From positions 9,424,001 to 9,488,000 of the forward strand of contig NC_047080.1 in assembly GCF_902459465.1 (NCBI RefSeq): DNA of 64,000 bases, given 5' to 3'. This DNA is from Asterias rubens (taxonomy: Eukaryota). Below the pieces are notes generated by a model that saw only the letters and a program-made list of their open reading frames with translations, was not told the origin of the DNA and ran no database searches. Each line of letters opens with the position of its first letter. Positions within the stretch are counted from its first letter, which is position 1. Shown piece by piece: positions 1 to 64,000 of this stretch. The translations under genes and the position numbers were made by a program.

Positions 1-1615
1 TTGAAAAGTTCACAAGGCTATATAGCCTTATGACTTTTTAGGCAAAATTTGAAAAGTTCACAAGGCTATAGCCTTATGACTTTTTTGGCAAAATTTGAAA
101 AGTTCACATGACTTTTTAGGCAAAATTTGAAAAGTTCACAAGGCTATAGCCTTGTGACTTTTTCGGCAAATTTGAAATGATTTTTTAGGCAAAATTTGAA
201 AAGTTCACAAGGCTATAGCCTTGTGACTTTTTCGGCAAATTTGAAATGATTTTTTAGGCAAAATTTGAAAAGTTCACAAGGCTATAGCCTTATGACTTTT
301 TCGGCAAAATTTGAAAAGTTCACAAGGCTATAGCCTTATGACTTTTTAGGCAAAATTTGAAAAGTTCACAAGGCTATAGCCTTATGACTTTTTTGGCAAA
401 ATTTGAAAAGTTCACAAGGCTATAGCCTTGTGACTTTTTCGGCAAAATTTGAAAAGTTCACATGACTTTTTCGGCAAAATTTGAAAAGTTCACAAGGCTA
501 TAGCCTTATGACTTTTTCGGCAAAATTTGAAAAGTTCACAAGGCTATAGCCTTGTGACTTTTTCGGCAAAATTTGAAAAGTTCACATGACTTTTTAGGCA
601 AAATTTGAAAAGTTCACAAGGCTATAGCCTTGTGACTTTTTCGGCAAATTTGAAAAGTTCACAAGGCTATAGCCTTGTGACTTTTTCGGCAAACTTTGAA
701 AAGTTCACAAGGCTATATAGCCTTATGACTTTTTAGGCAAAATTTGAAAAGTTCACAAGGCTATAGCCTTATGACTTTTTTGGCAAAATTTGAAAAGTTC
801 ACAAGGCTATAGCCTTGTGACTTTTTCGGCAAATTTGAAAAGTTCACAAGGCTATAGCCTTGTGACTTTTTAGGCAAAATTTGAAAAGTTCACAAGGCTA
901 TAGCCTTATGACTTTTTTGGCAAAATTTGAAAAGTTCACAAGGCTATAGCCTTGTGACTTTTTCGGCAAAATTTGAAAAGTTCACATGACTTTTTCGGCA
1001 AAATTTGAAAAGTTCACAAGGCTATAGCCTTATGACTTTTTCGGCAAAATTTGAAAAGTTCACAAGGCTATAGCCTTGTGACTTTTTCGGCAAAATTTGA
1101 AAAGTTCACAAGGCTATAGCCTTGTGACTTTTTCGGCAAATTTGAAAAGTTCACAAGGCTATAGCCTTGTGAATTTTTCGGCAAACTTTGAAAAGTTCAC
1201 AAGGCTATATAGCCTTATGACCTTTTAGGCAAAATTTGAAAAGTTCACAAGGCTATAGCCTTGTGACTTTTTCGGCAAAATTTGAAAAGTTCACAAGGCT
1301 ATAGCCTTATGACTTTTTCGGCAAAATTTGAAAAGTTCACATGACTTTTTCGGCAAAATTTGAAAAGTTCACAAGCCTTGTGACTTTTTCGGCAAATTTG
1401 AAAAGTTCACAAGGCTATAGCCTTGTGACTTTTTTGGCAAATTTGAAAAGTTCACAAGGCTATATAATAGCCTTGTGACTTTTTTGGCAAAATTTGAAAA
1501 GTTCACAAGCCTTATGATTTTCTAGGCAAAATTTGAAAAGCCTTGTGACTTTTTCGGCAAATTTGAAAAGTTCACAAGGCTATAGCCTTATGATTTTTTA
1601 GGCAAAATTTGAAAA
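1..1615. repeat. 46-bp tandem minisatellite with palindromic core (runs off window start)
   Basis: Unit AAAATTTGAAAAGTTCACAAGGCTATAGCCTT(A/G)TGACTTTTTCGGC; TTGAAAAG recurs at 1, 49, 95, 127, with 32-bp and 48-bp variant units. Confidence 0.95.
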
Positions 1616-2428
1616 AGTTATGGTGCACATCCAGAAGCTGTGCCACCAGGTGATGTTAAAGGAATACCTCAAAATTTACAGAATAAATTAAAGGGATACG
1701 ACAAACTCATTTGAAGTTTAGTTTATTAATATCAAAGCGTATTAAGTCCCGAAAATACAACTTGCTTCAAACGAAAGGCAAAAAAAAAAAAAGGTTTCTT
1801 GCTTAATTTGTCACATAATTTGTCACTGATAAAAATGTTGTCATGGTGCCCCGTAATTTTGCTGTGGTGTCCTTTGGGAAAGTTCATTTACAAATTTACA
1901 TTTTCCTCATCGAAGTGCCCTTGCCAGAAAAGGAATAGCTGCGCCCCTTCAATATCGAAATACAAGGCCGTCAACCTCCAAGATTTGCCAAAACACGGTC
2001 TCAAAAACAGGTAAGCTTGAAATAACACATCATGACTGCTCTCTTTTCTCAGATTAAAATCCCTGACCAAAACTGCAATTAGATTCTCAAGCATGAGGAT
2101 GGGTGTAGATTTAACACTAGAGAATGAGGGCCATAGTTTTACAGTCCAATTAGTCACTAGAAGAACGTCACCATATAATCCAAAATGCAAAATCAGCTCA
2201 CAGTAAAGCTCTGCAGAATGAAGTACTGCAGACCTTGGGTGTTACAGAATGTCCTCCGCAAATACATAATCGTTTCAAAACGATACTGAGTACCATAAAG
2301 CCAAATGCAACTTGGTCCTTTGCTACAGAATCTCTACAGACCTTATGTAGGTCCTACATCAGCAACTATCCAATACTGCAGAATGACTGGAGATGCTGGG
2401 CTTGTGGACTTTTCATTCTACAGACTGT

Positions 2429-5400
2429 CTACAGAGCCGGTTTGCTGAGCATCCGTCTTTTCTTGTAGATTCCAAAGAACCACATCAGACCAGTTAGGAA
2501 GGAGAGACTGTACCTGGTATTTATAATGCAAGAAGATAATGAAAGTAACCTTTAAATAAAACTGATATGATAGTTTGAGCAGCCATCTAAGTGAAGGCCA
2601 AGAGTCGGCTAAGAGGTGGCTAGTAGTTGGCTTTCTAAACTGCTAGGGCTAGCTACAATCCCGGCCATATCTCGTTGGGCCCCCCTGCCCCCTTTCAATG
2701 TTGGTTCCATTTGCCGACTGTGTTCCAAATTACAGTCAACATTGAGCGGGGGGCAGGGGGGCAAATGTTTTGAATGTGAATGTGAATGGGAAGTGCACAG
2801 GGAACTGTTGTATCAGGAAAGGGTGGCCCAAGCATTTTGGCCGGGATTGTAGGATCTAAGAGCAAGCTTGAGCCAGCTTGAGCCCGAAAGAAGCCAGCTA
2901 GGGCCAGCTCGGCCCAGCTAGGGTCAGCCAAGAGCCAGCTAGGGCCAGCTAAGAGCCAGCTGGGGCCAGCGACAACCCAACTATGGCCAGCTACGAACCA
3001 GCTAGGGCCAGCTAAGAGCCAGCTAAGGCCAGATAAGAGCCAGCTAGGGCCAGCTAATTAGAGCCAGCTAGGGCCAGCTATAAGAAAGCTAATTAGAGCC
3101 AGCTAAGAGTCCGTGAAGAGCCAGCAAAGAGACAGATAGGGCCAGCTAGGCTAGGGGCTAGCTAAGAGCCAGCTAGGGGCCACCTGAGAGCCAGGTTAGA
3201 GTCAGCTAAGAGCCTTTTAAGAGCCTGCTAAGAGCCAGCTAAGAGCCAACAAGCAGCTAACAGCCAACTATGAGCCATCTAAAGGTAAGCTAGAGCCATT
3301 TAAGAACCTGCTAAGAGCCAGCTAGAGGCCACCTGAGAGCCAGGTTAGAGTCAGCTAAGAGCCTTTTAAGAGCCTGCTAAGAGCCAGCTAAGAGCCAACA
3401 AGCAGCTAACAGCCAACTATGAGCCATCTAAAGGTAAGCTAGAGCCATTTAAGAACCTGCTAAGAGCCACCTAGGGGCCACCTGAGAGCCAGGTTAGAGT
3501 CAGCTAAGAGCCTTTTAAGAGCCTGCTAAGAGCCAACAAGCAGCTAACAGCCAACTATGAGCCATCTAAAGGTAAGCTAGAGCCATTTAAGAACCTGCTA
3601 AGAGCCAGCTAGAGGATACCTGAGAGCCAGCTTAGAGTCAGCTAAGAGCCTTTTAAGAGCCTGCTAAGAGCCAGCTGAGAGCCAACAAGCAGCTAACAGC
3701 CAACTATGAGCCATCTAAAGGTAAGCTAGAGCCATTTAAGAACCTGCTAAGAGCCAGCTAGGGGCCACCTGAGAGCCAGGTTAGAGTCAGCTAAGAGCCT
3801 TTTAAGAGCCTGCTAAGAGCCAGCTAAGAGCCAACAAGCAGCTAACAGCCAACTATGAGCCATCTAAAGGTAAGCTAGAGCCATTTAAGAACCTGCTAAG
3901 AGCCAGCTAGAGGATACCTTAGAGCCAGCTAGAAGCCAACTAAACGCCAGCTAGCGCCAGTTAGGTTCTAAGAGCCAGTTTGAGCATGCTTAAAGAAAGC
4001 TTGGAGCTAAGAGCCAGCTTAGAGCTGAGAGCAAATCACAGCTGGAGCCAGCGATGATTTTTGAGTTGGCTTTGTGCCAGCTGAATGCCAGCCATGAGCC
4101 AGCAAATAGTCAGCAAGGAGCCAACTAAAAGCCAGTTAAGAGCAAGCTAGAGCTAATCGCGGAATATGTACTATCTAAGAGCCAGCAAAGACAGGGCCAA
4201 TGGTGTTACTTTTAAGCCAGGGTAGAAGGAATTACTTAAATGTACTGACCATGTTATCATGTACTGAAGATGCTCATTCCGTAGTGTGACCCTTGACTGA
4301 CCTCCAATAGGACCACCTGGGATATCACACGCTGAAATAAACAACAAAACATCAAATGTATCAGATGACAAATAGAATTATAATCTCAGTAGTTGTGAAT
4401 AAGATAAACTTCTAGAGAGAGCGAAAACACCCAAGAGTGAAAACACCCAATGTTAATTGTGAGAAAAACCACAGGACTTAATCACAGACAGACAAAATGA
4501 AACATGTTATTTTATTGAAGTCTGAGCAGACTCAGCTGGGAAGTACATAGTATAGAGAGAGAATTACACAGTAAGAACTGTACTAAAACAAAATAACCTT
4601 AGACCTAAATTATCCAGATAATAAATATTGACGACATTGAGACAAAAATAAACAAGAAAAGAACTATCAGGGAAAACTAAATGCATCTTTTTCTTTTGAT
4701 AACTTAGGACTGAACAAAGACACAATTGCTAGAGGGGAATGTGAACCAACAACCAACAACATCTGGTTAACCTGCTGGCACTCCACTATCTCGCCCTATG
4801 TTGGCAGTTTCCTTATTGTATCAACATGTTTTGTCTGGGTGACAGTCAAAACTGTTAGCTGTCGTGTAGCAAGAGATCACACTTCAAGGCAGTGGACACT
4901 GCAGTGGTTCCTGTCACTGCAGGTAAAAACCTGAGGCAAAGTTTAACTTACAGCTGTCTGCATCAATCATAACAGGTTCAGCTCCGGTGACCTTTGACAT
5001 CTCTTCAAGGTCAAGGTAATGCCAACGACCTCGCTGTGTATCATTCTTGGGCATAAATGCTGCCCTCTGTCAAAAATAACAAGTAAACATGTAGGTTAGT
5101 TATAGTCGCCTAGTTTTCCCTACAACTTTGAGATTATTGTAGTCGAAATAGTGAATAAATTAAAGGAAATTAAAATCATACCTTTTCTGTTTTGCGCACA
5201 AGACCAACTAGCTCGATCTCCCCTGAAATCTGCAAGAAAAAAATTAAATCAACCTATTAACTAAACTATAATGGGACAAAATCTTGACTGCTTGAGTTTT
5301 ACCCTGGAATAACTCTCTTGTATTGAGCTCCCACATCTAAAACTGAAATGTCCCTCTTTATCTTCTCTCCACTGGGCTCTTAGCTAGTAGGAGAGATTAA

Positions 5401-8400
5401 ATTCAGTTTTCTGAGAGTCCTTGGCTTCACAAATAAAATAAATTAAATTAAATGAAATTTATGTCAACATCCGAATTAAGTTTTTTTTTTAAATTGGGAA
5501 AAAATCACAAACATGCTTCTTACCTGGCCCCTTTGTCTTTTAGCTGGATCAGTCAAAGATTTGGAAACAAACCCTCTGTTTACCAAAATGCTCACTCTGT
5601 AATAAAACAAAATAAACAGAGTAAAATGTTAAAGACAGTGGACACTATTGGTAATTGTCAAAGACCAGTCTTCTCACTTGGTGTATATATGCATACAATA
5701 ACAAACCTGTGAAAATTTGAGCTCAATTGGTCGTCGATGTTGCGAGATAATAACGAAAGAAAGCTCTTGTTATCATGAAATTGTGGTTGATTTTGAGACC
5801 TCAATTTCTAAATCTGAGGTCTCGAAATCAATTTTGTGGAAAATTACTCCTTTCTCGAAAAGTATGTCACTTCATGTTTTATACTATCAACCTCTCCCAA
5901 TTACTAGTCACCAGGTAAGGTGTTATGCTTATAATTATTTTGGTTAATTACTAATATAGTGTCCACTGTCTTTAAAGGCAGTGGACACTATTGGTAATTG
6001 TCAAAGACTAGCCCTCACAGTTGGTGTATCTCAACATATGCATAAAATAACAAACCTGTGAAAATTTGAGCTCAATCGGTCATTGAAGTTGCGAGATAAC
6101 AATGAAAGAAAAATAACCCTTGTCACACGAAGTTGTGTGCGTTTAGATGGTTGACTTCGAGGCCTAAAGTTCTGAATCTGAGGTCTCGAAATCAAAATCG
6201 TGGAAAATTACTTCTTTCTCAAAAACTATGGCACTTCAGAGGGAGCCGTTTCACACAATGTTTTATACCATCAACCTCTCCCCATTACTTGTCACCAAGA
6301 AAGGTTTTATGCCAACAACTATTTTGAGTAATTACCAATAGTGTCCACTGCCTGTAAGTAACAAACCACAAGGGAAACTTACTGCATACACTTCAAACAG
6401 TTTGGGTTTGCACAAAAACAAATTGACTTGAGATAATTTTGATAATTTTCAATTTTTGTACTGAGGTCCTCCATGGAGAGCACCGCTTGGCGCTGATCGA
6501 AGCTTATCGTCAATAAAGTTGAACCCACAACCTTGTGATTGCAAGTCCAGCAGTCTAACCACTGGACCCCGATGCTTCTTCATCAAATGCAATCCACACT
6601 TGACCTAAGTCTGGACAGTAAAATGGCCTGACAACATTATGAAATCAGCGGTTAGTTTGGTAGGATTCACACCCACAACCTTGTGATTGCAAGTCCAGCA
6701 GTCTAACCACTGGACCCAGTGTCATCACACTTACCCCAAGTCTGGACAGTAGAACGGCGTGACAACATGAGCGCCTGGTTCTCCCCTTGATATTAAACTA
6801 CCAGCGTCTCCTTGCGGTGGTTTGTTCAAGGTGCGTGGTAGAATTAAGACCTCTTTGGAGTGGTCGAACTCTCCTCGGACCTTAACACGCTGGTACTCGA
6901 GAGCTGCAAGATCGTCTGTGCTGCAAATGAAATAACATTTTCAGACAAAATATTTAGCATCATTGTTTCAGCATGATACTGAAGTAGAATGGTTCTTTGC
7001 TACAGAATGTCTACAGACCTACATCAGCAACTATCCAATACTGTAGAATGACTGGAGATGCTGGACTTGTTGACTTACATTCTACAGACTGTCTACAGAG
7101 CTAGTTTGCTTAGCATACTTCATGTCTTGTCGCCTTTCAACTTTGCTGGGAACATTTCTTTGTTTGTTGAGCAAATTTAGTTTTCCAAAAAAATTAACAA
7201 GGCTTCGTTCGTTTGTTCAGATGATCTTCCAAACAAGGGAACCATGATCTTCCAAACAAGGGAACCATGATCTTCTAAAACAAGGGAACCATGATCTTCT
7301 AAAACAAGGGAACCATGATCTTCCAAACAAGGGAACCATGATCTTCCAAACAAGGGAACCATGATCTTCTAAAACAAGGGAACCATGATCTTCCAAACAA
7401 GGGAACCATGATCTTCTAAAACAAGGGAACCATGATCTTCTAAAACAAGGGAACCATGATCTTCTAAAACAAGGGAACCATGATCTTCCAAACAAGGGAA
7501 CCATGATCTTCTAAAACAAGGGAACCATGATCTTCCAAACAAGGGAACTCGGGAAACTCCCACAAGGAGGGGAAACGGCAAGCTGGAAACAGCTGGGGCC
7601 AATTTCATAGTGCTGCTAAGCACACAAATTTGCTTAGCATGACATTTCTCCCTTGATAAAAACAGGAATGCCAACCAAATTTCCAAGTGATTTTCAGGAC
7701 TAGCAAACAACGCAACATGCAACAAATGGAAATTTGGTTGGTAATCCTGTTTTTATCAAGGAAGAAATTTCATGCTAAGGCAATTTTTGTGCTTTATGAA
7801 ATTGGGCCCTGATCTCTCTCATACAAACATTGGTTTAATTATGATTTTGCACAAATCAAGAAAGTGCGATTTGGTAACTAGACTACAATACTTATTCTAG
7901 TCATTCAGCAAAGAGCAATTAGCTTGGGGGATTTGAACCCATAACCTTGTAATTGCAAGTCATGCAGTAAAAACACTGGACTGCAGTGACAACAGAAAAA
8001 AAAAGGTTCAGGGTTTGTAGTTTATGCACTTACTCAATTGATTTGAGTGCAACTGGTGGAGCAGTTGTCCTCATCTCCATATCGCGAATTAAATTCAGCT
8101 TCCACTTCCGACGCTTTACTTGCCACGTTCCAAGACAAAATGCCGCTGCCGGAATAATCAATAATAAATGACCAAACGCAGATGGTATGTCGGAGGTATC
8201 GGATGAAGCGCCCTCTTGAGTCCTACTTTGATTAGCTGGAGCTAAGTTTGGCTTGATCGTTGACAGGTGACGACAAAGTTGATGTCTTTCCAAAACGTCA
8301 ACAAGCAACGACAACCTTTGCTGTAATGAAATTGAAAGCAAAATATAAAGTTGGGTTTAGCCCAAGTTCTTTCTATAAAAGTCTAGCACAGTACAAAAGC

Positions 8401-9757
8401 CGCACATTGTTTGACTTGAGTGATATTTGGAAAGCATAGCTGCCCGAACTAAGGCGTAAACAGTGAGGGCCAAACAGATTGTACACCTGTAATGAATGCA
8501 CAGTCAAATACCTACACTAACTAGACTAGGCCTACTGCTACTAGCCCACCTTGTTGAGGTGTCAATGGCTCTCTTTTAGATAACATCAGTCTCATCACAT
8601 AGTCGCCATTACTTACAGCCCACCTTTGATACATGTCCAAAGTGGGAGAAATTTGCAATCAAAGTACCACGCACTTTGCAACCTTTGAAAACTTCGCGTT
8701 TTAAACATGTATCAAAGGTGGTCCGTTTTATGGCGACTCTGATGTTAAAAGACCAATGTGAAAAGGGAGCCATTTACAGCTCAACAAGGTACACTACAAT
8801 GTTGTTATTTCCTTTCTCTCTAGTGTAAGACAAACTTCAAAATGCTCTTTTCAAATACCAAAACCAAGTACTGTTTTTTCTGCAATGTTCTGTGTTGTGG
8901 TCAATATTACCTTTATTAAATCAAGAATAAAGACCGTTCTAAGACTAAGTAAGAGTAAGACTCCTAGTGTGAGTAGTGGGTTTTTAAGTAAGACTTGAGT
9001 AAAAAACTTAGTTGATTCATTCAATTTTTTTTGCATAAATCTTTTTAAATAAACTTCTTTTAGTTTTGCATTTGAAAAGACCTGATGTAGGGTTCAGGCC
9101 AATCAGGGTTCATCGATCATTAACTTTTGTATGCACTTAAATTTAAAATAACAATAAAAATTTAAACTGCATTTTTTTTTTTTTACAAATTCAATTCAAG
9201 ACTCGACGTCCAGACCGTGCCGCGGCATCACCAGTACCAGCAGCCTAGCCCTGGTAGGACGTCAGTCAGTGCCACCGCAATGACGTTGCCTGCAAAGGAG
9301 GAGTCCAACCTGGGCTACCAGCAGCCTAATCAGGGCCCAATTTCATAGAGCTGCTAAGCACGAAAATTTGCTTAGCATGAAATTTCTTCCTTGTTAAAAA
9401 AAAAGGTTTACCAACCAAATTTCCATTTGTTGCATGTTGCTTGTTACTGGTATTCAGCTGTTGCTTGCCTTTTTTTAAATTCACATGGAAATTTGGTTGG
9501 TAATCCCGTTTTTATCAAGAAAGAAATTTCATGCTAAGCAAATTTTTTGCGCTTAGCAGCTCTATGAAATTGGGCCCAGAACTCTTGGTCGTCTGCTAAA
9601 AAAGTAAAAGTAATACTAGTAAAAAAATTCTCACTCTTAATAAAAAAGTCTTAGTGTTTGTATTTCAACTAACCTGTTTACCACGAAATGATGCTACAGC
9701 CCCCAATGAGCAACATGGTAAGCGTAGAAATGCTTTCGTTAATCTTGGCAGAGACAT
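2429..9757 (-). CDS. SURF1: Surfeit locus protein 1 (cytochrome c oxidase assembly factor), 8 exons, 319 aa
   Basis: Exons 9757-9674, 8320-8034, 6920-6735, 5596-5524, 5229-5182, 5066-4952, 4331-4250, 2513-2429; all GT-AG and phase-consistent (960 nt). Peptides [49 protein letters not shown] and [28 protein letters not shown] match remembered human SURF1. Exon 1 ([16 protein letters not shown]) is basic and looks like a mitochondrial presequence; it is the least certain exon. Confidence 0.95.
2653..2852. mobile_element. ~200-bp MITE-like element
   Basis: Terminal inverted repeat CTACAATCCCGGCCA / TGGCCGGGATTGTAG; no clear TSD. Confidence 0.6.
2860..4150. repeat. AAGAGCCAGCT-derived satellite with ~149-bp higher-order unit (in last SURF1 intron)
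   Basis: ~11-bp monomer; GAGCCATCT landmark at 3272, 3421, 3559, 3708, 3857 (spacings 149, 138, 149, 149). Confidence 0.9.
5633..6353. mobile_element. Two head-to-tail copies of a ~350-380-bp TTAA-flanked MITE (Kolobok-type)
   Basis: TTAA|AG(A/G)CAGTGGACACTATTGGTAAT ... ATAGTGTCCACTG(T/C)CT|TTAA; copies 5633-5971 and 5976-6353 share one TTAA. TTAA TSD with RR..YY termini is the described Kolobok signature. Confidence 0.8.
6520..6720 (-). mobile_element. Two fragments of a tRNA-derived SINE head (further copies ~7870-7985 -, ~13740-13880 +, ~14465-14690 +)
   Basis: Shared GGTCCAGTGGTTAGACTGCTGGACTTGCAATCACAAGGTTGTGGGTT: A-box/B-box-like with TGC in the anticodon-like loop; no intact acceptor stem. 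Confidence 0.7.
7221..7548. repeat. 23/24-bp tandem minisatellite (~14 copies) in SURF1 intron 2
   Basis: AAACAAGGGAACCATGATCTTC(C/TA) repeated without spacers. Confidence 0.95.
7596..7809. mobile_element. GGGCCCAATTTCAT-TIR MITE family (other copies 9333-9577, ~37901-38116, ~42714-42910, ~45045-45230, 58392-58623, ~61190-61743)
   Basis: TIR GGGCCCAATTTCATAGAGCTGCTAAGC and its reverse complement bracket 200-250-bp elements; the 9333-9577 copy has near-perfect TIRs. Confidence 0.85.
8548..8790. mobile_element. ~240-bp MITE
   Basis: ACCTTGTTGAGGTGTCAATGGCTC ... GAGCCATTTACAGCTCAACAAGGT, with an inner IR CCACCTTTGATACATG / CATGTATCAAAGGTGG. Confidence 0.7.
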
Positions 9758-10037
9758 TGTCACTGTCAATATTAATCAAAAGAATAAAGGAAAGGAAGTG
9801 TCAGCAAGATTTCGTCAATCAAAATACTGGTTATGCAAGATGAGTACAGCGCCCTCTCGAGTTAAAAAGGAAATAGTAAACACTGGACGAATTCTCACCA
9901 CTTGGTGGCGCTATAACTATAACAACGGAGACGCTGGTTTCGCACTGGATGTCCCGAATGGTTTTACTTTACAGATTAGTGTTTTTTCCTTCATGTTTCT
10001 CCCATAGTTTGGTTTTCATTGGTTTCAGACAATTGAG
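9758..10037. promoter_or_regulatory. Putative bidirectional promoter between SURF1 and FAM221A
   Basis: Divergent start codons (9757 and 10038) are only 280 bp apart. Confidence 0.65.
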
Positions 10038-10252
10038 ATGGCTAGTCCCAGTTACCATCTCAAGTTTGGCAAAGGTGCTGCGGAGTCAGTAGATCAATAT
10101 TTGGAATATAGACGGTAAGGATGGAGTTGTTTACATTTGTAGGATTTGAAACTTTGCATGGTGGAAATACGATATAGAAAGGTTTGTGGTAACACCATGT
10201 AATGACTATCTCTAATGGGAAAAATTTTACGTCGTCGCCACCAACTTCCGGC

Positions 10253-10283
<31 letters not shown>

Positions 10284-10346
10284 GTGCACCTGAGGAGGTT
10301 TTCAATCGATTGGGCTAGGATGAAAAAGTGGTTTTTATAGGGGATC

Positions 10347-10392
<46 letters not shown>

Positions 10393-13300
10393 CTATAAAA
10401 TTTATGTAAAAAAACACCCCGTGAATTGTCTACAGGTCCCGTTTCTCCCTTCTCTCCTCGATCCTGCCTTCTCTCTCATCCAGTCTCCATGTATCTCTAT
10501 CTGGTGTCTATGCTGGAAGAAATGGATAGTTAGTAATCATTGAAATAATGTAATGCAGTACCGGGAGTCGAACCTGTAAAGCAGAGTTAACAAGTTACTA
10601 TACATTCAATAGTCCATAGCCTAACCCACCGGGCTACGAGGCGTTGATACCAAATTTAGTTGTCTGTCCTAGATGTGTTTGCCATTACCTGGGTCAATAA
10701 AGGTCATAATGAATATGTAATTTAAATGAATATTAAAATAAGCTGTGATTGTCCAGTGCTTTGCATAAGTTGAATATTCATACCGTCCTGAATGACGAAC
10801 TCCTTCACGCATCAGTCACGTGAAAGGTTATTTGGATTGTTCCACTAGTATGAGTCCCGAGGGGAGTTCCACCGAGGACGCACGTAATCACCAAGAGTAA
10901 TTATTTAGAAAGTCTCCCAATTGTTCTGTTGGGCTATATAAGGAAGCTCTTGAAGTCTTGAAGTCATGTTGTCATGCTTTCTAAGTTGAAACATGAATAC
11001 CTTTTGGAATGCTGAGAGATTGTTTGAGACTGTTGCCACGCCGGATGCTGCAATTGCGTTCTGCAAAGAACGTGGACTAATTGCCGACGCCCCCGATTGC
11101 CGGTACTGCCGCCACCCGTTGACATGGTCCGTGAAGACGGACCATGCCGACGGGTTCTCGTGGCGGTGCACACATCGGGGGTGCCGGAAGCGGTCTCGCA
11201 ATTGCAGCATCCGTCATGGCAGCTGGTTTAGCGACAGCAAGATGTCACTGAAAAAAATCCTCAAGCTCACCTACTACTGGGCGGCACGAGCGACAACCTC
11301 TGCGGCAATTAGAGAAACATCAGTCCACGAAGGTGAACAAACCAGTAGTAAAACTGTCGTGGACTGGTTCACTTTTTGCCGCGAGGTTTGTCTTCGTGCC
11401 GTCGAGGAACGGTGCAGCAAGGGGATTGGTGGGCCGGGCATGACGGTCGAAATCGACGAGTCAAAATTCGGTCGCCGGAAATACAACCGAGGTCGTTTGG
11501 TTGAGGGTAAGTGGGTGTTAGGCGGCATTTGCCGTGAGACAAAGGAAATTTTCCTGATTGAGGTGCCAAAGCGGGATTCAGCGACCCTTATTCCTTTAAT
11601 TAAGGAATATGTGGCCGCTGGATCCACAATCATATCGGACTGTTGGAAAGCATATGATTGCCTCAGTCAGGAAAATTTTACTCATCTCACGGTAAATCAC
11701 TCCTTAAATTTCGTTGATCCTACCACTGGCGCTCATACTCAAAATATTGAGTGCCAGTGGTGGCAGATCAAGAGGAGTCTGCCGAGCACCCACGCTACCA
11801 GCTCTACCGACGGCTTCGGTTTCCGGTTGGCCGAATACATGTGGCGCCGTCAGAATGCCCTGGTCGACCACTTCGACCAAATCCTCAGTGACATCTTGCT
11901 GTTGTATAAACCACCGAAACGTTTTTGAATTGGCCCGTCCCCGACAACTCTCACGACTACCCTACTTTAAGGCACTGCTCCGCAGAAACGCCAGACAAAT
12001 AAATCCAAAGATAGAATCATAGTTAACCAACCAACACATTACCGTTTATTAATTTAAATAACTTCCAAGAAAATTGTCCCTTACAAATATTCGATTAATA
12101 ATGCAACATGATCCCTTACCTAAAACATACTCAAAAGCAACTGGTGACCCCAAGTTCAAATAAGGCAAAATGTCCATATCATCCAACTGCAATTTAAAGG
12201 GATTATTATACATTACATGGATGTTGGACTTCATTTCCCCTTATTTTTGCTGGGTGGCTAAAATAAGATATACCCCCGCCGTACAGGCCCGTAGACTAGG
12301 TCAACCTGCTTATTATGCAATGACGGTCATTGTATTGAAACCATAACAGCCTATTCTTATAACATAACATTACCTTCATAAACGCACGTGGTTATTTTGT
12401 GGTTTGTTCGAATTTCCCTCCGTCCTCCCTCCCTCCCCTCCTCCCTTCCCAAAATAATTTCAGTGTACCCATTTCGGAAATGAATCAGTCCTAGCGATTT
12501 TTTCCATTGCGCATGGACGCTGACCGACTGATTGGAGTGTTGAACAACAACACTCACACACACAAACAACATAAACATGGCGGAGTTCGATGTCACTGGG
12601 AGTCGAAAACGGCCCAATTTTGACCTTTGTTTACAAACTGTTACGTTTTTTTTCTCTCTTTTTTTTCTGGATGTATATATGCGTTAACCCTTCTTCTCAG
12701 GTAAGAAAAAAATTCAGTGGTTTTGGAGTTAATTAACGGCGGATAAATTGGTGGCGACGACCGGAAGATTACCCCTCTAATGAGTTGGGGTGGTACTTAA
12801 GCAGCCTGCAGAGTCCAGCTTTCTCCAGAAGCGATCAGAGCGTACTGATCAAAACGTCGAGTTGAAACCAACGGTTCTTTTCAGAACCACCCCAACTCAT
12901 TAGAGATAGTCATTACAATTAGTTACTACTTACATGGTGTTTTACCGCAAACCTTTCTATTTATTATGTTATGGTTTACATTTCTCAAGTATTTTTTTTT
13001 TTTAATAATTAAAGATATCATACTATCACTATCAATATCAGAATCTTGATTTGCAACCACAAGGTTGTGTGTAACAACCCCACCTGTGACCTAACCGCTT
13101 ATTTCACAATGACTAGAGTCCGGTCCTACTACTTGCCGTCAACTCACCGACTTGCCGTCAACTCGCCGTCAACTCATTTTCGTGCCGTCAACTCATTAAA
13201 TTTACATGAAAAATTTATAAATGGGACACGGAAGTGTTAAGTCTGGGCTAAACTACATATTTCTCATGGTTTTCGGTAAAAATTCATTCACAAAATCGAC

Positions 13301-16300
13301 TTTGTGTTGATAAAAAAAAGTACCAATCATTGACATCTTGGGCCAAGACTGTGAAAAAGCAAGATGGCAGCCGACGGTTTTGCTGTTTCGAGATAATTTT
13401 TTCACGAGAAAAAAACTCAATTTTTATTCCGAAATATGACCTAAAACTTTCGCGAATTCTCTTTGAGCTGATACTTTACAGTTCTATGTTTCTTTTGTGG
13501 ATTTTAAATGTATAATGGAGGAGTTGACGGCGAGTTGACGGCGCAAGTGAGTTGACAGCGAGTTGACGGCAAGTAGTAGGACCCCTAGAGTCAGTCTAGC
13601 CCCACTTTAGCCCCACTTGCTTGGCTACACAAGTGGGGCTAGAGTCAGCCGATCATTATTATTGTTTGGAATATAGATGGTAAGAATGGGGTTGCTTACC
13701 TTTTGTGCGAGTCAAATGATTTTGAAGAAAACAATGCACCGTGGTCAAACTGCAATTCAAAGGCAGGGCTTGTGTTCGCGCACAAAGTTCGGTTATGGGT
13801 TTGAATCCAACCAAGCTAACCCGCTGATTTCAGAATGACTGACTAGAATAATTATTGTTGTCTAGTTACTGAATCACAATCTTTTTGATTCGTGCAATTC
13901 ATAATGATAGACTCTATCTAAAGTTAACAAATGTTTGTATTTGTTTTTTGTTATTGAGGTTGAGAGAGGGTTTGTTAATGGCGTTATACGGTTTGTAATA
14001 TATCCCCATGTGTGGTAGTGTAAGTTTGTCAAGTCCCAATCCTGACAAGAAGATTGTCTAATTTCTAAACAAACAAATAACAAACTGCTTTTTATTTTCA
14101 GTTCCCATACCGCCACAAATAAACCCTGCAACACATCCAAACTACATTTATGTCTAAATGTATTTTTTAATTTGGTGAATGATGTAAACATAAAATAAAA
14201 TAGATTTATACTTTAGATGGTTTTAACATAATATTATTTTTGAGAAACATTTTATTACAGAATTGTTGGTGAGGACGATGGCGGTCATAGTGGTGAGTTA
14301 TTATCACCAGAGCAGTATGAAGCCTACAAGAAAGAGGTCATTCCAGCCAGAATGAAGAATCGACTATTTGTGAGTTGGACCTCTCCTAGAGGCTGGGACT
14401 GCAAGCTTGTTGGACCAGAAACTCCATGCTTTTGTCAACATAGGTAGGTAATACAGGTACACAGGTCACTGTGGTCCAGTGGTTAGACTGCAGGACTTGC
14501 AATCAAAAGGTTGTGGGTTCAAATTTTCTCAAGCTAACTGCTGATTTCACAATGACTAGAATAAGTATTGTTGTCTAGTTACTGAATCGTAACCATAGAC
14601 GTTAAACCAATATATTTATGTGAGAGATTGATGGCTGTTGCCAGTTTGGTGTTTATATCCCCTTGTGGCATAGAGGATGCCAAGTTCCCTTAAAAATTAT
14701 CTACTTTTTAGATTGATAGTATGAACTTCAAAGTATAATGTGGTTTGGATAACTTTTTCCAAAACAAATTTGATCTGAGAAATTATTATTGGTGTCTGTC
14801 CTCAAATGCTGTGATCTGAGATGCAGTTTGTACCCGCTGTCACCTCGCTGAATGAAAATGAATTCAAAGTTCATGGGAAAATACAGTGACAAGTTTTTAG
14901 CTATTTTCTCAGCAAGTATTAAGGCCGAGTCACACTGCAGCGATAACGATAACGATCACGACGCAAAGAGAACGCATTCTATTGGTTGAATTGCTCCACG
15001 CAGCATATGCACACGCTCATTCAACCAATGGAATGCGTTCTCTTTGCGTCGTTATCGTTCTCGTTATCGCTGCAGTGGGACCGAGCCTTTACACTGTATA
15101 CAGCTGAAACTTTGTATCTTTCTTTAAAACTGTGTCTATAAATCAGCATTACGATGGCAATCATTAAAACAATCTATAACACTGTTTTTCAAGGTACAAG
15201 CAGCACAAAACAGACTTCAAGGAGCTACCTACAGAGCGGCCGATCCTACTACCATGTCGGGTCAAAGGTTGCAAATGTAGATCCTACAATTACGTCCCCC
15301 TGAATGGAAGTCGTCCACTTCGCTGCCGTTGTAAACACTTCACTGATGAACACTCCGAAGACCCAAGTCATGCCTGTATGAAATGTGAGTATACCGTTTG
15401 ATGCATTTAAAACAAAAAAATCCCTCTTTATTTGTGGCCTCAAAAATAACAATAGTGACTCTTACATAGCGCACTTCCAAAGAATAATCAATGAGCTTCA
15501 AACATAATTACCCCTGGTCACTGAGCCATTTAAATGTTTTCATTCCTTTAACAATCTCAGCTCCCTCGGGAGTATCCTACAGCCTGTGCTGCCAAGTTTT
15601 AAAAGTTTCAATCAATCACAAGAACTATCTCTGCCCTCACAAGTATCCATTTACCACTGGGCGATGAGAAGTAATTATTAGAGTCAAATGTCTTGTCCAA
15701 GGACAAAAGTATCATGACCGGAAAAGAAAGTCCTTTTTATGTTTAATATATTAGTAAATACTCACAAGAGTATCACTAATCCTTTTTTGTTCACCATCTA
15801 GCCAGCTGCAACTGCGTCTCTTTCAAGAGTTCCTTCACTTGTTCCTGTGAGCAGCCGACGTACCTCCATGAGATGATAATTGAGACCAAGGAAGAGAGAC
15901 TGGCCAGGGGTCATCCTGTGGGCCACGACACACCGTACGCAGCTATGGGCGGCCTGACGGGGTTCAGCTCGCTCGCTGAGGCATACATGAGGCTAGATGA
16001 CAGCGGAATAGGTAAGAAGGACCTCAAAAGGTTACTTGTGAAGTTAGAGGGATGAATAGAAAAATAGAGACAGCAAATTCCAACCAAAGATCTAATTTTA
16101 AAGTCTAATAAACCTTAGCTTCCATGCACTCTCACCCAAAAAAAATAGCAATCTTTATATAAAAAAAACTCCAGCCTAATCCTATCCCAAAACTTGAGTT
16201 GTCTGTACCTTAATCCTAACTCTAATCCTTGAACAAAAAAAGAACATTTTAAGAAAGTTTTTGAAAAACCCTAAACTTAATAAATACAGTTCAAAAGAGA

Positions 16301-17346
16301 AATATCTATTAATTCATTGCGGTACCCCTTGCAAACACATAAGATTGGAATTGCCTCTAGCCAATGGACTAGCTGGTTGGTAAGACATCTGCTCTAGCAA
16401 TGGAAAGGCCATTGGTTTTAAATCCCATGTGAGTGATTTGCCTTTAGATTTTTTCACAGATATGTGGAAAGTACTGAGTATATACATGTAGTGCTAAATA
16501 CACATCGGTGTAAGATCCCCGATGCAAAACTATCATCTAATAAAAAGTGAAACTCATGAGTGAGTTGTTTTAGTCTGCATAATGTCTAACTGTTTTGGTT
16601 CGGCTCACCTGATAGGTCCAGCCAGTGAGGAGTTCCTTAACCAGCCAATCACCTCATCCGATAATCCTTTCCTTCGGATGCATGCAAACACCTTCAAGGA
16701 GCTTGAGGGCCCTGATAAGAAAGTAGACGCTCTGACCGAGAAGATGGCAAACTTTAAGATGACCGGAACCGATGCAGATATGGACTATTATGAGATGAGG
16801 TACCAACAGAGGGTAAGAAAAATATCTCAAATTTTAATGATAGAAGGAAGGCAAATCAAGCTCAATAAACTGTTCAACTTTAAACCCCTTTTCCTCAGTT
16901 TTATTCTCTTGTATTTCTTGTTGTTCCTACTTTCACAACATTTGAACCAAATGTGGTATCAAAATTGAACAGATTATAGATTTTGCTTTTTCAAATTACC
17001 TGGGTCGACAACCAACTCATTTTGATTGACCCCATCACATATGCTGAAAAGAAAGCTAAAAACATTAATATATCACATTGTGTTTTTTTGGACGATTGTT
17101 TTGTCTCTTTCATTTCAACAAACTATAACCTAAATCGTATTCCATGAACCTATCAGCAAATGAGATGTCTGTTTAATGCATTTTATTATTTGACAGCTAA
17201 AAGAAGACAGAATGAAGAAAAGAAGTGTGCAGCCTAGACCTGTCTCAAAACCAGCACAAGGGGGCGCTGTTTCAGGCAGTGCAAAAGCTAAGCCTGTTAG
17301 CGCAAAGACCAGTAGAGGACCAACAAGAAGTGCTGTCAAGAAATAA
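10038..17346 (+). CDS. FAM221A: Protein FAM221A, 6 exons, 335 aa
   Basis: Exons 10038-10114, 14261-14443, 15194-15384, 15802-16011, 16616-16812, 17197-17346 (1008 nt, phase-consistent). VDQYLEYRRIVGEDDGG, NRLFVSW, CKLVGPETPCFCQHRYKQHKTD and PYAAMGGLTGFSSLAEAYMRLDDSGIG match remembered human FAM221A. Confidence 0.95.
10218..12774 (+). mobile_element. Merlin-superfamily (IS1595/IS1016-related) autonomous DNA transposon, 2557 bp
   Basis: 8-bp TSD CTCTAATG (10210-10217 and 12775-12782); 27-bp imperfect TIRs starting GG with a perfect inner GTCGTCGCCACCAA; single transposase ORF. Confidence 0.92.
10993..11928 (+). CDS. Merlin / ISXO2-like DDE transposase, 311 aa, intronless
   Basis: N-terminal Cys motif (CRYC...WRCTHRGC); VEIDESKFGRRKYNRGR; IISDCWKAY; VNHSLNFVDPTTGAHTQNIE carry the D, D, E pattern typical of ISXO2-like domains. 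TATATAAG at 10935-10942 and AATAAA at 11998-12003. Confidence 0.93.
   Translation: MNTFWNAERLFETVATPDAAIAFCKERGLIADAPDCRYCRHPLTWSVKTDHADGFSWRCTHRGCRKRSRNCSIRHGSWFSDSKMSLKKILKLTYYWAARATTSAAIRETSVHEGEQTSSKTVVDWFTFCREVCLRAVEERCSKGIGGPGMTVEIDESKFGRRKYNRGRLVEGKWVLGGICRETKEIFLIEVPKRDSATLIPLIKEYVAAGSTIISDCWKAYDCLSQENFTHLTVNHSLNFVDPTTGAHTQNIECQWWQIKRSLPSTHATSSTDGFGFRLAEYMWRRQNALVDHFDQILSDILLLYKPPKRF
13121..13584. mobile_element. 464-bp non-autonomous element with 8-bp TSD (Merlin-like termini)
   Basis: TSD CTAGAGTC (13113-13120 and 13585-13592); TIR (C/G)GGTCCTACTACTTGCCGTCAACTC with subterminal GCCGTCAACTC repeats. Confidence 0.85.
14922..15088. mobile_element. PIF/Harbinger-type MITE (copies 43923-44038 and 50970-51147)
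   Basis: TTA TSD at all three copies; TIR AGGC(C)GAGTCACACTGCAGC(G/A)ATA; nearly palindromic body. Confidence 0.8.
16310..16540 (+). mobile_element. Diverged copy of tRNA-containing repeat family B
   Basis: Shares GGTACCC, TGCCTCTAGCC, GGAAAGTACTGAGTATA, CACATCGGTGTA and CCCCGATGCAAA with 26049-26329. Confidence 0.7.
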
Positions 17347-19848
17347 GCTGAGATGTCGGTTGGAAAAACCATGTTGAATAGGCTTGACTGTTTTTTTTTC
17401 TGATAAAATATAACAAGCTTTTGCAAACTGCTTAGTGCTTACCAACCAAAATGACCTTTGGTATTGCAAAAAAAAATAGTTAATGGCCTGACGTTTCAAC
17501 CATAGCAGGGTCTTTCTCGATGGCTAAAGAAAGGTGTGTTTTTTTCTTCTCTGTGTTGTATTTCAAATACTTTCACTTTTGCAAAGTGTCATCCCTGCAC
17601 CAATTTCTTTCACAGAGGTCCAAAAAAGAAAAAACTGTGTAAAGGATGGGAAATTATTTTGTGTGTAATTAATAATGAAAAAAATAAAACACCCGAAAAT
17701 GGCTGACGGGAATTTTTCATTTAAGAAAAGGGCCATTAAAATTTTACTTGAAGAAACATTATTGTTTATCAAGGAAAGGCTGTGTCCTAATTTGTGGCTA
17801 AGGCAATTTCTGCAGCTGTGTCTAAGTGTGTTGCCAAGGGCCGCCTATACATCAAGACCTAATGATGTGGTCACCAAGCAAGCCTCTTGTTTCGGAACAG
17901 CCAAATATTTAAGTGTTGATGGGGTGGGTTTTGACGTCAACTCACTGAAACCAAATACTTTACATGTTGGTGTGACAGAGTGAAGATGTCCTCTTGGAAC
18001 ATTTTAATTTAGCCAGAGCAATTAGATAACTAAGAAAATGTATTGTTTTTACTTGATAAACAAACGTGTGACAGTGAGTTTGTATATAAGGAACAGTGTG
18101 TATATTTTATGCCGAAAGATGTAGTGTTTTAAACTAAATAAAAAATAAGATTATTTTGTACAACCAATAAATGCATATATTGTGCGATGTTAAAATGAAG
18201 ACAATTTGTTTTGTATCCATTGCTTGTGTTTTTAAAGTAACTGTTTTAAAGCTGTATTTTAATTAATTTAGCTAGGGAGTAGGGAATACCACCGAAATGT
18301 TATTCTGTCACGATTTTTTATTTAACCCAAACCATTTTAAATTTCCATCTCGACTCAAGGTTGCTTTAAAAAAAATTGGTGGGAAATACGTAAATGTTCA
18401 AAATGTACTAACAACCAATGAAACTTTCATTATAAGCCTGTGTACTGGCTTATGGGGGGCAAGTTAGTATCAAGCGCATTCCTTTAAAAGAAATTGAGGC
18501 AGGTCTATTATAAAGAATTTTCAATAAACAAAATCAATGAAATTCTCATAACAAGCCCTTGACCATTGGACCATCTAGGTCAGAAGTTGGTTTTTCGCAT
18601 CAACTTGAGAGATGTACCATTTCCTTCTCAGGAAAAACTGTTCACCGTTTACTCGGAGTTGTTTTGTTCGATACATTTGTTTTGAAACCCGAGAATTGTT
18701 TGAGCTGTGTGGTCATGTTGTTTACTTGTACCACGTGGACAAGAACAAAAGATCAAGTCGTGACAGATTTGTAAACTTGCCCGGGTGGGAAAATTCTGAG
18801 GTCAAGTTGCGGTGAAACTTAAACCTAGTGTGAAAGTTAATCTTGTCACTGGACAACTCTGGCGTGGAATTGGTCATTTTCCAGTCAATCGTCCGGCCTA
18901 TGAAGGACGTGTTTACTGAAGTTACACTAACCATGGAGGTAGACTCATTGTGTGTGCCTTCATGTATATTGGGGCAATTCATTTGTAAATTTCGACATTG
19001 TGAGCAAGTCAAAAGAAATAACTGAAAATCCAAATTCAGTTAGGGGATGTGGGAGGAAAAATACTCAAACGAGGGAAAACCAGCTCCAATGGGCAATTAA
19101 CAACATTTAAAAAAGAAGACAAAATACCCAGCTGGCCAAGATCGTAAATTTCATACATGATTCTACGACAAAGTAAAAGTTATTAATTGTTTAAGCCAGG
19201 AAGCTGTTGAAAACTACTCATGTTGGAGACCTTTCATCTAAAATATCTGGCCGTTTACTTTGTTCATCAGTGTTTAGATTAGTATTATTTATAGAGCCAA
19301 CTTTTCTGAGTGGCACACATTACTTTCCCAGCATTTTCCCTTTTGCTTCAAATCGTCTAACCATGGATTGGAGGTAGGACGAAAGATAAAATTGATTTGT
19401 GGTGAACGATCATTCAGTATGTGACGAATAATAAATCAACGATCAGGGACTGGTTTGAATGAAACTGATCTTCACAACAATACACGTCTTGCAATTCTGT
19501 CTATATAAACGAAGAGGTCACGAACAAACTTTTAAACAATCGGACACAAGTAGTTACAAGGTGGGTGTTATGAGAACTCCGAAGATCAAATTTCGTGTGC
19601 GCCTTTTGTTTAGGCTAAAACAACACGTCACCCAATCGACCTTACAACAAGATATTCTATTTCACGACATACGAAATAAAACCTTTATTTGTTTATGTTA
19701 ATGAGAAGTTGTGTCTTTAGCGGAGCTTAAAGCACCTGCTAGCGTTTCCGCTTAGGGAATCGAAGGCTGCTTTGCGCGGACAGATGACAAGAATCCTTCC
19801 GCTGTTTAATTCCTTATTTTTGTAACAGCTCCCGTCCTGATAGTTTAA

Positions 19849-20209
19849 AGGCACTGGCCAAGTTTGGTAATTGTCAAAGACAAGTAGACCTATTCTCATT
19901 TGGTATATCCCAACATAGGCATATGCATAAAATAACAAACCTGTGAAAAATTGAGCTCAATTGCTTGTCGAAGTTGCAAGAGAAAGTGAAAGAAAAACCA
20001 CCCTTGTGTGTCTTTAGATGATGCATACAGCTGAAGTCTTTTATTATTTGAGTGAGAAATAACCTCTTTCTCAAAAACTACACGTCTTCAGAGCAGAGGG
20101 AGCCGTGGCTCACAATTTCGTTATATTCAACAGTTCCATTGCTCATTTCCGAGTAGGTTTTTATGCTAACAATTGTTTTGAGTAATTACCAATAGTGTCC
20201 ATAGTGCCT
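19849..20209. mobile_element. Kolobok-type TTAA MITE (further copies 26762-27144, 32434-32822, 39134-39484, 51840-52211, ~52905-53286, ~60070-60710, 61343-61719)
   Basis: TTAA|AGGCACTGG ... GTGCCT|TTAA ends and a shared internal sequence (CATAAAATAACAAACCTGTGAAAATTTGAGCTCAAT, GAGGGAGCCGTTTCTCACAATG). Confidence 0.85.
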
Positions 20210-21511
20210 TTAAAAACATCAACACATGTTGACGCGGTGTATATCGGATACTAGAAACTACAACTCTACACCCGCCGAGGTTTAGATATCGATTTTGTGT
20301 GGAAATAAGACATCAAAATAAACGCGGCATTTCGGTTGTCGGGAAACGGATTTCACAAAACCAATATTATTTGTTGCTCTGCTGATACAAATCACCGTTC
20401 GCGGAAGTACGTTTGCAGGAGGAGCGGCGATGCTGAAGGAAATCAGATGAATATTTTGATGAGAAACACCGAACAGGGAAAAGCAAGAAACGAAACGACG
20501 TCGTAAGACAAGAGTGCGGAGTTTGGAGCATTTTGAACAGAGTTTACTGAACTCTAGTCATTAGGTACGGGAGGAGTGACTATGTTTGCTATGTACACAT
20601 TGAGTGTTTGTTCCACTAATGTCGAGCACTTAACACTTTAGAAATCACGTACACATGAAACAACACCTTATCATAATTAGTAAACAAACTCTCTGTCGCA
20701 AAGGATTAAGATACGGAAACAGCTCCACTCGTCAATAGAGCGCAAGGCTCTGTGTAACGAACCTCCATTGTTTCTTCAGGAAGGAATAAAGAAACGTCCA
20801 ACAACTTTCGCTGCCGTCAAACCGCTGAAAACAATTTGATGGGCAATATTTCTCACACACCTGTGATGCGGGTTAAATGAAATTGTAATCATCATTTGAA
20901 CGCAAACCGCTTGCTAAGATCATCACACGTTCAACTGATAAAGTTATAAAGGTCAGTATTACATTATTTCAAATCTTTAACATAGAGGCTAGAAAACAGT
21001 TGACTGGATATCAAACTGTAGTTTTCACAAATCAATGCAGTTTAATTTTCTCCAATCAAATCACTTGAGAATAAAAAACGTTGTTCAATATGTCGCGATG
21101 TGACAATGGAAACTTGATGCGAAAATCAGGCCTTGATTTTTGTGCTTGATGGGCACAGATATTTTTCTCTTGCAAGAGGCACTTCTATTGGTGTCAATTT
21201 GCATTGTAACTCAATGCTCTGTGGGTGTCGTGTGTTATGTTGAGGCATCGAAACAGTAGATTTATTAATATAGTTGGGATCTTGTAACATCTCACTTTTG
21301 ATTGTTTCGTCAGCCTTTAGAACAACAATTTAATAGCCCAATATTTTGCAAAGAAGGAACAACTAATTGGCGCATTATCTGCCACATCTGTATTTTAATT
21401 TTTAAAAAGCCTACGTTGTTTCGAATCAGCGACAACTATTGGTAAAAAAAAATTCTTTTTTGTTTTTCAATTTTATTTGAAGATCTCCACAATATAGAAG
21501 GATCTGAAAGA

Positions 21512-22654
21512 ATGTCTGCCGTGGCCAAATCAGAAGCTCTTATTTACAAGGACGCCAGGCAGTACTGCCAGCGTAGACACCAGAAAACAATGGGGAAATG
21601 CGCTCGGGAAGAACGGCAGAACGACGCCCTGTTAAGCCGCCAACTTCGGCATATCCATAAATCCAAATCTTACCGAGAAAGAGAGCTCGACCGTGAGCAG
21701 GAGAAGTGCTTGACGGACCTAGTGACGATATTTGACCGCCAGTGTCAGATTGCGACTACGCGACTTGCCCGGAGATTGAAAGACGCACTCGGTGACGCGG
21801 ATGGGTTGTGGGGCGGCGAAAAGACCGAGAGTGGTGAAAGCTCCCGGACAAGCAGGAAGCTCTTCAAAAAAGGTAACAACAAACAGCTTGCTAAACCCTC
21901 CAATGGGTTCATCTTGAATTCGTGGGACAAGCATCGAAGTTTTCCTGCATCACGCGGAGGAAAAGGATCTCCCTCTCAGAAAAACAACCGTCATTTACCG
22001 TCGACATCGTTGAATGACTTAATAACCAGCCGATCAAACTTCCTAAGACGTGATAACTTTTCAAGTTCGGACTCGTCACCAAGAATGTGGCAGCGGATCC
22101 CGCCATCCGTACAGCCCACAACCCCCACGCCAAGTCTCAACCAACAACATGTATTCCAGAACCAAATCGGACTTCGGGAGTCAGCAGGGCTAAATAACTC
22201 CAGCCGGGGGGTCAGCAAAAGGAGGAGACCGACTCGACCCAAAACGGCTCCACCTACAGCAGGTTTAAGCCACGAGGCGACTAGGCGATGGAACGAGCTT
22301 GCCTCTCCGATAAGATGCCCACAGCATTCTAAAGATACCTCATCTCAAGCATTGCCAAAAGCTAGAAGCCTACGATGTCTACGTGAGGAATGCACCAAGA
22401 CCGAGAAACACATCCTAGACGCGCCGGAGGATGTGTGTTTCCGACGGCAGTACTTAGCCTGCGCCATGTCCCGTAAGCTACCGGTGAGCGGCTTGAAGAG
22501 TGGCAGTTTCGCCCAACAAGATGAGGTCAGAAAGAAGATGGACGGAAGAAGGAGATGTATGGAAGAACTCAGAATGAACAATAGACAGCGATCTAAGTCT
22601 GCCCCTGCTGGTGTTGTGCGCATGCCTGGCAAAGAATTGCAAGCCAAATGTTGA
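21512..22654 (+). CDS. Uncharacterised 380-aa basic protein, single coding exon; N-terminal coiled coil possibly CCDC190-like
   Basis: Long stop-free ORF in GC-richer DNA; acceptor TTTGAAG at 21482 just upstream and a candidate non-coding exon donor (CATTAG|GTACGG, ~20566). EERQNDALLSRQLRHI...YRERELDREQ loosely recalls the CC190 pattern; remainder is Ser/Pro/Arg-rich. Confidence 0.75.
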   Translation: MSAVAKSEALIYKDARQYCQRRHQKTMGKCAREERQNDALLSRQLRHIHKSKSYRERELDREQEKCLTDLVTIFDRQCQIATTRLARRLKDALGDADGLWGGEKTESGESSRTSRKLFKKGNNKQLAKPSNGFILNSWDKHRSFPASRGGKGSPSQKNNRHLPSTSLNDLITSRSNFLRRDNFSSSDSSPRMWQRIPPSVQPTTPTPSLNQQHVFQNQIGLRESAGLNNSSRGVSKRRRPTRPKTAPPTAGLSHEATRRWNELASPIRCPQHSKDTSSQALPKARSLRCLREECTKTEKHILDAPEDVCFRRQYLACAMSRKLPVSGLKSGSFAQQDEVRKKMDGRRRCMEELRMNNRQRSKSAPAGVVRMPGKELQAKC

Positions 22655-22864
22655 AAGCCGTTTGACATGTACGTTTTAGGATAAGAAAATATGCCTTATA
22701 TTTGGTAGATTGTTGACAAATTTTAACTTGTAGAATTATTGGAGTCAGTTCTTTTACGGTAATGTTCATTCACCCAGCTGAGTCTCGATTAAAACCTTCC
22801 AAAACGTGCTAATATAATTCTCATAAATTGCACGTATTGCGTATACCCAAACAGACAGTCCCAG

Positions 22865-23404
22865 GGGTGCGTTCCACTCGCGCAAACGACTCGCAACTGT
22901 TCGCGCAAACGTTTTTTTATCGTTTGAACTGTTGGCAACGTTTGCGCGAGTGGAACGCACCCCTGGGGTGCGTTCCACTCGCGCAAACGACTCGCAACTG
23001 TTCGCGCAAACGTTTTTTTATCGTTTGAACGATTGGTGCGTATACGCGATGTCAACATGGCGGCGCCCTGAAATGAAGATGGCGCGCACCATACGTAGGT
23101 TTTTTTTTAACTTCGTTTTTGCTGCAATAGTCCTCTTTTTGACATCATTACATCAACTAATTAACTTTGTTATTCCAAATCTGCATTATCATCCACCGAA
23201 AATACAATGTAATTATGTTTGTGACAAAGAAATAATACCGTATGCTTGTCCGCCATTTTAAAAATCACTCGCCAACACCTCCGAAGTATGTTCGCCTAAA
23301 GTTGCCAACGTTCGCCAACGGTGGCGGCGAACAACTCGTTCCACTTGAAATTGTTGGCGAACGTGCGCAACTGTTGGCAACGTTTGCGCGAGTGGAACGC
23401 ACCC
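22865..23404. mobile_element. Harbinger-like MITE pair: 98-bp mini copy (22865-22962) plus 439-bp copy (22966-23404)
   Basis: TIR GGGTGCGTTCCACTCGCGCAAACG; flanks CAG / CTG / CTG (3-bp CWG targets). Confidence 0.8.
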
Positions 23405-23852
23405 CTGGCAAACCTCTGTATTAACCAGAAAAACAGTCTGGTACCCTTATATCTGGGGAGGTAAAGTATTTGGCTTGGAGCAGGGATCCTGACCACAAGA
23501 TGGCCACTCCACAAACATGGGCCCGCGCAGCCGCGCTTTCACCACGTGGACACTATTTACACGAACACGAACTTGTTCATTAGGTTACTGCAATGCCGTG
23601 GAACTAACTCTATAGGAACATTATACACCCACAGAACGAAATAAACATTGTGTGCTAACGGCTGAATCTGTGGATTTTTCGGCATAGATAACAACTATTA
23701 CATGTACAGTACATACCTTTACTAAACCTGCCATGATCCTTCCCTCTTGCAAGTTACGGTTTGGGTCTTCCTTTTCGTCACGCATGAATGCCGAAAGCAT
23801 GCCGAAAACGAGGCAAGTTCCCACTGTTACTTCTATGCTTTGCATTATATTA

Positions 23853-24038
23853 TGGGTGTGTTCGTTTAGCTTCCCTGATGGGTCATCCTCTCGTGGTGAC
23901 GGCATGCACCTCAGGTCACCCCAAGTGACTCACTCCACAAGCAGGGCACTGGGGCTGACCCGGGTGAGCCCCGTCAAAGCTATTCGAACGAACGGGGCAG
24001 ACCGGGGTCGACCTAGGGAAGCTAAACGAACGCACCCA
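23853..24038. mobile_element. Harbinger-like MITE, 186 bp
   Basis: TTA|TGGGTG(T/C)GTTCGTTTAGCTTCCCT ... AGGGAAGCTAAACGAACGCACCCA|TTA. Confidence 0.8.
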
Positions 24039-26048
24039 TTAAAGACAACCTCAAACTCAATTGTTGTTGTTTTCACTACGCACTTTCCCATTACATTGCT
24101 TCTGTGCAGTTCATAAAATGGCGACAGACAAAACAGGTGTTCGGTTGAATCACGCGCTTTGTGTTACGACTCAATTTGATTGGCTGATTGTCCTTGTGGG
24201 CGGAGCTAGGAAATCTGGGTCACCGTTTTGGTCCTTGCTCTATGATTTGCGTGGATTCCAGCTGTAGCATTTTAAAACAGTTTTATGCAAATCTTTCCTG
24301 CATGTTCTGAGGTTGCTTTGTTTTGTAGAATTTAGTAGAATTTAGTAGAATTCCGAAAAGTGATCCTTTCGTAAGAATAGTAATATTTTTAACTTCATTG
24401 GCCTCAGCGCTGTACCTATAGGGTTACATTATGCATCTATGCATTATGATAGGTTGCACATAGGGATATAAGCACTTTTTGCCAAAATTCCGTTTGCCTT
24501 CAATTAAATAAGTGCATTTTCAGTGCATTATAATCTTAATGTTAACTTACTGTTTTTGAATTAAGTTAGTAAAAACCAATACACTGTCTGCTGTTAATTT
24601 ACAAATGTTCAAAGACCCAAATTATAATTATCACAATAGCGTAACAATGTCAAATATTTCAAATGGGGCACGGGGGAGGGGGGGGGGGAGCATCCCGTAC
24701 CAATGACGCCCTTATAAACAGATAGACACAGAAGTGTTACTTTGAAACATTTAATCAACCACAAAACACATTGGCAATAATTATTTGTTCTGCCTTTGTT
24801 GATCATTGTACTTTCTCAAAACTTCATATTGCAGAGTCAAACATTTTGTGTCCCTTTTCAGGAGGATGGCACCTACAGGGCTTTCTAGTGTAAATATATA
24901 GGAAGCAAAAACAGCAGGTAAACATTGTGACAAAAACGTTAATAAATGCTTAGAAATTGCTTATAAATGGTTTGACTTCTATTCGTATTTTGTGAATTGG
25001 AAGCATATAGCAGCAGCAGTCTGTTCTTTGGCAAAATTTCTGATAAAATATTAATAAAAGTGACACATAAATTAATTATAACAGTTTACCTTAAAAAAGT
25101 ACAAGGGTTATAAACAACTTCTTAACAGGGTTGAATTTTTTTTTTTTTTAAATTGCACACACACAGTACTTGGCATCCAAAATAACAAACAATAAATACT
25201 ACAAAATAGGGGTTGTCGTATATGTAAATATACTAAATAGCAACAAAAATACTACTAATATACTTGAATAATCTTTGGCACAGAATTATATTCATTTTAG
25301 AAAAATTAACAGCAAATAAAAATTTACATAAAGCAATTATGTGGATGGACAATGCCACAAATCCGTTTACAAATTATGCATAGTACACACTCCGACCTGA
25401 TCTCTATTTATCAGTTCAATCAAACTAGACTTGTTAAAAATTCCACACACTTCTATCTACATAAATACATATAATTGTAAATACTTATATTTGTATTGAA
25501 CTATATTTTGAGATTCACATCTGGAAGTTTTGATTTAAGATCTAAACATCTTTATCTTTGGTAGTTAAATTTAAAGTGATTGCAGAGGATTTCAAGTGAT
25601 GCAAAATATACTGCTGTTTATTTGCCTGATCCCTGTATAGAAAATAACATAAATCAGTACTGATTTTCATGTGACAAAAATGTTATACTTATATTTTCCC
25701 TTCTCCTTCTTGGTGATTTGCTGAAGTTTGGCTTTAGGATTCAGCTTCTGGCTCTGTTTGATGTTTAAGGATTTGGGTACTTTAATTTTGTAACACAAAA
25801 CACAATGTCCACAGATTTACATTAAACTTACACCATTTGAAGATAATGATAGTAGAAAGCATACCTTAAAATATTAGTTGCTGAGGTGCTGTAGTTTTTG
25901 AAAAATGTGTATAACAATGTCATGAAAGTACGTTTTTACATGCTAAAATCATTTTCGTCTCATGATCACTGAGACGAAAATTATTTTCATACTAACTTTA
26001 GAGGGAGCCCTTTTCTCACAATGTTTTATACTATAACAGCTATCCAAT

Positions 26049-26329
26049 ATTCTTTATCCCCGATGCAAATTTAACATCTCTTATATCGTTGAGGTACCCG
26101 CTGCCAAAACATAGGTTTCGAACTGCCTCTAGATATCGGGCAACTTGGTAAGACAATTCTCTAGAATTGCAAGGGTCGTGGGTTCGAATCCCACCCGAGT
26201 AAACAGGCCTGTGATATTTTTGTCACAGGACTCGGGAAAGTACTGAGTATACAGTGCTAACACACATCGGTGTATGGGTACACAAACAAAAAATATTCTT
26301 TATCCCCGATGCAAATTTAACATCTCTAA
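26049..26329 (+). mobile_element. tRNA-containing retroposon-like repeat family B, terminally redundant copy
   Basis: TSD TATCCAAT (26041-26048 and 26330-26337); 36-bp direct repeat 26046-26081 = 26292-26327; internal B-box GGTTCGAATCCC. Confidence 0.8.
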
Positions 26330-27689
26330 TATCCAATGCTCGCAAAATACTTAGTGTAAGAATAAATACATGCACAGTCACCACAAATTAAAAGTTGAGT
26401 ATACATTTTGTGATATAGGTACATTCACTATAGTAATAGATAAAACTCTATCATACTATCAATACATACAGGTTATAAATAGTATATATTTAAATACATG
26501 CATGTGATGTTATTGGGTAAAAATACAAGATAACTAAAATAATATCTGACCCAGAAACATGGCAAGATGGAAGCCCTTCTTGGCAATAGGTTTCAGTGGT
26601 TATAATAGAGTTAAAATAATCGGCTGCACACACGACAAACTATATCCATGATACCTATTAATGTCATGTTATATAAATACATAAAATCCACGCTTGATTT
26701 GTTCACTATTCTGTTAAAATTAGATACATTTGATGTTGAATTCCAGCTGTTCAAGAGTTAAAGGCACTGGACACGCTTGGTAATTAATCAAAATATAAAG
26801 TAGCATAACAACTTATTTGGTACTGAGCAACTAAGGGCCGTTGATAGTATAAAACAATGTGAGAAACGACTCCATCCCTCTAAAGTTATAGTTTTTGAGA
26901 AAGAGGTAGTTCCTCACTAAAATATTATTTGAATCTGAGAGAGACGTCAGGCCAGAAGCTTTTCTTAGACATCTGAAAGCACAAATATATTTCTGCAACA
27001 ACAGTGTTTTTCTGTCATTATTTTCTTGCAACTTTGATAACCGATTGTGCCCAATTTTTTTTTACAGCTTTGTTTCTTTATGCATGTGTTGGGATACACC
27101 AAGTGAGAATGGTCTTTGCCAATTACCAAACACGCCCAGTGCCTTTAATGAACTTGTGGCTTGATTACATGATGATATACCAAGCCTGTGACAATTTCAT
27201 AGAGCTGCTTAAGCTCAAAAACTCTTGGAATATATACCACCTTTGAACTACACTTCTTCCAATAATAAATCTATCACCACAACGTCAATTTAACAATTCT
27301 AATTCATTTCTCCATTCATTTTGCTATGCAAAGTGTCGACAGATCTTTCTAATTTCTTTACAGAACCGTAACCAAATTGCATAGTAAATTTCCATTATAG
27401 GTAATTTGTGTGACCTATTTTTGACCACCTTTGTCTAAAAAGTTTCTCAGGGATATTAAAATGGGAGAAAGTTAAGATGGAGGTTTCTTTTGGAGAAGTT
27501 ACTAAATAAAGTGACATGCGAGTGCCAAGAATATTTGTGTGGATATTTGATTCCTCTAATGAACAAAAATGTTAATGTTTTACTGTATATATTCAAGAAA
27601 AAAACAGGTATATATATAGAGTGCATCTGACCTTATGATGAACCACTTCTAAATCTGTTTAAAATATCAGCCTCAACCTCATTATACTT

Positions 27690-28179
27690 CTAAACCTCAA
27701 TCTCCCCCCCCCCCTTTTTTACCCCAACCTTCTGAACGATCCCCTTATTGCCCAAGAACCCTTTTAGCCTTTTAAAATCTGAATCATACGACCCTATTCC
27801 TCAAGATACCCTCAAACCCCAAACCTCAAAAATACCCTGTTATCTCCAACCCCAAACCCTTACCCTGTAGTACATCTCATCCATCTGCCAAACCCCCTTT
27901 ATTGCCTCACCCCTCTTAGCCTTTTTGAACCCAACCCTAACCCTCTCAAGCTACTCAATCCCAAACCTCAAAATACCCTCACATCCCTAAACCCAACCCC
28001 CAAAAGTTACCCTATACACCTTTATTGCCCCACCCCCACCAGAACCCGTCTAGCCTTTTTGAATCTTAATCTTAACCCTCTCAAGCTACCCTCATCCAAA
28101 ACCTCAAAATACCCTCCTACCCAAAACCTCAAAATACCCTACGATCCTATCCCACAACCCAAAATCTTACCCTCAAACC
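27690..28179. repeat. C-rich degenerate repeat (CCCAAACCTCAAAATACCCT) immediately 3' of the stomatin stop
   Basis: Repeated CCCAAACCTCAAAATACCCT and TAGCCTTTTTGAA motifs. Confidence 0.8.
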
Positions 28180-31100
28180 TCACTTCTCAATCCATGATGA
28201 CAAGAGGTCGATAGGCAGAGGGAAGATGATGGTGGAGTTCTTCTCAGCAGAGATGGTCTGTAAAGTCTGAAGGTATCTGAGTTGGAGGGCATTAGGTGCC
28301 TCGGCGATGATGTCGGCAGCCTCCTTGAGAGCTCGAGATGCATTCTGCTCACCCTGTGCGGCTATCACCTACATAGAAACACAAAACCATCAATACATTA
28401 ATATTATGACCTGAGACAACTTTTGTTTTTGTTCTATTATTTGTTTTAATGAGTCAACACCCAACTCGGAATCGGCTCGCTTAACTCGTCTGTGCTGTCG
28501 ACCAAATCAACTGACACCAGGGGCCCGAGATTATCCAAGAACAAATTGTTGTTGTTGAGTGATTTTGTTTGGTTCCAATATAAACTGCCTTGGGTTGGCG
28601 TATTTGGCATCTTTCCTCGCCCTCCACCCCTGGAACCACGCTTTGGATCCCATCAGGGGGGGGGGGATGTGGATTAGGTTTTTCAGTCCCCACCTGATTG
28701 CGTGGGTTTTCCCAGCATTGAATATTTCTCTAGGAATATCCTCACATCTAAAATGTCCTCCTCGTTTGCTTTTCTAAAAGTTCTATAGCTTCTTTCTTAA
28801 ACAGATAAAAATAAATGAGAAAGAGAAGACTGACCTTAGCACGTGCTTCTCTTGATGCTTCAGCTTCTGCTGCCATGGCTCTCTGCAGTTGAAGGGGCAA
28901 CCTTACATCCTTACTGAATTATAAAAATCATTATAATGTATCATTAACAATAAGGTAGAATGTGACTTTGGTACACGCAGTGTTTGAACTGATACATTTG
29001 TACTGAAAATGTTTCCATCTCTGAAAAAAAAGCTAGTGGGTTCCATAGAGATCCATTAGGCTCCGCCCTCAGCGCACGTGTGGGCAAGAACATGTGAGCC
29101 TCTCAGCGCACGTGTGGGCAAGAACATGTGAGCCTCTCCAATGCCATTCTGCACAACACTTCCATGTGCGCCCTGCATATGGGCACGCATGTCAGACTAG
29201 TCTTGGTTCAAGACTCTCCTGGATTTGTCACAAGAGGGCGCGCTATCACCCCAACGCGCTATCAACCACGAACCGCTATCACCCGAGAACCGCTATCACA
29301 GGAGAGTCTTGGTACATTCGTTCAATCTAATTTGCATAATTTATGTACACGTCACAGCTTTGTTGCTAGCGCGTGTGCGCAGGTTTTATAAAGGGGTGGG
29401 CTCTGCGGGAAACCGACGCATGCGCATTATGTTTCCCCCCGATTTTGGGGGGAGATTGAACGAATGTACCAAAACTCTCCTGTGATAGCGGTTCTCGGGT
29501 GATAGCGGTTCGTGGTTGATAGCGCGTTGGGGTGATAGCGCGCCCTCTTTTGACAAATCCAGGAGTGTCTTGAACCAAGACTAATGTCAGACTTGTGTTG
29601 GACTTTTGGTTTCGCAATGGGTTGTGATGGGTCAATACGCAATGGGGCGGAGCTTAATGGATCGGTCTATTACCAAAGGTATACAAATCCCAAAGGTCTA
29701 AAAAGATCAGGCCTGAAAAAGATGTCACACTTACATTTCAACTCTCTCCACTTTTACACCCCATGGATCCGTAGCTTCATCTAACACCGATTGCATATGA
29801 CTACTGATGGACTCACGAGAGCTCAGTACCTCCGCTAAGGTCTTCGTACCCAAGACATTCCGCAGAGTTGTTGCTGCCAAGAGCTCTGTCGAGCGCTTAA
29901 AGTTCTCCACGTTAACGACGGACATAGTGGGGTTCTGAACGCGGAAGTACACCACAGCGTCTACAGTGACTGTCACACTGTCCTTGGATAGGATCTATGA
30001 ACAAGAAAGGAACAGTTATTTTAGAGTTTTATAGACTTTGGCAACAAATCTGCCAAATAAGAGGCTACTATAAATGTTGCAACACTTTAAAACAACATAC
30101 CAAGAAACTCTGAGGCAGACCTGGAGAAGAGAGTGGCTGCTGGATATGATTTCACCATGAATACCCTTGAACTTAAATGTTAATAATTAGGGGAGATGAA
30201 GGTTAAATAAGAATAACATTTGTTTTTACCCTTACAACGATGTGTACTTTCCCAAGTTCTGTGACAAAAATTCACAGGCAAGTCACTCATGTTGAATTTG
30301 AGTACCCGATGCAAAATTAAAACCTAATAAATCATTGTTGTACCCGCTGCTAACACATAGGATTTAAACTGCCTCTAGCCAATCAGGCTAGCTCGGAGTT
30401 CCAGTGTACTAGTAAATACACCTGCTCCAGCAACGTAAAGGTCGTGGGTTCAAATCCCACCCTAGTGATTTGAATGTGGATTTTTTTCACAGGACTCAGG
30501 AAAGAATAAAGTATACAGTCTATTAAAATATACATCGATGTAAGGGTAAAGTAAGTATTATTATTCTTTTTCTCCAACGCAAAATTATCATCCATTAAAT
30601 TAGAAGCAAGAACATTACCTCCTGTGGTGGAACATCAAAGGACAGTGTCCTCAAATCAATCACTCTGAATTCATCAATACATGGCAGGATAAAGAACAAC
30701 CCTGGTCCTTTGGCACCACCAGGGAGAAGACGTCCTGCTCGGAAGATCACCGCTCTCTCGTATTCTTGTACTGTCTGAGATGGTGAGGAAAAAAAAAAAA
30801 TTAGTAGAGAAAAATAAACCCAAAATTAATGACCAACATTCAGTAAAAATCTTCTTATACAACGCTGTATGTTGTAGTAGCACTTAGAGACTAACTTATT
30901 ACATAACAACTGTGTAATAAGCTTTCGCAGCTACAACTACTTCATCAGACGCATCAGAAGTAGTTGTTGCTACACGAAAACTTAGGCCTACGCAGTTTTT
31001 ATGTAGTTAGTTAGTCTGTAAGTGCTAATACAACATTCCGTGGTTTATCTCTATCAAACCAACAAGGCTATCTTTTATTATTAATTTATAAAAAGATAGC

Positions 31101-32259
31101 TAGAATGACGAGGCTCAAATTTGGAGTAAAGACCAGAATCTTTATGATAATTTATTTTGTTAACAACAAGCACTAAGAGGATTTATCTAATTAATATGCC
31201 TTGGTAAGTACCAAAAGAATTAAACGTTGTTTATTAGACTCAAAGTCAACATTTGAAGATAATTTTAAATAGTGAGGTAATAATACTCAATCGAAAAAAT
31301 CAAGACCCCCAGGCCTTGTCTGGACCCAATTTCATAGAGCTGCTCTAAAGGCATAAAAAGTAACCAAACTAAAAAAAAAAATTAGTTCTCCGAGAGTGGG
31401 TAACAACTTACCCTAAAGACAAAGCAGAGTGATATTGGGAAAGTAATACAACACACGAAGAAGGAAAAACCAAATAGGATGTAGTAACATACACCCATAT
31501 TCGGGTCATCACCTAAGAGAAAGAAGAGGGAAAAAATGTTATAAAAATATTACAGATTGTAAAGTAGAAAAAAATCCACACAGTTGATTTGAAAATGGAT
31601 TTAACAGGACAAAGAGTTGTGGGGACACCTGACTAATTGTTGATAAATATTTACTTTCCACTACAACAAGCCACGATTGAGGCAATTGGTCACTGGTCTT
31701 GGCTTTGGTGCCCCTTTCAAAAGTTTGGAAGTGCCCTTTAGAAAACGAAAAATTACCTTGCCCTTTCAATGTTGACATTCCAGGGAAAGAAAACAATATT
31801 CAAGCTCTTTTACACTGAATTGAAAACAACTTTAATTAATTTGTTTTTCTATGTACTCATTCATTGTGATAATGTTACTTCAACAAAACTCACCTCAAAC
31901 AATAAAACTAATCAATCTAACTCTTTTTTTTTTTGCCTATCATGATGTTTATATACTGTCTTAAAAAAAAAAATTATATCTTAAAAAATTATATTGTTTG
32001 TTTCAGTGTTTATTTTAAGTTAAAGGCCTTCGGGCCTCAGTTATTAGATAATTTTTCTTGTCCTTGTATCTTCTGTTCCTTTGTCATTTTAACCAGTTGC
32101 CTTGCACTGTTTTGTAATATTGTCATGTGAAGTATGCAAAATAAATATTAATAATAACAAAAATATTTAGACAAAGAATTTAAACACAATTAACTGCTGC
32201 TCACCCTTTTGTTCGGTTGGCTCCCCAGACAGACGGAGAGGTCGCTCACGCTCATTCAT
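28180..32259 (-). CDS. Stomatin / band-7 (SPFH) family protein, 6 exons, 279 aa
   Basis: Exons 32259-32205, 31512-31412, 30774-30619, 29994-29735, 28913-28835, 28368-28180 (840 nt). Hydrophobic hairpin CITFPISLC; [11 protein letters not shown]; [18 protein letters not shown]; ATTLRNVLG; [16 protein letters not shown]; [10 protein letters not shown]. The first coding exon is least certain and the paralogue (STOM/STOML3/NPHS2/mec-2) is not assignable by eye. Confidence 0.93.
29198..29583. mobile_element. 386-bp MITE with ~130-bp inverted arms in a stomatin intron
   Basis: TAGTCTTGGTTCAAGAC...GGTACATTCGTTCAATCT (to ~29329) is mirrored at ~29455-29583. Confidence 0.85.
30225..30595 (+). mobile_element. 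Family B copy with 5' tail duplicate and an upstream inverted fragment
   Basis: CCCGATGCAAAATT at ~30306, tRNA-like core with GGTTCAAATCCC, degenerate tail at ~30565-30595; 30225-30295 is reverse-complement body sequence. Confidence 0.65.
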
Positions 32260-33370
32260 TGTGATAATGTTGCCTCAACAAAACTCACTTTTTAAACAAA
32301 CAAAATTGAAAAAATCATCAATTTAACTGCTGTTCTTTTTTTCTAAGTTCAACACTAAGATGAACTAAGATGAACACATTAGATTTTTACACCATGTTTT
32401 TCTCTGCCTTGCTTAATTTCATAAAGCCTTTAAAGGCACTGAACACGTTTGGTAATTACTCAAAATAATTGTTAGCATAAAAACTTACTTAATATAACAA
32501 GCAATGGAGGGGTGTTGATAGCATTAAATATTGTAAGAAACGGCTCCCTCTGAAGAAACATAGTTTTTGAGAAAGAAGTAATGTTCCACTGAAATATTTG
32601 AACTTGATTTCGAGACTTCAGAATTATATTTTGAGATCCCGAAATCAAGCATCTGAAAGGACACAACTTTGTGTGACAAGGGTGTTTTTTTTCCCATTAT
32701 TATCTTGCAACTTCGACGATCAGTATTGAGTTCAAATTTTCAAAGGTTTGTTATTTTGTGCAAATGAGATACACCAAGTGAGAAGACTGGATTTTGAAAA
32801 TTACCAAAGGTGTCCAGTGCCTTCAAGCAACAAAAACCTTGCTAAGCATAGAAACAACTGGCTAACCAGAAACAAGTTACCAGCCAACACTTCTTAAAGT
32901 TTACATTGTTTGTTAAGCAGTATTTTCTATTAAACAGCGTCATGAAATTGGGCATTGAAAAGAAGATAAATTTATAAAAATTAATGACCAAGGCCAATCC
33001 ATGCATCTCACTGATTTATTTATTATTAATGTTCGCCTTTAAAATGCAGTGTATTGAATTGTCATTTCAAATTGAAAACAAATTTCAAATTCAGTTGTTG
33101 TTGCTATAGTCACTAAACATAAAACTTGGCGTTTGTATAAAATGTATACAGTTCTAAATGCTTAGTTTGTTGAACAACACAATTCGTTACCTCACTGCTC
33201 TTATAATTTTGACTCTTATGAATGATATAATTATAAATATACTAATTTCCAAGTTTAAAGGGAGATAACACCATTGGTAATTATTAACCATAAAGGCTTA
33301 CTTTGAAAAGAGCAGTGGAGAGCTGTTGATGTTATAAAACACCCTTTGGAGTATATAGTTTTATTATTTT

Positions 33371-33502
33371 GGAAAAGTTTCCGTATGGCGCCACCACTTT
33401 TTCATTCGAAATGAAATAATATAGTATCTAGTTTACCTCAATGAGATATCCCTTTTTGTAAAAATGAGTGAAAAAGTGGTGGCGCCATACGGAAAGTTAT
33501 CC
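33371..33502. mobile_element. 132-bp MITE with GG..CC termini (same family as 47779-47896)
   Basis: GGAAAAGTTTCCGTATGGCGCCACCAC ... GTGGTGGCGCCATACGGAAAGTTATCC; no TSD recognisable here. Confidence 0.75.
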
Positions 33503-33687
33503 ACTCATAATTCTATTTCTGTACAACAAGTGTGTTTTTGTTTTCTTTAATTATTTTCTTGCAACTTTTAAGAGCCTAAGGTTTGTTATGTTATGCATAA
33601 ACCTTACTATTTTTTGTATTGCCAAAAAAGTCAAGTATACCCTACCTTTTTTATAATAAACAAAGGCATTTAGTATGGTGGCTTTAA

Positions 33688-34871
33688 AGGGACATCGCAA
33701 ATATATATTGACGCCAATATTCGTGACTTTTACCCCAAGTTGCAAATATTGACGCCAATATTGACGCCAATATTCGCGACTTGGCCCAAAGTTGCAAATA
33801 TTGATGCCAATATTGACGCCAATATTCACGACATGGGCTACACGTCGCAAATATTTACGCCAATATTGACGCCAATATTCACGACATGGGCCCTATGTCG
33901 CAAATATTGACGCCAATATTGACGCCAATATTTACGACATAGCCTCAAGTTGCAAATATTTTTGCCAATATTGACGCCAATATTCACGACATGACCTAAG
34001 TCGCGAATATTGACACCAATATTGACGCCAATATTCACGACTTGGCCCAAAGTCGCGAATATTGACGCCAATATTGGCGCCAATATTTACGACATTGCCT
34101 CCAAGTCGCAAATATTTACGCCAATATTCACGACATGGGCCCCAAGTCGCAAACCCGCTCAGGCGTGAATATTCATTGTTTTTTTAGCAACCTAGGTAGC
34201 TGGGTGGGCAAGAAAATAGTCTGGCGCACTGGTCCCGATCTCGCTCGCGCGCTCTGACTCCCCAAATTGCTTGACGCCTGAGTGGGTTTGCGACTTGGGC
34301 TATGTCGTGAATATTGGCGTCAATATTGGCGTAAATATTTGCGACGTGTAGCCCATGTCGTGAATTTTGGCGTTAATATTGGCGTCAATATTTGCGACAT
34401 AGGGCCCATGTCGTGAATATTGCCGTCAATATTGGCGTCAATATTTGCGACATAGGGCCCATGTCGTGAATATTGGCGTCAATATTTGCGACATTTGACC
34501 CATGTTGTGAATTTTGGCGTTAATATTGGCGTCAATATTTGCGACATAGGGCCCATGTCGTGAATATTGCCGTCAATATTGGCGTCAATATTTGCGACAT
34601 TTGACCCATGTTGTGAATATTGGCGTCAATATTGGCGTCAATATTTGCGACATAGGGCCCATGTCGTGAATATTGGCGTCAATATTGGCGTCAATATTTG
34701 CGACTTTGGGCCAAGTCGTGAATATTGGCGTGAATATTGGCGTCAATATTTGCAACTTTGGGCCAAGTCGTGAATATTGGCGTCAATATTGGCGTCAATA
34801 TTTGCAACTTGGGGTAAAAGTCGCAAATATTGGCGTCAATATTGGCGTCAATATATATTTGCGATGCCCCT
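33688..34871. mobile_element. 1184-bp foldback-type element with TTAA TSD (Kolobok-like)
   Basis: TTAA|AGGGACATCGCAAATATATATTGACGCCAATATT ... AATATTGGCGTCAATATATATTTGCGATGCCCCT|TTAA; both arms are arrays of ~45-bp units in inverted orientation. Confidence 0.88.
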
Positions 34872-35858
34872 TTAAAGACACCATAATTTAGCCTTCTGCC
34901 ATAATTCATATAAATGTAAATTCCCCATGTAAAGCAAATTAACAGTTTTGCCGTGACCATGAATACACAAATCTACCTTCACAATGCCGCACTCAATAAA
35001 TCACAACACATATCCACTGCCCTTTAAATTGCACTGCACTGCGGCGCTGCAGTAAGCCCCAATAGACCTACCGCTACACAGCACCAATTTCTCATTAATT
35101 ATGCATCAAAACACGAGTCGAAATTGTGTTAAATTTACCCTAGACAAAGTACCTCAGTTATTAATAATGAACTTGCAAACTCACCTAGAGATTAATTCTT
35201 GCTACATAATAGCTTAAACGCGCAACTTCTTTGAAGAAATATTGAGAATTTAGACAGATATTTTGTGATCTCATCTGTCTTGGACGGCAGCCATTTAACA
35301 CTTTCTTCTCGCATCTTCTATCGCTTTCTTTACATCGCTGGTGCACACGCGCGCCTTGTGCAACGCATTTGTGGGTCATTAGAGGATTGGTTACCATCTT
35401 GACATTGGGAATCACGTCTTCATGACCATCAAGGGAGATAGATTGATTGATTGGATGGTGGGGGGGGGGGGGGGAGCTAAGGGGAGGTTGTACTGCTATT
35501 AGGGGGGGGGGGGGGGGGGTTAGGGGTGTTGTTGCTCCAGATGTATCAACACAACTAAGGGAATACAATGACAGAGGTGTACTATAGATGAATTGGGGGG
35601 GGGGGGGGAGGGTAAGCGGGAGATTGTACTTTGATTCGGGGGGGGGGGGGGGCTTGCTCCAGATGTGTCAGAATGTGTGCACTATACTCTATTTATGGAT
35701 GAATGAAGCCTTCCATGTACATGTATGTACAGTGGCTTGCATACTTTTTTAGTTGCGATAACGTAACCCCCTCCTCCCGACGGCCGCCAGGAGGAGCTAT
35801 CGCAACTAATACTTTTTATGCTGTGATGACTTGTGAATAAACCTTTTATCTATCATCA

Positions 35859-35859
<1 letters not shown>

Positions 35860-35900
<41 letters not shown>
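35860..35900. repeat. (CTAT)n microsatellite
   Basis: About 10 perfect CTAT units. Confidence 0.95.
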
Positions 35901-38900
35901 AATATATATCTAAATGAAATGAAATGAATTCGTATATATCTACATACCCTCTATAATTACGTCGTACGGACGTGAAACCATTAAAGGGGCGTATCCTCTT
36001 GAAGTCACTGACAGAAGACCACGCCCATACATCTTCCTTCTCCCCCAGAGAGATAGCCTGGCTCGGTGGGGGTACCTCATTAGATAAATAACTTCAATGT
36101 GAAATCAGTGGGGAATGAGCAATAACAAAATGGATAGAACAACCTCTGACGTAAACTGAAATAAAAATGTCAAGGGTTAGGGACAGTTCAACACTTACAA
36201 TCTACGCAACAAAGATTTACACTTGACATTCTTATCCAATGATTGGGTATTATGAACTCATATTTCGGTGGTCTACAAATTTGAAGAAACAAATCAGTTT
36301 TTTTTCTTTTTCTAATGAACATTGTTCCAAATGAAAACGTGTTTTGTAATTGGTAAAAATATGTGTAAAGTCTTAGAAATACCTATACAAAAAGCTTATT
36401 TCCTAAGTAGGCCTAATGCAAATTATTTTGTTCTGGAAAACAAAACAAAAAACAATCCAACAAATCGTTCGCACAAATTTATTTGAATGTATTTTCATTT
36501 TCATTTTTCTATTTTCTCCATAAATTATTTCCTCGATGTTTGGAAGGAATGCTCTTTATTTACTTCTCAACATAGAACCGTCTGTTTACTACAATAATTA
36601 TTACCAACCAATCCAAATACGACAAGGAAACACAACAGAGAAAAACATGTGAGATTTCCTGCATTGATTTATATTATTTATTGTCCCCCTTCTTAAAACT
36701 TCTCTTTATCAATATTGCATACACTGACATCTACACTTCACTAAAAAATATATGGACAACAAAAAGTTGGCATCATTCCTAACATAAAAGAGCGACTTAA
36801 ATGTTGTTTTTTGAAAGCTTTTCTTAGGTTTTTAGGACAAAGGGTAACATTAAAAAAAAAAAATTGCGCTTTATGTTTTGAAAAAAAAATGATATTGGTT
36901 GTTGCCTACCAAACGGACATGTGGTATAAACGCAAAATGTATTTAATTGCCAGACATTTCAACCCTAGCCGAGTCTTTCTCAAAGGCTAAAATGACAAGA
37001 AAACCTTTGAGAAAGATTCTGCTAGGGTAAAAATGGATTTCTCAAAGAATTAAGACTAGTCTTATCTCGAGTTAGAACGAGTTACTGGTCCTAACTTAGG
37101 ACTAGCTTTAATATCTCCTAGTACTAAGTTAGGACTTTCCCTAACTCTTTGTGAAATCGACCCCAAAAGCTATTCATCCATTTCATGAAGAAAATAACTA
37201 CATGTATCAACAAACATGGTGCTTTTTCTTAAAACTTATACCGGGAAAAAAAGTTTAAGAGTTTTTCTACATACAATCCCAGGTACATTTCTTGAATGTG
37301 ATGAACAATTTTAAATGGCTTTGTAAATTGCTTTGTTTATGAAGTTAATATGGTCATAAGTTGTATAAGTAGTTTTCGACCTGGCACAACAATAAGCAAA
37401 AATATAAGGAACTGGGGGAGGACAGTTGTCTTAAATACAAACTTAGAATGTGAATGTAATATAAACCAGAGTACATTATACAACAAAAATTAAACATCAT
37501 TAAACTGTTAAATATTTTTGTCAAAACACAGAATTATTTACCGAGCAGAATTTGTAGTTCCTTTTTCACAAATAATCTTGAAAATATATTCAGTTGGGTT
37601 AATATGTTTTATTAGTCTTTTTGATAAACCATAGAAAAAATATTATGTGGTCCTTACCTAACTACGAAATTAAGACATTTCTTGATTTTCATTACTTAGT
37701 AGGAAAATCAGAAGTACTGATTTACTTAACCTAGATTGTAGTCCCAAATAAGTTCCCTTGGCAACAATCACCGATCTTGTTTTCACTAGGAAAAAGTACT
37801 TCTGCCCCAAATAACTTTACCAGAGTTGTTCTCTTTATTTCTACTTTATTTGTGAGTCCAGCCACTACAAAAAGAAACACTTCCAAGATTGACAAACTTA
37901 GGGCCAATTTCATAAAGCCGTTAAGCAGTAAATTCTGCTTAGCAATATCATTTGTTAAGCAAGAAATGAATGTGGTACCAGTCGCCAATGGTAAATGTAA
38001 GGTATTTTGGTTGGTAACCATTTTTTGCTGAGCAAGAGTTTTCTGTGCTTAGATGGTAACCTACTTTTGCTAAGCAAGAGTTTTCTGTGCTTAGTAACTT
38101 TATGAAATTGGGCTCAGATTGTATGTTGTACTGTAAGTGTGACCAATAATTCTACACTAAAAAAGGGATCGGTGGACTTAAAATTGAAATATATAATAAA
38201 TTACAAAATTCACCAAGAATAACTTTACACTTCACAAAAATACATGAGGCTCTTATTATATATACAGGCATCCACAGGGATTAAAAACTAAAAGCATTCT
38301 AGAGGAGTTAAATTATTCACTAAGATCCGTACACTTTGGTATTGAAGAAATAGTGGACAGCAATGGGGGACCTTTTGGACGCTTAGTGGCAGCAGACTTT
38401 ACCAGGTGAATCCATTGTTCTTGGTAATGTGCGCATGCTCAAAACTGCACAATCAATTGCTTAGCAAATTTCTTTGGCTGGCAAACTATTTTTGCTGAGC
38501 AAAGACTTTTGGTGCTTACAGGCTTTGTGAAATCGGGCTCAGGTAAGTCTACTCACTCTGCCATCCAGTGTCAAAAGTCTCCAATTGCAGCATTTTATTC
38601 TGACTTCTCGCTTTGTAACTGGGTTTGATCAAACGCCATTCGCTACAAGGTGAGAAAACCATGGAAAATTTCTTATTCTCCCCACTTCAAGATCCAGATT
38701 TAAGCTGTTTTTGTTTGTTTCTCTTCCAATAGACAGGTTCAGAAATCACAATAAAGCCCTAACAATCACTTGGGTGAACATAAGAGTTGCTACTTACTAC
38801 ACCATCAACTTGTTTTAGAACCACCACAAATCAAAACAATATTTCTTTGGTTACCCTAATAAACCAAACATATACATGTACTACAAAAACAAGTGCTTTC

Positions 38901-39514
38901 AGTTTTTTTGAATAAATATTCTAATCATCTCCGACGAGTGATCTCACAAAAAATTAATAATGCAATAAATGGTTGAACATACGATATATTGCCAAGGCCG
39001 TTGTACAAAATGACTTTATGTAAAGTAAGCAAGCAAGGTAATTAAGACAGGCCATTTGTTGTTCGAAAACAATGCAAGCATTTACAAGTGTATCCATTCA
39101 TCTATTTATCAACAGAATTGGTAATGAGATTAAAGTCAGTGGACACTATTGGTAATTACTCAAAATAATTATTAGCATAAAACCTTTCTTGGTGTCGAGT
39201 AATGGTATAAAACATTGTGAGAAACGGCTCCCGCTGAAGTGCCATAGTTTTTGAGAAAGAAGTAATTTTCCAGGAATTTGATTTCGAGAGCTCAGATTTG
39301 GAACTTGAGGTCTCGAAACGCACACAACTTCGTGTGACAAGGGTGTTTTTTCTTTCATTATTATCTCGTAAGTTCGATGACTGATTGAGCACAAATTTTC
39401 ACAGGTTTGTTATTTTATGCATAAGTTGAGATACACCAACTGTGAAGGCTCATCTTTGACAATTACCAATAGTGTCCACTGCCTTTTCAGAAAGATCACC
39501 ATACAGGAAGTTAA

Positions 39515-39985
39515 GATTTCAAATACAGAATCGCCTTTGATTCCCTGGCTGCCACTTCAAAGATTGTATCGTATACTCAGTTGTGATCCCTGGCTACATG
39601 GCAGTTAATTAACAGGTATGTGGCTTCTGACTGTCACCCATGAACAAAGATATTGACAAAGCAGGGAGACCGCCAATATAGGGCTAGATAGCTCAGTTGG
39701 TAGAGCACATCATCCAGAGGTTGTGGTTTCCAATCCCACTCTGGGATTGCAAGGGTCGTTGGTTCGAATCCCACCCGAGTAACATGTCTGTGATATTTTT
39801 TCACAGGACTCGGGAAGTACCGAGTATACAGTGCTAACACACATCGATGTATGGGTAAAAACAATCAATACTCGTTATCCCCGATACAAATTTAACATCT
39901 CCTATAATCCCATTCTAGTCAATTTGTCTTTGTTCACCCAACTCGTATATCCAGTCAGTTTCCCTTGTTGTTTATAAATTGATAT
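39515..39985 (+). mobile_element. Family A tRNA-containing repeat interrupted by a 5'-truncated family B copy (39743-39905)
   Basis: Family A sequence (TAGATAGCTCAGTTGGTAGAGC ... CTAGTCAATT..TTTGTTC) resumes after the insert; target duplication AATCCCACTCT (39732-39742) / AATCCCATTCT (39906-39916). Confidence 0.75.
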
Positions 39986-40974
39986 TAAATAAATCACAAC
40001 TACAGAAATACATATTTTACCCTGTCAAACTCAAAAGACATCATTCTGCCCCGATGCTTAATTCTTAAATGGTTTGATATTTTGTGCTTTGTCGGCTTTT
40101 GAGAGACACGAAGGGCCGGCAGAAGCTGATCAGGGCCCAATTTCTTAGAGCTGCTTCAGCACAAAAAGCAGCTAAGTGCAACAAAATGATAGTGAGAAGG
40201 TATTGAATGTTCAGGCTTTGAATTTCGTTTCTGATGGGGCACATCAATTTTCCTCTAGTAAGGGGCACTTCTATGAGGAAAATTTTAACTTGTATTTAAA
40301 CTTTCCAAAGGGCACCACAGCAAAACACACAGGGCACCACTGCAATTGCTGTGGGTGCCGTGAGTTATTTTGAGGCCTGATAGTACATGATGTTCCACGC
40401 TTGATTTAGTTTCACCAATGCCAGAAACCATGTCACGCAATGCCTGTAATGGTGTTTATCAATGAAATTTTCATCAATATTATAATTGGTCAGACTTGAG
40501 ATATTACCAAACGTGTTCAGAAGAAAACTAAGTGAATACCAAAACAATATGGATGCATTGCTTTGCAAAAATGTAGCTTCAAGTTTGTTTTGGGACATTG
40601 TAGAAAAACCTGGTACAAAAACCTATATGCAATAGTATGACAAGGCCAATGATGTTAGATCTCTTCCTATTGGTGAAGCCCAGCTTATGGGAGACTTTTG
40701 AGACGCTGGTGGCAGTAGACATAACGATCCTTTTTTGCGGCTCTGAACATGCTGCACATGCTCGGTATTGCGCACATAGATCTGAGCACGCGCATTCCAA
40801 AAGTCTCTCATTGGTTAATCCACATTGTTTAAAGGTCAGCCGTGGTGAGTAACAACAAAAGAAGGAGATTGTTTGTGAGTAAAACCTCAGCAGATTGCGT
40901 GGTGCGTTGTCATAGTGACTAAGTTAGCGATGACATCATCGCTAGGGAGTTCTTATTGACTATGAGGTTCTGCT

Positions 40975-43900
40975 TCATATCGGTAGAAAGAACAGGATAA
41001 GTACTATGATCATGATGACGATTAAGACCAAGATGGCGATCCATTGTCTTCGATCTATCAAAAAAAAAAAAAAAAAAAAAGTAATCAATCTTGGAAGATG
41101 TTTTCTTATTGAAATTTGATGTAAAACTCTACAAAACTGTATGGCTTGTAGCTCAATGTTTACCAGTCTAGAATTTATATCCTGAGACCAGAGTCTAAAT
41201 GAGAAATAACTTCCTACAAAGCTGACCATATAAACTGTTGTTACTTGAACAAGCACTAGAGAAAGTTTCTTTATACATTTGATACTCAACAGAATTAAAG
41301 ACAATGGACACTATTGCTAATTGTCAAAGACCAGTATTATCTCAACAGTGTATCTCTTACCAGTGTATCTCAACATATGCATAAAATAACAAGCCTGTGA
41401 AAATTTGAGCTCAATTGGTCATCGAAGTTGCGAGATAACAATGAAAGAAAAAACACCCTGGATTAGGGCCACTGATTTTCCGCGATCGCGGAAAACGGAC
41501 GGAATTCGCGGAATCCGCCCTTTGAAACGGAAAACGGGATTTCAGAAAAAAATTTTTTTTTTTTTTTTCTTGACGCCAAAACTATTGAAATTGCATTTTT
41601 TATTAAGATTCTTTTTGTTAAACTAAAAAGGCATCAGAAATCAGACCATTAAAAAGTACGAGATCGTAACCGTGGATCATTCTGTTCTACTTCACACCAT
41701 CCTCAATGTTTACACACATGATGTACACACGTTGTTAACATGGTTAAGCGAAGGGCATTATTCGCGGCACGTTTTAAACATTTTTTGTTCACCCAAATTG
41801 CATTTTCTCCCTCTCTTTTACCAACAATAATACACAAACTAGCTTACCTATGATCTATAAGAACACATACAATGTTTTTTCATCTCGGAAAGGTCTAAAA
41901 TAAAACCGTAAACTGTCAACATTCTGTCGCCAAAGCGAAAACAAAATGGCTGACATTTTGTTTGTGGATGGAGAATGGTCACGTCCATAGACTTGTTCCC
42001 AAGTCTTTGATCATGCTGAAACAGCGCCCTCTTGTGGATACACTCCTGTCATTAGCCTACAATGTGGCTAATGCAGAGAATCAACTGCAGTTTTAGACTT
42101 GGAATCAAGTCTATCACATCATGTGCATTGATACTGCAGTCACAGTGCAACCTTTTTAGAACAGCAGTATACAAAATAATCCACAATTATAAAAAAAAGT
42201 ATTTTTTTGAAATTTGTCAGTTCAAATGAACATTTTACGAAGTCAACAGTGCAACTTATCTCAAATTGATTTTTATAAGTGTGTCCCTGGGTATTAAACA
42301 ACCTTTTATCTAATTAAAAAAACATGGAACGGAATTTTTTGTGCCTGAAACGGAATTCATGTTTTTGCCAAACGGAATTTGCACTTTTCTGAAACGGAAA
42401 ATCAGTGGCCCTACTGGATACACGAAGTTGTGTGCTTTCAGATGCTTGATTTCGAGACCTCAAATTCTAAATCTGAGGTCTCGAAATCAAATTCGTGAAA
42501 AATTACTTCTTTCTCGAAAACTACGTCGCTTCAGAGGGAGCCATTTTTCACAATGTTTTATACTATCAACCTCTCCCCATTACTCATTACCAAGTAAGGT
42601 TTTATGCTAATAACTATTTTGAGTAATTACCAATAGTGTCCACTGCCTTTAAACATTACACTTTGTCTTCTGGGTTTAAACTAAGTTGACAAGAACTTCA
42701 AACAGACCAGAATCCAATTTCATGGCTGTGCTTACCGTAAGAAAAGATTCAGCGCCGACAGAATAAGGGAGTTCCACGCTTACGTCAACGTGTTTCTCAG
42801 ATTAACTAGGCATTCTTCGCTTACAAAGAAATTTGGTGATTGCACAGTTAAGCGGAGAATGGTGATTGTAAGTGATTTCGGCAGTAAGCAGGGCCATGAA
42901 AATGGGCCCTGTCGACATGTATTCTAAAAGTAACTAATAGATACTGACCACTGGACATGTGTGTTACTTTGGCCATCTTCTTCATAACTGCGTCTAGTTT
43001 GGTTTCTGTATTCTCCATTTCAGTGTGGAAGTCATCTAACATACTGGCAGAAAGAAAACAAACAAATATTTTTCAAATGACAGGTAGTTTCCTTGACAAG
43101 TTTAGAAAAAAAGTCAGATTGTTATTTAACATTAATAATAATATTAATACAGCATTTGTAAGGCACATTTTCCTGTAAGCAATTCAAAAGTGCTGGTCTA
43201 GTAGAAGTTAGAGGAACCTTATAGAATTGGTTTTGGTAGCAAAACAGTTGCTGGCAGTCTAAGCACTTGATGTAATCCACCATTACATAAACTGACAAAC
43301 CTGTAGAAATTTGAGATCGATTGGCCATCTGGGTCACGAAAAGTGAAAACGGATTACAAATTTTGCATTGCATCGATACCAAAACAAAAATGAATAAAAC
43401 CCTCACTGAGCAATAACTTCAAAACAAGAAATTAGATTATTTATTTCTCATCTAATATAAAATTTCAGACAGAATTATTTCAAGGGATGTTTTCTACCAT
43501 CACCATCATTAGACCCTGTAAGTTTTATGTAAATCTGTGATCTTCACGGTTTTTGTTTCTTACCAATTCTGTAACGTTCCTTTTAAGAGTAAAAGTATTG
43601 TCAAATTGTTGGGAAAGCAAGCATGAACAAGTGTGTTTTAAGTTTCTGCTGGAAGAGAGTGATGTTGTGCATTTGTCTGAGGTCTTCGTGAAGTGAATTC
43701 CAGAGACTTTGTGCTATGTTGGAAAAGACCCTATCCTCGTCACTGGCCAAGCAAGTTCGAGGAACATGATAGATCTCAGGCCTGGTCTAGATTATTTGAT
43801 TTATTCCATCTTCTTTAACCATAGTAGCCCCATCAGTTATCAAAGAACTGTTCCCCCTGGAGGCCCAGGGGTGGATATCACAAAGAGTTAAGACTAGTCT

Positions 43901-46900
43901 TATCTCTAGTTAGCACGAGTTAAGGCTGAGTCACACTGCAGCGATAGGGCCTAACGAAATGGAGAATCAGATTAGAATGCGTTCTTTTTGCGTCGTGATT
44001 GTTATCATTTTCGTTGTCGCTGCAGTGTGACTCTGCCTTTACTCCTAACTTAGGTCTTAAGTTTTTTAATAATATCTCTTAGGACTAGTCCTAAGTTAGG
44101 TCTAGCCCTAACTCTTTGTGAAATTGGCCCCTGGGGTCACATTGAAAAAGTACACAATTACTAAGCCTGCAGCTGGTTTCACGAAACGCTAGGATTAATC
44201 CTAACTCGAGTTAGGACGAGTAAACGGTCCTAACTTAAGATGGGTTCAATGCGTCCTACGTATTTGGATACGGAACTGAACCCGCCCTAAGTCCTAAGAT
44301 TAATCCTAAGTTAGGAAGAGTTTGGTGAAATCGACGGCTGGGCGACTAGTGGAGATTAATACTCGGTTAGCTGCGCCCCAATTGTTCACGACTTGACATA
44401 CATGTAGCAATCAATAGTCGCGACTTTGACACTAGTCACCCATGCTTAAGCAATAGTACAATAGGTCTAAAATTAAAATAAAAAGCACCGAGCTCAAAAA
44501 GGACACAAAATCTTTACAAAAAATTAAATTCAAAATAAATATTTACTTACACTGCTTGTTCATCCAGTTCGTTTCCTATTGTCTGTCCCATGTGTTTTAA
44601 CACACCAACGCTATCGGCTACTCTAACGATATTATCATCCTGGGCTTCAATTAACATCTGCATGAGAAACAACCAACCAGTCAAAGATATTTAATGAATG
44701 TTAGTTTTGCATCAGGGATAAAGAATGTAACAGGGTGTTTTAAAATGTTGTCAAAACTCTTAATCATTTTTTGAACTTAGATAAAAAATTATAAAAAATT
44801 AAATGAAAAACCATTGTTTACCTGTTGCTGTTGCCGTGATTCGTCAATATAATTCTGATTATTCTCTTCTATTTCATTGTCGAGTTTGCTGTACTTTCCT
44901 TGCGATTTACTTGGGCCATTATTCATCAATGCCTTTTGAGAAAAAAAAAATACACATAGAAAATGTTATACGCAAAACCTTGCTGAAAACATGCTAAAAA
45001 CTTGATATCGCAAATACAAAGAATGAATGGGAAATTCTTAACAGGGCCAAATTCATGGCTCTGCTTACGCTCAGGTTGGCAGGGAATATTTGTTGTGTGC
45101 GTGCATAGTCCACAATACTAGGTATTCTTCGCTTGATACACAGCTAGCACAGAAATTCGGCACTTGTCATGTAAGCAGAGTATGGTGATCAGAAGCGCAG
45201 CACTCGGCGGTAAGCAGAGCCATGAAATTGGAAAGTTAGGACTATCACAGTGGGTTCTTATGATACCAAGTCGAGAAAAAAAAAAGCTGCCCTCGATTGT
45301 GATGAAGCGCTAAATATATACCTCAATCTTTCGGCCTATAAGCCGCGCTGTGTATAAGACACAGAAGACTTTCTGGGTGGCAAAATTAAGGTATAAGACG
45401 TGGTTTATACACAAAAGATTACGGCATAAAAACGGGTTACTATTTTATAATTTATTATCAATATAAACCACAAGGGTAACTGACTGGGTAAATTATGATT
45501 TTTGGGGGTTGAACAAAGAATTGACAAGAGTGGGATTCGAACCAACGACTCCCTGATTAACGTGCTGGCGCTCTATTAACTGAGCTATCTACCCCTTAAT
45601 TGGCAGTGTCCCTATTTTGTCAATATCTTTGTTCGGGGGTGCCAGTCAGAAGCCATACAAACGTTAACTGCTGTGTAGCCGGGGATCACACCCAAATTAC
45701 AATACAACCTGGGAAGCGGCAGCCAGGGGATCACCTTAAGGGGATGCAACTTTTTGTTACAGATATCAATATAAACCACATAATTTATTTTAACGTTACC
45801 TGCCGACTCCTCTTCTCTTCTCTTGTTCTGGTACTTGGACTGGCCATGTGGTCTTTCATTTCTTGCATTTTCCTTTTGGTGTCAGTGACGAACTGTCGTC
45901 TTATCTCTAACTCACTTCCTTCTAGCTTAAACTTCCTTGGATTTGCTTCAACAATACGTAAAGGGTTGATAGTTAAGGAATAAGTAATTCTGTAACTTAC
46001 TTACTGACATAAAAGGAAGATTTGATATAACTTTACCCGGTTTGTCAAGTTAGCTCAGTTTTAAGAAAAGTTGGGGTTCGAATCTGGTCATGACACTTGC
46101 GCCCTTGAAAAGGGCACTTTACCATAATTGCTTCATAAAAAATTGGGAAGATATAACATAAGTTTACCAGGTTTCAGAGTAGCTCAGTTTTAAGAAAAAT
46201 ATGAAATATAGTGGCGTGCCTAGTTCACCGAACCCAAGCTCTGGTTTTGTCAGCAGTAGAGTGTGGGTTCGGTACCTGGTCATGACACTTGTGCCCCTTA
46301 AGCAAGGCATTAACCATATAATTGCTTCGTAAAAAGTTGGAAAGGTAGTGCATTCTTCTATCAGCCAGGCTCCTAGTGGATGATACCCATGCCTACATCC
46401 TTACGGACTGTGAAGGGGGTTTCAGCCCCAAGAGTAGGTGGCAACGTGCCCCTGGTGACAGTTGATTTGGGTTGATAACCACAATCGGTTAAAAATGATA
46501 ATAATAATATTGAAGTCTTATAGCGCACGTAGTCCAGCCCTCACCTTGCAGTGGCCATCCGGACTAGTGATTGGCAGTCTCTCATAAATACAAAAAGAAA
46601 GGAATTGAACTGCCTCTAGTCACCCTGCTAGCTCGGTGGTCCAGTGATAAGATATCTGCTTTAGCAAAGCAAAGGCCATGGGTATAAATCCCATCCTAGT
46701 GATTTGCCTGTGAGTTTTTTGCAGCACTTGGGAAAGTACGCCTACTGAGTATACAGTGCTTCATACACATCTGTGTAACTGTAAAGGCCGGTTTGTAGTC
46801 GGTCGCACGATCATAACAACACACAGTTTATAGGCCTCAGCAATGACTATCAAATGATTTTTTTTAGGATTGCGCATCAGGGTTTCCATTGTGCGACCTT

Positions 46901-48300
46901 AGCGCAACTGACTATAAACCGGCCTTAAGGGTAATTTTTAAATTTTTTTATTTATGGAAATAATTTATCTTGATTAGTTGTCTTGTAAGGATATCAATGG
47001 TCTCTTCCAAGTCTTCAAGATCCCACTCGATACTCCTGAGGCTATTACGGAGTTCATTTGTCGTCCAGTCATACTCTTCTTTGCCGACTGAGTTGGAGTC
47101 GTCTAGAAGTTCACACCATCGTTGGTAAAGACCTTCTGATGTGTTCACAGCCTTCTCTACCTCTCTGTATTAAAAAAAAATAATAATCACTATCATTTTT
47201 TGTAATGGCTGAGAAACTTTGAAAGTGAAACTGACCCAAAAATAGCCGCCTAGTACCCTTTCAATAAGAAACCTAAGCCTTAACACCTTTACAGCAACAA
47301 CTTGCTTGTTTGTTTATTTTAGAGTTTTTGATTGTGGTCCAGTTGGCGTAGTAGTATCTTTCCACGCCTACCACCTCTAGGACCATGGTTTGAGGGTTGC
47401 CTGGGGCACTGTGAGGATTGGGTTTTCAGTCCCTACCTGACTGTGTGGGGTTTCTAATATTTTCTAAAATGTAACAAACATTTCTAAGAACAAATTCTGT
47501 ATCCAACCGCCACTTTTCTAAATATTAATAACTGAGAAACGTTGTCAGTGACACTGACAAGACAATAGCGGCCTACTTCAATTCATGGAATGATTTGTGG
47601 GATTGTGAATGATAAATTATTCCCTTTGCTTTACAAAATGTCCTTGTCAGACGGACCTCTCGCGCAGTCCTGCCCAAAAAAAGGAACTAAACATGAGTGC
47701 AGCGAGCAGCGTTGTAATTGTTAAGCATGACAAGAAATAAGAGATCAGCAGCGAACAGGGTCCGAGCGAGGAGAGTAGGGTTAACTTTCCGTATGGCGCC
47801 ACCACCTTTCTTCACTAATTTTACAAAAAGGTAAATTAGATACTATATTATTTCATATCGAATGATAAAGTGGTGGCACCATACGGAAACTTTTCCGAGA
47901 GTAGACCCAAATAAACAATAAAAAGAAAATGGCTTATTTTTCATGATTTCTTATTGACTTTGCAGAAATCCAACTTTGCCTCTTGATTGAGTCTTTTTCT
48001 TTATTTGTCAAAATGTAAATTTCTGTCAACCCAGGTAAAGATTTAATTTGAACAAAATTAAGGGTGGTTTAGAGGCGACCAAGTATGGAATTAACCGCAG
48101 TTTGTTTTGTTATGAAAAATGAACACGTCAATCAAGCCGCAATCAAGACCTTTAACAAAATACCGCAACTGGCTGGTCAATACACAATTTACGCGTCTTG
48201 CCAATATCAAGAATATGGGTCACAAAACGGCAACAAAAAACTGCTAAAATATCCTTCATACTTACTCCTTCACCACGAAGAAAGGATCTTCTAAAGACAT
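40975..48300 (-). CDS. STX6: Syntaxin-6 (Qc-SNARE), 7 exons, 251 aa
   Basis: Exons 48300-48266, 47164-46995, 45957-45800, 44932-44822, 44657-44551, 43043-42949, 41054-40975 (756 nt). [62 protein letters not shown] and a C-terminal TM ([13 protein letters not shown]...) match remembered STX6/STX10. Confidence 0.95.
41299..42648. mobile_element. Kolobok-type MITE split by a 950-bp insertion
   Basis: TTAA|AGACAATGGACAC ... AAAAACACCCTGGAT[insert]CTGGATACACGAAGTTG ... GTGTCCACTGCCT|TTAA. Confidence 0.85.
41464..42413. mobile_element. 950-bp non-autonomous TIR element with 6-bp TSD (hAT-like TAGGG termini)
   Basis: TIR TAGGGCCACTGATTTTCCG / CGGAAAATCAGTGGCCCTA; CTGGAT at 41458-41463 and 42414-42419; subterminal ACGGAA repeats. 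Confidence 0.85.
45457..45780 (-). mobile_element. tRNA-containing retroposon-like repeat family A, terminally redundant copy
   Basis: 9-bp TSD TAATTTATT (45448-45456 and 45781-45789); 16-bp terminal direct repeat ATCAATATAAACCACA; internal A-box TAGCTCAGTTAATAGAGC and B-box GGTTCGAATCCC. Confidence 0.82.
45958..46994 (-). other. U12-type (minor spliceosome) AT-AC intron in STX6
   Basis: 5' site ATATCCTT (46994-46987), branch site TTCCTTAAC (45980-45972), 3' site AC (45959-45958). Joining gives the in-frame ETI-G-IVEANP. Confidence 0.93.
47779..47896. mobile_element. 118-bp Merlin-type MITE with 8-bp TSD
   Basis: GAGAGTAG|GGTTAACTTTCCGTATGGCGCCACC ... GGTGGCACCATACGGAAACTTTTCC|GAGAGTAG. Confidence 0.88.
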
Positions 48301-48780
48301 TGTGACAATCTGGATGCGGTCATGTGTTTATCTATAAATTATACTGATTAAAATACTACTTTTGTAACCAAAATTGTTTTCGTTTAAGGAGGGCCATCGT
48401 CCGTAAATCTGCCCAAGTCCTTTGCCTATTCTAATCGGAAACAATGACGTCATCGTTCTAGTTCAGAGAATTCTGACAGAAAAATCCTTAAAATGAATCA
48501 TTTTTAACTTATAATTTTTCTTTCCCTGCACGTTACCATCAATAAACATTAGATAATGTCTTTATTTACGATAAAACAACTCATAATAGGTCATATTTGA
48601 CAGAAAATGTCAAAAAGCAGTTTCTTATTTGACCCTTGACCCAGAAATTACCGAAGCATACATTTTTGTCAAACACATTTGCATGACGGGAAGTGAATGA
48701 TGGCGGCGCCCTAACTGAATAATTTGTCATCGGCAAAGAATCATTGAAATTCGATCAAATTGAGGAGTGTTTTTAAAGAA
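48301..48780. promoter_or_regulatory. Putative bidirectional promoter STX6/WDR47, including a candidate non-coding WDR47 exon 1
   Basis: STX6 ATG at 48300; CRE-like ATGACGTCAT (~48445); YY1-like GATGGCGGC (~48700); donor AAGAA|GTAAGT at 48781; acceptor TTTTCAG at ~49428 upstream of the WDR47 ATG. Confidence 0.55.
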
Positions 48781-49556
48781 GTAAGTATTACATTGAACAT
48801 AAAACTGTTATATTACCATAACCTTTTAAAATCTACAACGCATTTTATCTTATTTGATTTTTAATTTTTTTTAAAAGCATTTCACATGTTTTGTTGATTG
48901 AATGATTCATTTTCAATTTCATGTTGTCATTTGACATTTTCATTTTGTCAGTTTGTTGTTATTTATTGACGCCTTATTGAAACTTTTCCAAAATTTATAA
49001 AGAAATGGAATGCTTTCAGATACATTTTGAAATAAAATAGCAGTTCTATGTTATTAGTTAATCAATTGTGCATCATGATGTGTGACGATGAGCAAAAGAA
49101 AAGCTGGAAATTGAAAAACAAATCTCGTTTTGTAAATGTTATTGTAAATGATTGCTTTTATAAATATTATTTTTTTATTATTTCTTATTTTCTTTTTAAC
49201 TGATTGAATGAATACATAATAATAATGGTTTGTTCATGTTCACACATTTGAATGTTGTTGTTGTTTGCAGTAGTTCAACTACAACTAATGTAGCTGTCAG
49301 GTGATGATCATCAGTTATCGGCTTTTAGTTAGTGGACCGATGTTTTTAAAATTTACTATTGTTGATTATTGAGTTATATTATTATACTAAACAAAATAAT
49401 AATCACCTTTTCTCTTCTTTTTTTTCAGATTATGTTTTCTATATACAAATGAAGTTATCCGGAACAACATACGAGGCTGCTTTCAATTGAAAAAAAACAA
49501 AAAAAAACATTGTATTTTCTAAAGTTAAACTTGTCTGCGACAGACTCATTGCAATC

Positions 49557-58218
<8,662 letters not shown>

Positions 58219-61200
58219 GTTAGCTGCTTACCACTGGTGCCCAACACTAGTGCTGATCATGGGCACCGGTCTAAGGTTGGGTCACTGGTGTCCATCACTA
58301 GTGCTGTATCATACGGTTATGCTATGGGTACCGCTGTAAGGTTGGGTTAGTTGATTACCACTGGTATTCATCACTAGTAATGCTGACCCGAGGGCCCAAT
58401 TTCCCAGGCTCTGCTTACCGCGAAATACTGGGCTTTCAAACACCATTCTCCGCTTACTGTGCAAGCACTGAATTTCTGCGCTTGCTGCGTTAGCGAAAAA
58501 AATAACTAAAGTAACTAAGCACAAATTCCGTGCTAACCATTGAAATATGCTTGACATAAGCGCAGAATTCTCTGCTTCCGTTAGCACCGATTGTTTGCTA
58601 GCAGTAGCCTTGAAAATGGGCTCAGATGGTTACACTTTGGGCACTGCTCTAACTCAGGTTGGGTTAGTCGGTTACCAATGGCTTTGTTCTCAGTATACGT
58701 AGTCTTGTAGTGAATTTGTACAGTAGTGTGTATAATTTATTAGCTTTGATGTACAGATGGACATGGACTACTGCCTGCTGTAGACTGGGGGTATTCAATG
58801 CATGTGCAATATTTGCAAGAGACAAAGAGAAGTGTCATTAATGGTAGAGTAGAGTTCACTCCTTTTTAGCCCTGCCCCCTTCTAAACAATAAGGTTTATC
58901 GCGATTCAGAACCGCAATGCTTTGTGGGAAGGCATAGGGGGCAGTTTGCTATGCAGTGTATGTTTTCATGCACGACTCACGCACGCATCGCCTATATCTT
59001 TGTGTGTGTTCAACAGCGTCCTCTCTTGATATTTTTCTATTCGCGATAAACCTTATGGTGGGAGGTTTTTTGGCACTGAGTGTTTGTACACTATGTCTGC
59101 ATACGGTGATTACTTTGCCAAACAAATATTGAAGTTTTACTTTTAATAAATAATGGAAGATAATACTTTGGTAGTTAATCTCTTAAGCCTCATTTGGGTA
59201 AAGTGAATTTGGTAAAGCACTTTTGGTTAAGCGCTTTGTTTAAGACAAACATGGCTGAAGAAAGTTGAAGGAATGTTGGCACCTTTTAAGGCCTCCAAAC
59301 TAGTTAAACTCTCCCAAGATTGCTTTAAATTTAGTGTCTAGTATAGTGGACATAATGATTAAACCTTGGGTATACATTAAGCAATGTGAGTTTAATGTGT
59401 TAGTGTTATTATTATTTATTATTATTATTATTATTTATTTGACCTCAACAAATACAAGTACATCAAAAAGTACAGCAATAGTTAAACGAAAAGCAACGAA
59501 CCAATCAAAATAATAACAAATACAATAAATAAACCAGCAAAAAGCACACAATAAATATAAAAACAAAAACTAAAAATAAAAACCCAGAACAGAACATGAC
59601 AGGAGGGCAACTAGATGAGCAAAAAAAAAAAGGAACGAATTTAAGAGGAGCATGCAGGCATGGGGAGTAAATCAACTGAGGGAAACAACTGGACAGACCA
59701 ACAAAGAACAACTTATGTTAGTTATAACTCTGGGCCAAATTTCATAGAGCTGCTTTGTGTTCATACTGTACGATTTCCATTTCATAGCGCTGCTAACCGT
59801 GAGCACACCAAAAGGCATGCTAAACTTCCGGTGCTTTTACCGTATGAAAATTGTCCTGTTAACCTGTGAAATACGAAACTTTACGCACTAGTGAGCACCC
59901 TATGATTTCATACTATATTATTATCATCTACCTCTCTTCATGTATTTGTGTGTGCATCCCGATCAAAGATTTCATTTTTGTAGTTATCTTCTAAGATGCA
60001 TGTTTGATGTAGCTATGTGATGACAGTACACTCTGTAGGTTATTATGACAGATTAACTTGACTTATAGGCACCGAATGGTAATTACTAAATATAATTAAT
60101 AATATAATATAATGACTTGGTAACAAGTAATGGAGAGCTGTTGATAATATCAAACATAGTGAGAAACGGCTCCCTCTGAAGTTAGATAGTTTTTGAGAAA
60201 GAGGTAACTTCTCATTCAAATACAGCCTGCTCAAATACTAATACTTCAGGCCTGAAGCCTTTATTAGGCATCTGAACGCACACAAAGTTTTGCAACAAGA
60301 TTTTTATGCAAGTCGCCTGAAGGCCACTTGAAGGTGTGGGCTACAATTATTTTTTTCCAGAGGCCATTGCCACCTACTCCTAGGGCTGAAACAGGGTTAC
60401 CCCTTTTACAGTGCATACCGATGTAGGTTTGGGTATCATCAATACAAAGCCTGGCAGGTAGAGCAGAAAGCACTACCTCCCCAATTTTACGTAGCAAGTG
60501 TCACGACCGGGATCCAAAGCCACACCCTGCTGATCAAACATCAGAGCTTGAATCCGGTGCTCTTAACCGCTCGGCCATGACACTGCAACTTCAAATGACC
60601 AATTGAGCCCAAATTTTCAGCCCAAAATTTATGCATATGTTGGGATACACCAAGTGAGAGTACTGGTCTTTGCAATTATCAGATGTGTCCTCTGTCCAGT
60701 GCTATTAAGGGTTTATTTATTTATTTTATAGTTTTGTGTCTAGACTACAGTATGCCGCATGCAGAATAGGAAGTTCCTTTGTGTGTGAAAATACTTGATC
60801 TATTATTTCTTATGATTTGGACATTAAGACTGGCATTATTTTCTCGAATTTGAAATATTTATTTTTTCCCTTTAAACCTTACCTTACATTTGAAATATGT
60901 ATGGAAATTTAATTTAAATCTTTTTGCTAGCTTTGTTTTAAAGTTATAAATTTTGTTTCTTTTATCATATTTGTACATAACTTAAAAGCTTACTTTTGCT
61001 TTGACTAAACTATTAAGGTCTTGAACAATTGATATTTGATATACTTAACACTTTAAGCACCGAGTATACAGCACTTACATTGGTGTATGGTTTAAATGAA
61101 ACAATACAATATACTTAAATAATTGTTGTTGATTATTTTCTGCTGACCTTACTACTACTAACAAAAAACACCGGAGTCCAGCTATCTGTGCCCAATTTCA

Positions 61201-62998
61201 TAAAGCCTATAAACACAAAAACTGCTTAGCATAGAATAGTATTGCTTAGCAGAAACAAGTTTACCAGCCCAAATTACATTAAGTTTGTATAGTTGTACCC
61301 GACTCAATTTAGCGAAATTGTCAAGCAGTATTTTCTGCTTAAAGCCAGTGGACACTATTGGTAATTGTCAAAGACCAGTCTTCCCACTTGGTGTATCTCA
61401 ACATATACATAAAATAACAAACCTGTGAAAATTTGAGCTTTATTTGTCGTCGGAGTTGCGAGATAACTATGAAAGAAAAAAACACCCTTGTCACAAAGTT
61501 GTGTGCTTTCAGATGCTTGATTTCGAGACCTCAAATTCTAAACTTGAGGTCTCGAAATCAAATTGGTGGAAAATTACTTCTTTCTCGAAAACTACGTCAC
61601 TTCAGAGGGAGCCGTTTCTCACAATGTTTTATACCATCAACCTCTACCCATTACTCGTTACCAAGTAAGGTTTTATGCTGTTAATTATTTTGAGTAATTA
61701 CCAATAGTGTCCACTGCCTTTAACAGCTTTATGAAATTGTGCCCAGGTTGCTTGATACAGAAGACCTCTATATGCAGATTCTAACTAGAACAAAACATAA
61801 TAATAATAAACTTAATGTTATAGTGGCTTTTTATACAACGCTCAAATCTGTTGCTCATGGCGCTCCAGTATTTTTTCTGCACGATATGTGAAGCTATGTT
61901 TTCTGTATGAGACCAGTATATATAAGACAAACTACTTTACGTAGCACCATGTTATGGTTTATAAGGTGCCATGACACAATTTGCAGCCAATCAAACCAGG
62001 ATTTGGAACAATCTCCCAACTGCCATCAGGGAATCTAATACTCTATCTGCTTTTCGTAAAGTCCTTAAGATTCACCTTTTTCCAAGTTAATTTCTTTCTA
62101 GTGCGCTATGATCTTGATAGAAAAGCGCCTTATAAATTTTAATTGTTTTTTTTATGTTATGTTAAGAACAATGGGGGCCAACCACTTTTCTTTTTCGACA
62201 AGTACACTGGGTTCTTTTACAATAATACTCGACACACAAGACCTATGGCTTTACATCTCATCCGAAGGCCGCAGCAACAATGGTCAAGTTTCTTGCGTAA
62301 GGACAAAAGTTTTACGAACGGGACTCGAACCCACACTCTGCTGATCAGAAACACTAGAGCTTGAGTCCAGTGCTCTTATCCACTCGGCCACAACATGCTT
62401 AGCATAAATGAGACGAGCCATAGTACCAATTTAAATTACCAACATACTTGTTTATTGACATAAACTGAAGAATGTAGCAAAATGATTTAAAATACCAAGA
62501 GGACTTTCATTCTGAAATTACCCTGTTAATAATGAACCCTTAAGTGAAAACCTTAAGTTTCAACGGTAGAATATAAGACAATCTCAGATTGATTTTTTCA
62601 AATTCACGTTTGGTTGTATGATTGGCAAGAAAAGATAACCTTCCGATTCACACTGTAAATACATTATCTCTTTAAAAAATGTTAATATTATTGCGAACAT
62701 AATTTATTGTATTTTTTTCTTGTATAAATGAAAATTAATTGAAAGTAAAAAGTAATACAAATTATTGTGGTTAATGATACAAACTTTCTTAGGCAAAGTC
62801 TGCATCGAGCATTATTAAATAAGTGGACAGCTTAAAAAAATTACAAGCAAACTATTAGTGTACGTAAGAAGTGTGTAGTCATTGTGATACGGCTGTAAAA
62901 AATTGTCCAATCAACAGCTGTTATTTAAATTACTCAATGACCAATCAGGGCCATGTTTCATTGTGCTGCTTATGGGTAGATGTGTATGTCGCTTTCAA

Positions 62999-63360
62999 AG
63001 GAACACGTTGCTTGGATCGGTCGAGTTGGTCTTTAAAAAGCGTTTGTGACCGTTTGTTATAAAATGCATATGGGTAGAAAGATGTTGTAAAAGTAGTATA
63101 CAATGATCCACACAAACATGCCTCGAAATTGCACGGTTTTCCTCTAAACCTCGTCGACTAACACGGTCGGCCATTTGTGGAAATGGCCGACCGTGTTAAG
63201 TTCGCAAAGTAAAAGGAAAACCGTGCAATTTTGAGGCAAATTTGTGTGGATCATTGTATTCTACCTTTAAAACATCTTTCCGACCATATGCATTTGTATA
63301 ACAAACGGTTACAAATGCTTTTTATAGACCAACTCGTCCGATCCAAGGCAACGTGTTGGT
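62999..63360. mobile_element. ~360-bp almost fully palindromic element, Kolobok-like ends
   Basis: AGGAACACGTTGC(T/C)TTGGATCGG ... CCGATCCAAGGCAACGTGTTGGT|TTAA; central IR ACACGGTCGGCCATTT / AAATGGCCGACCGTGT. Confidence 0.8.
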
Positions 63361-64000
63361 TTAAGCGCATTTGATTGGATAGCAAGTTAATTTTGTTTGT
63401 GAGTTGGCTTCGACTTACTGTCAATATAAATGGTTGTGCTAAGCAGTACCATGGAATAGTTGCCAAGTTGAAAAACAGAAAGTGCTCTCCTTACAGGGCC
63501 CGCACGCCACTCTTGAAGGGGAACAGCAGTTTTTAGCTCTGGTTAGGGGCACCTCTTTGAGGAAAATATAAATTTATATTGGACCTTTTCCAAGGGCACC
63601 ATGGCAAAAGCACAGGGCACCACGGGTGCCGTTGGTTAATTTGAGGCCGGCCATACCAGTATGCGTTTGCATGTCAGTAAATGCATTGGTTACTTAAGTT
63701 TTCAGTAAAATTTGGGTATTAAATGTGTGCATCGCACAATACATTTGTCTTTGTGCCAAACGTGTTAAAACAATTCGGGTAGTAGGCCTACAACCCCTGA
63801 ATCATAATATTATTAAATAGATGTTAAATTAGCAGCACTGGGATAATAATATAATGATAATAATATTGATGTTAAAATGTTGAGAATACATTTGTTCCAC
63901 AATCCAGTACAAAATCGATTAAAGACAAATAAATGCAGCAAATAAATGGAAAAATCTTTGGCAGATGATAAAAGTAATTGTTCTTTGTGTGATTTTATCT

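What the first reader, a model, noticed from the sequence alone, without database searches (positions are those of the whole stretch)
10218..12774. Apparently intact, young Merlin transposon with a provable empty site
Seen: uninterrupted 311-aa ORF with Cys motif and D-D-E residues, both TIRs and a perfect 8-bp TSD. Removing the element plus one TSD restores the left arm of a host MITE so that it mirrors the right arm, which carries CATTAGAG only once. Knowledge: Merlin is the eukaryotic branch of the IS1595/IS1016 group with 8-9-bp TSDs and is far less studied than Tc1 or hAT. Inference: a candidate active element.
Basis: partly seen in the sequence, partly recalled or inferred. Interest (0 to 1): 0.7.

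Follow-up and report, generated by a model that had tools for sequence, protein, structure and literature searches.

The report
Intact young Merlin transposon, sea star
This is a complete, very young copy of a Merlin-type cut-and-paste jumping gene in the common starfish Asterias rubens, one of a few dozen near-identical copies, so the family probably moved recently, but it is an ordinary new member of a known transposon superfamily.

Summary
Window 10218-12774 is a 2,557-bp element with an 8-bp target-site duplication (CTCTAATG), 27-nt imperfect GG...CC terminal inverted repeats, and an uninterrupted 311-aa ORF. The ORF matches DDE_Tnp_IS1595 and NCBIfam IS1595 and keeps the conserved D155/D216/E253 and a CxxC...CxxxxC zinc-ribbon motif.

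The window is Asterias rubens (GCA_902459465.3, LR699110.1). Two A. amurensis copies align exactly to 10218-12774 and have their own 8-bp duplications, which fixes the element boundaries. The empty site is shown twice: by the mirror arm of the host repeat, and by an uninterrupted copy of that repeat in A. amurensis.

Evidence for recent activity:
- The copy differs from the consensus of 13 near-identical copies at 5 of 2,557 bases.
- It encodes the consensus protein.
- At least five other right flanks exist.
- Contig depth suggests roughly 15-40 copies.

Between species, non-coding divergence (4.5-5.4%) equals the host baseline (5.15%), while the ORF is constrained (dN/dS 0.18-0.27). That fits vertical descent of a continuously active lineage, not horizontal transfer or domestication.

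Mobility today, transcription and polymorphism of this insertion are not shown.

In passing: a sister copy at an orthologous locus has E253A yet is conserved, so it is a domestication candidate.

The scan had earlier noted only a "Merlin-like MITE" elsewhere in this genome.

The parts
10210..10217 (.). left copy of the 8-bp target-site duplication, CTCTAATG
10218..10244 (+). left terminal inverted repeat (27 nt, starts GG; inner 14 nt perfect)
   Evidence: identical outer 13 nt in A. amurensis copies L010 and L011
10255..10386 (.). subterminal T29 ... 67 nt ... A36 inverted runs (hairpin-capable); length varies between copies
   Evidence: The homologous but much shorter runs in subfamily 2 show it is ancestral to the element, not a nested insert.
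10934..10943 (+). TATA-like box CTATATAAGG, about 50 nt upstream of the ATG (putative promoter; inferred only)
   Evidence: conserved in the A. amurensis subfamily-1 copies, deleted in subfamily 2
10993..11928 (+). 311-aa transposase ORF: N-terminal helices, CxxC...CxxxxC zinc ribbon (C36, C39, C59, C64), helix-turn-helix region, RNase-H-like DDE core (D155, D216, N235, E253, K260)
11998..12003 (+). AATAAA, 70 nt after the stop codon (putative polyadenylation signal; inferred only)
   Evidence: conserved in A. amurensis subfamily-1 copies
12748..12774 (-). right terminal inverted repeat (27 nt, ends CC)
12775..12782 (.). right copy of the target-site duplication, CTCTAATG
10139..10217 (.). host high-copy repeat, left arm, part before the insertion
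12783..12967 (.). host repeat: rest of the left arm (12783-12800), centre, and right arm (12880-12967) carrying CATTAGAG once. Includes a histone-3'-stem-loop-like motif at 12868-12913.

Best explanation
Window 10218-12774 is an autonomous copy of a Merlin-superfamily (IS1595-like) DNA transposon of Asterias rubens, at LR699110.1 about 9,434,218-9,436,774.

Proposed mechanism (inferred from family knowledge):
- The intronless 311-aa transposase is made from its own TATA and AATAAA unit.
- It binds the 27-nt GG...CC ends through its N-terminal zinc ribbon and helix-turn-helix.
- It cuts the element out with its RNase-H-fold DDE centre (D155, D216, E253).
- It reinserts at staggered cuts 8 bp apart, which produces the 8-bp duplication.

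This copy landed recently in one arm of a very abundant short host repeat. The family has been transmitted vertically in Asterias. It stayed active after the A. rubens / A. amurensis split and amplified separately in both species. This copy encodes the family's consensus protein and is probably transposition-competent.

Shown: anatomy, family membership, empty site, multiple near-identical copies at other sites, and selection on the ORF. Inferred: the promoter, DNA binding by the N-terminus, present-day mobility, and competence of this particular copy.
For: Family and fold:
- PF12762, E 1.2e-16.
- NF033547, 85.9 bits, above its cut-off of 75.
- AlphaFold model pLDDT 90.1, pTM 0.87. D155 lies on the first core strand, D216 at the end of strand 212-216, and E253 on helix 250-262.
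- Best structural matches are DDE integrases and transposases: PFV integrase, ISCth4, IstA, TnsB.

Boundaries:
- A. amurensis copies L010 and L011 align to exactly 10218-12774.
- They carry their own 8-bp duplications, TTAATTGT and TAAATTGT.

Empty site.

Species: 3143/3143 identity to the A. rubens record.

Youth and copy number:
- 13 other contigs are 0.17-1.36% different from this copy, and this copy is 5/2557 from their consensus.
- Eight other 311-aa variants each differ by 1-3 private residues from the window protein.
- Five different right flanks were found, one of them inside another Merlin copy.
- Single perfect-match contigs have depth 2418-2595 against 148.6 for the unique flank in run X1, and 337-1026 against 25.5 in X2.

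Activity after speciation: L010 and L011 differ by 0.59% from each other but 3.9-4.0% from the window copy.

Selection:
- ORF 2.1-2.35% diverged with no indels, against 4.5-5.4% with indels in the non-coding parts.
- dN/dS 0.27 and 0.18.

Vertical descent: orthologous A. rubens / A. amurensis flank DNA is 5.15% diverged, the same as the element's non-coding parts.
Against: - No direct evidence of movement. No Logan contig bridges the unique flank and the element, because the flanks are a high-copy repeat, so presence/absence of this insertion in other individuals could not be read.
- Contigs from RNA-labelled runs cover coding and non-coding parts alike, and one runs into a foreign flank. This could be DNA carry-over or read-through, so transcription is not shown.
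- The outer 13 nt of the inverted repeats match at only 6 positions.
- The comparison copies were found through near-identical proteins, and some are metagenome contigs that may be collapsed or chimeric. L002 has unequal flanking octamers. Copy divergence is therefore biased low.
- Contig depth is only a rough proxy for copy number.
- Some young copies are already dead: variants P0137 and P0138 lack E253-C254, and there is a 5-base deletion in an X15 contig.
Confidence: 0.82

Rival explanations
1. This is a recently dead family. The copy is structurally intact, but the family no longer moves (silenced, or the transposase is subtly defective), and this insertion is fixed in A. rubens.
For: No polymorphism, excision footprint or clean transcript was seen. 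Inactivated young copies exist. The inverted repeats are imperfect.
Against: The copy is 0.2% from the consensus and has a perfect duplication. It encodes the consensus protein with all conserved residues. A nested Merlin-in-Merlin insertion exists among 99.8%-identical copies.
Confidence: 0.15
2. This is a domesticated Merlin-derived host gene rather than a transposon.
For: The ORF is under purifying selection between species (dN/dS 0.18-0.27). A sister copy does behave this way.
Against: The window copy has both ends and a perfect duplication and sits inside a repeat. It belongs to a multi-copy set with different flanks. The A. amurensis relatives lie at other loci with other duplications. 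The catalytic residues are intact.
Confidence: 0.02
3. The element arrived in Asterias rubens by recent horizontal transfer.
For: Merlin has a patchy distribution, and horizontal transfer has been proposed for it (PMC8101967). Identical ORFs turn up in several marine and macroalgal metagenomes.
Against: Non-coding divergence between the A. rubens and A. amurensis copies (4.5-5.4%) equals the host's orthologous non-coding divergence (5.15%). The element's dS (0.056-0.061) is close to the dS of 0.049 at an orthologous locus. The next relatives are also sea-star sequences: subfamily 2 at 84% and Patiria at 56%. The metagenome hits are most simply starfish DNA: runs X1 and X2 also hold the unique flank at over 99%.
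Confidence: 0.04

Closest known systems
Merlin superfamily of eukaryotic DNA transposons (Feschotte 2004, as summarised in PMC8101967)
   Same: DDE_Tnp_IS1595 catalytic domain with the conserved D-D-E. Inverted repeats within the described 24-462 nt range and starting with GG. 8-bp target-site duplication. Single intronless transposase of about 300 aa.
   Different: This clade keeps an N-terminal CxxC...CxxxxC zinc ribbon, and Pfam Zn_ribbon_IS1595 hits 10 of 71 homologs. Merlin is usually described as lacking that domain (PMC8101967). The outer half of the inverted repeats is asymmetric. The 2021 survey listed 8 echinoderm sequences in 2 species, and its supplement holds no Asterias, Patiria or Acanthaster.
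Bacterial IS1595 family insertion sequences
   Same: The protein passes the NCBIfam IS1595 equivalog-domain cut-off. Shared features are the 8-bp duplication, one transposase gene, and a zinc ribbon plus DDE architecture.
   Different: The host is a eukaryote. The element is 2.6 kb with long non-coding subterminal regions and eukaryote-type TATA and AATAAA signals. Its relatives are animal sequences.
Symbiodinium kawagutii Merlin family Sy.k_F1 (PMC8101967)
   Same: A Merlin family judged active from conserved duplications despite very divergent 5' and 3' inverted repeats (12 mismatches in 26).
   Different: Unrelated host and sequence. In the present element the inner 14 nt of the repeats are perfect.

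Membership tests
Merlin superfamily | Transposase with a DDE_Tnp_IS1595 domain | tested here: met
   PF12762 E 1.2e-16, 61.6 bits against cut-off 27. NF033547 85.9 bits against 75.
Merlin superfamily | Conserved catalytic D-D-E | tested here: met
   D155, D216 and E253 are at least 90% conserved in 71 homologs. In the model they lie on the expected strand, strand end and helix. The fold matches DDE integrases and transposases.
Merlin superfamily | Terminal inverted repeats (24-462 nt) beginning 5'-GG | tested here: met
   27 nt, 20/27 matching, GG...CC termini. The ends are conserved in A. amurensis copies.
Merlin superfamily | 8- or 9-bp target-site duplication | tested here: met
   8 bp in the window copy and in two independent A. 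amurensis copies.
Merlin superfamily | Absence of the Zn_Tnp_IS1595 zinc finger (a usual trait, not strictly defining) | tested here: inconclusive
   No PF12760 hit for this protein at E up to 0.1. However, the Cys motif is invariant in the family, and 10 of 71 aligned homologs hit PF12760. The model shows three short strands at that position.
Active (mobile) transposon | Observed excision, new insertion or insertion polymorphism | not testable with these tools
   Only Logan contigs were available, and the high-copy flanks break them at the junctions.
Active (mobile) transposon | Several near-identical copies at different sites with intact ORFs | tested here: met
   Depth ratio about 15-40.
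Domesticated transposase gene | Single copy at an orthologous locus in related species, with the transposon ends lost | tested here: not met
   The window copy has both ends and a duplication. The relatives in A. amurensis lie at other loci.
MITE (the host repeat) | Short, non-coding, high-copy element with terminal inverted repeats and its own duplication | tested here: inconclusive
   High copy number and local inverted arms are confirmed. However, a solo arm exists in A. amurensis, and no duplication of the host repeat itself was identified.

The most novel reading that the evidence does not exclude
The family is mobile in living Asterias rubens, and this insertion is polymorphic. That would give the first Merlin element in which transposition can be shown experimentally with a natural, unrepaired copy.

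In addition, its catalytically dead sister ORF (E253A) is conserved at an orthologous locus in A. rubens and A. amurensis. That sister ORF may be an exapted Merlin-derived gene, for example a DNA-binding regulator or repressor of the active family.
Probability: 0.35. Interest if true: 0.55.

Novelty: new member of a known kind. Interest (0 to 1): 0.35.

Why it matters
Merlin is one of the least studied DNA-transposon superfamilies. My searches found no paper reporting a transposition assay for any Merlin, and no solved structure is detectable by sequence.

A natural copy that encodes its family's consensus protein, has defined ends, and has a documented empty site is a ready substrate for a first biochemical and genetic test. 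It is also a possible marker of recent genome dynamics in a widely used echinoderm model.

Otherwise it is a routine transposon annotation: it changes nothing about how such elements are thought to work.

Tried and rejected
- tRNA-like segment at about 10550-10645 (a T-arm-like 13-mer): ARAGORN finds nothing, and Rfam finds no tRNA at E up to 1. Dropped.
- Rfam Phe_leader and MIR4239 hits at 10215-10407 are below threshold and are caused by the T and A runs. Rejected.
- Presence/absence and excision from public runs: all runs were Logan contigs. The joints listed come from other copies of the host repeat, and none is specific to this locus. Uninformative.
- Transcription: RNA-labelled runs hold pieces of coding and non-coding parts and a foreign flank. 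Not interpretable.
- L002 as a further duplication example: its flanking octamers differ, so it is probably a chimeric metagenome contig. Not used.
- Other copies or fragments in the window: none.
- Synteny of the FMN_dh neighbour between Asterias subfamily 2 and the Patiria cluster: tblastx of the partial genes gave no hit, and the orientation differs. Inconclusive.
- P0005 look-up: not on record.
- Horizontal transfer and domestication of the window copy: considered and rejected on the divergence and locus data.
- I did not run the second large protein search or the representative search, because family assignment was already unambiguous.

Full report
**What is there**

The stretch 10218-12774 (2,557 bp) has these parts:
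- An uninterrupted 311-aa ORF at 10993-11928 on the + strand.
- The octamer CTCTAATG directly outside both ends, at 10210-10217 and 12775-12782. The repeat cannot be extended on either side.
- Ends that form a 27-nt inverted repeat without gaps, with 20 of 27 positions matching. The inner 14 nt are perfect and the termini are 5'-GG and CC-3'.
- The perfect 14-mer occurs only at these two places in the 64-kb window, where 0.19 hits are expected by chance.

No other copy or fragment of the element lies in the window.

**The protein**

- Pfam gives DDE_Tnp_IS1595 (E 1.2e-16). NCBIfam gives the IS1595-family transposase model above its curated cut-off (85.9 against 75 bits).
- In an alignment of 71 animal homologs, C36 and C39 are invariant. 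C59, D155, D216, N235, E253 and K260 are at least 90% conserved.
- Ten of the 71 homologs hit Pfam's Zn_ribbon_IS1595 at the aligned N-terminal Cys motif, although the window protein itself does not.
- An AlphaFold model built from that alignment is confident (pLDDT 90.1, pTM 0.87). It shows N-terminal helices, three short strands at the Cys motif, a helical region, and then an alpha/beta core.
- In the core, D155 lies on the first strand, D216 at the end of strand 212-216, and E253 on helix 250-262.
- Foldseek's best matches are DDE enzymes of the retroviral-integrase fold: PFV integrase, ISCth4, IstA and TnsB.
- No solved structure is related by sequence.

**Whose genome**

A 380-aa ORF elsewhere in the window is an annotated product on Asterias rubens GCA_902459465.3, record LR699110.1. 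The fetched 3,143 bp are identical to the window. The element therefore lies at about 9,434,218-9,436,774 of that record.

**Boundaries and empty site**

- Two copies in the Asterias amurensis assembly (L010, L011, on different chromosomes) align to exactly 10218-12774 at 93% including gaps.
- Each has its own 8-bp duplication, TTAATTGT and TAAATTGT.
- They share the same asymmetric outer ends, so the imperfect repeats are a property of the family, not decay.
- Deleting 10218-12782 restores a string that occurs exactly, in reverse complement, in the right arm at 12887-12917.
- A copy of the same host repeat in A. amurensis (L011:592-688) runs through the junction without interruption.

The host sequence is a very abundant unit of about 110 nt, present here as two inverted copies. 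Its summed contig depth is about 1.2 million against about 149 for the unique flank in run X1.

**Is it young, and is the family multi-copy?**

- The exact window protein is encoded on ten short contigs from marine metagenomes and Logan assemblies.
- Eight other full-length 311-aa variants differ from the window protein by one to three private substitutions each. The window copy therefore encodes the consensus protein.
- Thirteen such contigs differ from the window element at 0.17-1.36% of compared bases. The window copy differs from their consensus at 5 of 2,557 positions.
- Five different right-hand flanks were seen. One lies inside another Merlin copy, which indicates a nested insertion.
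- In two DNA runs that also hold the unique left flank at over 99% identity, single perfect-match Merlin contigs have 13-40 times the depth of the flank. This is a rough estimate of 15-40 copies.

Caveats: the contigs were found through near-identical proteins, some may be collapsed or chimeric (L002 has unequal flanking octamers), and depth is only a proxy for copy number.

**History**

| Comparison | Part | Divergence |
|---|---|---|
| Window copy vs A. amurensis copies | ORF | 2.1-2.35%, no indels |
| Window copy vs A. amurensis copies | Non-coding parts | 4.5-5.4%, several indels |
| Window copy vs A. amurensis copies | Synonymous sites (dS) | 0.056-0.061 |
| Orthologous A. rubens / A. amurensis locus | Flank | 5.15% |
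| Orthologous A. rubens / A. amurensis locus | Synonymous sites (dS) | 0.049 |
| The two A. amurensis copies vs each other | Whole element | 0.59% |

dN/dS between the window copy and the A. amurensis copies is 0.27 and 0.18. The baseline comes from a sister Merlin copy next to the same GCV_T gene in both species.

The element lineages in the two species are thus about as old as the species split. That fits vertical descent and gives no sign of horizontal transfer. Copies within each species are far more alike than copies between species, so the family transposed in both lineages after the split. Purifying selection on the ORF over that time is what a lineage that survives by transposing should show.

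**Expression signals (inferred only)**

A TATA-like box at 10934-10943 and an AATAAA at 11998-12003 are conserved in the A. amurensis copies. Contigs from RNA-labelled runs cover coding and non-coding parts, and one runs into a foreign flank. Transcription is therefore not shown.

**What could not be tested**

No contig bridges the unique flank and the element, because the host repeat breaks the assemblies. Presence or absence of this insertion in other individuals, and excision, remain open.

**Comparison with the known**

Merlin is defined by an IS1595-type DDE transposase, inverted repeats of 24-462 nt beginning GG, and 8-9-bp duplications (PMC8101967). All of these are met.

The zinc-ribbon motif departs from the usual statement that Merlin lacks that domain, although the same paper notes exceptions. 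Its survey listed 8 echinoderm sequences in 2 species, and its supplement holds no Asterias, Patiria or Acanthaster. I found no paper on Merlin in sea stars, and no transposition assay for any Merlin.

This is a new member of a known kind.

**Seen on the way**

- The 84%-identical sister copy (A. rubens XP_033646441, A. amurensis XP_071784495) sits at an orthologous locus. It has Ala in place of the catalytic E253. It lacks the TATA and AATAAA of the active subfamily.
- Its ORF is nevertheless only 1.6% diverged with no indels, against 5-11% around it. dN/dS is 0.14, with binomial p 0.0011.
- Patiria miniata has three tandem Merlin-derived ORFs, all with Gly in place of D155 and with an upstream spliced coding exon. 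dN/dS among them is about 0.4.
- Both sets are candidates for domestication. They are not part of the finding itself.

**Verdict**

The element is an intact, very young autonomous Merlin of a family that was active after the Asterias species split. Present-day mobility is likely but unproven. Interest is moderate to low (0.35).

Noticed in passing
L001:5001-5936 (A. rubens LR699093.1) and L016:5001-5936 (A. amurensis CP134953.1): A sister Merlin ORF, 84% identical to the window protein, sits at an orthologous locus in both species, with the same GCV_T neighbour. The catalytic E253 is replaced by Ala, and the TATA and AATAAA signals are absent. The ORF is still only 1.6% diverged with no indels, against 5-11% around it (dN/dS 0.14, p 0.0011). 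It is a candidate domesticated Merlin transposase.
   Followed up: partly
L018:9986-10936, 19126-20076, 30371-31327 (Patiria miniata JADOBP010000028.1): Three tandem Merlin-derived ORFs about 10 kb apart lie beside an FMN_dh gene. All three have Gly in place of catalytic D155 and an upstream spliced coding exon. dN/dS among them is 0.37-0.42. An FMN_dh gene also neighbours the Asterias sister copy, but orthology of the two neighbours could not be shown.
   Followed up: partly
window 12868-12913 (+), within the host repeat 10139-10217 / 12783-12967: The very high-copy host repeat carries a histone 3' stem-loop look-alike that passes Rfam's Histone3 gathering score (35.7 against 34 bits). With thousands of copies, it would give many false histone-stem-loop calls in this genome, or it points to a repeat derived from the 3' end of a histone gene.
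   Followed up: partly
window 10255-10386: A T29 run and an A36 run flank 67 nt in the element's 5' subterminal part, forming a long potential hairpin. The runs are much shorter in other copies (for example L002) and in subfamily 2, and short-read contigs break there.
   Followed up: partly
L015:822-1751 (proteins P0137, P0138): Young copies carry an in-frame 6-bp deletion that removes E253-C254, which includes the catalytic glutamate. These are natural inactive variants within the 99%-identical group.
   Followed up: partly
L012:1-803 and 3188-3269; L015:1-213: In two contigs the first 168 nt of the element are replaced by another repeat that has its own inverted repeats (L012 76-103 and 708-735). 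The L012 copy is inserted inside another Merlin copy (its right flank equals element positions 2018-2099).
   Followed up: partly
window 10396-10723 and 11966-12760 in run X16: A small run of 'organism C' holds contigs for the non-coding parts of the element but none for the ORF (10789-11877). This could mean internally deleted, non-autonomous derivatives, or simply low coverage.
   Followed up: no
window 21512-22654 (+) and 49557-50771 (+): A 380-aa ORF with no Pfam match is an annotated A. rubens product. A 405-aa open exon encodes the LisH/CTLH/cross-over region of a WDR47-like protein.
   Followed up: no

Follow-up and report, generated by a model that had tools for sequence, protein, structure and literature searches.

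Insertions of Penelope-like elements (PLEs) are described as partial tandems truncated at the 5' end, with 5' copies in inverted orientation and, optionally, a tail of 30–40 bp (PMC8557442; PMC8969392; in the text available for each). In vitro, according to the accessible part of PMC11167929, a Poseidon protein nicks AT-rich DNA on both strands and extends each of them, its reverse transcriptase (RT) initiates internally on the RNA at two sites bounding the tail, and this nick-and-extend reaction is independent of hammerhead cleavage. MRC1 and other non-autonomous Chlamys elements are non-coding, bear pseudo-LTRs, occur as head-to-tail multicopies without a hammerhead and have 3' ends similar to those of autonomous families; the available sections of PMC8557442 mention no tRNA-like gene in them. 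Animal non-LTR retrozymes form tandem units of 170–400 nt with long target-site duplications (TSDs), and a dependence on PLEs and a pLTR origin have been proposed for them (PMC7229834; bioRxiv 10.64898/2026.07.22.740005; both as far as their text is available). Each retrozyme unit carries a type I hammerhead and is associated with circular RNA (PMC7229834, same portion). The SINE-like hammerhead tandems of schistosomes combine a Pol III promoter in the tandem unit with an active hammerhead, and only tandems can propagate; the accessible part of their description gives no PLE tail signature (PMC6765202). Cassandra, Helenus and Ajax are non-autonomous elements of the LTR/integrase type with a small-RNA gene and terminator inside the repeated unit (PMC10886601, in part).

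Here we describe an abundant 259-nt repeat of Asterias rubens, found in a 64-kb stretch of DNA (hereafter the window). Like MRC1 and its relatives, the unit is non-coding, forms pseudo-LTRs and head-to-tail multicopies, and lacks a hammerhead; it differs in its tRNA-like gene and in a helper that is likely a Poseidon-type family with a C-terminal endonuclease, in an animal. It shares tandem units of 170–400 nt and long TSDs with the retrozymes, and departs from them in carrying a tRNA-like gene and no hammerhead. With the schistosome tandems it has in common a (here putative) Pol III promoter within a tandem unit; it differs from them in having no hammerhead, and in a PLE tail signature that the accessible part of their description does not give. 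We consider it probable that this non-coding repeat is copied in trans by an RT/GIY-YIG endonuclease of the Penelope/Poseidon type; the unit is likely a ribozyme-free, tRNA-bearing, Poseidon-driven non-autonomous PLE.

The window copy (26049..26329; + strand, as are all its features) consists of one 259-nt unit preceded by its own final 37 nt, between 8-bp TSDs read directly from the sequence (TATCCAAT at 26041..26048 and at 26330..26337). The right TSD shares its first bases with the unit's final 2 nt, a microhomology that blurs the exact ends of the element. The flanks belong to an abundant host repeat, in which the empty-site form of the left TSD is present; minus the element and one TSD, they read through like other copies of that repeat. 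The empty junction is spanned by 15 BLAST hits, by few bases because the host copy is truncated just beyond, and the empty-site motif occurs at two loci. Both the 8-bp TSD and the insertion within another repeat, claimed in an earlier note on this DNA, are thus borne out.

The 5' tail copy (unit 223–259; 26049..26085, by BLAST) is the remnant of a preceding unit, that is, a pseudo-LTR. It is repeated at 26295–26331 with identities of 36/36 and 38/39 in two BLAST pieces. The ~33–36 bp previously reported as shared by both ends are a real repeat (37 nt), and represent the shortest kind of partial tandem rather than a fixed terminal repeat. The unit head, or leader (unit 1–59), occupies 26086..26144; it includes a stretch antisense to the B box (26114–26123) that is predicted, from the fold of the reference unit L002, to pair with the T arm. 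The tRNA-like part follows at 26145..26202 (unit 73–130), with 13 nt (unit 60–72) missing from its 5' side, and because of this loss ARAGORN is silent across the window. The B box lies at 26181–26191 by sequence reading, and the tRNA-type boxes are internal, as first described. Also present are both small hairpins noted earlier (CCTGTGA/TCACAGG and AGTACTG/CAGTGCT). By sequence and fold, the loop of a hairpin at 26208..26229 contains a Pol III terminator-like T run, which is T5 in this copy and T6 in the majority of young units. A hairpin at 26239..26258 has the loop AGTATA, identical to that of stem II of Poseidon-type hammerheads; the resemblance, to families D and E, is by eye, and its status as a relic is without statistical support. 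A long 3' stem (CATCGG/CCGATG, 26265..26311), defined by end mapping and folding and resembling the 3' stem of Poseidon-type families, contains in its AT-rich loop the first of two preferred 3' ends (unit 223 = 26295), and end mapping places the second (unit 259) at the close of a 36-nt tail (26296..26331). The observation behind the first description is real.

Multiple copies in the window were also correctly reported, the count being six copies and one tail-only piece instead of five copies. A second young copy, 5'-truncated (unit 87–259) and flanked by a TSD, lies inside a different tRNA-bearing repeat (39739..39906, + strand; BLAST and end mapping). The old copies lie at 30244..30592 (+ strand; ~75% identity, with a preceding tail and an inverted 5' piece), 16301..16512 (+ strand) and 57713..57899 (− strand, with a preceding tail), all by BLAST, and at 46593..46785 (+ strand) by sequence comparison; the tail-only fragment is at 44681..44726 (− strand; BLAST). 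At 75–80% identity, old copies retain the tail–head order unchanged.

In the genome (417.6 Mb) we collected loci with three queries, 30 loci for each: the full-length unit (a set in which terminal repeats are favoured), the tail and the head. To these were added the window, bystander copies and 37 stretches of 10 kb taken at random. Removal of duplicates and of copies below 86% identity or 40 nt left 98 young insertions, whose pieces diverge from the majority sequence by a median of 2.4%. Their 3' ends fell at unit 250–259 in 65 cases, at 218–228 in 20 and elsewhere in 13; in the head-selected set, whose query contains neither end, the corresponding counts were 15, 9 and 4 (n = 28). The two preferred ends (unit 223 and 259) are 36 nt apart. 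TSDs (7–19 bp, mode 12, 74% AT) were found for 37/65 insertions ending at 250–259, 11/20 ending at 218–228 and 0/13 ending elsewhere, compared with 14/398 mismatched flank pairs as a control; by the test used, 50 of the 98 insertions have none. An inverted 5' piece is present in 16/98, its outer end lying at 221–225 (nine) or 259 (five) and hence at the two preferred sites in 14/16, where the arm called direct was chosen by length. Starts at the 5' side are scattered, from unit 4 to 237 in the tail-selected set, and 10/26 tail-selected insertions cross the 259-to-1 junction. Exact 22-mers occur genome-wide 1852 times for the tail, 575 times for the junction and 0 times for controls. Sequencing runs under three organism labels contain the unit.

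Two further features were considered and rejected. A third 3' end at unit 129–130 (the tRNA 3' end) rests on two cases with no TSD, and locus L048 holds the remainder of the unit further on, indicating later disruption. Transduction of 5' flanks was suggested by one pair with a common flank (L134/L135), more likely a segmental duplication.

The anatomy and end statistics of the unit are direct observations, and its two-end layout recurs in PLE families of the same genome. Like non-autonomous PLEs, it forms 5'-truncated partial tandems (pseudo-LTRs) and inverted 5' copies and has a two-end tail. PLE-type mobilisation is in our view highly probable.

If the element were an ordinary SINE of tRNA origin that depends on a LINE, its tandems being the product of later local duplication, several of these features would also be expected. 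As in SINE2 elements, the unit has variable TSDs and a tRNA-like gene with A and B boxes, a tRNA-derived Pol III promoter as judged from its sequence; LINEs, too, give variable TSDs, 5' truncation and inversion. However, the tRNA is internal, beginning at unit 58 with 57 nt upstream of it in every full unit, and just 2 of the 19 tail-selected copies without an inversion begin close to the tRNA head. Two 3' ends stand in place of a simple tail, copies carry no A-rich, poly(A) or microsatellite tail, a T6 directly follows the tRNA, and longer-than-unit copies occur as entire partial tandems enclosed by one TSD pair. The SINE explanation is very improbable and already largely refuted. The earlier note had named, as outcomes contrary to its reading, copies mostly starting at the tRNA head and copies with terminal inverted repeats and TSDs of fixed length; neither was found. 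The absence of paired inverted termini and the variable TSD length likewise set the unit apart from DNA transposons (MITEs).

A miniature LTR element of the Cassandra/Helenus/Ajax type, whose LTR would carry the small-RNA gene, is scarcely conceivable. There is precedent for an internal Pol III promoter and terminator in a directly repeated unit of a non-autonomous element (PMC10886601, available text), an arrangement that our unit shares as judged from its sequence. Its repeat, however, ranges from ~30 nt to many units, its ends are not TG..CA, and it shows truncation, 5' inversions and two 3' ends. TSDs of the TRIM/LTR type are fixed, at 4–5 bp; the unit has neither a fixed short TSD nor two fixed LTRs. 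This explanation is refuted by the variable TSDs and the truncation.

The unit was defined by tandem copies (reference L002:1538–1796). ARAGORN places a tRNA at unit 58–131 in 8/12 other loci, and Rfam RF00005 scores 48 bits on an intact copy; young units hold a complete tRNA-like cloverleaf. ARAGORN labels young copies tRNA-Ser, in keeping with the anticodon AGA, but the long variable arm is absent. An AGC anticodon is found in 6/13 old copies, and we infer an Ala origin for the tRNA-like part. The unit folds much better than shuffles (z −6.1). In the predicted fold the leader (unit 28–53) is base-paired to the tRNA part, and a forced cloverleaf is 22 kcal/mol less stable, so the model has the cloverleaf masked by an antisense leader. 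The leader pair U49-A66 of young copies is C-G in old ones (C in 6/9, G in 7/9), a single compensatory event. We also considered a Pol III promoter on the reverse strand: a B box is present at unit 29–38, yet the A-like motif adjoins it, and the stretch is read as the antisense leader. A run of at least six T lies downstream of the tRNA in 87/111 young units. Pol III would mostly terminate at such a run, and a full-unit transcript is therefore not easily made from the unit's own promoter alone.

GIY-YIG and RT searches of the genome revealed PLE families carrying both domains, and several named relatives of the genome's PLE protein are from echinoderms. Two young families have intact frames of 921 and 931 aa with a zinc linker (Neptune-like) and many near-identical copies. 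Three more distant families (C, D and E) have no Neptune zinc linker and are Poseidon-like by the criterion of PMC8557442 (available text), clade names being assigned here from the presence of the linker and not from a tree. Poseidon-type copies have two 3' ends ~34–37 nt apart (nine and nine in family D, five unclassified). The first falls within a CATGG/CCATG stem, in its AT-rich loop, while the second lies ~20 nt past ATGCAA. The unit is laid out in parallel, with the CATCGG/CCGATG stem and then the same ATGCAA letters. TSD-like matches of 9–15 nt were seen for 10/19 Poseidon-type copies, a figure without a control.

A covariance model built from 18 of 24 Poseidon-type 3' ends, no unit copy included, aligns over all 80 positions to unit 181–259 (E 0.0019 within one unit), a region picked post hoc after a by-eye likeness and with rough calibration. 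At 12–24 bits it also picks out this region in the majority of 27 loci, the copies not being independent. In a search of the 64 kb the window copy scored 14.2 bits (E 1.3), among AT-rich chance matches of 11–16 bits. With sequence only, nhmmer placed the best match at the tail, and 48/1000 shuffles scored as high (not significant). As sequence, the link to the helper is weak; from the covariance match and the shared layout of the ends, a Poseidon-type PLE of this genome is the probable candidate helper.

The same PLE mechanism with another helper, either the young Neptune-like families or an unsampled PLE, is a minor possibility. The former have the intact frames and near-identical copies, and the 931-aa family has two ends. 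An unsampled PLE is allowed for by the coverage, 150 of 265 RT candidates having been scored. In a set of 230 candidates, of which 150 were scored, the longest Poseidon frame was 533 aa and none was both intact and full-length, which counts against a Poseidon-type helper. However, the 921- and 931-aa families show no likeness to the unit above shuffles and were rejected as helper on this ground. Copies of the 921-aa family mostly terminate in TA repeats, and those of the 931-aa family carry a tail of ~60 nt, whereas the tail of the unit is 36 nt and its targets are non-repetitive.

Several other observations concern these PLEs. The Poseidon-type hammerhead pattern has 1865 exact matches, CAGAAGA replaces the usual CUGANGA core in family D, and many family D/E copies (L193–L222) are only ~100–150 nt long, starting just upstream of the hammerhead. 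The window itself contains a family D 3' end with tail (10134–10209, − strand; 84 bits). Two loci (L167:3513–5306 and L168:3483–5231) carry host-like frames (597 aa and 582 aa). Towards the C terminus these are similar to the Neptune-like zinc linker and GIY-YIG domain (53% and 34–41% identity), and their N-terminal parts are B-box/NHL-like by eye; a capture of the PLE endonuclease domain by a host gene is possible.

No hammerhead or other ribozyme was found in the unit with Rfam, a motif scan or a hammerhead model from local PLEs, in agreement with the by-eye search of the earlier note. Above chance level, Rfam returned only tRNA-type matches on the window copy and L002. A half- or dead-hammerhead at unit 156–192 was rejected, since a model from 13 hammerheads of the genome matched the loop only (E ~9).

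The form of the RNA template bears on how tandems arise. A retrozyme-like cycle, in which a multimer is cut once per unit, ligated into a unit-length circle and copied round by the PLE enzyme, appears unlikely; the cutter would be an unrecognised ribozyme or host RNase P/Z acting on the cloverleaf. Such a circle would fit the divergence of units, which is 2.8% within an insertion and 5.3% between insertions and falls to 0.6–1.2% in long arrays. Copying also usually passes the tRNA start without a stop, and the cloverleaf is intact and can switch with the masked fold. The negative ribozyme searches count against it, as does the masked fold lying 22 kcal/mol below the cloverleaf fold. At site 254, alleles are concordant in 42/48 multi-tail insertions, and both alleles occur together in 6/48, which also counts against a monomeric circle. 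An equally doubtful proposal is that the tRNA-like unit replaced the retrozyme hammerhead, serving as promoter and as a cut site for host tRNA nucleases. This site would be exposed whenever the cloverleaf escapes from the antisense leader, and multimers would then be cut to single units and closed into circles with no ribozyme involved.

The most informative locus is L243:1028–4239 (G000:C2, ~22.614–22.617 Mb), a palindromic 3.2-kb insertion of ~12 units with a TSD of ~12 nt, comprising ~8 inverted and 4.4 direct units. One private change is common to all 12 head-bearing units and absent at that site from 109 other pieces, which a circle would explain. However, two unit-specific indel variants recur in equal order in both arms, for which a monomeric circle needs a fold-back step. 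This is most simply read as an older array having supplied a mixed multimeric RNA on which priming took place twice, which favours a multimeric template over a monomeric circle. We sampled 18–26% of the RNA reads of each of four runs from two studies (unstranded libraries). Records on the unit make up 0.1–0.2%, both directions alike, and 57–78% of them continue into unlike sequence; no discrete unit transcript with sharp starts or ends was seen in these reads. Junction-spanning reads exist and, in these unstranded libraries, are accounted for by genomic tandems. In these reads the unit lies mainly inside other transcripts. The earlier proposal of a Pol III-driven retroposon copied from circular or concatemeric RNA thus holds as to a non-autonomous element of PLE/retrozyme type and a longer-than-unit template, and of its two template forms the multimer is favoured by L243.

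For the Poseidon-driven repeat that we favour, the following cycle can be proposed. Tandem copies would give rise to multimeric RNA, either from the tRNA-type promoter by reading through the T run or by read-through from outside. The PLE protein would recognise the 3' stem and tail and nick AT-rich DNA, and reverse transcription would begin at an internal site of the RNA, either unit 223 or unit 259. Copying would run back over one or more units until it stops, leaving a partial tandem, and priming at the second nick would produce the inverted 5' arm. Arrays may lengthen through insertion into the element's own copies or through template jumps.

A second repeat family of like anatomy, with a unit of ~330 nt, occurs in the window (45381–45720, − strand; 39580–39990) and at L152, L136, L063, L085, L102, L112 and L126. 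It has an internal tRNA-like gene within an inverted repeat, forms partial tandems and has some ends in TA repeats. Several of its copies adjoin 3' ends of the Neptune-like 921-aa family, and it is possibly a Neptune-driven counterpart. The window further contains a tandem repeat of 53 nt that forms two large blocks in inverted orientation (33705–34854) and minisatellites at 21–1470 (46/32 nt), 2850–4050 (11/21), 7207–7563 (23–24) and 55141–55810 (11).

In the literature covered, which lies outside subscription journals, Repbase and Dfam, no tRNA-bearing, ribozyme-free parasite of PLEs is described; a candidate helper clade for such an anatomy is new here. Repeats of this kind are readily mistaken for SINEs, for LTR elements or for tRNA genes, as the tRNA-Ser calls on young copies illustrate. 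With the unit, the PLE cis-signal comes down to ~80 nt in which two start sites are mapped, and the genome that carries it also offers a candidate helper. Its short RNA makes the origin of PLE tandems, tails and inversions directly testable, and L243 is a good locus for how PLE inversions form. If the tRNA-like gene did replace the hammerhead, the element would be an equivalent of SINEs that depends on Penelope elements, processes its RNA by a separate route and is represented by at least two families in this genome. SINEs are known to parasitise LINEs, and Cassandra and Helenus to parasitise LTR elements; if our reading is true, a tRNA-promoter parasite of a third class, the telomerase-related PLEs, would complete this pattern.
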